Shown here: piece after piece, positions 1 to 64,000 of the stretch
How positions within the stretch are numbered: position 1 is the first letter of the stretch
How the letters are laid out: each line of letters starts with the position of its first letter
DNA from: Mobula hypostoma
Lineage: Eukaryota
DNA length: 64,000 bases
Assembly: GCF_963921235.1 (NCBI RefSeq)
Contig: NC_086108.1
Span: forward strand, 26,972,001-27,036,000
Reading direction: 5' to 3'
Notes under the pieces: model-generated
Seen by the model: the letters and a program-made list of their open reading frames with translations, nothing else
What the model was told of the DNA's origin: nothing
Database searches by the model: none
Position numbers and translations under genes: made by a program

Positions 1-2513
1 AGCCGGATGACAGGCTGACAGATGCGCCCAAGGCTTGGCAGAAGGCCTTCCATACTTGCAAGACAGACAGGGGACCTCGATTGGAGACGATGTCTGCAGG
101 GATTCCGTGGAGGTGGAAGATGTGGCGGACGAGAAGATCTGCGGTTTCCTGAGAGGAAGGAGGTTTAAGGAGGGCTACGAAGTGCACCGCCTTAGAGAAC
201 CGGTCTATCACGGTGAGGACAGTGGTGTTTCCGCGGGAAGGGGGTAGACCGGTGACGAAGTCTAAGGCGATGTGTGACCAGGGGCGACCAGGGACAGGTA
301 GAGGACGAGGTAGCCCCGCAGATGGTCGATGAGAAGCCTTTCCCCGGGTACAGATGGAACAAGCTGAGACTTAAGAACGGGTGTCCCCCTCCATGGACGG
401 CCACCAAAAGTACTTCCTCAGGAGAGCCAGGGTCCGATCACTCCCAGGGTGGCAGGCAAACCGGGATGTGTGCCACCACTGGAGAATCTGGGACCTGATG
501 GAGGCGGGCACGTACAGGCAATCACCGGTCCATTGCCCCGGTCGGGGTCGTCCCACTGGGCTTCCTTTACTTTAGCCTCGATCTCCCAAGTGAGGGTGGC
601 CACCATGCAGGAGGGTGGGCGGATAGTCTCGGGACTGGATGTGTCATCCTTGGAGTCATGCTGGCGGGACAGCACATCTGGCTTCCCGTTCTTGAATCCT
701 AGATGGTACATGAGGGTAAACCTGAACCGACCAAAGAATAATGCCCTACGGGCCTGGCGAGAATTCAGACGTTTGGTGGTCTGGATTTATTCAAGGTTCT
801 TATGGTCTGTCCAGACGATGAATGGGTGCTCCGCCCCCTCCAACCAGTGCCTCCATTCTTCCAATGCCAGTTTGACCGCCAGTAGCTCCAGTTCCCCACG
901 TCGTAATTTCGTTCAGCGGGAGACAGTCGGCGAGAAAGGAAGGCACAAGGATGTAGTTTCTGATCCGGGCCCGAACGTTGGGACAGTACCGCTCCCACCC
1001 CGGAGTCGGAGGCGTCAACATCCACAATGAATTGACAGGAGGGGTCCGGTTGAATCAGAACGGGAGCAGACGTGAAGTGCCTCTTTAGTTCCGCGAATGC
1101 TGAGTCCGCCTCGGAGTTCCACAGGAAAGGTGTGGCAGGTGAGGTAAGTCGGGTCAGAGGAGCCGCCACCTGACTGTAGTTTCTGATGAACCGGCGATAG
1201 AAGTTCGCAAACCCCAGGAGCCGTTGGAGTTGCTTGCGGTCCGTGGGTTTGGGGCACTCCATCACAGCCCGGATCTTCTCGGGATCAGCCCTTACCTGTC
1301 CGCTCTCGATGATATAACCTAGGAAGCTGACCGAAGGGACATGGAATTCGCACTTCTCCGCCTTTACGAATAACTTATTCTCCCCCAGTCTCTGCAGGAC
1401 TTGACGGACATGAAGAACGTGTTGCTGGGGACTGCTGGAAAAGTTTAGGATGTCATCCAGATAGACAAACACAAAGCGGTTAATAAAGTCTCTTAGTACA
1501 TCGTTAATCAAGGCTTGAAAGACTGCAGGGGCATTGGTGAGGCCAAAAGGCATGACCAAGTACTCGACATGGCCTAAAGGGGTATTGAATGCTGTCTTCC
1601 ACTCGACCCTCTCCCTTATTCGGACCAGATGGTAGGCGCTTCGTAGGTCCAGCTTCGAGAAGATGGCGGCTCCGTGAAGTGGTTCGAACGCAGAACTTAT
1701 CAGAGGCAGTGGGTACTTGTTCTTTATGGTTATATGATTTAGGCCTCGATAGTCGATGTAGGGACGTAGGGAACCATCCTTCTTCCCCACGAAGAAGAAC
1801 CCTGCGCCCACCAGGGAGGATGACAGTTGGATGATTCCCGCTGCGAGAGATTCACTGATGTAACCCTCCAATGCTTCCCTCTCTGGCCGGGACAAGTTAT
1901 ACAGCTGACTGGTGGGCAGAAGAGCTCCGGGGAGAAGTTCGATAGCACAATCGTATGGTCGGTGTGGAGGCAGGGAAAGGGAGCGTTGCTTACTAAACAC
2001 GAGTCTCAAGTCGTGGTACTCCGCTGGAACCCAGGACAAGTCAGGGGGTTCAACTGCAGGTGAGGTTGAGGTGGTTTTCACGGGGAAAAGGTCCGACTGC
2101 AGACAGGTGGCGTGACAAAACAGACTCCAGCTGGCTATCCTCCCGGTGGACCAATCAATGCAAGGGTTGTGGCGGCTCAACCATGGGTACCCAAGGACTA
2201 TTGGGGCTTGAGGGGAGGAGATCAAGTTAAATTGCACCTGTTCCCGATGGTTCCCAGACAGGATCAAAGACAGTGGTGGGGTACAGTGAGTGATTCGGGC
2301 CAGAGGTCTTCCGTCCAGTGCCCGGGCTTCCAGGGGGGTAGTCAATGGCTCTCGAGGAATTCCGGCCTGGGTTGCTATATCTTCATCCAACAGATTCCCC
2401 TCAGCACCGGAATCTATCAAGGCAGACAAGGACAGGGACTGTTGGCTGTAGCTTACAGTGGCTTGGACTTGCATCCGGGATTGGGGGACAGAAGGGAATG
2501 TGGTCTGACTCAC
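1..2513 (-). pseudogene. pol: Disrupted pol: aspartic protease, RT, RNase H and integrase N-terminus
   Basis: 582-aa ORF 765-2513 has [38 protein letters not shown] and [12 protein letters not shown]; frameshift near 890; integrase HTSRFACHPG in ORF 371-556. Confidence 0.93.
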
Positions 2514-2524
2514 CAGGGTCCCCC

Positions 2525-3416
2525 TTAGGGAACAGGTGTCATGAACATGGCCAGACCGACCACAATAGAAGCAATCCCCTGCTCTTAATCTCCGGAGCCA
2601 CTCGGAGGGAGAAAGACGGCTCCGTCCCAGCAGAATTCCTGTTGTTTCCGTCCCAGCTACATTGGTTCCTCTCCCGGGGTGGTGGAAACGGCCGGGCTGG
2701 ATGCTATCCTAGGAGTGGGAGGAGGAGAGAGGTTAGGGCTAGGAGTAAATGGTAAAGCATGCCGTGGGGTGGCCAAAGGATGACCGGTTCTCTCCCTCTG
2801 TCGTTCTCGGAGTCAGCCGCTAGCGTCCGGAACTCCACGGAGTATTCTGCAACTCTACGTGAGCCTTGATGGAGGGTGAGTAGCCGCTTAGCGGCATCTT
2901 TACCGCAGACGAGATGGTCAAAAATCTTCCTTATTTCTGATCCGAAAGTGGGGAAGGAAGAGCAGGTCTCTGGCTGATTATCCCAAATTGCAGTGGCCCA
3001 CGCTAAGGCATTTCCTCATAACAACCCCAGAATGTAAGCTATTTTAGATCTGTCCGTGGCGTACGTGGATGGCTGCTGCTCGAACACCAGGGAGCGTTGT
3101 AGCAGAAAAGCCCGGCACTTCCCCAGATCTCCAGCGTAGGGCTCTGGTTCAGGGACGCGCGGCTCCCTTAGCGGACGTGTTGTTGACGCCTCGGGTGTCG
3201 CCACACAGACTGTCTGGGCTGGTCAGACGGAATTCCCGGAGTCAACGGGGTAAGATGGGTGGATACTGGGTCGACCTGTTCACTGACCTTTCTTACGTCT
3301 ACTAGCAGGTAACAGAGGTTTTCCATGACTTCCTGGAGCAGCTGATCGTGCAAGCCCAATAGGGAGTCCTGGCTGGCGAGGACTTGTTGCAGAGGATTCA
3401 TGTCCGCTGGGTTCAT
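2525..3416 (-). pseudogene. gag: Disrupted gag
   Basis: MNPADMNPLQQVL start; [23 protein letters not shown]...[12 protein letters not shown] (ORF 3016-3204); zinc knuckle [14 protein letters not shown] at about 2533-2574; broken by frameshifts and a stop. Confidence 0.85.
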
Positions 3417-3420
3417 GTTG

Positions 3421-3431
3421 GCCAGTTCGTT
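3421..3431 (-). promoter_or_regulatory. Primer-binding site, self-priming type
   Basis: Plus 3421-3431 gccagttcgtt is the exact reverse complement of LTR 3607-3617 aacgaactggc; it lacks the TGG start of a tRNA PBS. Confidence 0.8.
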
Positions 3432-3432
3432 C

Positions 3433-3779
3433 TGTTGCAAGGACGTGGCTGGGGATGAACCCAAGTGCAGGACACAGATGCTGAGGCAGAGTCGTTAGGC
3501 ATAGCACCTCCGGGAACGGGAAGCCAATATCCAGGAGATGATGCGAAGCTTAGAACTAACAGTTCTCAGGAATAGGAAACAAGGTTTACTCTTACAAGAG
3601 TCAACCAACGAACTGGCGGCTTCTTGCTGTGGTCACAGGGTTTTTATCTTGGTGTTTGATGGGAAGCAGGTGCGTGTAGTTAGCAGTACTTGGGAATGAT
3701 TGGAATCTAAATGAGGTGATCGAGGCCAAAATCTTGAGGCAAATGGCAAGGTGGGGGATTGCCAGACGGGACCATGACA
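3433..3779 (-). repeat. 5' LTR of the sushi-type element
   Basis: Minus strand begins TGTCATG (3779) and ends TGCAACA (3433), directly followed by PBS GAACGAACTGGCC and the gag ATG at 3416; TATA-like GATAAAAA at about 3641-3648. Confidence 0.85.
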
Positions 3780-3854
3780 AGAGCAGACTATCTGTTGGAT
3801 GGAAGTGACCAAAAACACTGATAGAGGCAGATGCCAGGTTTTTAAGCTCACCAG

Positions 3855-4740
3855 TGGGAGGTGGTGATGAGTTTGAGGACAGAGAGGAAATTAAGAAGCG
3901 GGTGGCATGGTGCGAAGACAATAACCTATCCCTCAATGTCAGAAAGACGAAGAAATTGGTTGTTGACTTCAGAAGGAGTAGCGGACCGCACGACCCAATT
4001 TACATCAGTTGTGTGCAAGTAGAACAGGTCAAAAGCTTTAAGTTCCTCGGGGTCAATATCACAAGTGACCTGACTTGGTCCAACCAAGCAGAGTTCACTG
4101 CCAAGAAGGCCCACCAGCGCCTATAATTCCTGAGAAAACTAAAGAAATTTGGCCTGCCCCCTAAAACCCTCACTAATTTTTATAGATGCACTGTAGAAAG
4201 CATTCTTCTAGGGTGCATCACAACCTGGTATGGAAGTTGTCCTGTCCAAGACTGAAAGAAGCTGCAGAAGATTGTGAACACGGCGCAGCACATCACACAA
4301 ACCAATCCTCCGTCCTTGGACTCAATTTACACCGCACGCTGTCGGAGCAGTGCTGCCAGGATAATCAAGGACACGTCCCACCCAGCCAACACACTTTTCG
4401 TCCCTCTTTCCTCCGGGAGAAGGCTCAGGAGCTTGAAGACCTGTACGGCCAGATTTGGGAACAACTTCTTTCCAACTGTGATAAGACTGCTGAATGGATC
4501 CTGACCTGGATCTGGGCCGTACCCTCCAAATACCTGGACCTGCCTCTCGGTTTTTTTTGCACTACCTTACTTTCCATTTTTCTGTTTTCTATTTATGATT
4601 AATAATTTAAATTTTTAATAATTATTATCGATTTGTAATCCAGGGAGCGGGAAGCGCGGAATCAAATATCGCTGTGATCATTGTATGTTCTAGTATCAAT
4701 TGTTTGGTGACAATAACGTATAAAGTATAAAGTAAAGTAC
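3855..4740 (+). mobile_element. 5'-truncated Rex1/Babar-type LINE
   Basis: WCEDNNLSLNVRKTKKLVVDFRR...FKFLGVNITSDLTWS; IIKDTSHPANTLF..LSSGRR; tandem gtataaa tail. Confidence 0.85.
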
Positions 4741-5104
4741 ATTTCATATATTAAGAATTCGTTATGGTGTCTTGGTGCCAGATTCAATAAAAAAACAACA
4801 TTCAACAATTGTAGAGAATAAAAGAATTATATAAAAATAAAGTACAGATACAGAATAAAATGTGCATAAATACATAAATACCAGCATGTATTTACAATAT
4901 AAACAGCATTATAAAAAGTGGTTTAATGTGTTTACAGGGCAGTAAGCACTTTATGGAATGGGCAAGTGTATAGTCTAGGGCATCGTGGAAGTGCAGCAGA
5001 GTCTGAATAGGGTCATGAGCGCAACAGGGTTATGGTTCAGGGTGAACGGGAGTGTGGGGGTGTGTTGCAGTGTTGATGTATCAGTGTGACTAAAAAATTT
5101 GGAA

Positions 5105-5300
5105 CGTCATGTTACACCTCTACTCAATATCGTGTGCAATTCGTTTTGCCCAGCTATGAGAAGGGTGGCATTAAGATGGAGAGGTTGCAGAAAAGACTCA
5201 CAAGAACGTTATTGGGACTGGAGAGCTTGAGTTATAAGGAGAGTCGGGAGAGGTTGGGACTGCAGTATAATAGTTTGAGGGGTGACCTTACAGAACTATA
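5105..5300 (+). mobile_element. CR1 LINE fragment
   Basis: YRVQF.LPSY.K...MERLQKRLTRTLLGLESLSYKE..ERLGL...LRGDLTELY resembles the CR1 ORF2 C-terminus. Confidence 0.7.
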
Positions 5301-5302
5301 TA

Positions 5303-6484
5303 CGAGGGGTGATTGATAAGTTTATGGCCTAAGGTAGAAGGAGATGAGTTATACAGCTCTTGTTACATGCACGTGCTGTTGAACTCTTTGAGTGATTATG
5401 CAGAAAGTTTGAAGTTAATAACTCATCTCCTTCTACCTTAGGCCATGAACTTATCAATCGCCCCTGCTGTGAACCACTTTCTGGAGGTCAAAGATGCCGA
5501 CTTCTACAAAGAAGGGATTTGTATGCTCCACGACTGCTGGACTAATTGTGTAAACGTAGGAGGGGACTATGTTGTGTTACGTACCCCGTAACTGGGTTGC
5601 CAAACCAGCAGAAATGGACCACTTAGTTGGAGTCTGGATTACTGGAACTAAGAAAGTTTTATTAAAGAAATAAGTAACTCAGTACTCTAATCGTAAGGAT
5701 ATAAATGCAACAGGTTAGCAATGATAAAACACACATGTACACAGAACTAGGGTAATAGGAATCAAACAAGCTCTATCGCAGTCTAGGGGTAAAATGATCA
5801 GTCTCAAGTGACGCAGAGTTCAGTTCAGCTTAGTACAGTTCGTAGTAATCGCTGTTGTGCCGTTGGAGAGAGAGAGAGAGGATGATATGCAAATCTGATT
5901 CAGACAGACCTTGGTGTTCTTCGCAGTTAGCTTTTGGGCGAACCCTTTTATGTCTTCTGTGGTCACCGACTGTGACCCCTCCGTTCCGGATACGACCATT
6001 CTTCCGCAGTGAACTCGGCACCCAGGCAAGGGTGGACACACACACCGGGTTCCTGCCGATCGTAGCTTTTCACCCTGTGCATCTATGGTCGGTTCCCTCG
6101 ACCAGACCTCCAAACTTCCACCAACTTGTGGGGGCACACCGCTTTTCCAGGGTCTCGTTATCTCGTGATCTCGTGGCGTCTGTCGTGCCTTAGTGAACCT
6201 GTTCTTTTCATCCCCCTGCTGGGGTATAGCCTGTCCATCAAACTTCAAACAGTTCAGGTTCAAAGCAATCGGTCTGTCAATATTCAGACTGGTGTCTCTT
6301 TCCGTTACCTCTCTCTCCTCTCTCATTAACATTTTGAATGTTTCTCCATTGTCTCATTTATCTCTCTCATTAGCATCAATCTTCTGATAACTTGATTTTT
6401 CGTCACAGTTGAAAAATAAATGTGCTAGATTTTCTAAAATTGACCCCTTCTACCTTAGGCCACAAGGTTATCAATCCCCCCTCG
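5303..6484 (+). mobile_element. Non-autonomous mariner-derived element interrupted by a solo LTR
   Basis: TA|CGAGGGGTGATTGATAA...TTATCAATCCCCCTCG|TA terminal inverted repeats (TIRs) with TA TSD; removing the LTR restores WTNCVNVGGDYVEK-stop, the typical mariner transposase C-terminus. Confidence 0.85.
5575..6407 (-). mobile_element. Solo LTR, family A copy 1
   Basis: TGTTACG...CGTCACA termini; 4-bp TSD GTTG (5571-5574, 6408-6411); homologous to 37902-39821; strand inferred from a minus-strand AATAAA. Confidence 0.85.
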
Positions 6485-7469
6485 TATGTGTTACTTCATG
6501 AAGGACATTCACCAAAACAAAGCGTTTCATTGCAGCTACCCTTGAATGAAGGTTCACTGATGTGTAAACGGATCTGCAAGAGAGGTCCTTTGAAATTCCG
6601 AGGACCCCTCAGTGTCTCCCTATGAGCCATGTCAAGCTCAGAAGACCAAGTATGTTTATGTCACCCAGAATCACTAGCCTCTCATTGTTCCCATCCAGGA
6701 AAGGACCTGTTGACTGGAAGAGAATCTCAATCCTTTGATTCCAGCCCAATCCAGAATCCCCAACACACTTAATATCTCAGTTCATTCCTGGTCACTGAGG
6801 TACTGAATCCTTGCAAAGATTCTTTCAGTCGAGTCAAGTGAAATTTCTTCCATAATAAAGAACTGTTTTAAACTCCTCCCTGTATTATTAAATATGTTCT
6901 CTTTCTAAATCACCTGATCAGCCAAGGCCTTGCCCTTTACTCTAATTTATTCTAAAGCCAAGTACACTTGGATATGAAGAAATCATTGAAGCAAGTAATG
7001 TCTGTGAGGAATGATCAACAAGTTCTTGTCTTTGACTCACCTGCCATGAAATCAGGTCATTGAATTGAGGGTTTTTCATTCATCAGATTTGCTCATCTAA
7101 TACTTTGGACCGATCCAATTTTGGAGAATTTCTGAGATTTCTTTGATTTTGTGTTGCAGCTCCCCATTCGTTGCTTTCCTGACTCAAGACCATGGCCTGC
7201 CCCACTTATCTGTGTTTTGTCCAGTCCTGGGTCATTGTGAGGTCAGTTTACATCATACCTGAGCTGTCATGTGGCCTTGGATCAGGTGACCTCAGTAGTT
7301 ATGAGTAGTTATCTGGAGTGGTTATGGGATTAATGCGCACAGCAGAGGAAAAGACCTTATAGAGAGGATACCAGCCTTGCTGGATCGAATGACTAATTGT
7401 TCTGAATAAAAACCCAGCAGAGCCCAGAATCTCAGCACAGCCACAGCAATGTGTATGTGGAATCAGACT

Positions 7470-7810
7470 GCAGGCAGTGGCACAGTTGGCAGAGCTGCTG
7501 CTTCGTACTTCTAGTGATCTTGGTTCAACCCTGATCTCAGGTACTGTTTGTATGGAGCTTGCTTTTCTTTCTGTGGGCATATGCGTTCCTCCAAGGTATT
7601 TGTGGTTCCTCCCACATGCCAAAACTGAGCTGGCACATGGCTTTATTCGCCATGGTAAATTGATCTTAATGTGAATATGAGTGATATAATCTGGGAAAGG
7701 TTGAAGAGGGGAATGAGATCAGTAGAATTGGTATATATGGGTACTTGATGGTCAGTACAAACTCAGTGTGTTAAAAGGCCTGATTTTCTGTTCTGTCTCT
7801 CTGTGACTCT
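7470..7810 (+). mobile_element. tRNA-derived V-SINE/HE1-like SINE
   Basis: A/B-box-like gtggcacagttgg...ggttcaaccc; V-like ctgtttgtatggagcttgc; CR1-like tail. Confidence 0.6.
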
Positions 7811-9547
7811 GTTGATAAGCATTTCAAGTCCAGTTGCCCTGGAACTGTAAACTCCCTTTGATGTCATTCCATCTTCAAAATGACAAGATGTCTCCCAAAT
7901 GGTGGAGGGAAGACAAGGGAGCCCAGTTAGTCAGACTACTGATCATTTGGACACAAGCCTTGCCACTATGAACTTGATACTTTGCAAAACTGACATTGCC
8001 ACATTTGACTTGCAATTTTAAAATGCCTGTTGTGGAAAGTTTTGATCTATTTAGTACAAGGCACTCAGAATGAAGGGGCAAGTTCTTTAGTTACAGCCTG
8101 GGAATGTGCCTCCCAATCATTGTAACGCCTTGCTTATCTGAATTCCCTCTGTCTCTAGATTAGCATTCTAATCAGTCCTCCATGCTTTCTACTAAATGAC
8201 TTTCATTTTTTATTCCTTTCACCCTGCCTCCATCTGTTCCTGTAACCTTTCCTCCCCCACTTCGCTGGGCACAACCCAAACCCACCTTCACCATACTCCA
8301 AATTACCACAGAGATCAAGAGGAACAAACTCAGCACTTGCTTAGTCCCACTCACCGATTTTTCTTGGCCTCATAGGCTCCAGGTTCTGCCAACTCCATTT
8401 ATGTGGTGTTCACATGTTGGGTTTAAATTAGCTCAAGGCCATCTCCAGCCTCAATATTGATGGTTAAGTATTGGCCCTTGCCAAGTGTAGGCTGGCTGCC
8501 AAATTTGCCCAACAGATGGCCTCTCAAACCAAGTTTATGACACATCTCAATGACAGTAGTGGGGCTATCAGCAACAGAGGTTCCTTTCACTCAAAGCCTC
8601 AACAAGGACCTCCTGACAACCATTTTACGGAATCACAGAAGAGAAAGAGAGAGTTCAGTCTGTTGATTCTATATTCCTGAGTGCATCCTGGATTTAACAA
8701 CATGTCTTACAAAATTTGAGCACATAGGAAAAATATCTCACATAGTACCTTTTGATGTTAATAATTATATAAGTATGCATGTAAATAATTCTATTAATTA
8801 TTCCCTATGATTAAATATTTTAGTAAAAAATTCTCTGTAACGTAGCAACCTAGCAGTATATTTGGTGTCAAGCATTGCAAATCTAAATGTGGCCTCCACA
8901 GCTTGAGCAATGTCACAGAATAATTCTCTATAATTGCTGCCTGTGAGTTGCCATTTTCTGTATTCCTGTTGTTTTTTTTCTTTGTTCCTGGCAAGTTACT
9001 GACTCAAAAGATTGAAACAAAGAGAAATCAATGAATGACTGGAATGCTTAAATCAGTATTACAGTCTAAGAACCCACCAAATATACACACAATAAAAAAC
9101 GCAGATAATATCACTGTTACTCATTGACGTCAACATTTTGATTGAAATAAAACTGATTGATTCTTACACATGGAATTAAAATAAACCTTTCTATTTCACC
9201 ATGTCCTGAGGTATTCATTTCGAATGAAATGCTTTATTTGTAATGAAACATTTTGAGTCAACTGCTTTAATGATAACCTTTATCTGATACCAGTACTCCA
9301 GTATAAACTACAAACTAATCAGGCCTCATGAGGAATATTTTAAATCTGAAAAGTCTCAGAATCATCCAGAGTGCAGATTAATAATTTTGTTTTGCTGGTC
9401 TAGTCTGCAGTGATATATGTTTGCTGGGATAGATCAGCAAGCTAAATAACCAGCCATTGAGTTTGTCAGGAATAATAGCCATGGGAAATTAAAATGACTT
9501 GGGGTAGCAGAAATGAAGAAAGGTATGCCTTGCCTTGTCATGGTGAA

Positions 9548-9606
9548 AGAGTGAGTGAGAGAGCGAGAAAGAGAGAGAAAGAGAGAGAGATTGATTGATT
9601 GAGAGA
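9548..9606. repeat. Imperfect (GA)n microsatellite
   Basis: gagtgagtgagagagcgagaaagagagagaaagagagagaga. Confidence 0.8.
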
Positions 9607-10269
9607 TTTACCTTGACTTCAACTAAAACAGTTTTTATCCTTGAAATGATCAATGGAACAAATGAGAGGTATTATTCCCTGAATTTGATGTGTGTTGATG
9701 AACACATGCAAGTGATTCAAGGAGACATTGAGACATTAACCCAAAGCCCCATTTACTTCCCAGAGGATAGTAAGTGATCCCATGACATTTTTTAAAGAGT
9801 GGATATCTTCTGTTGTCTCAACCAATATTTTTTTCCATCAAACAACAAGACCTAATTAGCTGCCTTCAATACTTCATATTTTTACATTGTGTATTTCTTA
9901 CTGTCATCAAATTCTGCAATTATCCAGTATTGAGTGCACTTCAAAAATTACTTTGTTTTCTTTACATTCTAAGATCTTGAACTCATGAAAGATTATAAAT
10001 TGATGTTCTTTCTTCTGTTTCTTTTACTTCTTGCACTTTGTTTAAATTCTCACAAGGGATGTTCATACTGTTGCCAAGGGAGCACTCAATGCCATTCCTA
10101 ATAGCCCTTGAAATGATAATGGAGAACTGCTTCCAGACGAGGCTGTCAGCATGATAAAGATACTTGCATAGTGCTGCTACAAAGAGTTTGAGGATTTTAA
10201 TCCAGCACCAATGAGCAATTTCCAATTTACAGTATATATAAACCACAACACATAAATCAAAGGAGGAAG

Positions 10270-11470
10270 GGGCATCTGGTAGTGTGGAAATGATACATTT
10301 GGAACATTCAAATGAGGGTAGGAACAATACAGTATATAGCAGGGCGCTGATGAGTGATGTGGAACAGAGGAACCTCAGTGTACAAGTGCACAGTTCACTT
10401 AAAGCAGCTGCACATGTGGACAGGGTGTAATGAGATCCTCGAGCCTGTGCAAGGCATCGGAGAGCATTTGGCTCCTAGGTTTTAAGAGCACCTGAATTGG
10501 GTAAGTGTTGTTTAATGAGAGTTGTTAATTGTTTAGAGTTCCTTGTGTTCTTCTTGACCGACTTGCTCTTTGTAATTTGGTCCCCTGGTATTTCCTCTTT
10601 CAGCTTGTTAAGTTTATTTTGATAGGCTCAGGGATTCTGTGTTACTTGTATTAATTAAGCAGATGCCTGATTAGTGCTAATCACGGGGTCCTAGTTTTGA
10701 GAATGTTACTCTTCAGAGTGTCACTTGATTGAGCCAGCAAAGTTCTTTTGGAATTTTTATGAATAACTCTTGTCACTATCTCTACATTGGAGTCCGTCAT
10801 TTCTCCACACGTGGGTTCCGATATTGCCAGCGCACATTGTGACATGGTGCTTAAGAAGCTGATAATCATGTTGACCTTCATCAGCCGGGACATCAAGTTT
10901 AGGAGTAGGGACATTATGATGCAGTTATATTGGTTGTTGGTAAGGCTGCATTTGCTCACCCTGTTATAGGAATGACATTGCAAACAGGAGAAGGTGCAGA
11001 AGAGATGTTCAAGGATTCTGTCTAGATTAGAAATCGTGAGTAATAGGGAGCTGTTGGCCACTCTGGATCTGAATTCCTTGGCGCGAAGGAGAATGAGGGG
11101 TGACTTCATAGCAGTTTATAAATTAGGAGGGCTATAGGTAAATTGGACAGCGTTTTCCCCAGGACTTCAGAGCTGAAACCTAGAGGGAACAGATACAATA
11201 TAAGAGTAGAGATATTTAATAGAGTCTTAAGAGCTAAGTTCTTTAAACAGAAAGTAGTGGGTACATGGACTGAGTTGCCAGAGTAAGTATCTGGCTGAGG
11301 TGATGCAACTGCAACATCTAAGAGGCATTTGGATAGGTTCATGGCGGAGAGGGACTTAGAGGGTTATGGGTTGAACATGGGCAACTGGAACTAGCAGCGA
11401 GGATACTGTGGTCAGAAAAGACTTTTTGGGCCGAGGGGCCTGGCTCTTTGCTGCTTTACTCTCTGAATCC
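10270..11470 (+). mobile_element. Decayed CR1 LINE 3' part with an internal LTR-like insert at about 10426-10844
   Basis: FISRDIKFRSRDIMMQLY.LLVRLHL matches the CR1 at 32112-33373; the insert is TG...GTGACA but its TSD is unclear. Confidence 0.7.
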
Positions 11471-11799
11471 ATGACCCTATATTCACTGGATGTGTGATTG
11501 CAGGTCATGAAGGCTTGCTACTTTTATGGTTCTCAGCATAAGATCATCGGTTTGGGAGGTGTTTCACAAGTAGCCAGAGCAAAACTTATACATGCGACCC
11601 CCACCAGATACAGCATGCTTGATGCAAAAGGGGAGAGGTGTTTTGCCAGTGAAACAGGCTGCTTTGACCCGTCATACATTAAGTTCCTGAGTGTTGCTGA
11701 AAGCACGTCAGGTACACTTGCCACTTGCTTATCTGACTGATAATGTTAAAAATTCCGTCGTGTGTTCACAAACAGCAGCATAAGTCTAATCAATAACTC

Positions 11800-13560
11800 A
11801 AGTACTCTCAGAAACCAGCTGTATCTGGAAGCTGACTTCAGCAGTCCTACTGAGCAGCATTTTTTTTAACAGAAACTATTCATTGATACTGGGGTCATAT
11901 TCTGCCAGAGTCACTCATTTCCAGACTGGGGTACAGACTTGGTCCAAACATAGACCAATGGAAAATAACAGAGGCAAGTTTGACCAGGTGTGGCATCAAA
12001 CAGCCCTGATTCATGACTCAAAGTTGCTGGTGAACGCAGCAGGCCAAGTAGCATCTATAGGAAGAGGCGCAGTTGACGTTTCAGGCCGAGACCCTTCGTC
12101 AGGACGAAGGGTCTCGGCCTGAAACGTCGACTGCGCCTCTTCCTATAGATGTTGCTTGGCCTGCTGCGTTCACCAGCAACTTTGATGTATGTTGCTTGAA
12201 TTTCCAGCATCTGCAGTATTCCTGTTGTTTTCTGATTCATGACTCATGTCTTTCCATCATCTATGTGGCGTGCCATGTACACATACTCGGCTGACTGAAG
12301 GTTCAGCCGCACTCAGGAACTTGATGCCCCTTGGGCCAAAGCAGCTTCATGGAGAAAGGCCATTGACAAGAGAGCTAAATATGTTTAGACAAAGAACATA
12401 ACTAGGAGTAACATTTGAAATAATGCCATGGGTTGAGCTGATTTGCCTCCAACAACTAAAACCATCTTCTCCTGCCCGGCGAAACTCCCACTGGTGAAGT
12501 TATCGCCTGATTGCCAGTGACTTCTATTTGACAGGGGCTGCTTATTGCCACCCTTGGTCCAACACTGTTCCACGTCATGGGTATTCACTCTCACAATGCC
12601 TCTGCAATTTAGCTTTGGTTCATGTTTGGTCCAAGAATGAAGCACCAGTGTGGAGATGGTTAACCCTGACAGAATATAATCCCGGAATAAGTGGGCAGTT
12701 CTTAGTGAATAAATGCTGCTCAGTAGTACTTACAGCTGGTAACTGAGAGTACTCGAATGGGACAATAACTGGTTCAATTGAATTTGTGCTGCTTTCTGTG
12801 GGCAACACACTTGCATGGAACTTTATCAGGTGCTTGCAGCTCCACTGGAGCATACTGATGAGAGGTATGCTGTACCTTCACCATCACATTGAAAATATTT
12901 TCAAGTCATAGCATGCGTCCTTTGTTTTGTCCCAAGATCTCAGTGACGCTATCGACAGTGAATCAAAACTGGCCACACTGACCTCAGTTGATGGGAGGAA
13001 CAAGGTGAATCATCTGCTTGATACACCTGGATGCTGCACTCTGCTCTTTAGTACTGACTTGCTGGACTCTGTCATCACTGAGGAATGTTCGTTGGTACTG
13101 CTGCTTCCGTTGGCAGCTTTATAACCCAGCACTTCTCAGGATGGGATGTTGCAGGAGCTTTGCTTTGATGCATTGGTTTTGGGACAACTTATCTCTGGCT
13201 ATTGTATGCTGCTAGCATGGAAATGATCATGAGATGTGGATCCTGATTTTGCAATCTTATATTCTGGTATTTCCAGTGTTATTTCTTGCATGATCCTCTG
13301 TCTTCTTACAGTATGTTAGTAGTGTTGGTATCCTTGTTTCATGGTGGCAGTAGATTGAGTTTTATAATAGGTACTGAAGTTGGAGATTGCAGTGGAATGT
13401 AATGCTGCTGATGCTGATGGCCCTTAATAGATTCCCAGTTGTAAATTGGCAGACATTTTCCATATTCTGCCATATGGTGCAATGGTAGTGCCACACAATG
13501 TAGCAGACAGTGCCCTTAGTGCGAAGATGGTACTTTGTTACATTGTTGTGTGGTCAGTCC
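11800..13560. mobile_element. Highly decayed LINE RT fragments in opposite orientations
   Basis: Plus FDQVWHQ at about 11980-12000; minus WTK..LNCRGIVRV...QEKMVLVVGGKSAQ (ORF 12385-12645) resembles the RT region upstream of GVPQGS. Confidence 0.5.
12021..12231. mobile_element. Minimal palindromic PLE insertion
   Basis: 80-bp inverted arms (12021-12100, 12103-12182) of the PLE 3' repeat plus tail; 15-bp TSD ctgattcatgactca (12006-12020, 12232-12246). Confidence 0.9.
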
Positions 13561-15050
13561 TACCAACATGGCAATGAATAGATCAAACTGCAAAAGGCAG
13601 ATTACTGAGCAAAGTTAGCAGGTTAGTTAATTACATTTTGGCTGTAGCTTCCTAAAGAATTTCTTGATAACTTATCCAGGTTTTATGTAGAAGCAGAAAG
13701 AAAAGGATCTGATAATAATAAACTTAAGAAGTTATTAACTGAAAATGCAGATTAGATTTTACAGCAGTGTAGCATCTTTTTACTTTCTGGGAATGAAGCA
13801 GGTTGCCACTTGGAACTTGAAGCATGCATTTATTCCACTACCAGTTCACCAGTGGAAGGTGTAATGTGGAAGGCACCTCTGTCAAGAAGCTGCCAAGAAT
13901 GTACCTGTAAGGACCCTTAGTGTCCTTTGTGAATGTCTGCACTTTGGGGAAGTCTATTGCACAACCAATGCCCAGCCAGCTTGTAATGATAAACTTGCAT
14001 TGGCCAAAAACTCTGAAGTTTCCCAACATTACAACTGTGATTCTTTGACTTCAGAAAGGCAGTAGTTGAAATCAAAGTATCATTTCTGTGGTATACAGTA
14101 ACAGCAAAGATATCCTACAAGATTCCTGAGGTTTGTTTCCTGGAAGTGAAAGTGGCTGAGGAGGGCTACCTTGTAAGAAGAGTAATCTATATCAACTGTA
14201 AGCAATGTTGGTAGAGAGGGCCATTGTGTGACTCCTGGATGGATAAGATGTTGGATGAAACATTTTTGTTAGAAATCTTCCTCCTGTGTTTTATTTTATT
14301 TGTAGAATGGTGATGAAATGTGTTAGATAAGTTTGCTTTATATTTTGAAGGATAGAATAATGAGAGGAGTCAATTGAAACGTAATAAAGTGGCCACTGAG
14401 TGTATGCTTGTGATTTTCTGCTGCTGAATAGTACAGCAAGCTCAGGTAGCTCACCTCTGCTCTTAATTTTTGTGTTTCTGCGATGAACAAGGAATCATTT
14501 CCCAATTTACAGGCGTACTTTAACTATATCCAGCCATGAACCTAGGTGAACCTGCTGTGACTAGCTGGTGCAGTGGTCAATGGGGTTCCTGTGTGAAGTC
14601 TGTTTGTGGAGAGTAGTGCAGTAATCTGCCTATGACTGTGGAAAAATGTGGAATTAAATAAATCTGCAGTGGAGCCATCAGCCTTGGTGAAAGCCAGAAC
14701 TTATCAATACCATCATTATTTGAACCAATGAATTTGAAAATCTGCCTAGAGGCAAACCTTGGGTGAAGTTATTTAGTGAAGTAGGAGAATAGCACAATAT
14801 GAGAAAACTTTTCAATTAAAAGACAATGCAATTTTAATGACTGGTGTTAGCACATGCCAGGAATGTTTTTAAAATTGATTAATGTCATGTTAAAAATAAC
14901 TTTCCTCTGAAGAATACATTTTTATGGTATTGTCCAATTTAATTTATTGGCTTCTGTGGGTGCCTCAGCAGGCAAACTTCCGCAATTCAAGGCGTGACTT
15001 ATATTCAATCCTGACTTCCAGTTCAGTGAGAGTCTGCGCCTTCGTGATTA

Positions 15051-15838
15051 CACTGGACAACAAAGATTTTGCTTCCTGAATATCCTTGGGTGTAACTTAT
15101 GGATTTTGGGTGACTATCATGAAAATCACCATGAAATTTCCCTATTACCAACTTTGTTTTGAAATCACTAATATTTGTTATTTCAATTCATAGTTCAAAT
15201 CCAAATAACTCATGCCAAGATTAAGGAAGGCATTTTTGTTGGTACACAGATCATACAGATCAACAACAGCAGGCAATTCAAAAAACCTCTAGTGGGACTG
15301 GAGAAAATCACATGGAAGGCGTTCAAGACGTTGAACATTTTCTGGCAAATCCAGAGCACCGAACTACGTGCAGCTGGTTGGCAACATGTTTTAAGCATAC
15401 AAAACCATGAAGTGCAACATCACTGAAGATTCATTTTCTGCATTCTTGTTTAGACTTCTTCCCTGCAACTCTTGGCGCTGCCAGTGTTGAAGATGGTGAA
15501 AGGATTCACCAGGACACTGCAGTCATGGTGAAATGGTATCAGAGCAACTGGAATCCATCAGTGCTGGCTGATTATTGTTTGACACTTAAATGAGAAGCCT
15601 CAGGCACTGAGAACAACTGAAAATCATCAACAAAACATTTTCAGCTTAGTTGAACTATTGCAAAGTGTCAGCACCATTATGCAGTTAAACACATTATATT
15701 TAATAGCAGTTAAATTCTTGTTTCTCCAAATTCCTACATGATACAACTAGTCTGAAATTATACTTGTGTTTAGTGGTCTATCATAAAAGAAAAAAATTCT
15801 GCGGAAGGAAGACTTTCAAAAAAATTTATTATCCAGTG
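15051..15838 (+). mobile_element. Chapaev3-like (CMC) DNA transposon, internally deleted
   Basis: TIRs CACTGGACAACAAA / TTTATTATCCAGTG (two transitions); left flank TTA; transposase remnants AKIKEGIFVG.QI, EK..WKAFK, HQD..VM.KWYQSNWNPSVLADYC. Confidence 0.75.
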
Positions 15839-15889
15839 TATCAGTATGTTTAGTTGGGCCTACTGACATACTGACACATGCAGGGTTCC

Positions 15890-17283
15890 TGTGCTGTGGA
15901 AAACGTCCTGCCTCATCCCTGTGCCGAAGACGCCGTGCCCCAGCGGCCTCAATGACTACAGACCAGTGGCATTGCCCTCTCAGATCATGAAGACCCTGGA
16001 GAGACTTGTTCTAGAGCTACTCCGGCCTACGGTCAGGCCACACTTAGATCACCTCTAGTTCGCCTACCAGCCCCGATTAGGACTTGAGGATGCCATCGTC
16101 TACCTGCTGAACCATGTCTACGCCTACCTGGACAAGCCAGCGAGCACTGTGAGGGTCATGTTTTTTGACTTCTCCAGTGCGTTCAACATCATCCGCCCTG
16201 CTCTGCTGGGGGAGAAGCTGACAGCGATGCAGGTGGATGCTTCCCTGCTGTCATGGATTCTTGATACCTAACTGGCAGACCACAGTACGTGTGCTTGCAT
16301 CACTGTGTGTCCGACAGAGTGATCAGCAGCACTGAGGCTCCACAGGGGACTGTCTTACCTCCTTTTCTCTTCATCATTTTCACCTCAGACTTCAAATATT
16401 GCACGGAGTCTTGTCATCTTCAGAGGTTTTCGGATGACTATGCCATAGTTGGATGCATCAGCAGGGGAGATGAGGCTGAGTACAGGGCTACTGTAGGAAA
16501 CTTTGTCACATGATGTGAGCAGAATTATCTGCAGCTTAATATGAAAAAGACTAAGGAGCTGGTGGTAGACCTGAGGAGAGCTAAGGTACCGGTGACCCCT
16601 GATTCCATCCAGGGGGTCAGTATAGACATGGTGGAGGATTACAAATACCTGGGGATATGAATTGACAATAAACTGGACTGGTCAAAGAACACTGAGGCCA
16701 TCTACAAGAAGGGTCAGAGATAGCTCTATTTCCTGAGGAGACTGAGGTCCTTTAACATCTGCCGGACAATGCTGAAGATGTTCTACGAGTCTGTGATGGC
16801 CAGTGCTATCATTTTTGCTGTTGTGTGCTGGGGCAGCAGGCTGAGGGTAGCAGACTCCAACAGAATCAACAAGCTCATTCGTAAGGCCAGTGATGTTGTG
16901 GGGATGGAACTGGACTCTCTGACGGTGGTGTCTGAAAAGAGGATGCTGTCCAAGTTGCATGCCATCTTGGACAATGTCTCCCATCCACTACATAATGTAC
17001 TGGGTGGGCACAGGAGTACATTCAGCCAGAGACTCATTCCACCGAGATGCAACACAGAGCATCATAGGAAGTCATTCTTGCCTTTGGCCATCAAACTTTA
17101 CAGCTCCTCCCTTGGAGGGTCAGACACCCTGAGCCAATAGGCTGGTCCTGGACTTATTTCCTGGCATAATTTACATATTACTATTTAACTATTTATGGTT
17201 TTATTACTATTTATTATTTATGGTGCAACTGTAATGAAAACCAATTTCCCCCAGGATCAATAAAGTATGACTATGACTATGAC
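15890..17283 (+). mobile_element. 5'-truncated Rex1/Babar-type LINE, RT with stops
   Basis: WKTSCLIPVPK, NDYRPVAL, FFDFSSAFN, APQGTVLPPFLF, FSDDYAIVG; AATAAA followed by (tatgac)n tail. Confidence 0.92.
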
Positions 17284-18663
17284 CAAAGGGCTTGTTTCTG
17301 GGCTGCTTCACAGTATGATTCGGACTTAAGACAACAAACTGCTACCACCTTTGCAAGGACAGTTAGGGATGGTACATAATCCTACATATGAAAAGGGAGC
17401 TAGAACTTTGCAGGTGCAGCTTTCCTTTTCGCATTGACACACTGAAGTATTTGAAGGTCACTTGTATAGCTAGAAATCCAAAGTATACTATGACATTCAA
17501 TGACAAATTCTGAGGTTAGGAGCAAATCTAAATAATAGGAATCAAATCCTAGCAAATAGAGATGCAAATGTTTGATAATTCAACTCCACACCCAGAAAAG
17601 AGTAATTTACAATAAAGCACTGAATAGAAAATAAAATATTGCCACAAATTATCACATAAAAGAACTCACATATGCACCACGAAATAATTAAACCATTTGC
17701 AAAATTGAACAGTGGAACCTGAACAGCTGACACATTACATCGTGGGCTATCATCTACATGTACTGAAAGCTTCTAAAAGACTGTAATTTCCTCTTTGTAG
17801 AGCAGCCAAAATCCCAGTAATTATTCAGAAGATTTAACTCCAACATGTTGAACTAACTGATTTGCAGCTAATGCTGGATTTTAATGTGACACAAAATGGT
17901 TTTATCCATTTAACTCATTCCAGTTTAGTGTTGCCTGACTAAGTGTATGCAAGATGGATACTGTGTTTTTAAGCAAATGAACAATATGTTGAAATACCAT
18001 GAGTGCAAAGTTGTGTATAGTGATCTTTAAGATCATGGTTCTGTAATGGATCTGAAGGTTCCTGCCAATGACTTAAAGAGTGATACATCACCATGAAGGA
18101 TTATTTTGGTTTTAAGTAGTTAAAATGACAGAAATATAGATGTTTACATTCAGCTTCTTACCACTTAAAGACAAAGTATATCATTTTACAGTTACTGCTG
18201 AAATGCCATCAATGTGGGAATATGCCAGCCAATTTGCAAAAATACGATGATATAAATGACTAGGCAACATGTGAAATGGTGTCTGAGGAGTAAATGAACA
18301 CAATGGAGAAATTCCCTAACTTTCAAGTAGAGTGTATCTTCTACTCACAAAGAAACTTTAAATTAAGAACTCGTTGGGAACAAAAACTGTGCAGCACTTC
18401 TTCCATCAATGCACTTGCAGGCAAGATTTGAGCCTTCTTACTCAAAAGAAATCATGCAGCTGACTCAGTCTGTATCTGGTCAAAAGGAAGTGGTAATCCC
18501 ATGGAAAATATTGATCATGCCAACATTGAGTTGGTTAAGAATGTTCACAAGTTGAGTTCATTTAGTGTTTGATTGTTCTCAGGGATAACTAAACTTTTGG
18601 ATACTAAAGAATTTGGATATTTAAAGTAGTTTTATTTACCTTTCAGTCAGTTTAGATAAACAA

Positions 18664-21100
18664 AGTTCAAAGTTCAAAGTAAATTTATTGTCAGAGTACA
18701 TATACAACCCTGAGATTTATTATCTTGTGGGCAATCACAGTAAATCCAAGAAACACAATAGAATCAATGCAAGACTGTGCCCAACAACTAAGGACGGACA
18801 ACAACGAATGTGCAAAGAAGAAACAACAAACTGTGCAAATACAAACAGAAAGAGAAGATAAAAAGAAATCATAATATTAATAAATAAATGTATAAGCAAC
18901 GAACACCCAGACCATGAGATGAAGAGTTCTTGAAAGTGAGTCCATATGAGTCTATAGGTTGTGGGAACAGTTCAGTGATGAGCCAAGTGAAGTTGAGTGA
19001 AATTATCCTGACTAGTTCAAGACCCTGATGGTTGAGGTGTAATAACACAGGACAACATTTTTTTTCCAAAGTTTTGCTTCCACAGAATTTTTTTGTTTAT
19101 ATTAGACAGCTTGAAGTTGAACACATAATTCCAGACCACTTGATTCATGTAGGAGTTTGGAGAAATAAGAAATAAACTTCTTTTGAATATAATACGTTTA
19201 ATTGCATAATGGCGCTGATTGGGAATTTCCATGGTGATATTCATGATCAGCAGCCCAAATTCCATTAGATACACCCAAAAGTATTCAGGAAGCAAAATTG
19301 TTGCTGTCCAGTGTAACTGTTCCTGAACATGGTGGTGTGGAACCTGAGATTCCTGTCTGTTCTTCTTGATGGAAGCAGTGAGAAGAGAGCATGGCCTGGA
19401 TGGTGAGTGGCCCTGATGATGGATGCTGTTTTCCTGTGATAGTGCTCTGTATAAATGTGCACAATGGTGGGGAGGATTTTACTTGTGATGGACTGGGACA
19501 TATCTACTACTTTCTGTGGGCTTTTCTGGTCAAGGGCATGATGTAACCAGTCAGTATATTCTCTACCACACATCTATAGAAGTTTGTCAAAGTTTTAAAT
19601 GTGATGCCAAACTTCTAAAAAAGTGGAGGCACTTCTGTTCTTTCTTCATAATGACATTTATGTGCTGAGCACAGGACAGATACTCTGAAATGATACCAGT
19701 GAGGAATTTGAAGTTGCTGACCCTTTCCGCCTCTGATATCCCGAGGAGGACTGGCTCATGGACTTCCAATTTCCTCCTCCTGACATCAATAATCATCTCC
19801 TTGGTCTTGCTATTGTTAGGTGAGAGGTTGTTGCTGTGGCACTTCTCAGCCAGGTTTTCAATCTCCATCCTGTATGCTGATTTGCCACCACCTTTGATTT
19901 GGCCAATGACAGTGGTGTCACAGGCAAACTAAAATATAACTTTGGAGCTGCGCTTAGCTTCAGTCATAAGTACAAAGCGAGTAGAGCTGAGATCTAAACA
20001 CAGAGCCTTGTTGTGCACCTGTGCTGATAGAGATCGCGGAAGAAACGTTGTTGCAAATCTGAACTGACTGGGGTCTGCAAGTGAGGGAATCAAGGACCAA
20101 TTGCACAAGGAAGTGTTGAAACTTAGGACAAAGCTTATTGATTAGTTTTGAGGGGATGATCGTATTAAATGTTAAGCTGCAATCAATGAAATGCATCCTA
20201 ATCCATGCATCTTTGGAATCCAGTTGTTCCAGGTTGAGTGACGAGCCAATGAAAATACATCTGCTGTTGATCTGTTGTAATGGTAGGCAAATTAGAGTGG
20301 ATCCAAGTCGCTTCTCAGGCAGGAGTTGATATGTTTCATCACCAACCTCTTAAAGCACTTCATCACAGTATGTAAGTGCTACTGGACTATAGTTATTGAG
20401 GTAAGGTGACCACGTTCTTGTTTTTGAAACTTGCTTGAAGCAGGTGGGTATCTCAGACTGCCAAAGTGAGAGGCTAAAGACATCGGTGCACATTACAGCC
20501 AGTTAATCAGCACTGGTCATTAGTTCTCAACCAGTTACACTGTCAGGGCTGGATGATTTCAGTGGGATCATCCTTCTAAAGAATGCTCTCTTGTCGGCCA
20601 CAGAGATTGATATCACAGGGTCATCGGGGACTGTGAGACAGTGAGAAAATGCCACCATGTTTTGATGGTCAAAGTGAGCATAAAGAGCATTGAACATATC
20701 TGGGAACAAAGCCTTAATGTCATGTATGTCGCTTGGTTTCACTTTGTAGAAGGAGATAGAAGTCAAGCCATGACACAGCTGTCAAGCATTCTTCAGTGGT
20801 TCAAGTTTGGTCCAGAAATGCCACTTCACAAGTGAGGCTTTCCAGAGATCATACCTGGACTTCTTGTATGTAACTTGGTTGTCATACCTCAATGTCACTG
20901 ACCTGACCCTCAGCAGATTGCAGATCTCAGGTTCATCCAAGGCTTTTAGTTGAGAAAGACTCTGAATGATTTTGTGGGTACACTCTCCTCTATGACAATT
21001 TTTATAATGTCCATGACAACCATAGTGGATTTGTTCAGATCCTCTATAGAGTCCTGGAACACAAGCCTACTCATCCTACAGCCAGTCCTCAGCTTCCCGC
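18664..21100 (-). mobile_element. Decayed Rex1/Babar-type LINE with long 3' UTR; interrupted at about 19045-19305
   Basis: FIDCSLTFNTIIPSKL, STGAQQGSV, CHSNNLSPNNSKTKEMIID, HHPGHALFSLLPS; (tttgaac)n tail at 18664-18680. Confidence 0.8.
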
Positions 21101-21783
21101 AAACACCTCTTTGCTCTCCCTATCTCTTGCAAAGCCAGAAAGCGAAAAAGCTCTCTCTACTTTCATTCAAATTTTTATCTGCCTTGTGCAAATGTCAAGA
21201 ATCTCAAAGTTTACTATAATTGTTATTCTCAACATTACTTCTTTGGTTTGAATGTTGACTAGACACTAATCCAAAATCCTGAGTTTAAGAACATATCACC
21301 AAGGCTGTATTGTATACGGTGCACCTATAGTTTAGTTTTTTTTCTGCAAATCCCACAGAAACGGTGGAAAATATTTGGCTGATTGGAAACTTAGATTAGA
21401 CTAAAGCTACTAAGTAAATTTATTGCTCAAGTCAAATTATACAGATACGGGAATAAATCTATTGCCATACACAATACAGTGTTTCAATTTATCAACTCTC
21501 AACCATTCTGTTAAGAAACTTTTCATCGTAACTCACAGAAAATATATGATTTAAATCCTTTCAGATTTCAGTCCAGAGAATTCCAAGTATAAATTTGTTA
21601 CTTTCCTTTGGTTAGCTACAAATTCAAAAAGAAGAATAAAGTGCTGAGGGCCTTGTGATTTGAAACTGGATGGATCCTGAAATTTGTTACCAATCTAATG
21701 TCTCAGCTGAAAGATGGTACTATTGACAGTTGTCTTTCTTTGCCAAGGAACTGTGTCAACAGCCTAGATTCTGAATTCAATCT

Positions 21784-23750
21784 TTTTTTTAATACTTTAT
21801 TTTCAAAACAAAAACAATGAAATCCACAAGAACATACCAGCTCAGACATGTGTAAGAATGAAATAAGCACAAAAAAATGGGACATAACATTCGAGGGATG
21901 CCTATTGTACAAAGTGCTCAAAAATGCTAAACGTTAAATCTCAAATGAGGGCCATGAGAAATCAGCTGGGGGGAAAGCCCCCGGCCTCGTCCAGGTAGGC
22001 AAGAAATGGATCCCAGAGAGCCAAAAAATTTTTAATTGAATTGGTTCTCGAGAACCTAAGTTTCTCCATCTGTATAACTGAGATCATATCAGTCATCCAT
22101 CGCCGAAAGGAAGGGGGAGAGGGTGATTTCCATTCCCTCAAGATAAGTCTTTTGGCGACAATCATCCCCAGCATCAGAGACAGTTGTACGGCTGCAGGGA
22201 AACAAATAGTAGATTGCGAGCAGCCAAAGATGGCGAGACCAGCTTCCAAGGGGAAGGATCTTTTATAGGCCTTCGAATATCAGTCGAATATTTTGGACAA
22301 AAATCCAGTCAGTAATGGGCAAAACTAAAAGGTGTGTGACAACGTGGCTTTCGTCCCTTGGCATCTATCACGCATTGGCAAGACAGAAGGGTAAATCCTG
22401 TGCAATCTAAGTTTAGAGTAGTGGAGACGGTGGACAACTTTAAACTGGATCAGTTGGTGTCTGCTGTTAACAGGGCACACCTGTATCATAGACAAACTCT
22501 TGTCCCAGGCAGCTTCAGATAATTCAATACCCAACTCCTCTCTCCAGGCGTCTCTAATCTTCACAGTAGACGCTACAGTGCAATCATCAAACAAACATAC
22601 AAACTTAGAAACGAGATGCCTGGAGTCAGGAGGGTTCTTTAAAATATCAAAAAACATATGTTTCCCTGGAAGGATTTCAGAATTACAAATCCTAGGTTGA
22701 ATGTAGTGTCTAATTTGTAAGTAACGAAAAAAGTGCGACTGAAGTAGCTCAAATTTCTCTTTCAGCAGACTAAATGTTGCAAACCGTCCCCCTATGTACA
22801 GGTCTTCAATAGAAACTAGATCCTTCTCCCTCCAAGCATGGTAGGTTTTATCTGGCCATGAGGGTAGAGAGGATTGATTGAAACAGATTGGTATTTGTAC
22901 AGAGGTCTCTGGTAAATTCAGAATGTTCCTAATCTGATTTAGAATTCTGACGGAATTTTTCAAAACAAAACTCCAACTTTTTGAAGTCCCAGGCTTTTCT
23001 AACTTAGAAAACAGCATGGCTGACAAGGAGGAATTGACAACAGAGTTAGACTCCATACGTAGCCACAAGTGGGCCCCAGGGACTAGATTATCTGGAGCCC
23101 TCTGTTGCCAAAACATTAAAGCCCTAGCATTGACAGCCCAATAATAGTGTCTGAATACAGGTAATCCCAGCCCTCCTTCAGACTTGGGCTTTTGTAAATG
23201 AATTTTCAAAATCCTGTGATTCTTATAATTCCAGATATAAGACAAAATTATGGAGTCGAATTCTTTAAAGAAGGCTGATGTAAGAAAAATGGGGAGATTT
23301 TGCCAAAGGTAGAGAAATCTCGGAAGGGAAAACATTTTCATTGAATTTATTCGACCAATCATGGACAGAGGTAGGGATTTCCAACTTTCTATATTCTGTT
23401 TAAGTTTTGAAATAAATTCCACGAAGTTTAATTTAAATATTAATTTAGGATCTTTGGGGATTGCCAAGATAAGTAAAGCAATCTTTAACTACTTTGAACG
23501 GGACGCTTTCCAAAAAACCCCACATGTAGACGTTGGAGAGGGGCACAAAGTCACTTTTTGTCCAATTGATTTGAGTATCCCGATAGTCTGCCAAAAGAGG
23601 TGATTAAATCTAGAAGAAGGGGGACTGACTTTTCTGAGTTTTGTAAGTAGAGTATCACATCGTTGGCATATATATTCAATCTTTGACCAAAATCTCAGAC
23701 TTAGTACAGTCAAATTGAAATGACCCTGATTTTTTCTGTGGGTAAAATCC
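21784..23750 (-). mobile_element. 5'-truncated L1-clade LINE (ORF2 3' half)
   Basis: IYANDVILY at about 23650-23680; ORF 22325-23467 has WKSLPLSMIGRIN, LPRFLYL, GGLGLP, FFRYLQIRH, IQFKVVHR; AATAAA and A-tail at 21784-21802. Confidence 0.9.
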
Positions 23751-24586
23751 AAGATTCAATTATTTGATTAAGTGTTCGTTTTGCATTTCTGTGTTTATCT
23801 CTCTATCAGCTGGATGCAGGTGTATTCAAATGCAGAAAAACATGCTACGTAGAGTCTCATAGAAGTTTGGAGAATTGTGTGTAAAGAGTTAGGGAATATG
23901 TTAAGCTGAATCATATTGACTGAACAGACCACTTGATGTCAGCAACTTAGGTGTGAGGATTAGACTTTTGTGACCCCAATGAATGACAGATTTATTTTTT
24001 AACTGTTTATATTTTAAGCATCTATTGACATTTAAAATTATTAAAATGATTTTAAATTTTAGAAGCATTTAAGACAAAGTTATCTAAGGACGCCACCTGT
24101 CATGCAACAAGTACTAAAATCTTTTTCAACATTCATAGAAGGCAAAGCTCCATCTACAGCTTTACCATTTATTAATATTGTGATGGTGGTTGCAAGGGTT
24201 GGGGTTCTGCAGAATAGTACAGTTGCTTTTAGATCTCACATTCAATGAAAGGAGGCAGAGGACCTGCTAGAATTCTAGGTGTGCTCAGATTGCAGGCCGT
24301 GCTTGTGGATAGTGGACATTATTATGCCCGCTCAAAAGGATCACCAAGCCCTTTTAATATTGAGTATAAAACAGTGGAAGGTGGTGGAGAGAAGCGGGTG
24401 GTGGTGGTGGGGTGGAGGGAAGCAGAGGTAGAACATGAATTTGAAATCAAGGAGACATAAGGAAATTTTGCTGGACCAACTGGTGATACAAATATAGGGA
24501 AGGAATTCAACAAGAAGGATTTAAAATTAGAGGTGCTTGCAGATTGGAAATCAATGTGGTTGGTCAATGAATGGAACTTCAAAAAG

Positions 24587-25172
24587 GATTAGATTAGATT
24601 AGATTAGATTATGAGGACATGCAGTCCTCTTTTATTGTCACTTAGTAATGCATGCATTAAGAAATGATACAATGTTCCTCCAGAAAGATATAACAGAAAC
24701 ACAAGACAAACCAAGACTAAAAAAAATGACAAAAACTACATAATTATAACATATAGTTACAACAGTGCAAAGCAATACCGTAATTAGATGAAGAACAGAC
24801 CATTGGCACGGTAAGAAAAAGTCTCAAAGTCTCTCGAAAGTCCTATCATCTCACGCTGACGGTAGAAGGAAGAGAAGCTCTCTCCCTGCCATGAGCTTCC
24901 TGCGCTGCAAACTTGCCGATGCAGCATCCTGGAAGCAGTGGACTACAGCCAACTCTTGAGTCCGTCCAAAAACTTCGTGCCTCTGACCAGCCCTCTGACA
25001 CTGAGCACCAAGCACCATCTCTGCTGAGCGCTTCGACCCCGACCCCGGCAACAGGTAATAGGTAAAGCTGAGGATTTGGGGCTTACCCTCCGGAGATTCT
25101 CGATCGCACAGTAGCAGCGGCAGCGAAGCAGGCATTTCAGAAGTTTCTCCAGATGTTCCTCCGTGCTTCTCA
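24587..25172 (-). mobile_element. LINE 3' UTR fragment with (AATCT)n tail
   Basis: (gatta)5 at 24587-24611 followed by ttttattgtc (AATAAA on minus); CpG-rich body. Confidence 0.55.
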
Positions 25173-27544
25173 CATAAGAAATGGGAAACAACTTCCAAAT
25201 GGGCTTTTTGATGGAGACCAAATGATAGGAAGGGTAACAAGAAAACATTGCATTCCTGAAGCAAGAATTGCCTTAGGCTGGGATGTGGGTTGATAAGAGA
25301 AGGAACTGCCTTGTGATTGTCGTGAAGTTTACAATGTCAGTCTCCACTTCAGAAGGCAAAGCTGAGGAATTTTGGCATTAAGTCTTTGAAAAGGACAGAC
25401 AACTCCTGAAGAAAATGAACCAGCTGCAATATCAACTACCACAAAGTACAGAGTTGGAAAAATGTCAAAGGAGCATGATATGAAGTTTAAAATGCTTGAT
25501 TTTACATGGAAATCTTCCAAAGTTTCTTGTAAGTAGTAAGTTATCTTTTAGCTTGTGTTATGGTTATTATGTTGGGAATGTAAGGCTTTTTTGGTTTGCT
25601 CTCAGGATAAATATTGACCACTCAGAGAATTGCATGGCTTTCTAGGTATGTTATGAAAATATTTGTCACCACACAAATACGCAAATTATGCTTTCTATTT
25701 TAATCTAGAAAATATCTCACTCTCTCTGCCCTGCAGGGCCCTGGCTATATGCTCATGGGCTGAAGCGGGGCTTGAAAGGTGATCTCTTTCAGAAAAGGCA
25801 ATGAGCCCAGTCTCTAAGTGCATCATAAACAGATAACAGATGGGTTGACAGCTCAACGAGAAGTTAGAGATCTAGTTGCAAAACTTATGGATCAGTAGGA
25901 CTGGGCTATGCGTTGATGTCGGAAAAATAAAGAAGATGAATCCTATTCAGCCTATCATCAATACAGTGAAAGAAGCTGCAGTTAATGGTGAAAATCATTG
26001 GCACTTGTCTCTAGTACGCTCATCAGCAATCAAACTTCATCACAGCTTTGCACCTCACATGAACTGAACAACTAAATTCTAGACGTTAGAATAGTGACTA
26101 CCCGTGAGAGCAAGAGAAAACTCAATCACCAAGGATCTCATGTAAAACTTATCAATGAGTATCAGAGGACTAATGCTCCAGTGGTTTGATTCATATGCAA
26201 CACAAAGGAAGATCATTATGGTAACTACAAGTCCATCACCCAGACCTAGGGCAATAACCATCTTCGGATCTTTAATTGTCCCCAGATTATACTACTCACC
26301 GACACAGTAAGGACAATTTACTCTGGGTGATGAACTCTCGTGGTTGGGATGATGGAGGCAACCAGAGCATCCATGTAGTCATGGGAAGAACATCCGTAGA
26401 CAGCACTTATGGTCAGGATTGAACCTGAGACCCTGATGGTTGAGGCAACTGCTCTATAGTTGTGCCCCACTGTACAACAGCTGCTGCTTCTGTCTTGTTA
26501 GTTGGTAGAAATTATGGTTTGACAGGTGGTAGGTCTGAAAAGAGTAACACTGCTAAATATCAAAGGAAACTGGTTGAACTCCCTCTGTTAAAGTTTGTCA
26601 TTGCTTGGCAATTCAGCAATGCAAATGTTACTTGCTTATTATCAGCCCAAGCCTGAATACCCTGCAGATCTTGCTGCAGCTGGGTTTGTGCAGCTTTATC
26701 TGCAAATAGAACCGACCATCAGCAAATCTGTCAGCATCTCACCTTCTGTGAAGTTGATTGAGTGGGAAAATTGCAAGCACCAAGGGCTCTTCTGGGTAGA
26801 CATTTATTCTCCAAAGTAGTTCTTAGGTTGAGAACTATACAACGGAGCAGAATGAGTCTCATTAAAATTGAAAATAGTAAGCCCGATCTAGCAATGGATA
26901 GTTAAACCAGCTGGAATCTAAAATGTATTCAAGCCACTTGCTAATACATTGCTATTACCTAGAGGAAACATGCAGTGATAAAGCAAGCAAAACTATAGCT
27001 TAGCATAGAAAACATCTCAGTCTCACATTATTCTCTATCAAGCATTATAAAAGGGCTGAAAAATAAAAGAGAAAGAATGGTAGAACTCATGCTAAGAGAA
27101 ACCAGGTTAGCATTTCAGCCCAACAAGCTTTCATTCAAACAAATGAGACAAATAAGCAAAGAGGAACAAGGTGGACATTCCTGGAAGGGGCGGCATTGAA
27201 TTCAACTGTAATCAAAAAACAAATAAAAAATGACAAGGTTCTGTCAATCTGATCTACTTGATGCTTATCTCTCTCAGATATCCTCAACTGTAGCTGATCT
27301 TAGTGAGATCCAGTTTGCAGTTTCAGACTGATTTGTAAGTCAATTTCCTGAAATACAGGAATGTAAATTATAGATTAATGAAATGTTTTTGGAACCAAAA
27401 TCCCCTTTATCTTATCCCTCCATGCCTGGTGATGAAAGGCATTAATTTTAAATGTCTCGATGAATTTTAATTAACAACTAAACACTAAAGCTCTGCTTGC
27501 CAGCTTTAGCCTGTTGTCCAATCTCACCCCTTTCCCTATCCAGA

Positions 27545-27755
27545 CATCACTGGAAACGTCCTCCCCATGTTCACTATGTCCAGGTCATTCAAAATTCAAT
27601 AGGTTTCAATGAGATTCCCCCTCACTCTTCTAAACTCCAGAGAGTACAGGCCCAGAGCCATCAAACACTCCTCATATGTTAACCTTTTCATTCCAGGATC
27701 ATTCTTGTGAACATCTTCTGGGCCCCCTCCAATGCCAACACATCCCTTCTTAGAT
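27545..27755 (-). mobile_element. CR1 fragment
   Basis: Similar to the CR1 3' fragment at 59755-60205 (ccccctcactcttctaaactccag...cccagagccatcaaac). Confidence 0.6.
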
Positions 27756-28361
27756 ACCTGTCCTCTGAATATACTGAATAGCTACCAGAGTTTTATCAGA
27801 AAATCACTTATCTAAAATGTTGTCTTGTGAGCATTTTATGCAACCTAACTGGAAGATAGAGGACCTGTTTTCTCAATTTCACCAAGATCATTCAGATTCA
27901 GGTTTTTTTTTATCACATACACATGGAAATGTACAGTGAAATGTGTCATTTGCATTAACAACCAACACACCAAGGATGTGCTAGAGGCAACAGGCAAATG
28001 GTGCAACACATTCTGGCATTATTACAGGTGAAGAAAAAAGCTATCACTTTCTTTTAAATAGATCAATTCACAACTTTAAAACTTATCAAATGACTTTCCT
28101 TAGTCCGATGTCAGGAACGTATCAGCCTGATAGCACATGCTAAGACTCTGAAATGATGGCAATGATCAAAATCCAAGGGAGACCTATTATAGAAATAGTG
28201 AACTTCTCCAGCTTCCTGTGCATAACCTGGCATGATTTTACTTGAGTGGGCAGTCACAGTGTTGGATTAACATCACAGCTGAAGGACAGCATCATGGACA
28301 GTGCACCATTGAACGAGAGTGCCAATCAGTATTTTGTATCAAACTCTGAAGATTTTTTGAA

Positions 28362-28880
28362 AAGTTATTTATTGAGATGAAGCGCAGAGGAGGCCCTTCC
28401 GGCCCTTCGAGCTGCACCATCCAGCAAACTCCTGATTTAACCCTAGCCTAATCATGTGGCCAAGTGGTTAAGGCGTTCGTCTAGTGATCTGAAGGTTGCT
28501 AGTTCGAGCCTCAGCTGTGGCAGAGTGTTTGTGTCCTTGAGCAAGGCACTTAATCACACATTGCTCTAGTGTCTGTGTGAGGAGTGGCGTCCCACACAGA
28601 CTTCCAATCTGCACCTTGTAAGGCGTGAAAATGCCTGACGCCGGCCTCTCATGGTCTGAGTCGACGTTCCCTCCCCCTCCCCCTTAATCACGGAGCAATG
28701 TACAATGACCAATTAACCTAGCAAATGGTAGGTCTTTGGACTGTAGGAGGAAAGCAGGGCATTCTGAGGAAACCTACGTGGTCACAGGGACAACTTTGAA
28801 ACTCCTTACAGTCAGCAGTGGGATTTGAACCTGGGTTTCTGGCACCATAAAGCACAGTGCTAACCATTATGCTACCATGT
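28362..28880 (-). mobile_element. V-SINE-like element, host of a nested SINE
   Basis: Same family as 42858-43102 and 48894-49185; B-box ggttcaaatccc on minus. Confidence 0.7.
28457..28684 (+). mobile_element. tRNA-derived SINE with CORE-like segment
   Basis: tggccaagtggttaaggcg...agttcgagcc A/B boxes; gtgtccttgagcaaggcacttaa; TSD taatcaYg (28449-28456, 28685-28692). Confidence 0.8.
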
Positions 28881-29379
28881 TGTCCATGAGTACCACAATC
28901 CAATGGCTATAGCTAGGAGGTGTGAGTACGATCACTAATGTTCTTTTATTATAGTACATTAAAACAGAGCATATTTTTGCAAGGGCATGCCAACAGTTTC
29001 AAATGGAGATGTTGTCATTTCTCCATAGGTGCTCAGGAGTTTGGGATCTTTATATGTCTTTACATTAGCAATACCACAGACCTGCTGACACCTATTGGCA
29101 CCAATGAGTCAACTCCACTCATGTTTCCTTCTTAAGTGTGTTCCTAGTGAGCCATATGACTTGGCAGAATGTGGCCCATTGGAACTGTTACAGAGATTCT
29201 AACACAGGACCCAGAAATTCGGTGTCTAGGGCCTCAGACCATGCTCCTACTCCACAGGGACTTTGCAAAGTCTACTCTGAGCCCCGGCACATCCCTCCGC
29301 ACATGCTTCTGAACCTCAGAATGCACCAATTGACAGCATTCAGGGAGAGACTTCTCCTTATAATGGTTTAATTGGCACG

Positions 29380-29755
29380 CGTTGTGTATTGGGACTTTGT
29401 AGTTCACGTTATGATGTGTTTCTGCTTTCTATTGCTGCTTTTGTTTGTTGCTATTTTGTGTGGTTTTGATTGTAACGGCCTGCTAATGACACAACGGTAG
29501 ATTGAACTGAACTGAGCTAAACCAAATGTGCCTGGACTCTTGGTTTTTAATATTCTGTTCATATATTTTGCTCATTTTTTGCCGTTTGCGTGATTTGTTT
29601 TTTTCCTTGCACATTGGGGGAGGGTGGGTTTTAATGTTTTTCCTTTGAACAGGTTCCGTGGTTTTCTTTGTTTCATGGCTGTCTGTGGCAAGACAAATCT
29701 CAGGGTTGTATCCTGCATACATACTTGGATAATCAATGTACTTTGAATCTTTGAA
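29380..29755 (+). mobile_element. LINE 3' UTR fragment
   Basis: Ends actttgaatctttga; reverse-complement homolog of about 62143-62420. Confidence 0.55.
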
Positions 29756-30057
29756 GATTGGCAAGTTACAGCAACACCTTTCAATGTGTTGCTGATTTGT
29801 GCCTCAAGAGATGTGTATGGTAAAGGGCTTTCTCACTGAAACTGGTGTGGGGCTTTTCCACAGGGACATCTACTTGATAAAAGACCGGACAATGATCGGG
29901 TCAGTGCTAACCTTGACATTAACTGCAAACTCGGGTTGGCATTGTAACTAGGAGAGCACAGAGAAGACGTGAAGGTAACTATTAACAACCAGGGCAAAAA
30001 CTATGCTTGAAATTCTTATCAGTTTTCTAGCCTGAACATAAATCAGCACAAGATTAG

Positions 30058-30795
30058 AACAGAAAATGCTAGAAATACTCAGCTGGTCAGGTTGCTGTGG
30101 TGGGAAGAGAAACAGAGCTAACATTTCAAGTCAAAGACCCTTCATCAGAACTGAGCAGAAGACAAAATAAACTTGTAAAGCTGCAGGGATGGTAGTAGAC
30201 AGGTGCTGTCAACAGCTCCTACATTCTTTTGTCCATGTTCTCAATCTCCAACTGCTCCTATTCACTCATTGAACAGATAACCTTGTTTACATTTGATCCC
30301 CATGATCACCAAGACTTTACCCCATGAAAGACTTTAACTTCTTCCTGGAACCTAGGAAATTTCTTTTAGATGTACAGGATTATAAGAGGCATAGATAGGA
30401 GTAGATTGCCAGCGCCTTTTCCCCAAGGTGGCAATGGCTAATACCAGAGAGCATCCATTTCAGAATGGGGAGATGTCAGAGGTAGGTTGACTTTTAACCA
30501 GAGAGTAAAGCACTACCATGGGTAGTTTGTAGAGGTAGGTTATAAACGGACATTTTAAAGAGTCTTAGATAGAGGTTTATGGGCTGTGTAGAAAGGAAGG
30601 GATGGATTGATTGTGGAATAGATTTATATAGGTAGGCACAACATCATGGGCCAAAGTGCCTGTACTGTGCTCTATTGTTCCATGTTCTATATCCTCTCCT
30701 AGCCAGTTCTGATGAAGGGTCTTTGAGCTTAAAGCTTTAACTCTGTTTCTCTTCCCAAGATACACCCAGAGCTGCTGAGTATTTCCTGTATATCT
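30058..30795. mobile_element. Old inverted PLE-derived repeat with an internal CR1 fragment (about 30370-30690)
   Basis: Degenerate hammerhead motifs on minus (30117-30152) and plus (30705-30742), each followed outward by a PLE-like tail. Confidence 0.6.
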
Positions 30796-30796
30796 C

Positions 30797-31035
30797 AGAG
30801 TCATAGAGTCATAGAGAAGTACAGCACAGAAACGGGCTCTTTGGCCCACCTAGTCCATGCCAAAACCACTTACACTGCCTACTCCCATCAACCTGCACCA
30901 GAACCATAGCCCTTCATACCCCTAACATCCATGTATCTGTCCAAACTTCACTTAAACATTGAAATCGAACTCGCAGGCACCAGTTCTGCTGGCACCTCAT
31001 TCCACACTCTCACCATCCTCTGAGTGAGGAAGTTT
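30797..31035 (-). mobile_element. CR1 3' end
   Basis: (agagtcat)n tail; FLTQRMVRVWNEVP. Confidence 0.75.
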
Positions 31036-31611
31036 TTAATGTTTTTACCTTGCCAATAGTTTTGTTTTCCTTTACACTTGTGTACTGAAGAATGACAATA
31101 AACAATCTTGAATCTTTTATTTGATAAATCAGTGCAATACATGTTATTTCTTCCCAATACAAAAAAAATATTTCCTTTGGTAGATAGAAGAGTGATCATT
31201 TGATGTCGTTTTATTGACAAGTGAAAATGAAACTGTTTAAAAATGTATTTTTAATATCAATGTCTCACGACTTTTTGAGGATATTGCTAGAACTAGAACG
31301 CCTGAGTTACAGGGAGAGTCTGAGCAGGCGAGGTCTTTATTTCTTGGGAGGTATAATAACAAGCTGTGAACTTAAAGAAATGTTTAATGTTATGAGAGAT
31401 ATTGATAAAGAGAGGCAATCAAGGAGCTGATTATTGATTACAGGAGGAAGAAATCAGAGGTCCACAAGCCAGTCCTCATCAGGGGATCGGAGGTGGAAAG
31501 GGTCAGTAACTGTACATTCCTTGGCATCATCATTTCAGAGATCAGTCTTGGGACCAGCACACAAGTGCCACTACAAAGAAGACACAGTAATGTCTCTACT
31601 TTCTTCAAAGT

Positions 31612-32017
31612 TTGCACAGATTTAGCATGTCATAGAAAACTTTGATAGATACACGGTGGAGAGTATCCTGACTGGTGGCATGAAAGCACCAATGGCCAAA
31701 TGGAAAAAGACTACAAGAAGTAGTGGATATAGCACAGTCCATCACAGGAAAAGCCCTCCCCACCATTGAACACATCCACAAGAAGCAGTGCAATAGGAAA
31801 GAATCACCACTCATCAAGGACCTCCACCATCCAGGTCATGCCCTCTTCTTGCTGCTAAAATCCGAAAGGAGGTATAGAAGCCTTAGGTCCCGCACCACCA
31901 GGTTCAGGAACAGTTATTACCCTTTAACCATCAGGCACCTAAATCCACATGGATAACTTCACTCACCTCAACACTGAAAAGGATTCCACAACCTATGGAC
32001 TCACTTTCAAGGACTCC
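31612..32017 (+). mobile_element. Rex1/Babar-type LINE 3' fragment
   Basis: IKDLHHPGHALFLLL.S.RRYRSLRSRTTRFRNSYYP. Confidence 0.8.
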
Positions 32018-32111
32018 GTCCGCCAGAGAGAGCAGGATCTCTCAGTGGCCACACATTTTAATTCCACGTCCCATTCCCATTTGATATGTCTATCCATGGC
32101 CTCCTCTACTG

Positions 32112-33373
32112 TCAGAAACATAGAACAGAGAATAGTACAGCACATTACAGGCCCTTTGGCCCACAATGTTGTGCCGCCCTCAAACTCTGCCTCCCATATA
32201 ACCCCCCACCTTAAATTCCTCCATGTACCTGTCTAGTAGTCTCTTAAACTTCATGAGTGTATCTGCCTCCACCACTGGCTCAGGCAGTGCATTCCACGCA
32301 CCAACCACTCTCTGAGTAAAAAACCTTCCTCTAATATTCCCCTTATCTTAAAGCCATGTCCTCTTGTATTGAGCAGTGGTGCCCGGGGGAAGAGGCGCTG
32401 GCTATCCACTCTATTTATTCCTCTTATTATCTTGTACACCTCTATCATGTCTCCTCTCATCCTTCTCCTCTCCAAAGAGTAAAGCCCTAGCTCCCTTAAT
32501 CTCTGATCATAATGCATACTCTCTAAACCAGGCAGCATCCTGGTAAATCTCCTTTGTACCCTTCCCAATGCTTCCACATCCTTTCTATAGTGAGGCAACC
32601 AGAACTGGACACAGTACTCCAAGTGTGGCCTAACCAGAGTTTTATAGAGCTGCATCATTACATCGCGACTCTTAAACTCTATCCCTCGACTTATGAAAGC
32701 TAACTCCCCATAAGCTTTCTTAACTACCCTATCTACCTGTGAGGCAACTTTCAGGGATCTGTGGACATGTACCCCCAGATCCCTCTGCTTGTCCACACTA
32801 CCAAGTATCCTGCCATTTACTTTGTACTCTGCCTTGGAGTTTGTCCTTCCAAAATGTACCACCTCACACTTCTCCGGGTTGAACTCCATCTGCCACTTCT
32901 CAGCCCACTTCTTCATCCTATCAATGTCTCTCTGCAATCTTTGACAATCCTCTACACTATCTACAACACCACCAACCTTTGTGTCATCTGCAAACTTGCC
33001 AACCCACCCTTCTACCCCCACATCCAGGTCATTAATAAAAATCATGAAAAGTAGAGGTCCCAGAACAGACCCTTGTGGGACACCACTAGTCAGAATCTTC
33101 CAATCTGAACGTACTCCCTCCACCACGACCATCTGCCTTCTGCAGGCAAGCCAATTCTGAATCCAACTGGCCAAACTTCCCTGGATCCCATGCCTTCTGA
33201 CATTCTGAATAAGCCTACCATGTGGAACCTTGTCAAATGCCTTACTAAAATCCATATAGATCACATCCGCTGCACTATCCTCATCTATATGCCTGGTCAC
33301 CTCCTCAAAGAACTCTGTCAAGCTTGTTAGACATGATCTGCCCTTCACAAAGCCATGCTGACTGTCCCTGATC
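32112..33373 (-). mobile_element. 5'-truncated CR1 (HER1-like) LINE with a largely open RT
   Basis: SQHGFVKGRSCLT, YMDFSKAFDKVPH, GVPQGSVLGP, KFADDTK, LEYCVQFW in ORF 32251-33435; ttctatgtttct tail. Confidence 0.95.
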
Positions 33374-33763
33374 AAGATGAAGCCGCACTCAGGTTGGAGG
33401 AACAACACCTTATATTCCGTCTGGGTAGCCTCCAACCTGATGGCATGAACATTGACTTCTCTAACTTCCGTTAATGCCCCTCCTCCCGTTCTTACCTCAT
33501 CCCTTATTTATTTATATGTTATTTTTATTTTTTTTCCTTTTTTCTCTCTCTCTCTCTCTGTCCCTCTCACAATAGCTCCTTGCTTGCTCTCCATCTTCCT
33601 CTGGGCTCCCCTCCCCCTTTCTTTCTCCCTAGGCCTCCCATCCCATGATCCTCTCCCTTCTCCAGCCTTGTATCCCTTTTGCCAATCCACTTTCCAGCTC
33701 TTAGTTTTATCCCTCCCCCTCCCCCTCCCACTTTCAAATCTCTTACTATCTCTTCTTTCAGTT

Positions 33764-33799
33764 AGTCCTGACGAAGGGTCTCGGCCTGAAACATCGACT
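33764..33799 (+). ncRNA. Minimal type I hammerhead ribozyme motif, GUC mutated to AUC
   Basis: agtc-CTGACGA-agggtctcggcct-GAAA-c-atc-gact. Confidence 0.65.
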
Positions 33800-33861
33800 G
33801 TACTTCTTCCAATAGATGCTGCCTGGGCTGCTGCATTCACCAGCATTTTTTGTGACAATAT

Positions 33862-34105
33862 TTGTTCATTCGTTATGTGCCGTATCATTATGACATATAC
33901 GATCATAGTCTCTCCGTGACCATTATAATTCTTGGCAGATTTTTCTACCGAATAGCTTGCCATTGCATTATTCTGGGTGGTGTCTTTACAGGATGGGTGA
34001 CCCCAGCCATTATCAATATTCTTCAGAGATTGTCTGCATAGCATCAGTGGCCGCATAACCAGGACTTGTGATATGCACCAGCTTCTCTGCCGAGACAGAC
34101 CACCG
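33862..34105 (-). mobile_element. Probable SINE with an RTE-like tail
   Basis: gaatagcttgccattgcatt resembles the RTE/BovB-type tail motif gtggtttgccattgcctt. Confidence 0.35.
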
Positions 34106-35827
34106 CCAGCAATCATTAAAATGTGACTGGTCAACTGCAAATGAGTCCACCCGCGGCAGGATTTAAATCTACGTCCAAGTAATTGCATCTTAATATCTAC
34201 TGTCATTGTCACTTACCTGTGATATCTCCCCACTCTGAGAACCTGTATGGAATAGATGGAGTCTAAACCTTGCGACTAGAAATGAGGTTAGGATTACAGA
34301 AGAAGGCTTGAGCTGTTTTTCATTCATAAGAGCCAACAGACTTAATAAGCTGATACCCTGGAAAAATAGAAATGTCCGCAATTTGGAACCGTTGGCATTT
34401 GTTCAGTTTGTATACATAAAGCATTTAGTGCATATCACACCATTCTTACAGTAATTCCTGGGTAAAATAGCGGCCAATAGGAAAAAGGACTGGGCACTTT
34501 TGGAGACATGTCACCCTAGCACCCCTATTGCCTACCCAGAGGCTGATGAGTGGCACCATTTACTGTGTAGCAACCTTTACCTCATTTACCAAACAAGGTT
34601 GGCTTCAAAAGCACACCTGCGGAGAGAACTCACAGAAACAACAAGAAAGAAATCCCATCGGAGACTGGCAAGGAAACATGAATTTAAGGATCCCCACTAC
34701 TCAGTCTCTGAACCTGCCTGCCTCTGTTTTGAACTGCCCAGCAGATTTCCAACATTAATTGCACTATTTCACACAGCAGGGAGACACACCTGGTCTCTGT
34801 CAGATTTGCTGAGTTGTAGGGCTGTCTGAGTCCATATAAATAGGTTGTAAACAAATCCTAAAAGGGATGGTTCAGTTTAAAAGAAAATCTTCTGAGATGA
34901 GGATTCAGATAGATCAAATTGTTTTGAGAAGAACTGGTCCCATAAGAAAAGAACGGTGGCTTTGTTTTTTTTACATGAAACAGCAGATCATTAACTCGTT
35001 AGAGAAAAACTGGCAAGTCTGGGGAAACAATCATCCTCATTAGTCTAGAGCGGTAAGAAGGGAATTGCAAGTGAATATCAATCATTCCTCTGAGGAGGTT
35101 CATCAGCAAAAAGGAAAGGGATAAATTGGAGCTATATCACTTAGCTTTTGAGGCACAGTGGCGTATGCCACAGCTGAATTAAAAAAATCACAGGAGCAGG
35201 TAAATGAGTTGCAAACAAGAGAGCAAGCATAGGCACGTATGCAGTGCTAATCTGCATAGGTTCACTTCCTGAGTTCTAATTGCTCAGAAGGTCATGAAGT
35301 TCTCAAAATAAACAGGAGCAGATACAGGAACAAGTTACAATTGCAGGTAACATAGAGAACTAGTGAGCAGTGGTGGGTGTGTCTTTAAGAGAAAAGGTCT
35401 ATGCCAAGCTACCTCCTTGGTCCAAGATCAGAAGGTATACTTGGACTTTGAGATGGGGTTAGTGGATAGGTTATGCTTGTACCCCCATGGAGAATAGTAA
35501 CATTAAAACTTCAGGGGTCTTCAGAAAGTGAATGTGGAGAAAATGTTTCCTCTTTTGGGAGAACATAGATTTAGAGGTCACTGTTTAAAAGTAAGATGAG
35601 CAGAATTTTTTTGTTTGGTACAGGGACTATGTGAATCTTTGAAAATTTTCTTAAAAGGGAGGAGAATATAAAACTCCTGGATTGTTTTAAAGCAGAAGTA
35701 CAAAGTTTCTTGTTAAACATAGAGATGAAATGTTACTGGGCAATGTGCAGTTGAAGTTGCAGTCAGATCATGATCCTATTAAATGGCGGAGCAGAATTGG
35801 AGCTGGAGACTACAGTTCTTGTTCAGA

Positions 35828-36330
35828 CATGCAGATGCTGGAAACCCAAGCAACACACACAAGATGCTGGAGAAACTCAGTAGACCAGGCAGCATCCGTG
35901 GAAAAGAGTAAACAGTTGATATTTTGGGCTGAGACCCTTCATCAGGACTAGAAAGGAAGGGGGATAGAGTCAGACTAAGAACGTGTAGAGTGGAGGAAGA
36001 AGTACAAGGTGAAGGGTTCCTCTCTCCCTTTCTTTATTTCTTTTTGTTTTCTTCCATGGTCTTCTGTCCTCTCCTATCAGATTCCTTCTTCTCTAGCACT
36101 TTATCTCTTTCACCAATCAACTTCCCAGATCTTCACTCCACCCTCCTCCCAAGTTCACCTATCACCTGCCACTTTATACTTCTTCCTCTCCTCTCCCCAC
36201 CTCTTATTCTGAGTCCCTCCACCTTCCTTTCCAGTCCTGATGAAGGGTCTTGGTCCAAAACAGTAACTGTTTACTCTTTTTCATGGATGCTGCCTGGCCT
36301 ACTGAGTTTCTGCAGCATTTTGTGTGTGAT
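35828..36330. mobile_element. Older inverted PLE 3'-repeat pair
   Basis: Minus arm 35828 to about 36010 and plus arm about 36015-36330, each with a decayed ctgatgaagggtct hammerhead. Confidence 0.75.
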
Positions 36331-38666
36331 GCTTTGGGTTCTTCATGCACTCTATATTATCCATGTGGTAGGTGGAAAGCAACCACTTTGGTACCACCTG
36401 TACTTGTTTGTTAAGTGGGCCAATATAGGTAATTGTCAGTAAACACAGATGCTCTCTATGCTTAGTTGGTCATTATTGTTGAGAGTTAATGCTTGTTACA
36501 CACCATACTTGTTTAACTGAAAGCAGGCTGTATAATAATTGCAGAAAGGAGCCAGGATGAGATTAACTTCCTGTCTAAATGACTGTCATCCGGTGGCATT
36601 AACATCAACCATCATGAAATGCTTTGAGCAGCTGGTCATGGAGCACATTAAAGCCCTACATTGGACCCTTTCCAAATCACTTATCACTTGAATTGATCCT
36701 CTGATGATACAGTAGCCTCTGCCCTCCACTCTGTCCTGTCCCACCCAGAAAATGGGGTCTCATATGTCAGGTTGCTGTTTATAGACTTCAGTTTGGCATT
36801 TAACACCATCATACCCCAGAAACTGTGGGGAACTGCCCTCTCTGTGTCACAATACTTCCCTCTGTAACTGGATTCCGGACTTGTTAATCGAAAGGCACAG
36901 TCAGTTGGTGTGAGCAGCAACATTTCTAGTCCCATTATGGGTGCTGGTGCTCCCCAGGGCTGTGTGCTCAGCCCATTGCTGTTCACACTGTTGATACCTG
37001 ACTGGGTCGCAGAATTCAGCTCAAACTGTATCATCAAGTTTGTGGGTGCCACAACCGTGGTTGGCCCCATCAACAACAATGAGTCAGAGTACAGAGGAGC
37101 GACTCATGGACTGGTGTGAAAAGAACATCTGAAGTCCGAATGTAGAGATCAAGGAAAACATTGTGGATTTCTGGAAGGCGCAGATAAACCATCCTCCTCT
37201 GCAGAGAGAGTTGTGCACCAAGCTTTTGGGAGTTCACGTCACGGATGACCTCATCTGTTCCCACAATATCACCTCCCTGTACAAGAAGGCACAGCAGTGC
37301 TTCCATTTAATGAACAGATTGGGGCAAGCAAGGCCTCCCCCACATCCATCTTAACTGAATGTTATAGGAGAACCACCAAGAGTGTCCTAACAAGCTTCAT
37401 CTTCATCTGGTATGGGAGCAGCTGAGCAACAAACCGGAAGTCCCTACAAAGGACTGTGAGAATGTCCGAGAGGATCATAGGGTCTCCCTACTATCCTTCA
37501 GGGACATTTATTAGGAGGTTATTTACACAGGGTGCTTAGTCTTATCAAGAGCCCTGCATATCCCACCCATCCACCCAACGTCTTCTTTGACTTTCTACCT
37601 TCAGTCAGGAAGCTCGGATGCATAAAGACAAGAATGGCCAGGATGGAAGAATAGCTTCTACCCTCGGGCCATTAGGCTTTTGAACTCCCTGTCATATTGC
37701 CTTTGAAGGGTCATGGGTTAATCTGTTCTGTACCTTACAATACTTAATTTATACCCTTCACTTTGTTTATTTATGCATAATCCATCTGTAGATTTTATCC
37801 TCACTTTTGTAAGTTATTGTGCGTTATATGTGTGTTATGAGTACTACTGTGTTTTACACCCTGGTTTGGAAAAACATTGTCTCGTTTGACAGTATACACG
37901 TTGTTACGTACCCGGTAACTGGGTTACCAAACCAGCCGAAATGGACCACTTGTTGGAGTCTGGATTACTAGGAACTAATAAGGTTTTATTAAAGAATAAG
38001 TAACACAGTACTCTAATCGTAAGGATAGAAATGCAACAGGTTAGCAATGATGATACACACATGTACACAGAACTAGGGTAATAGGAATCAAACCAAGCTC
38101 TATCGCAGTCTAGGAGCAAAATAATCAGTCTTAAGTGACGCAGAGTTCAGTTCAGCTTAGTACAGTTCGCAGTAATCGTTGTTGATGGGGGGATTGCAGT
38201 TTGATTCAGGCAGACCTTTGATGTCTTCACAGTTGGTTTTTCGGGCGGACCCTTTTATGTCTTCTATCCCGCTATGGTCACCGACTGTGACCCCTCCGTT
38301 CCGGATACGACCGTTCGTCCACAGTGAACCCGGCACCTAAGCAAGGGCGGACACACACACCAGGTTCCCACCGATTGTACGTTTACACCCTGTGAGTCTA
38401 TGGTCCATTCCCGCGAACCGGACCTCCAAACTCCTACCAACTTGTAGGGGACACTCCGCTCTTCCAGGGTCTCGTTATCTCATGATCTCCTGGTGTGTCC
38501 CGTGGCTAGAAAACCTGCTCTTTTTATCCCCCTGCTGGGGTATCGCCTGTCCATCAAACTTCAAACAGTTCAGGTTCAAAGCAACCGGTCTGTCAATATT
38601 CTGACAACACACATCAAAGTTGCTGGTGAACTCAGCAGGTCAGGCAGCATCTGCAGGAAGAGGTGC

Positions 38667-38702
38667 AGTCGACGTTTCAGGCCGAGACCCTTCGTCAGGA
38701 CT
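38667..38702 (-). ncRNA. Minimal type I hammerhead ribozyme, intact core
   Basis: Minus strand AGTC-CTGACGA-AGGGTCTCGGCCT-GAAA-CGTC-GACT: stem I AGTC/GACT, palindromic ACGT stem III, GUC site. Confidence 0.85.
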
Positions 38703-39548
38703 AACTGAAGGAGGAGTGAGTAAGGGATTTGAAAGTTGGAGGGGGAGGGGGAGATCCAAAATGATAGGAGAAGACAGGAGGGGGAGGGATAGAGCCGAGA
38801 GCTGGACAGGTGATAGGCAAAAAGGGATACGAGAGGATCATGGGACAGGAGGTCCGGGAAGAAAGACAAGGGGGGGTGGGACCCAGAGGATGGGCAAGAG
38901 GTATATTCAGAGGGACAGAGGGAGAAAAAGGAGAGTGAGAGAAAGAATGTGTGCATAAAAATAAGTAACAGATGGGGTACGAGGGGGAGGTGGGGCCTTA
39001 GCGGAAGTTAGAGAATATGAGGGGGAGGGAGACCGCTTTGCTGAACACTACGCTCTGTCCGCCAGAGAAAGCAGGATCTCCCAGTGGCCACACATTTTAA
39101 TTCCACATCCCATTCCCATTCTGACATGTCTATCCACGGCCTCCTCTACTGTAAAGATGAAGCCACACTCAGGTTGGAGGAACAACACCTTATATTCCGT
39201 CTGGGTAGCCTCCAACCTGATGGCATGAACATCGACTTCTCTAACTTCCGCTAAGGCCCCACGTCCCCCTCGTACCCCATCTGTTACTTATTTTTATGCA
39301 CACATTCTTTCTCTCACTCTCCTTTTTCTCCCTCTGTCTCTCTGAATATACCTCTTGCCCATCCTCTGGGTCCCCCCCCACTTGTCTTTCTTCCCGGACC
39401 TCCTGTCCCATGATCCTCTCGTATCCCCTTTTGGCTATCACCTGTCCAGCTCTTGGCTCCATCCCTCCCCCTCCTGTCTTCTCCTATCATTTTGTATCTC
39501 CCCCTCCCCCTCCAACTTTCAAATCCCTTACTCACTCTTCCTTCAGTT

Positions 39549-39584
39549 AGTGTTGACGAAGGGTCTCGGCCTGAAACGTCGACT
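39549..39584 (+). ncRNA. Hammerhead motif with mutated core
   Basis: agtg-TTGACGA-agggtctcggcct-GAAACGTC-gact, two substitutions relative to intact copies. Confidence 0.55.
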
Positions 39585-40657
39585 GCACCTCTTCCTACAG
39601 ATGCTGCCTGGCCTGCTGCGTTCACCAGCAACTTTGATGTGTGTTGCTTGAATTTCCAGCATCTGCAGAATTCCTGTTGTTGTCAATATTTTGAATTGTG
39701 TTTCTTTTCCGTTAATCTCTCTCACCTCTCTCATTAGCATTTTGAACGTTTCTCCATTGTCTCTCTTTATCTCATTAGCATCATTAGCATCAATTGTCTG
39801 ATAACTTGGTTTGGCATCACAACATATATAGTTAAATGACAATAAACTTGACTTGGACTCCTAACAAACTGCTATCAAGAAAACACTTAACACCATACAT
39901 ACTGTAATTCCCTGATTTCTGTGATGAAGTAAAGAGAACAACTCACAGATGCCTCTTCGCACTTGCTGTTGTTTTGTGTATAAAACATGAACAAGGAGTA
40001 AAGGATCTAAACACCATCCCCTGATAACCTGACAGTGGGATATAAAGTCTTCCTGAACTGAGTGAAAATAACATAGGGGGTACATGATGTCCTCTCTGAG
40101 AAAACAACAGTGGGCATTGAAAGTGTCTTAAACAAGCCACAGGGAATGGGGTGCATTGCCTTTCACCAAAGCATCACTGAGTCTCCAGAAACTTCCTGCT
40201 TGGACTCTTATGACTCTGAGAGACCACGTCAGAATTTATCAATTCAACAAATTATAATAAGGTATAGCATCTTTATGTTGCAATATTATGATACCATTAG
40301 TGTATGACTGGCTGTATGATCAAGGCCCTTCTTTCATAGAAGAAGCTTTAAAATCAGCTCCAGAAGGGGCATTATTTCATGTATCTAGAGTAGAAAGTAG
40401 TAGCTGATCATTTCTTTAATCCCATATTTTATTCAAACTAAACACAGCAAATACAATTGGCAAATATGTTTGTTAACTTTCCTTGTACCCTCATTGCAAC
40501 ATAATGCTCTTAAAGTAGCCTCCTTAAACAATGCACCTTGAATTGTCTGAAAGCAGGTTATGTAGGGTCAGTTCCTCAGTGTTTAGTTTCAACAGCAGCC
40601 TAGTCTGCGATTCTACCCCACAGAGATTTTGTAATGGCTACAGGGAGCAAAGTACAA

Positions 40658-41995
40658 TGTTCAAAGTAAACTGATCATCAAAGTACATATATGTCACTAT
40701 ATACAGCCTCGAGATTCATTTTCTTATAGGTATACTTAAAAATCTATAGAATAATAACTATAACAGAAACATTGAAAGACTGCCCAAGCAGGGTATTTAA
40801 CCAGAGTGCAGAAGACAACAAAACATACAAAGGCAAAAGAAGAAACAATACTAATAAATAAATAAGCAATAAGTATCGAGAACATGAGATGAAAAGCCCT
40901 TGAAAGTTAATCCATTGTTTGTGGAAACATTCCAATAGTGGGGCAAGTGAAGCTGAGTGAAGTTAACCTCTTCGGTTCAAGAGCCTGATGGTTGAGGGGA
41001 AGTAACTGTTCCTGAACATGGTGCTGTGAGTCCTGAGGCTCTTGTACCTTTCTTCTGTTGGCAGCAGCAAGAAGAGGGGATGTCCAGGATGTTGGGGCTC
41101 CCTGATGATGGATGCTACTTTCCTGGAAAGATTTTTCATATAGATATGCTCAATGGTTGGGTGGGATTTGTCCATAATAGACTAGGCTGTATCCATTACT
41201 TTTCCATCTAATTGGCTCTTCGCTCAACCCTGGAACCCTGGGACACCTGGACAGCAAAGATGCAAAAACCAGGATATTCTTTATTGACTACAGCTCAGTA
41301 TTCAATAGCAATCATTATGCTCCAAGTCCTTGGCTGCAATACCTCCTTGTTCAGTTGGATCCTGGATTTCCTCACTTGCAGACCCTAATCAGTTCAGAAT
41401 GGCAATAACTTCTCCATAATCTCCATCAGCACAGGTGCACTGCAAAGCTGTGTGCTTAGCCCACTGCTCTATTTGTTTATGACTGTGTGGCTAAGAAGAG
41501 CTCCAATGCCATCATAGCAGCATCATAGGCCAAATCAATGGTGTTGATGAATCCGAATGTAGGAAGGAGGTTGAAGGTCTGACAAAGTGGTGTCATAACA
41601 GCAACCTCTCACTCATTGTCAGCAAGACCAAGGAGCTGATTATCGTCTTTAGGAAGATGAAACCAGAATTCCATGAGGCAGTCCTCATCAAAGGATTAGA
41701 CTTGGAGAGGGTTAGCACCTTCAAATTCCTTGTTGTTATCGTGTCAAGAGGACCTGTCCTGGGCCCAGCATGTAAGTGCCATTACGAAGACAGCATGGCC
41801 GTGCATCTACTTCCTTAGGAGTCTGTGGAGATTCGGCATCACATCTAAAACTTTGACAAACTTCTATAGATGCATATAGAATATATACATATCTATAGGA
41901 GAATATATCGTCTGGCTGCATCACAGCCTGGTATGGAAGCAGCGATGCACCAGCAAAGTCCTACAGAAAGTAGTGGAGCATCTTGCAGCATGTAC
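40658..41995. mobile_element. Rex1/Babar-type LINE fragments in inverted arrangement
   Basis: Minus 3' end and UTR at 40658-41210 (IIREPQHPGHPLFLLLP); plus RT fragment at about 41235-41995 (FIDYSSVFN, LQSCVLSPLL). Confidence 0.75.
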
Positions 41996-42857
41996 TCCTG
42001 GACTCTGGAATGAGCCAACTGGAAGTATTCAATCGTGGATACATTGAGCAGCACTGTGGTAGACCTGTGGTCTTGCAACACTAGAGACCTGGTTTGGATT
42101 TTGACTGTTTGGGGTTTATACCAGTTTCTGCCAGGTGTTCCAATCCCTTCCCACGTCCATGATATGCAGATTGATGGATTAATTGGCCTCTGTAAATTTT
42201 GTTTTGTTTGATCGAGAAAAGGAAAATAACCCCATCTTGCATCACAGGTGTTTCAATCACATTGTGCGTTGACTTTAATCATTCTTTGTACCATTAAGAA
42301 AAGTTAACTCTTTCTGCTGAGAGTGTCTTCATTTTTCCTAGTTCAATGCAAACTATTGTTTTAAAAATTAAATATTTTAGTTTTAAATGGGTATTTTTGA
42401 CAGTGACAAATCAACACCTTGAGTTCCACTATGTTTTCTGTTCTTTTCCTTTATTAGCCAGGTCATGACCATGAGTTGAATCATCAGAATATTATGGGGG
42501 ACAGCAAGGAATCCCATGATTTAGAGAAGTTAAGAACATGCCTACTTGCATGAAAGGTATCATTTTCAGTTTAAGTCTTTAGATGCCTGATACTGAGAGT
42601 CACAATCAATTTACAAGGAGAAATGTATTTGGAGTGGGAGTACAGATCACATTTTGACAAAAAAAATCCAAGGTAAATAAATGGTCTTGTGGTTTGTTGC
42701 ATATTCAGGAATAATAACAAATAGAACAGTTAATACTGGAAGTAAACAACCGGTCAGGTTGCAACAGTGGACAAAGTAACAGACTTAACACTTCACCTTG
42801 AAGATCCTTATCATGAATGGGAGAGAGATAAAGCAAGCTCATTAAACTGCGGGGTTA

Positions 42858-43102
42858 ATTTATTTATTCAGCAATACAGCACGGTAACAGGCTCTTCCGG
42901 CCCAATGAGCCCATGCCATCCAAGTACACCTATGTGATCAATTAACCTACTGACCCTGATGCCTTTGGAATATGTGAGGAAACCGGAGCACCCAGAGGAA
43001 AGCTGTGCACTCATGGGGAGAATGTACAAATCCTTACAGACAATGTTGGAAATAACCCAGGTCACTAGTGCTGTACTATTATTATGCTAACCACTGCGCT
43101 AC
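42858..43102 (-). mobile_element. V-SINE-like element
   Basis: tttatttatt tail; ggaaaccggagcacccagaggaaa core. Confidence 0.7.
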
Positions 43103-43759
43103 GTTTGGGGAAAGGAGATTCTTCAGTCTGTGTAAAACCAAGATGATAGAGGGAATAAGTTGTAAATTAGGATATCTAGTTAATAAGTAAATGGTAGCAG
43201 TTAGAGAATAAGAACATAGACAAAATAAGGTAGCAGTTGAGAAATGCAAATTAGGAAAACAATCTTCCATTTCCAGAGAGAAAAAAAAGAAAAAAGGGTA
43301 AAAACAACAAACGGAGCTGAATGTCTGGTAGACACTGAGAAATCAAGTACCTGGAGTTCTAGATTCAGTATTGAGTCCAAAAGGCTGCAACATACCCAGA
43401 TTAATGATGAGGTGCTGTTCTTTATCAGTATAGTACAGGAGCTCTCAGACTAATAGTTGAGTGCACAATGGGATGCTAAAGTGCTAGGCAGCAGGAAGCT
43501 CCAGGTCACCTCTGTAGATAGAATGAAGGTGCTCCACAAAGCTGGCAATTGTGTTTGCTTTGACCAGTGTGACATAGAAACCAACCTTGGAGGAACAAGT
43601 ATAAACATTGATTCAAACCTGTCAAAATCCATGAAGTTTAGATTTGGGATTTTGAAATGAAAGATTAGAAAATGACACAATGCAATGGGACATTTCTTGG
43701 ATATTTCAGAGATAGAACTAATCGAACAAGAAAGTGTTGGGTTCATCTCAACTGCGTCT

Positions 43760-44058
43760 GGGGTGCCACAATAGCGTAGCGGTTAGCACAATGTCATTAA
43801 AGCCCATGGCATCGGAGTTCGGTGTTCAAATTCGACACTATCTTTAAGAGGTTTGTACGTCCTTCCCATAGGCACATAGGTTTCTTCTAGGTGCTCTGGT
43901 TTGTTCCCACATTCCAAACACATTCCAGTTAGTAGATTAATTGCTCATTGTAAATAGTCACATGATTAGGATAAGGTTAAGTTGAAGGTTGTTGTGCAGT
44001 GTGGCTGGTTGGGTCAGAGGGGCTGGTTCCACACTTTGTCTCTAAATAAATAAAAATA
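43760..44058 (+). mobile_element. V-SINE-like element
   Basis: tagcgtagcggttagc A-box; ggtgctctggtt..tcccacattccaa core; (aaat)n tail. Confidence 0.75.
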
Positions 44059-44468
44059 ATACAAATATATCTCCTGCCACCCCACATCAACAATTTGACT
44101 GAAATAACAAAATATCATGTCTCCAGTTTGCTGATAATACATAGATTGTGAATTCAGCAAAGGGAATAAAGTGGCTTTAATGGGACCTGGATATGCCAAA
44201 TGAGTAGATGAGAAAATAGCAGATAGAACATCATAACTAAGTTGTGAGGCCATTCACTTCGTCGGTTATGAAAAAAAGAGTATTAGTATCATGGTGAAAA
44301 GCAGGGTTGTGATGCTGTCCTAGGGACCTAAGTGTTTGTGTTCACAAGTCTACTTTACAGGGACAACAAGTGACCAGGAAGGCAATTTATAGTTTTATTA
44401 TAATAGGATTTCATTTTCAGATGGAGGGGAGCATATTACTGTTATATGGTGCTTAATAAGACCACACC

Positions 44469-44827
44469 TGTCATGAGGTCCGTGAGCTTGTGTGGTGAGC
44501 CACAGAGTGTTGGACTCCAATCTTTCTAGACCATCTGTATTTCTTAATTGTTGTCATAACTAGAGTGTTCAAGCCCTTGTGATTTCTGGTTAATCTTGCA
44601 AAGTTTATGTTGACTGGCATGCGTTTCCCGTGTACTGTGATGGACTCCCAATTAGGACTTATCATGGGGCCCTTGTTTTGAGAACGATTCATCTCACAGT
44701 GTCGCTCATCAAGCCACTGATGTTCTGTTAGGATTCTTATGTAAAAATTCTTGTTTCTATTTCTACATGGGAATCTATCGTTCCTCCTCAGCTGGGGTTC
44801 AGTCGTCTGTCAGTTCACACTGTGACA
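44469..44827 (+). mobile_element. Solo LTR, sushi-like termini
   Basis: TGTCATG...TGTGACA termini with a perfect 5-bp TSD ACACC (44464-44468, 44828-44832). Confidence 0.85.
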
Positions 44828-45861
44828 ACACCCAGGTTGCTGTGTATAATTGGGTGGTCCATCCATTCTGGTTACCTACACTTTTAGGGAGCATGAAATA
44901 GACACTGGTCCACCTGACCTCTTCAGAAACCTGCGGACACTGCAGGAGCTGAAGGGCTTCTTGGACAAGGAGGATGTAATGTTAATTGAAGGTGTTTCTT
45001 CTTACTATTGATTTTAATAGATATTTTTTAAAGTATAATCTCATAACTATTTACAATGAAGGAGTCCTGGCCATAAAGGACAAAACAAAATTGCTTCAGA
45101 GAAAGATTGAGTATAAAAAGAGAGAAAATGTAGACGTTGAAAATCTGCAATAAAAACAGAAGACTCAGCAATTCATGTTATATTTATGGACAGAGAAAGA
45201 AAGTTTCAGGTCAAAGCACTGAAATATTAACAGTTTGACCTGCTAATTTTTTTCTACCATTTTCTGTTTTTATTTCAATAAAAAACAGTTAGATGCGGAC
45301 CAAAGTTCCCAAGAAAAGCAGAAAAAAGAAAGAAATCCATTTTATGCACAGAACTGAGTTTCATCTGCTGTGAACACGCAGGGTATTTACAGCATAGGTT
45401 AAATGCATTTAACAATTCAAGGCAAGGTATAGCATAGATTACAAAAGAAAATGTCTTCTGAGCTGATATATTGGACACCCCAGGACAATAAATGAAATGT
45501 ATGACACAATATAACACACAAGAAAATAAGTATAGGAGTAAGGCACCAAGTCTTTCAAGCCCACCTTACTATTTAATATCACAGCTGATCTATGCTGGCC
45601 TCAACTTCTCTTCTGTGCCAGTTCACTATAACCATCAATTTCTTGACCTTTCACTCCACCTTAAATGCACTTAATAATCTGACCTCCACCACCTTCTGAG
45701 ACAGAGAATTAATGAGATTCACTAACCCCTGAGAGAAGACATTTCTGTATCCTCCAGTTTTAAATAGAAGAGCCCTTATTTTGTAAATTTGTTCTCTTAA
45801 TTCAGGATTATCTTTGTGAAAATATCTCAGCATCTGCCCATCAAGGACCATGAGGATCTTA

Positions 45862-46228
45862 CAATACTGTGCAAAAGTCTTAGATCACATGTAAACAAAT
45901 TCTGTAAGGCAAAGATGCTTTCAAAAATAATGAAATAAAACTTTCTAAATATCAAAAGAATTACTATAGAGAATAATAAACAGTAAAAAACTAAATCAAG
46001 TCAATATTTGGTCTTAAAATACTTTTAAAACTGCATCAGTCCTCTTTGGTACACTGTCATGCAGTTTTATAAGAAAATCAGCTGGTAGATTGTTCCAAGC
46101 ACCTTGGAGAACTTGCTACAGTTCTTCTGCAGAATTTGGTTGTTTTGCTTGGTTCTGTTTCACCAAGTAATCCCAGACAGCCTCGATGATACTGAGATCA
46201 GAGCTTTGTAGATGCCATACCATCTGAA
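45862..46228. mobile_element. Tc1-like DNA transposon end fragment
   Basis: Starts caatactgtgcaaaagtcttag, resembling Tc1-type CAGT..TGCAAAAGT TIRs; no partner TIR found. Confidence 0.5.
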
Positions 46229-46456
46229 ACCATCTAGGGTTATCTTTCTAAACTCCAAGGAATACAACCTTAAGCTGTCTGTCCTCTCTTAATAAAATAA
46301 CCTTTCTATCCTAGGAATTAAATGGTGAATCTCCTTTGGACTGACTCCGTAGCTCCTTTGTGGTATTATGGGAACTTTTGCCTCTTCTTAAAGGCCTTTT
46401 GGATATCTAAATATACTGTATCTACAGGGTTCCCTCTACCAACTTTCCCTGTTTTA

Positions 46457-46960
46457 TAGAAACATAGAAACATAGAAAACCTACCGCACAATACAGGCCC
46501 TTCGGCCCACAAAGTTGTACCGAACATGTCCCTACCTTAGAAATTACTAGGCTTACCTATAGCCCTCTATTTTCCTAAGCTCAATGTACCTATTCAAAAG
46601 TCTCTTAAAAGACCCTATTGTATCCGCCTCCACCACCATTGCCAGCAGCCCATTCCACACACTCACCACTCTCTGAGTGAAAAACTTACCACTAACATCT
46701 CCTCTGTACCTACTCCCCAGCACCTTAAACCTGTGTCCTCTTGTGGCAACCATTTCAGCCCTGGGAAAAAGTCTCTGACAATCCACATGATCAATGCCTC
46801 TCATCATCTTATACACCTCTATCAGGTCACCTCTCATCCTCCGTCACTCAAAGAAGAAAAGTCCGTGTTTACTCAATCTATTATCATAAGGCATGCTCCC
46901 CAATCCAGGCAACATCCTTGTGAATCTGCTCTGCACCCTTTCTATGGCTTCCACATCCCA
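46457..46960 (-). mobile_element. CR1 3' end
   Basis: MRGDLIEVYKMMRGID...TRGHRFKV...FFTQRVVSVWNGL; (catagaaa)n tail. Confidence 0.9.
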
Positions 46961-47052
46961 TCTTCAAAGAATTCAAGCAAATTTGTCAAACATGTTTTAC
47001 CTTTCATAAAACCATGTTCACCAGGTTTGATTACACATATTCAGCATTCCTA

Positions 47053-47312
47053 ATGGTAGCATAGTGGCTAGCTTAGGGCGTTGGAAGTTGCTATTCAGTA
47101 CAGTTGCTCTCTGTAAGAAGTTGGTAGAATGTGTGGGTTTTCCTCTCACAGTCCAAGAAAGCACTGGTTAGTAGGTTAATTGGTCATTGTAAATTGTCCG
47201 TGATTAGGTTACGGTTCATCAAGGGTTGTTGGGAGTTGCTGGGCGTCATGGCTTGAAGGACCAGAAGGGTCTATTCCATACTGTACCTCTAAATAAATAA
47301 ATATAAATAAAT
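47053..47312 (+). mobile_element. V-SINE-like element
   Basis: Same family as 43760-44058; (aaat)n tail. Confidence 0.7.
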
Positions 47313-48893
47313 AAGATTAGTTATTTTCGCTTTGACTATAGACTCTAACATTTTAACCACAACTGTTTAATAACTAATTAACCCCTACTTCTCCACCTAC
47401 CATCTTCTCATCTTCCTCCCACTTGAACACAAAAGTTGTTTTCAAGTTTTCTTGTACCCACCCCCGGAATTCAGCTTGTTTTGAGAATTAATTTAGCAGT
47501 CATTTCTTTGTTTCCTGTTATAATTCACCATTCTAGTTGCTTTCTTCCTATTCATATAGCCATAGAAACTCTTACAGTTTGTTTTGATATTACATGCAAG
47601 TTTTCTCTTAAAATTAATTTTCTATGTTCTTATGAGCTTTTTTAAAATTTTTGCTGAGGTATGCTGAAAGCCTCCTGGTCCCTTGGCCTCCCGCTAACAC
47701 TTTTCACTCTGTATGCCCTACTTTGCAATTTATCTTTGACCTCCTTTGTTAACCTCAGATTGTGCCTCTTTCCGTAATTCTCTATCACAATGTGCTCCAG
47801 GTCATTACAAGCTACTGAGTAAAACAGAGTTTCATGCTTCAATTGCTCTGAATGCATGAACACTGTTAGCAATAGGCAAGGTGATGACCGTTGGGCACGG
47901 TAAATGCTATCATATTGCATCTAATTGCGTCATATTCTGTCCTCGTAAGGGAAAGAAAACAGCAACTTCACAGAGTTCCCATTCAGGTGCAATGCATCAC
48001 TCAGTGAGAACATGCCATCGAACCTCTAACATAACTCATGAGTTCTGTTTATGTATCGTTCCATCATGAGAGGGAGAGCTGGATAGTGTATCTTGTGCCT
48101 GCTCATCAACTCGAAATGCAATGGTGCTTCCGACAGAGGAAAGCAAATCTAATTCATTTCAATCTATTTGCATTAAAAGAATAAGTTAAAATATTTATAT
48201 TTCCCAGGTAGAAAATTTTACTGTTTCATAGACAATGGGATGAATTATTTAATGAAGTATTTATTCCAGATGCATCTCTGCAGTATATTATTTTCTTTCT
48301 TGCCCATGATAATTGATTCTTACTGGGGCTGTTATGATGTGTGCAGTGGAAATTTGTAACTAGAAGGAGAATTTTTTGGAATATCAACAGCTCAACAACC
48401 ATCATCCCAATGTTATCTACCCTAATTATTTCCTTTGACAACTACTTTACATTCTAATACTTTCTAACTCCTGCCATCATACTTTGAGAACTAATGATAG
48501 CATATCAACTAAACTGATTATATAAATACTCAAGCAAAGCACAAATCATTGGAAGAACTCAATGAATCAGACAGCACCTGTGGAGGCAGTGAATGGTCAA
48601 ATTGCAGATCAACATGCTACATCAAGACTTGTGTCTCCTTATAGATTCTTGCCTGCACTAACTTGCACGGATTAAGCATCTGAATAAAACATAAAGATTA
48701 AGATCTATGTTAAATAATACAGCATGTGATACTTGAAAGCCTATCTAATGGAAGAAATGATGCTAAAGAAGAATAACATTTATTGACGGAAGGAGCCGTG
48801 GAGTTCAGATCATATTTGAATGACATTTCCACAAAGCTGCTACTCTTAGTGGACATCACAGGCAGGAATCTTTGTTCAGTCCTTGGAGTACTG

Positions 48894-49185
48894 ATTTATT
48901 TATTTATTTAGTTGCTGGGATGCAGCATGGAATAGGCCTTTCCAGCCCTTCAAACTGCATGACTCAGCAATGCCCAATTTAATTCTAGCCTAGTCATGGG
49001 ACTATTTACAGTACCAGTTAACCTACCAACTGGTATGTCTTTGAATTGTGGGTGAAACCGGAGCACCCAGAGGAAACCCAAGCAGTCACCGGAGAACGCA
49101 TGAAGTCCTTACAGGCAGCAGGGAGAATTGAACCTGGTTCACTGGTACCATAAAGCATTGGGCCAACCACTGTGCTGCTGCCACC
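48894..49185 (-). mobile_element. V-SINE-like element
   Basis: (ttta)n tail; gaaaccggagcacccagaggaaaccca core. Confidence 0.75.
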
Positions 49186-50974
49186 CAAACTGCTCCTTTG
49201 GCCGAGGTCTACTCGCTCAGCACTCCCTGCTGGGGTTTCAAAGCCTTGCTTGTTTCCCTTCCACTAAGATCGCTACAATAGATGGGGCTTATCGCTAACA
49301 GCAGCTGCAGTCTCCCAAGTGACAAGCCTGCCTAGATGCTGTTGCACTTGTCCATGGATTGCCAGGTCGAGTACTTTACAGTTATTCAAACCATCAGAAT
49401 CAATGAGGAGTGCATGGCAATTATCCTGATTACCAGTGAATGCCTAAGGTCCGCTGGTTAGGTTGCTGACCTGGACTTAAGACTGCAGCAAAGTCTAATT
49501 CAATTTCATTAATGTGAGGCAAGGAGTACCACTGAATAATTGAATGCCATACTTGGAATTTTTGCTATTTGCTTTTAATTTTGCCATATTTTATAAAGTC
49601 TTATAATCAGCCACATTACTTTCATATGTGTTTATTGTAACAAAACTGTGGCTAATCAATTAGAAGAGAATTACTAGCTGAACAGGAAATAGTTATTACA
49701 CATACAGGAAACCATTGCACTCAAGTGCAACACAGTGCTGTGCCAGTTTGAGCTCCTGCCTCACTGCTACATATACCTCTAGCCTTTGGTTCTGTTTGCA
49801 CATTCTCCCCATGAGTCTCTAGGTTTTCCACTCTGTGCTTTGGTTTCCTCCTACATCCCAAAGATGTACTGAATAGCAGGATAATTAGCCACGGTAACTT
49901 GCATGTGAGAAAGAATGGGTTACAGGGAGTGGGACTGCCTTGAGTGACATCATACACAGGATGGACCCTACAGTGTCCTACCACTTTGCAAGAAAAACTG
50001 AAATATACTGTAAATTCCTCTGACCGGGAAGGATCCAGGACAGCGTGACTTCAGACTAGTGGATAAGGCAGGAATAAAAATAAAGTGAGATATGCTGTTG
50101 GTTAAAGTAGAATTCAGCTACAACCTTCCTGTGTCCTTCTATTGAATAATGCAGCACACACATTCCAAAGTTTTGATTGGAATAATGTAGCAAAAATCAT
50201 GCTACAGGCAGGAGCTTCACCCACTGGGAATGTATACTGCAAAATCAAACGCACTTCCCCAAGGTTTTCAGATCATTCACTTTTGCCAATAGAAAACCAT
50301 GGGAAACAAGTCAGTGAATTCGTAATGTACGTTTTACTTTGATAGCAGACAATGCTTCAAACTTGGAGCAATTTTTCATATTTACTTCAGTTTTTATTCC
50401 ATACCTACTGATGAACTGGGTAGAATTATTTCAGTTTCTGGATTTTATTCAGATGTGATCCTTGTATCCTTTCCCACTTTACTCCTGGACTATTAAGGCA
50501 TAATAAATGCCATCCTTGGAGCAATAGAATGCATAACAGCCAATGATATAATCAGAACACGTTTATCAGCCAAAAAATTTGCATTGGATTACCAGCAAAT
50601 TAACCAGTATTAAATACACTCAACACACAATTAACAACTTCAACGAATGTATTTTTAAACTGGTTTCCATGCAGTAATTAAACTTAACACCATCAAGGAA
50701 TAATAGATGCCTGCAGATCAGATAGTGACAAATCTTTAGAACTTCCAACAACTGTTCACTACTCACTGCGAACCAACCTGTTATTCCTGATTTGTAATTT
50801 TTCAGATGTCAATTGATGTTTGCATTGATGGAATTGATAAAAGCATCTCTTTCTGCTGAGGAATCTGAAGGAAAATCACTCATATCTTCTTATCCCCAGA
50901 CAAAGAGATCGTGACTGCAGGCTGATTAGTCCGCAGGTCTTCTTCACGCACTATATTGATATCTCTTACTAGGA

Positions 50975-51235
50975 TGTTGTTCGGATTGGAAAGTTTAGCT
51001 ATGAGTAAAGATTGGTTATGCTGTGAGTGTTTTCTTTGACACAAAAGAGGTTGCAGGGAGATTTAATTAAACTGTATAAAATAGGACTATGAAAAACATG
51101 AGGGCATAGGTTTAGGCTGAGAGGAAGGGTTTTTAAAGTGAGACAGTTCTTCACAGGGAGTGAATTATATGTGGAACTCACTGCCAGGGGATGTGGTGGA
51201 ATCGGATTCAACGACTATGTTTCAGGGGCATTTAG
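50975..51235 (+). mobile_element. CR1 3' fragment
   Basis: gaggttgcagggagatttaattaaactgtataaaata (RLQGDLIKLYKI); acatgagggcataggttt. Confidence 0.65.
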
Positions 51236-51536
51236 GTCAGCGAAATAAGAAAAGCATAGAAGGAGTGAAAAAAGATACACTGCTGGCAGAACTCAATGAA
51301 TCAGACAGAATCTGTGGAGGAAAATAGACAGTCAACATTTCAGATTGGGACACTCCGTTTGGCAAGGCAGAAGGATATTGGCAAATGAGAGCAAATGGTA
51401 ACAGTGAAATTGGGCAAAATGGTTGGCGCGGACAGACGCAGTCTCATGATGCGGCTTCCTCTACATTTGTGAGACCAACTGTAAATTGGAGAATTGCTTC
51501 GTCCAGCATCTCCATTCCATCTGGCAAAAGCGGAAT

Positions 51537-54500
51537 TGTAGATTTTCACAAATAAAAATGACAGAAGCATTTTATATTTAAGAGAAACCATAACAACTCA
51601 TTTATTGTACTCCAAATACTGAACACAAAGTTCAGTAAAAGAACTTTATGTAATTATGTCATCACGTCAAACCAACCTCTTAAATTGAACCCCAACTCAA
51701 TGTCGGTAGCTGTGAATCATGTTCGTTTTCACCAATTATATTAGCCTACACAGGACCCCCCAGAATTCACTAAAACTGGTATTGTGAGGCTGCTTGAAGC
51801 TCAGACAAGCTGCATGGCTCGTGCCCCACATTCCAAGGATGGAGGAATAGCAGGGGCCTTTGGCTTGTCCAGAGGTGTGTTGACACACTCATGGTCGTAT
51901 TGTGATGGCAGGGGCATGGTAGCGGAATCCTCTAAATCTTGGTGGGACGATTTAAGGCAACTCACCAAAATACATTCAGGTTTACCTACGATAAAAGTCT
52001 TCTCTCTCTATTCCATAACACAGAATGGGCTAACGTAAGAGGGCCTAAGGAATGTTGGTGTGCATCATGGTGGACAAAAACAAATGAGGCAGAATGCAGG
52101 TCAACAGGAATCAAAGAGTGCTGTAAACTATGATGGGAGATAGGAAGAGGTCCAAAGGAATTGAATTTACTGAGGAGGGTGGAACACTGTCAAGACACCA
52201 ACCAGATGGTTGTGGCATCAGGAATAAAATCACCTGGCGTAATGGCTGCCTGTATAAAAATTCAGCTGCAGACAACTGCAGGTCATCTTTTGGAGCTCTT
52301 CGGAGCACCAGCAGGACACCCGAGAGATGATCATGCCAACACTCATCTGTCAGGGAAGCCCTCAGAGCAGCCTTTAAGGAACAATGAAACCACTCGCATT
52401 AGCCATTGGTCTGCAGGTGATATACTATGGTCTGATGTAGCCTAATGCAGAGGTTCTGGGCATTTGTACCCCAGAGGTCTGATATGAATTGGGGACCATG
52501 GTCAGAGGAACTATCAGATAGGGTAACAAACCAAGCAAGCCAGGTGTTGATGAATGCCCGAGCCACACCTTTGGCTGCTGTTGATGCTGGGGGGGTGGGG
52601 GTGGCGATGTCTGGCCAACTGGTGGCATGATCCACCATCGTAAAGATGTACATGAAACCGCAGGAGGGGGAAGAGGACCAACAAGGCCCACATTGACTGG
52701 GTAAAACTGTTGCTCAGGGACCTCAAAATGTGCCAATGTTGCCTGAACATGACGGTTAATTTTTGTCCGCTGGCACTCCACACTGGCTGCACTCCAATCA
52801 CACATGTCCGTTCTAAGGCTGTGCTACACAAACTTTAGTGCAACCATTTTCTGTGAGGCCTCCTGGTCTGGATGCTAGAGGCCATGTATGGAGTCAAGAA
52901 CAGTCCACCTCCAGTTTGTGGGCACTATGGGGCAACAATGACCATTTGAGACATCGCACAGGGGAGAAATCCTTGCTTCCCCAAACTTAATGTCAGCCAA
53001 GCGTAGGCATGTGACAGCTTTTCGGTAAGCCTGGACCTCTGAGTCAGTGGCTTGGTCGACTGCCATGCTGGCATAGGCATATGTATATGGCCTCAATAAC
53101 TGGCCAAGAGAGGCAATCAGCCTTGTTGTATATCAGTTGTGAACTCTGATATGTAGGCCAGCTGGCATTGCTGCTGTGCAGACCAAGGTTCTGATATTTT
53201 AGCCATCATGTTCACAAGGGGTTTGCACAATGAAAGTTGTGAAAAGGTGACCCTCTAGAAGAAAATGAAAATGACTGACAGCCAGATTGAGACCGAGACG
53301 GTCAAACGTGCTGTACTTCCTTTCAAGGGGACAGAGCTGGTGGCTGTAGAAGGCAAGCAGCTGCCACACACCTCCGACCAACTATTCATGCACAGGACTG
53401 ACTGCATAGTCTGAAGCATCAGTAGTAATGGCTATAGGTGCGTTGGGGAGCTTATGCACCAGTACGAAGGGTCTTGGCCTGAAACGTCGACTGTACCTCT
53501 TCCTATAGATGCTGCCTGGCCTGCTGCGTTCACCAGCAACTTTGATGTGTGTTGATTGGAAAGAGCTTGTTTGTATTCATCAAATATCCTGCTCGTATCC
53601 ACTGACCAGTCAACCGCATGATTAGGAGTTTGTCCTTTAATCGCACTATAGAGGGGAAGCATGAATTCAGCAGCTCGTGGAATGAAGCGATGATAGAAAT
53701 TCACCTTGCCTAAAAATTCCTGTAGCCTTTTTTAGCAGTGCGGGGTGGTGGGAAATCCATAACAACAGCTGCTTTTGATGGGAGGGGTTTTGCACCTTCT
53801 GCAGAGATACATTGGCTGAGAAAGTAAATGGTTGACAACCTGGTGTGGCATTTAGCAGGGTTAATAATCAATCCATGTTGGCTTAAGCGTTCAAAAAGTG
53901 TGCAGAGCTGAGGTACCTGTTCGGATTTGGATGCACTGATATCAAGCATGTCATCCAGGTAAACAAAAGGAAAAACTATTCCGTCAGCTGTTGAAAAGTC
54001 AGTGCTGCATTTTTCAGCTCAAATTGCATACGCAGAAACTCAAAGAGGCCACGTGGGATTACCACAGCCATTTTGGTAATGTCTTCCAAGCACATGGGTG
54101 CCTGATGGTAGTCCCTAACTAGATCAACTTTGAAAAAATTAACTTGCTGTCTAAACATACAGAAAAGACTTGGATGTGTGGGACTGGGTATTGGACTCAT
54201 TAATGCAACAGTAATAGCCACATGGGTGGCAACCATTATTGGACTTAGGGACTGTATGGAGAGGTGAAGCCCAAGGGCTAGTCCACTGGCATACAATGCC
54301 ATGCTTTTCCATGTTGGCAAACTCAGCCTTTGCAGTTACCAGGTGTTCTGGGTCCAGTCTACGTGCACAGGCATGGACTGGCGGACCAGTTGTAAAAATG
54401 TGATACTTAGCTCCATGTTTTATGACTGAGTGGAGAATGCAGGCTTGCTGAGGTTTGGGATTTCACCCAGCAGTCCAATATACTTATATGTGATGGAGTA

Positions 54501-55735
54501 TGCACTTGACAGAGTCATTGTGGGGAACTTACTGAGGGCGCAGGGTAACGACCTAAAGACCTTGACATCCACAAACCGACAGTTCTTAAGATCGACTAAT
54601 AGTCCTTGGATACACAGGAAATCTGCACTGAGCAGAGGCCTAGCCGAGAACGAAGTGTCATGTGTAACGTTGAGAACTGAAGCAGAGCATCACCTGTCGT
54701 ATCCTATAAGTCTAGATCCTGCTGCCATTGGTGGCCTCCAACGAGGTTTCATCACTCTTTGCCTCCTCATCAATCAGTGATGTCGGCAGCACACTCACTT
54801 GAGCACCCGTGTCACACAGGAAGCATTGCCCTGAAAGGCTGTCCATAATGAAACTGGCGTTCGTGGACGTCTGATCTCCCGCTGTGCTGGCACTGTCAAC
54901 ACTTCCTAGTGTTTCCCCCAAAAGCGTGTGGTAAAAGCGCAGGCCGGGCATCACAGTCCGTATGTTGGGTGGGGGGGCTTGCTGACTTGACCTATTTAGG
55001 TAGAGAAAGGAGGAAGAATTATGCATTGCTGACTGGCCAACTGTAGTCTATCAGGCATTTTAGCCAGCTCCCCATAGTCTTTGGCAACGGCTGTGCAAAC
55101 TTAATTTGCTGCATGAAGAGTTCTTTAAAAATAGAACAAGGATGGTGATTTCCCAGGAGAGACAGCATGTGGTCCATCTGCTCCAAAGGCTTACCATCAC
55201 CAAGGCCAGGCAAGGAGAACATCTATTTGGCATGCCGAATTGTCCAAAAATCTGTCAAAGGTGAGTTTTCAGAGATCGGTATTTATCATGTTCGAGCAGG
55301 TGGTCTAGCAGACTCACTACTCTTGCAGCCATGGAATTGCTGAGCAATGCTACCACATAAAAAAAATAGGTGTCATCAGCGGAGATTTAATGAAGTGCAA
55401 ATTGGGCTTCAGCTTGTACAAACTGAACGACGGCATTTTGCTTCCAAAACTCCTTCAATTTCAAAGCGACTGCATTGACCAACATGTTCAATAGTTCTAG
55501 AATTGTCCTAGAGCATTGAGATCAACAATGTAGGTTTTTGCAAATAAAACCAGCAGAGGCATTTTATGTTTAAGGAAAACTGTAATAATTCATTTATTGT
55601 ACTTTAATAACTGAGTACAAAATGCAGTAAAAGTAGTTTACATAATTACATCATCATGTCAGACCAGACTGTTAAAGTGAACCTCAACACAATGTCAAAG
55701 GTTATCGACGTTTCCACCAATTGCAATACCCTACA
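51537..55735 (-). mobile_element. Decayed Ty3/Gypsy element with both LTRs
   Basis: LTRs 51537-51750 and 55529-55735 (TGTAG...CTACA); TSD GAAT/GAAC; polypurine tract at about 51755-51762; FLCDTGAQVSVLP protease, KVDLVRDYHQ..GLFEFLRM RT, FVYLDDML, LAFYSHQL..ERKYSTFDR RNase H, integrase VGLVGPLP. Confidence 0.9.
53464..53553 (+). mobile_element. Short PLE 3'-repeat fragment inside Gypsy pol
   Basis: acgaagggtcttggcctgaaacgtcgactg...gatgtgtgttg; begins within the hammerhead core. Confidence 0.85.
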
Positions 55736-55863
55736 GAACTTCCTGGTGGCCAAAAATTTAACTCTGATTCCCATTCCTGCTTTGTCATATCAGTCCATGG
55801 CCTCCGCTTGTGTCACAATGAGGCGACCCTCAGAGGAAGGAGCCAACACTTTATATTCAACCT

Positions 55864-56153
55864 TTTAAAGTTAAAGTCTGTCCCGAGCCTTATAGGCTCA
55901 TCAGGCCGGTGTTTATGCCGGTTTCCATGGTGTGAAGCAACTGAAAGTACTAGACTGCCCCCCGGATAGTACGCAAGTCTATCGCGAGGTTAACCCCCAG
56001 CATTTTGCCAGTACCCATTTTCAGCTGGGTGGACTGGAGCATTGTGTGGTTAAGTGACTTGCTCAAGGACACAACACGCTACCTCGGCTGGGGCTCGAAC
56101 TCTCAACCTTCAGATCGCCAGTCCAACACCTTAACAACTTGGCCACGTGCCAC
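55864..56153 (-). mobile_element. tRNA-derived SINE with CORE-like segment
   Basis: Minus head gtggcacgtggccaagttgttaagg...gagttcgagccc; 11-bp TSD ataKtcaacct (55853-55863, 56154-56164); (acttta)n tail. Confidence 0.85.
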
Positions 56154-56786
56154 ATAGTCAACCTAGTTAGCCTCCAACCTGATGGCATGAATACAATTTC
56201 TCTTTCTAGTAATGGAAAAAGTTCCTCCCCTTCCCCTCTTCTTCTATTGCCCACTCTAGCTTCTCACCTCTTTTCAACTGCCTCGGTCCCCTCCTTCTTC
56301 ATGTTCTCCTGTAGTCCACTCTCCTCTCCTATCAAATTCTTTCCTCTCCAGCTCTTTACCTTTTCTACCAACCCGGCTTCACCTATCCTCCTTCCCCTCC
56401 CTCACCTTTTCATTCTGGTGTCTTCCCCTTTCCAGTCCTGAAGGAGGAGCTTGGCCAGAAACATCGACTGTTTATTCATTTCCATAGATGTTGCCTGACC
56501 TGCTTAGTTCCTCCAGCTCTATATTTCCAGCATCTGCAGAATTTCTCATGTTTAAGATACTGTCTATGTTAATTTACTTTTTCAATTATGTCTTCATAAT
56601 TTCACAGATTTCAGGCAAATTGGTAAAAATGTAACTTTTGGAGCTCCTAATTGTGAATCATTTACTAATCAATTGAAATCAGAGGGGTAAATTAATAATA
56701 CCTAGGTTTATAAAACTCAAGCCCTCGAACCATAGTAACCCTGTCAGTGCCTGGAGCTCAGATTAAGGATTTTGGTGAAGGAGGTC

Positions 56787-56822
56787 TGATGGTGCTGATG
56801 ACGATGACGATGATGATGATGG
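56787..56822. repeat. (GAT/GAC)n trinucleotide repeat
   Basis: tgatggtgctgatgacgatgacgatgatgatgatgg. Confidence 0.7.
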
Positions 56823-57120
56823 TAGGGTAGTGGTTAGCACAATACATTACGGTGCTAATGATGCAGGTTCAATTCCCACCAGTGCCTGTAAGGAATTTGT
56901 ACCTTCTCCCTGTGAACACACGGGGTTCCTCTGGGTGCTCTGTTTTCTTCCCACAGTCCAAAGTTAGACCTTTTAGTAGGTTAATTGGCCATTATAATTT
57001 GTGTCGTGATTAGTCTGGGATTAAACTAGGGATTGCTGGGTGGCGCGGCTCCAAGGGCTGGAAGGGCCTATTCCATGCTGTATCCAACTAACAAACTAAC
57101 TAACCAAATAAATAAATAAA
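56823..57120 (+). mobile_element. V-SINE-like element
   Basis: gtagtggttagc A-box; ggttcaattccc B-box; (aaat)n tail. Confidence 0.75.
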
Positions 57121-57639
57121 AGGGCGGGTGGATGGATAGATACATAATGATGATGAGCAGGAGGTGGAGCTTGATACTGACATAGGTTGATAGAGAAGTC
57201 GCACAGGTAAAAAACGATACTGATGAGAAGGTGATTGATGAGAAGCCGGTGGGTAGTTTAGTTACAGAGATACAGCGTGCCAGGAGGGTCTTTTGCTCAC
57301 CAAATCCACGCCGACCAGCAATCACACTTTTACACTAATCCTATATTAGTCCTAATTTTTTATTGTTCCCACTTTCTCATCCAATCCCCCTACGTCATAC
57401 CACAGAAAGAGAGATTTGCAGTGTCCATTTAATCTGCCAATCTGCATGTCTGAGACGTGGACAGAAATTTGGAGCACCTAGAGGCAGAGAGCACCAGACA
57501 TCAGGATTGAACCCAGGTTTCTGGTACTGTGAGGCAGCAGCTCTACTAGCTGTGTCACTGAACCTTTCTGCTAAATTTCTACTTTAGGTTAGATTAGATA
57601 CTTAAAAAGTTGAAGCACAGCAGTACTGCACAGCTAAGT

Positions 57640-58370
57640 GCAATGTGAGAGCAATGTCCATCCTGTGGCACGTGGAAAGCTGAGAGTGTTTCAGTGACTT
57701 GGACAGTCAGTTACGCAGGAATTGTCTCCAGCTGCAAACGTTTGAACTCTGGGATTTGGAGGTGAAGTGGAGGTTAGAGTAAATGGTCCACCTGTGAGAC
57801 TAAAGTTTAGGGATCTCGCCATACTGCCACTAAAGAGTGCCGATAGAAAGTATGAGATCAGTATGCAGTCTAAGAGGAGTTGTCAAAAGGTCAATTGAGC
57901 AAATTTTCTTATAATGGGTACCGATGAGTGCGTGTTGGCTCACCAGGGAACTACAAGCAGAGATAAGATTGTTGCACCAATATCACTCAGATGCACAAGA
58001 CAGTAGGGAGTTAAAAACAATAACAATAGGGGATTCCGGAGATAGCTACATCAATGACTGTATCGTGGATGAGTTTCCTGGTTACTTTGTTGCCTCCGTA
58101 GAGCCAGGTCTGCGATGTTACTGGAGGAAGATCTTGTGGAACTGAAGATTGAAGCAACAGTAGTTGTGGTTCACACCAGTACCATTGACTTGGCTAGAAG
58201 TTCAGGATGCATACTGCAGGCAGATTTTGGAGAAATAGGAAAAAAGATTGCATCACTCCCGAGGCTAATCATACACAAATAGAAGGCCAGAACAAGTGAC
58301 ATTGTTAAGATGGTACAGGAAGGAGGGCTTAGATTCTGAGGCCTTGAGATTGTTTCTTAGACTGGAGACA
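57640..58370 (+). pseudogene. Decayed CR1 ORF1 (SGNH/GDSL esterase-like)
   Basis: ITIGDS, CLRRAR (cf. CLPGAR) and VVVHTSTID (cf. VVVHVGTND) remnants in the expected order. Confidence 0.55.
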
Positions 58371-58704
58371 TTTGTAGTGAGATGAAAACTAAGTGCAGAA
58401 AATCTGAAATATAAAGCTGGTGAGTGATTTCTGGATTTTCTGTATTTTTATTTGGGGCTTCTACAAGTAAACAAGTTATACAGGAGGTGACTGCTCATGG
58501 CTTAGGATCAGTTTAAATTCACTTGCCAGGGTCGATGGTAACCTGTGTGAGAGAAAGAAATTTGGAAGTTAGAGACATAATAAATAGACAGGATAAACAA
58601 AATATACAGCAAATGGGGTTGGAGGATGGAAAATATTATGACATCATCTAAATTGAACCAAAAGGGATAACTTGACTCAACTTCAGTTGCCCCAACATTG
58701 AAAT

Positions 58705-59590
58705 ATTCCCACAACCAATAGACTCACTTTCAAGGACTCTTCATCTCATGTTCTTAATAACTGTGGATTATTTATTTTTATTATTATTTCTTTCTTTTTG
58801 CATTTGTATAGTTTGTTGTCTTTTGCACAATGCTGAATGCTCAAATTTATGTGGTCTTTCAATGATTCCATTATGGTTATTATTCTATTATGAATTTATC
58901 GAGAAGGAATCTCAAGAAGTGAATCTCAGGGTTGTATAGTGACATATATGTAGTTTGATAATAAATTTACTTTGAACTTTCAAATTCTGCATCTTCAACA
59001 TGAAGGATCAGAATCAGGTTTATTATCACTGTTATATGTTATGAAATTTGTTATTTTGTGCCAGTAGTACAGACCAAGATATAAAAAATTACCATAAATT
59101 ACAAAATAAATAAATAGTGTAAACGAGGTAATGTTCAGGGGTTCATGGAGCATTCAGAAATCTGATGGCCGAGGGGATCAAGCTGATCTTAATTGTTGAG
59201 GGTGAGTCTTCAGGCTCCTGTACATCTTCCCTGATGGCAGAAGAGGACATGCTCTGGATGTATGGCTTCTTAGAGATGGATGCTGGTTTCTTGAAGCACC
59301 ACCTTTTGAAGATGTCCTCGATCGAGGAGGAGCTTATGCCCATGATGGAACTAGCTGAATCTAGAGCTCACTGCAGCCTCTTTTGATCCATTGCCTTGAA
59401 GGCTCCATATCAGGCTGTGATGCAACAGTCAGAATGCTCTCCACTGGAAATCAATAGAAATTTGCAAGAGACTTTGCAAGAGACATACCAACTCTTCTCA
59501 AATTCCTAACAACGTGGAGCTCTTGGCCTGCTTTTGTTGTGATTGCATCAATATTTTTCAGGATAGATCTTCTGAGGTGTTGATGCTAAT
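58705..59590. mobile_element. Two Rex-type LINE 3' ends, tail to tail
   Basis: Plus UTR ends aataaatttactttgaacttt (58980); minus copy starts atcagaatcaggtttatt (about 59008); IEDIFKRWCFKKPASI. Confidence 0.65.
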
Positions 59591-59754
59591 AGTCATAACT
59601 GGTTATAATCCAACTGGAATTACAGAAATGTGGCTGATAATTATATATTCCAGAGTACTTACTGTTGAAGGACAGAATGGTGAAGGGAATAGGTGAAATA
59701 AGGCTCTCTGTTGGTCGACCATTGATGTTTCATACCAGATGCCGATTTTCAATC

Positions 59755-60205
59755 ATAAGACATAGGAGCAGATTTAGGCCATTTGATACATCAAGTTCCC
59801 TCTGCTGTTCAATCATGGCTGATCCTTTATTCCCCTCCTCAGCTCCACTTCCCACCCTTCGTCCCGTAACCTCTGATGCTGTGTCCAATCAAGAATCAAT
59901 CAAGCTCTGCCTTAAATATACCCAACAACTTGGCCTTCACAGCTGCCTGTGGTAATAAATTCTACAAATTCACCACCCTCTGACTAAAGAAATTTCTCTG
60001 CATCTTTGTTTTAAGTGGACACCCCTCTTGTCCTAGGCTCCCCCACCATTGGAATCATCCTTTCCACATCTATTCTGTCTAGGCCTTTCAATACTCAAAA
60101 GGTTTCACTGAGATCCCTCCTCATCCTTCTAAATTCCAGTGAATACAGACACAGAGCCATCAAACATTCCTTGTATGATAACCCTTTCATTCCCAGAATT
60201 ATTAA
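59755..60205 (-). mobile_element. CR1 3' end
   Basis: cataagacataggagcaga tail; caccaccctctgactaaagaaatt. Confidence 0.75.
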
Positions 60206-60457
60206 TCACTGACGTATGGTAGAGAGCATTCTGACTATTGCATCACAGTCTCATATGGAGCCTTCAATGCACATGATCAGAAGAGGCTACAGAGGCTGTA
60301 GATTCAGCTAGTACAGTAACCAAATGGTTGTAAGATTACCAGCCATGGTATAGAATTGCTCTGCATTTCTCAATTTCCTTATATATTTCAATCCATTAGT
60401 TCTCTGTTGGCAAACAGAGCAAGCTTATTCTAGCACTAATTTCCCCATGATTTTTTT

Positions 60458-61068
60458 TCAGAATCAGAATCAGGTTTATATCATTGACATATGTTGTGAA
60501 ACTTGTTGTCTTAGGGGTAGCAGTACAATGCAATACATAATAATGTAGAAAAAACCTGAGAATTAGAGTAATTCCCTCCCTCTCCCTCCCTCTCTAATTT
60601 ATGTATATATATTGTACATTAAGTACTTAAATTAACTAAGTAGTGCAAAACTAAAAATCAGAAAAAATAAGTGAGGTAGTGTTCATGGGTTCAATGTCCA
60701 TTCTGAAATTGGATGTTAGAGGGGAAGAAGCTGTTCCTGAATCATTGAGTGTGTGTCTTCAGGTCTTCAGGCTCCTGTACCTCCTCCCTGATGGCAGCAG
60801 TAAGAACAGAGCATGACCTGGGTGATGGCGGTCCTTAATGATGGATGCTGCCTTTTTGAGGTATCACTCCTTGAAGATGTCCTGGGTACTATGTATACTA
60901 GTATCCATGATGGTGCTGATGAAGTTTACAACTCTCTGCAGCTAATTTTAATTTTGTGCAGCAGCCCCACCTCGTATCAGATGGTGATGCAGCCAGTTAG
61001 AATGCATTTGTAGAAATTTGTTACTGTCTCTGATGACATACCAAATCTTCTCAAACTCCTAATGAAAT
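60458..61068 (-). mobile_element. Rex-type LINE 3' end
   Basis: (cagaat)n tail; same family as 59008-59590. Confidence 0.7.
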
Positions 61069-62142
61069 ATTCTACCTGCATTCCCAAATCTTTAGACTTC
61101 CCTGGACATGGATGATCAGTCGTTCCTTTCAAAATGGAGATTCAAGGAACTGAGGGATATGAGGAGAGGACAGAAATATATTGATTAAAAATCATCCATG
61201 ATCTTGCTGAATGGCCTACTTTTATTCCCTATTTTGAGTATTTCTACTGAATAAAGCACATTAAATTTCAACTTTAAATGACAGAAAGCAATTCCCATCA
61301 GGTACTGCCAAATAACCTGATAATTAGCAACAGTGCATTTCTTCACAGTTGTGTTGAAACATCCTCTGCCAGTATTAGATAAATATTTCTTCTCCTTTAA
61401 CTGATGACAGGAACAGCCTCAGTTTTCATTAAGCTGACAAAACTATCCAAATTCACACATTTGCATTGAACCCTTTGATTCTGTTATATTGCTTGTAGGT
61501 TTACATATGCCTTTACTATTCTCAGATTAAGTGAATGAATTTCATGTGGGACACCTCCAAGATTCAATAGACTTCAAAGCGTTCTGTTAGCGTGGCAAGT
61601 TTGATCTTTCATTACGGACAGATTTGCTAGTCAATCCTCAACAACTTCATGCAGATATAATTCACCCTATCATTAGCCTTTTGCTGTTTGCTACTCCAGA
61701 GGCAATTGTTTGCTTTTTCATCCGTATCAATCTTTATTAAATTTTCCCTTTTCAGTTCTAAAGATTCAATGTCACAGTTTTGATTTTCCGGTCATCTGTA
61801 ATGCAGCTGTCTTTCCAAATGGGTTTCATTATTTTGCTGTTCAGATTGATCACAAGTTTCTTCCTTGCTTCCTAGCTAAAATTCTATTTTAGAATGGGAA
61901 ATGTAACTTTGAGGAGAACGTGGATTTAGATGCACTGTCGCAGAGTTCTCCAGCAGAAAGAGGTAATCTGACCCACCAAGTCCACACCCACTGTCTAGCA
62001 TCCACTTACACTCATTTTGTTTTCCTCGCTTTCCTGGAGGTCAAGATGAACCTGGGTCAGCCGAGCTGTCTGGCAGCTCTTCTAGCGATGCCACAGCGGC
62101 CCAATTTCAGGGTGAGTAACTGAATGGGCAAAATTGTACAGA

Positions 62143-62686
62143 AGTTCAAAGATTCAAAGTACATATGTAATCAAAATATGTACACAGTATATAACCTTGA
62201 GTTTCATTTTCCCCACAGACAGCCACGAAACTAAGAAAACCATGGAACCAGTTCAAAGAAAAATATCAAACCACTTCTCCTCCACACGCAAAAAAATAAA
62301 ATGCGTGCAAATGGCATCAAAAAATATGAGCAAAACTCACAGAAAATAAAACACAAAATCAAAAGAGTCCATGCATATTCAGTTCAGCTCAGTGTTCATT
62401 ATTTGCAGGCTGCCCTGATTCAACAACAGAAGGAGTGACCAGAAACCAGAAACACATTATTAATGTGAACTACAGAGTCCCAATCCACAAACCATATTGA
62501 CTAAACCTTACCCAAGACCCAGGACTCCAGCGCAATCTTCTGACGGTATTGAGGGAGGGAAGGAGAGAGATAATGAGATCATGAGGCTGGTAGACGGTAC
62601 CGAACACCTACTCACCTCAATGGTTTCAATCTTCCTCAGTGCTTTAATTGGCGAGCTCAATGAGAAATGAAGTGTGATTTTTAGAC
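62143..62686 (-). mobile_element. LINE 3' UTR fragment
   Basis: aagttcaaagattcaaagtac tail; homolog of 29380-29755. Confidence 0.55.
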
Positions 62687-62788
62687 ATGCAAACAACAGG
62701 AATTCTGCAGATGCTGGAAATTCAAGCAACACACATCAAAGTTGCTGGTGAATGCAGCAGGCCAGGCAGCATCTCTAGGAAGAGGTAC

Positions 62789-62824
62789 AGTCGACGTTTC
62801 AGGCCGAGACCCTTCGTCAGGACT
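62789..62824 (-). ncRNA. Minimal type I hammerhead ribozyme, intact core
   Basis: Identical to 38667-38702. Confidence 0.85.
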
Positions 62825-63183
62825 AACTGAAGGAAGAGTTAGTAAGAGATTTGAAAGTGGGAGGGGGAGGGGGAGATCCAAAGTGATAGGAGAAGACAGG
62901 AGCGGGAGGGATGGAGCCAAGAGCTGGACAGGTGATTGGCAAAGGGGATACGAGAGGATCATGGGACAGGAAGTCCGGGGAGAAAGACAAGGGCGGGGGG
63001 AACCAGAGGGTGGGCAAGGGGTATAGTCAGAGGGACAGAGGGAGAAAAAGGAGAGTGAGAGAAAGAATGTGTGTATAAAAATAAATAACGGATAGGGTAT
63101 GAGGGGGAGGTGGGGTATTAGAGAAGTCGATGTTCATCCCATCAGGTTGGAGGCTACCCAGACGGAATATAAGGTGTTGTTCC

Positions 63184-63465
63184 TGCGTCCGGTGCTCCCG
63201 ATGTGGCCTTCTATATATTGGCGAGACCCGACGCAGACTGGGAGACCGCTTTGCTGAATACCTATGCTCTGTCTGCCAGAGAAAGCAGGATCTCCCAGTG
63301 GCCACACATTTTAATTCCACATCCCATTCCCATTCTGACATGTCTATCCACGGCCTCCTCTACTGTAAAGATGAAGCCACACTCAGGTTGGAGGAACAAC
63401 ATCTTATATTCCGTCTGGGTAGCCTCCAACCTGATGGCATGAACATCGACTTCTCCAACTTCCTC
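63184..63465 (+). pseudogene. PLE GIY-YIG endonuclease domain, 5'-truncated
   Basis: CVRCSRCGLLYIGETRRRLGDRFAEYL...PVATHFN...RLEEQHLIFRLGSLQPDGMN. Confidence 0.9.
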
Positions 63466-63768
63466 GAATGCCCCACCTCCCCCTCGTACCCCATCCGTTC
63501 CGTTATTTATTTTTATACGCACATTCTTTCTCTCACTCTCCTTTTTCTCTCTCTGTCCCTCTGACTATACCCCTTGCCCAGCCTCTGGTCCCCCCCCCCA
63601 CCTTGTCTTTCTCCCCAGACCTCCTGTCCCATGATCCTCTCAAATCCCCTTTGCCAATCACCTGTCCAGCTCTTGGCTCCATCCCTCCCCCTCCTGTCTT
63701 CTCCTATCATTTTGGATCTCCCCCTCCCCCTCCCACTTTCAAATCTCTCACTAACTCTTCCTTCAGTT

Positions 63769-63804
63769 AGTCCTGATGAGGGGTCTCAGCCTGAAACGTC
63801 GACT
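63769..63804 (+). ncRNA. Minimal type I hammerhead ribozyme
   Basis: AGTC-CTGATGA-GGGGTCTCAGCCT-GAAA-CGTC-GACT. Confidence 0.8.
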
Positions 63805-64000
63805 GCACCTCTTCCTAGAGATGCTGTCTGGCCTGCTGCGTTCACCAGAAACTTTGATGTGTGTTGCTGTGATTTTTAGACCATTAGTTAAAATTTCAAA
63901 ATAAATTTACCACCAAAGTTCAATATACTACTTGAGATTCATTTTCTCACAGGCATTTACATGGAAAAAAGAAATACAATAGAATTCCATGAAAAACTAT

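Follow-up and report, generated by a model that had tools for sequence, protein, structure and literature searches.

The analysed window, 64,000 nt of Mobula hypostoma contig NC_086108.1 (forward-strand positions 26,972,001 to 27,036,000), contains a Penelope-like element (PLE) family whose copies carry a 36-nt motif with the form of a minimal hammerhead ribozyme (min-HHR). The copy flagged in the original prediction is located exactly at 38667-38702 on the minus strand and comprises the following parts:

38667..38702, minus strand: minimal type I hammerhead motif, the flagged copy, within the inverted arm of insertion A
38699..38702, minus strand: stem I, 5' strand, 4 nt
38692..38698, minus strand: core C3 to A9, followed by one extra A at 38691
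38679..38690, minus strand: stem II, 4 bp with a basal G10.1·U11.1 wobble and a 4-nt loop
38671..38678, minus strand: GAAA core, loopless palindrome (38675-38672) and C17
38667..38670, minus strand: stem I, 3' strand

The original prediction described correctly both cores, the 4-bp stem I, the GUC triplet and the ACGT palindrome without a loop; the G·U-closed stem II was absent from that description. Stem II is followed by GAAA, C15.2-G16.2-U16.1 and C17, with the 3' strand of stem I last, and hammerhead numbering places the predicted cut site of the flagged copy between 38671 and 38670. An identical second copy lies at 62789-62824 (minus), and the four variants also listed in the prediction were recovered at 63769 (plus, 3 mismatches), 33764 (plus, 1 mismatch), 39549 (plus, 2 mismatches) and 12071-12106 (minus, 2 mismatches). 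The copies at 38667, 62789 and 63769 retain the complete core of 11 positions, with U16.1 present and position 17 not G. Three of the four variants are damaged: the copy at 39549 has changes at 2.1 and at core C3, the palindrome of the copy at 33764 is broken at 16.2, and stem I of the copy at 12071 is down to 2 of 4 pairs. The family is also larger than the prediction had listed. A profile search with the family 3' end finds 15 termini in the 64-kb window, three of which pass a strict minimal-hammerhead descriptor.

The original prediction had proposed a search with hammerhead models. The strict descriptor has 3 matches in the window (core starts at 38698 minus, 62820 minus and 63773 plus) versus 0 in each of 200 dinucleotide shuffles, the three matches counting as one independent event because they are copies of one family. 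The bare core pattern is weak, with 18 matches compared to a chance mean of 7.1. Rfam returned no hammerhead match over the whole window at E<=1; its two matches, below the gathering score, belong to a single miRNA model (mir-3926) on the inverted repeat of insertion B and were rejected.

For alignment, 14 of the 15 termini were used (the weakest, at 48630, was left out). The unpaired base between positions 9 and 10.1 is A in 13 of the 14 copies, and the pair 10.1/11.1 is G·U in 11, G-C in two and unpaired in one; all eight copies of the young subfamily have U at 11.1. Stem I is short and open, with 4 bp and 83% of cells paired across the 14 copies. The palindrome pair 15.2/16.2 is C-G in 7 of the 8 young copies and in none of the 6 older ones, the changes being mostly of CpG type. 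Variants inside the motif are also found in assembled public contigs (from 4 of 22 sequencing runs): among the 40 of 90 variants listed, these are N7, 11.1 and the two changes of the 39549 copy. The change of U to C at 11.1 accounts for 16-21% of the depth in three runs and for 71% in the fourth (20 records). As a listing of 40 among 90, these variants are no measure of conservation.

The copies of the family are distributed over the window as follows:

38605..39681: insertion A, a 5'-truncated Penelope-like element, arms 96% identical over 411 nt
38591..38604, plus strand: left copy of the target-site duplication of insertion A, 14 bp with 1 mismatch (right copy at 39681-39694)
39036..39254, plus strand: GIY-YIG endonuclease frame, C-terminal part with stop codon
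39549..39584, plus strand: hammerhead of insertion A's direct arm
39646..39681, plus strand: tail of approximately 36 nt, on one arm only
12018..12232: insertion B, short arms back to back with the junction inside the hammerhead 5' end, duplication of approximately 15 bp
62692..63866: insertion C, inverted arms with GIY-YIG frame 63184-63462, 14-15 bp duplication, left arm tailed
53464..53558, plus strand: short copy beginning inside the 5' core
33764..33799, plus strand: hammerhead copy with broken palindrome, in the element at 32014-33850
35831..36341: inverted pair, older, whose hammerheads at 35914-35949 (minus) and 36233-36268 (plus) are decayed
56434..56469, plus strand: older hammerhead copy, decayed, with a GIY-YIG fragment upstream
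30035..30783: inverted pair, older and from a more distant subfamily, with matches at 30161-30035 (minus) and 30686-30783 (plus)

The motif copy of insertion A's direct arm lies on the GIY-YIG coding strand and starts 295 nt downstream of the stop codon, a position that bears out its attribution in the original prediction to a Penelope-like element. The 93-aa product of the GIY-YIG frame in insertion C, used as a query, matches 17 of 67 candidate proteins. The best match (97% identity) is P0001, a predicted protein of Mobula hypostoma, followed by proteins of Hypanus and Leucoraja. In P0001, C-terminal motifs of reverse transcriptase (RT) occur together with a C-x4-C-x2-C linker and a weak match to GIY-YIG; in both P0001 and the relative P0003, as judged by eye, the RT motifs precede the endonuclease. 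The GIY-YIG matches have E = 0.031 for the window fragment and E = 5e-4 and 8e-4 for the full relatives, all below the cut-off of Pfam. No PLE RT is present in the 64-kb window, where the copies are truncated. By anatomy and homology, the carrier is thus identified as a GIY-YIG Penelope-like retroelement with the motif in its 3' pseudo-LTR. Neptune and Nematis elements are both marked by a linker of the form CX2-5CxxC that separates RT from endonuclease (PMC8557442). Truncation leaves the window copies without linker or RT, and the clade assignment therefore rests on the relative P0001: the carrier probably belongs to the Neptune clade, which shares the linker with Nematis.

Several further observations concern the coding sequence. 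The predicted host proteins P0003 and P0005, named as kinase-domain protein and mucin-2 isoforms, include coding sequence of the element, which would reflect either artefacts of annotation or exonisation of copies. Contigs from metagenomes, genomes and viruses gave no match in pattern scans, and protein-based scans gave 395 pattern matches in metagenomes and 34 in viral contigs, none of them a confirmed relative. A much older GIY-YIG fragment with 34-39% identity to the relatives lies at 43364-43603 (minus), and several hundred bases downstream of it a decayed family-like 3' end at 42700-42800 was missed by the profile.

Insertions A, B and C share inverted arms, duplications of 14-15 bp and a tail on one arm only, features that correspond to the published PLE anatomy of pseudo-LTRs, an inverted 5'-truncated arm and a one-sided tail of 30-40 bp (PMC8557442). 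Insertion A joins an inverted arm without tail (38605-39015) to a direct arm with tail (approximately 39027-39681), and its target sequence is present only once at a paralogous empty site near 6275-6289. The empty site and the target of insertion A are located in repeat copies approximately 85% alike, at 5575-6407 and at 37902-38604 / 39682-39821, respectively. The hammerheads of insertion C are the copy at 62789-62824 and a plus-strand copy with intact core at 63769-63804; those of insertion B are the copy at 12071-12106 (minus) and one starting from 12103 (plus). In insertions E, F and H no clear target duplications were found, with 6-8 bp only. The Penelope-like copy at 32014-33850 contains an RT-bearing non-LTR insertion at 32114-33373 (Pfam RVT_1, minus, frame 32251-33507), which we take to be CR1-like. 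This insertion splits the GIY-YIG frame of the Penelope-like copy and is therefore the later event.

Of the 15 termini, none has its start at the predicted cut; three begin within the 5' end of the motif, two of them from one insertion. These represent only two independent events, and RT may be prone to stopping or folding back in this part of the hammerhead. The arm junction of insertion B (12085-12120) sits at a small inverted repeat in the hammerhead 5' end. On the other side, seven arms were projected on the 39549 copy, whose own end is 101 nt past the cut, with a local alignment that may overshoot by a few bases. Five of these arms end 57-75 nt past the predicted cut and the other two 101-104 nt past it. 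Loose ends in the public contigs, near 39643-39648 and at 39675/39681 among the 24 of 608 rows listed, coincide with these two arm-end zones, and represent ends of assembled contigs rather than of molecules. The rows listed include no accumulation of ends, which with contigs speaks neither for nor against cleavage. A further loose end before 39554 was considered as a trace of cleavage and rejected, as it is explained by the changes of the 39549 copy itself together with a divergent subfamily. The region 39581-39681 (plus) is predicted to form nested stems that include the tail, and is the part most widely shared across subfamilies. On this structure model, it may serve as a protein-binding or RT-start structure.

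We next consider conservation, using the consensus of the 8 young copies as reference, against which the 6 older copies were scored. Mismatches in the older copies affect 9/66 cells of the core, 46/150 in the rest of the motif and 120/280 in the downstream flank. The original prediction expected the core to be kept better than its flanks, and among the older copies this holds also with one arm per insertion (core 5/44 versus downstream flank 82/187, p=2e-5), with the contrast inflated because the copies were found with a profile containing the motif. At non-CpG cells of the older copies, core (6/54) and stems and loop (16/102) are not significantly different (p=0.30). In the young copies the core has 1 mismatch in 83 cells versus 24 in 376 for the flank (p=0.04); after removal of CpG sites the values are 1/67 and 21/360 (p=0.11), and the advantage of the core is not clear. 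G12, G16.2 or G1.1 are lost in older copies, mostly at CpG sites, as expected of decay after insertion. Covariation among 14 related copies is confined to one pair with a two-sided change, and 80 of 500 shuffles reach its score, which is hence not above the control. As far as sequence comparison goes, the pattern suggests that the motif was kept by selection in past master elements and is decaying in the inserted copies.

The motif is of a kind known since 2014, when min-HHRs were reported for metazoan PLEs, in their pseudo-LTRs (Cervera and De la Pena 2014, PMC4209133), and little is added in kind. It matches the published consensus position for position. Shared properties are the topology of type I, the two cores, an additional base following A9, G at 10.1, the 15.2/16.2 palindrome and the short stem I, as well as the location in pseudo-LTRs of mostly truncated elements and the occurrence of pairs on opposite strands, which are described in the same source at distances of 100-700 bp. 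Nearest in form is the Neptune motif of Acropora digitifera (PMC4209133 Fig. S3), which agrees in its core and in the bases from 15.2 to 17 and likewise has a stem II of 4 bp and a loop of 4 nt. In contrast to most published min-HHRs, in which 11.1 is usually C, the short stem II of the ray motif is closed by G·U. Nevertheless, neither this closure nor the loopless palindrome can be considered novel, as they occur in 8 and 29 of 56 published motifs, respectively. The loopless C-G-U arrangement (29/56, hand count in the supplement of PMC4209133) is the commonest published form there, not a peculiarity of the ray. Cartilaginous fish are absent from the 56 motifs and from Table S1 of PMC4209133. 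Neither a description or assay of the ray variant nor another example of this kind from a cartilaginous fish was found in the literature covered; the variant may be catalogued in subscription journals or repeat databases, which were outside the scope of the search.

A second point of comparison is the anole Poseidon element PAc (Frangieh et al. 2024, PMC11167929), whose hammerhead is reported to cut only with the protein of the element and to leave no read ends at the cut site. As in the ray, its pseudo-LTR hammerhead is located upstream of two RT start sites that bound an optional tail of 30-40 nt, inserted copies span the cut site, and targets are AT-rich. Unlike the ray element, PAc belongs to the Poseidon clade and has an ORF starting at stem II; for the ray element, the nearest full relative shows a linker of Neptune/Nematis type, and among the truncated copies no ORF start was found at the motif. 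Neptune and Poseidon are described as the most widespread groups, and retrozyme hammerheads are reported in the single chondrichthyan genome sampled (10.64898/2026.07.22.740005). Non-LTR retrozymes likewise have type I hammerheads related to those of PLE pseudo-LTRs (PMC7229834; 10.64898/2026.07.22.740005). Assignment of the ray copies to this class was rejected: such retrozymes are described as non-coding head-to-tail tandems, whereas in the window the copies lie scattered or inverted, several of them joined to GIY-YIG coding fragments. The comparison also drew on PMC6155905 and PMC2837043.

All folding energies given here are predicted and leave out tertiary contacts of the core. The minimum-energy fold of the lone 36-mer is a rod (-10 versus -6 kcal/mol for the open form) in which G5-A6-C7-G8 is paired with C15.2-G16.2-U16.1-C17, the strand of the cleavage site. 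The U at 11.1 weakens stem II by about 1.6-1.9 kcal/mol, formation of stem I is not predicted in the pseudo-LTR context, and the folding z-score of the motif is -0.37. A transcript through insertion A is predicted to fold back and to bury the motif: since the partner of the flagged copy is on the opposite strand, the locus would fold on itself as a long hairpin. A dimer in cis of the copies at 38667 and 39549 was rejected in view of their opposite strands, the broken core of the partner and this fold-back.

We consider it probable that the motif is a weak, conditional ribozyme acting on intact tandem transcripts with the help of a partner copy, of the protein or of both, while reverse transcription proceeds from uncut RNA. 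The lone motif would fold into the inactive rod; by inference from related elements, a second copy would lend a 4-bp palindromic stem III, or the protein of the element would assist, or both. Judging from the copy ends, reverse transcription would start at two sites, approximately 57-75 and 101-104 nt past the cut. Because the RNA would be uncut and the starts downstream of the cut, inserted copies would keep the whole motif, with or without the tail. The copies in the window, including the flagged one, are probably decaying 5'-truncated by-products that do not cut, and it is unlikely that the flagged copy, located in a folded-back fragment, is able to do so.

An obligate dimer of RNA only, in which two tandem copies swap strands, pair their palindromes, cleave without protein and release RNA of unit length, appears rather doubtful. 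In the model the active two-core dimer (-9.5 kcal/mol) lies approximately 19 kcal/mol above the inactive duplex (-28.3 kcal/mol), paired copies in the window are inverted rather than tandem, no terminus begins at the cut, and the anole motif is without cleavage when the protein is absent (PMC11167929). The dimer draws its appeal from the palindrome, which is self-complementary, and from a nested two-core structure that can be drawn. A stem III built by two copies, as inferred in the original prediction, is the model of 2014, in which Schistosoma dimers and trimers are weakly active (the dimer giving only low activity) and the monomer is inactive (PMC4209133), and axolotl retrozyme motifs, of canonical type, are more active as dimers (PMC7229834). 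It is also improbable that the motif is vestigial in the young subfamily, that is, inherited, or retained near the RT starts as a landmark for binding or folding, after cutting was lost. The U at 11.1 that weakens stem II is found in 8 of 8 young copies, but G·U at 10.1/11.1 occurs in 8 of the 56 published motifs (hand count) and the young consensus retains all 11 core positions. In favor of a vestigial motif, hammerhead cleavage is dispensable for insertion in vitro (PMC11167929) and Naiad elements spread without canonical hammerheads (PMC8557442). A chance resemblance of a repeat to a hammerhead agrees with the absence of a hammerhead match in Rfam, the folding z-score and the weak covariation; it is extremely improbable and largely refuted by position and consensus fit. 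The strict descriptor separates the window from 200 shuffles (one independent event), the motif is located where PLE hammerheads are known, and the likeness extends beyond the cores to the additional base following A9, to G10.1 and to the palindrome.

The motif adds a cartilaginous fish, and probably a Neptune element of a vertebrate, to the list of min-HHR carriers. The short, young and abundant family provides a test case to distinguish dimeric, protein-assisted and dispensable cleavage. A very remote prospect is that transcripts of sense copies lend stem III in trans, or are switched on by the protein of the element. Lending in trans would be possible because the family is young, near-identical and dense (15 termini, three fully intact, in 64 kb). 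If true, host pre-mRNAs would hold many latent cut sites under PLE control, restrained by the self-inhibiting rod.

Other elements in the window include an LTR-retrotransposon pol frame at 765-2708 (minus) with matches to aspartyl protease, RT and RNase H. A 387-aa frame at 22325-23488 (minus) is without Pfam match and, by eye, presumably resembles the C-terminal part of a LINE ORF2.
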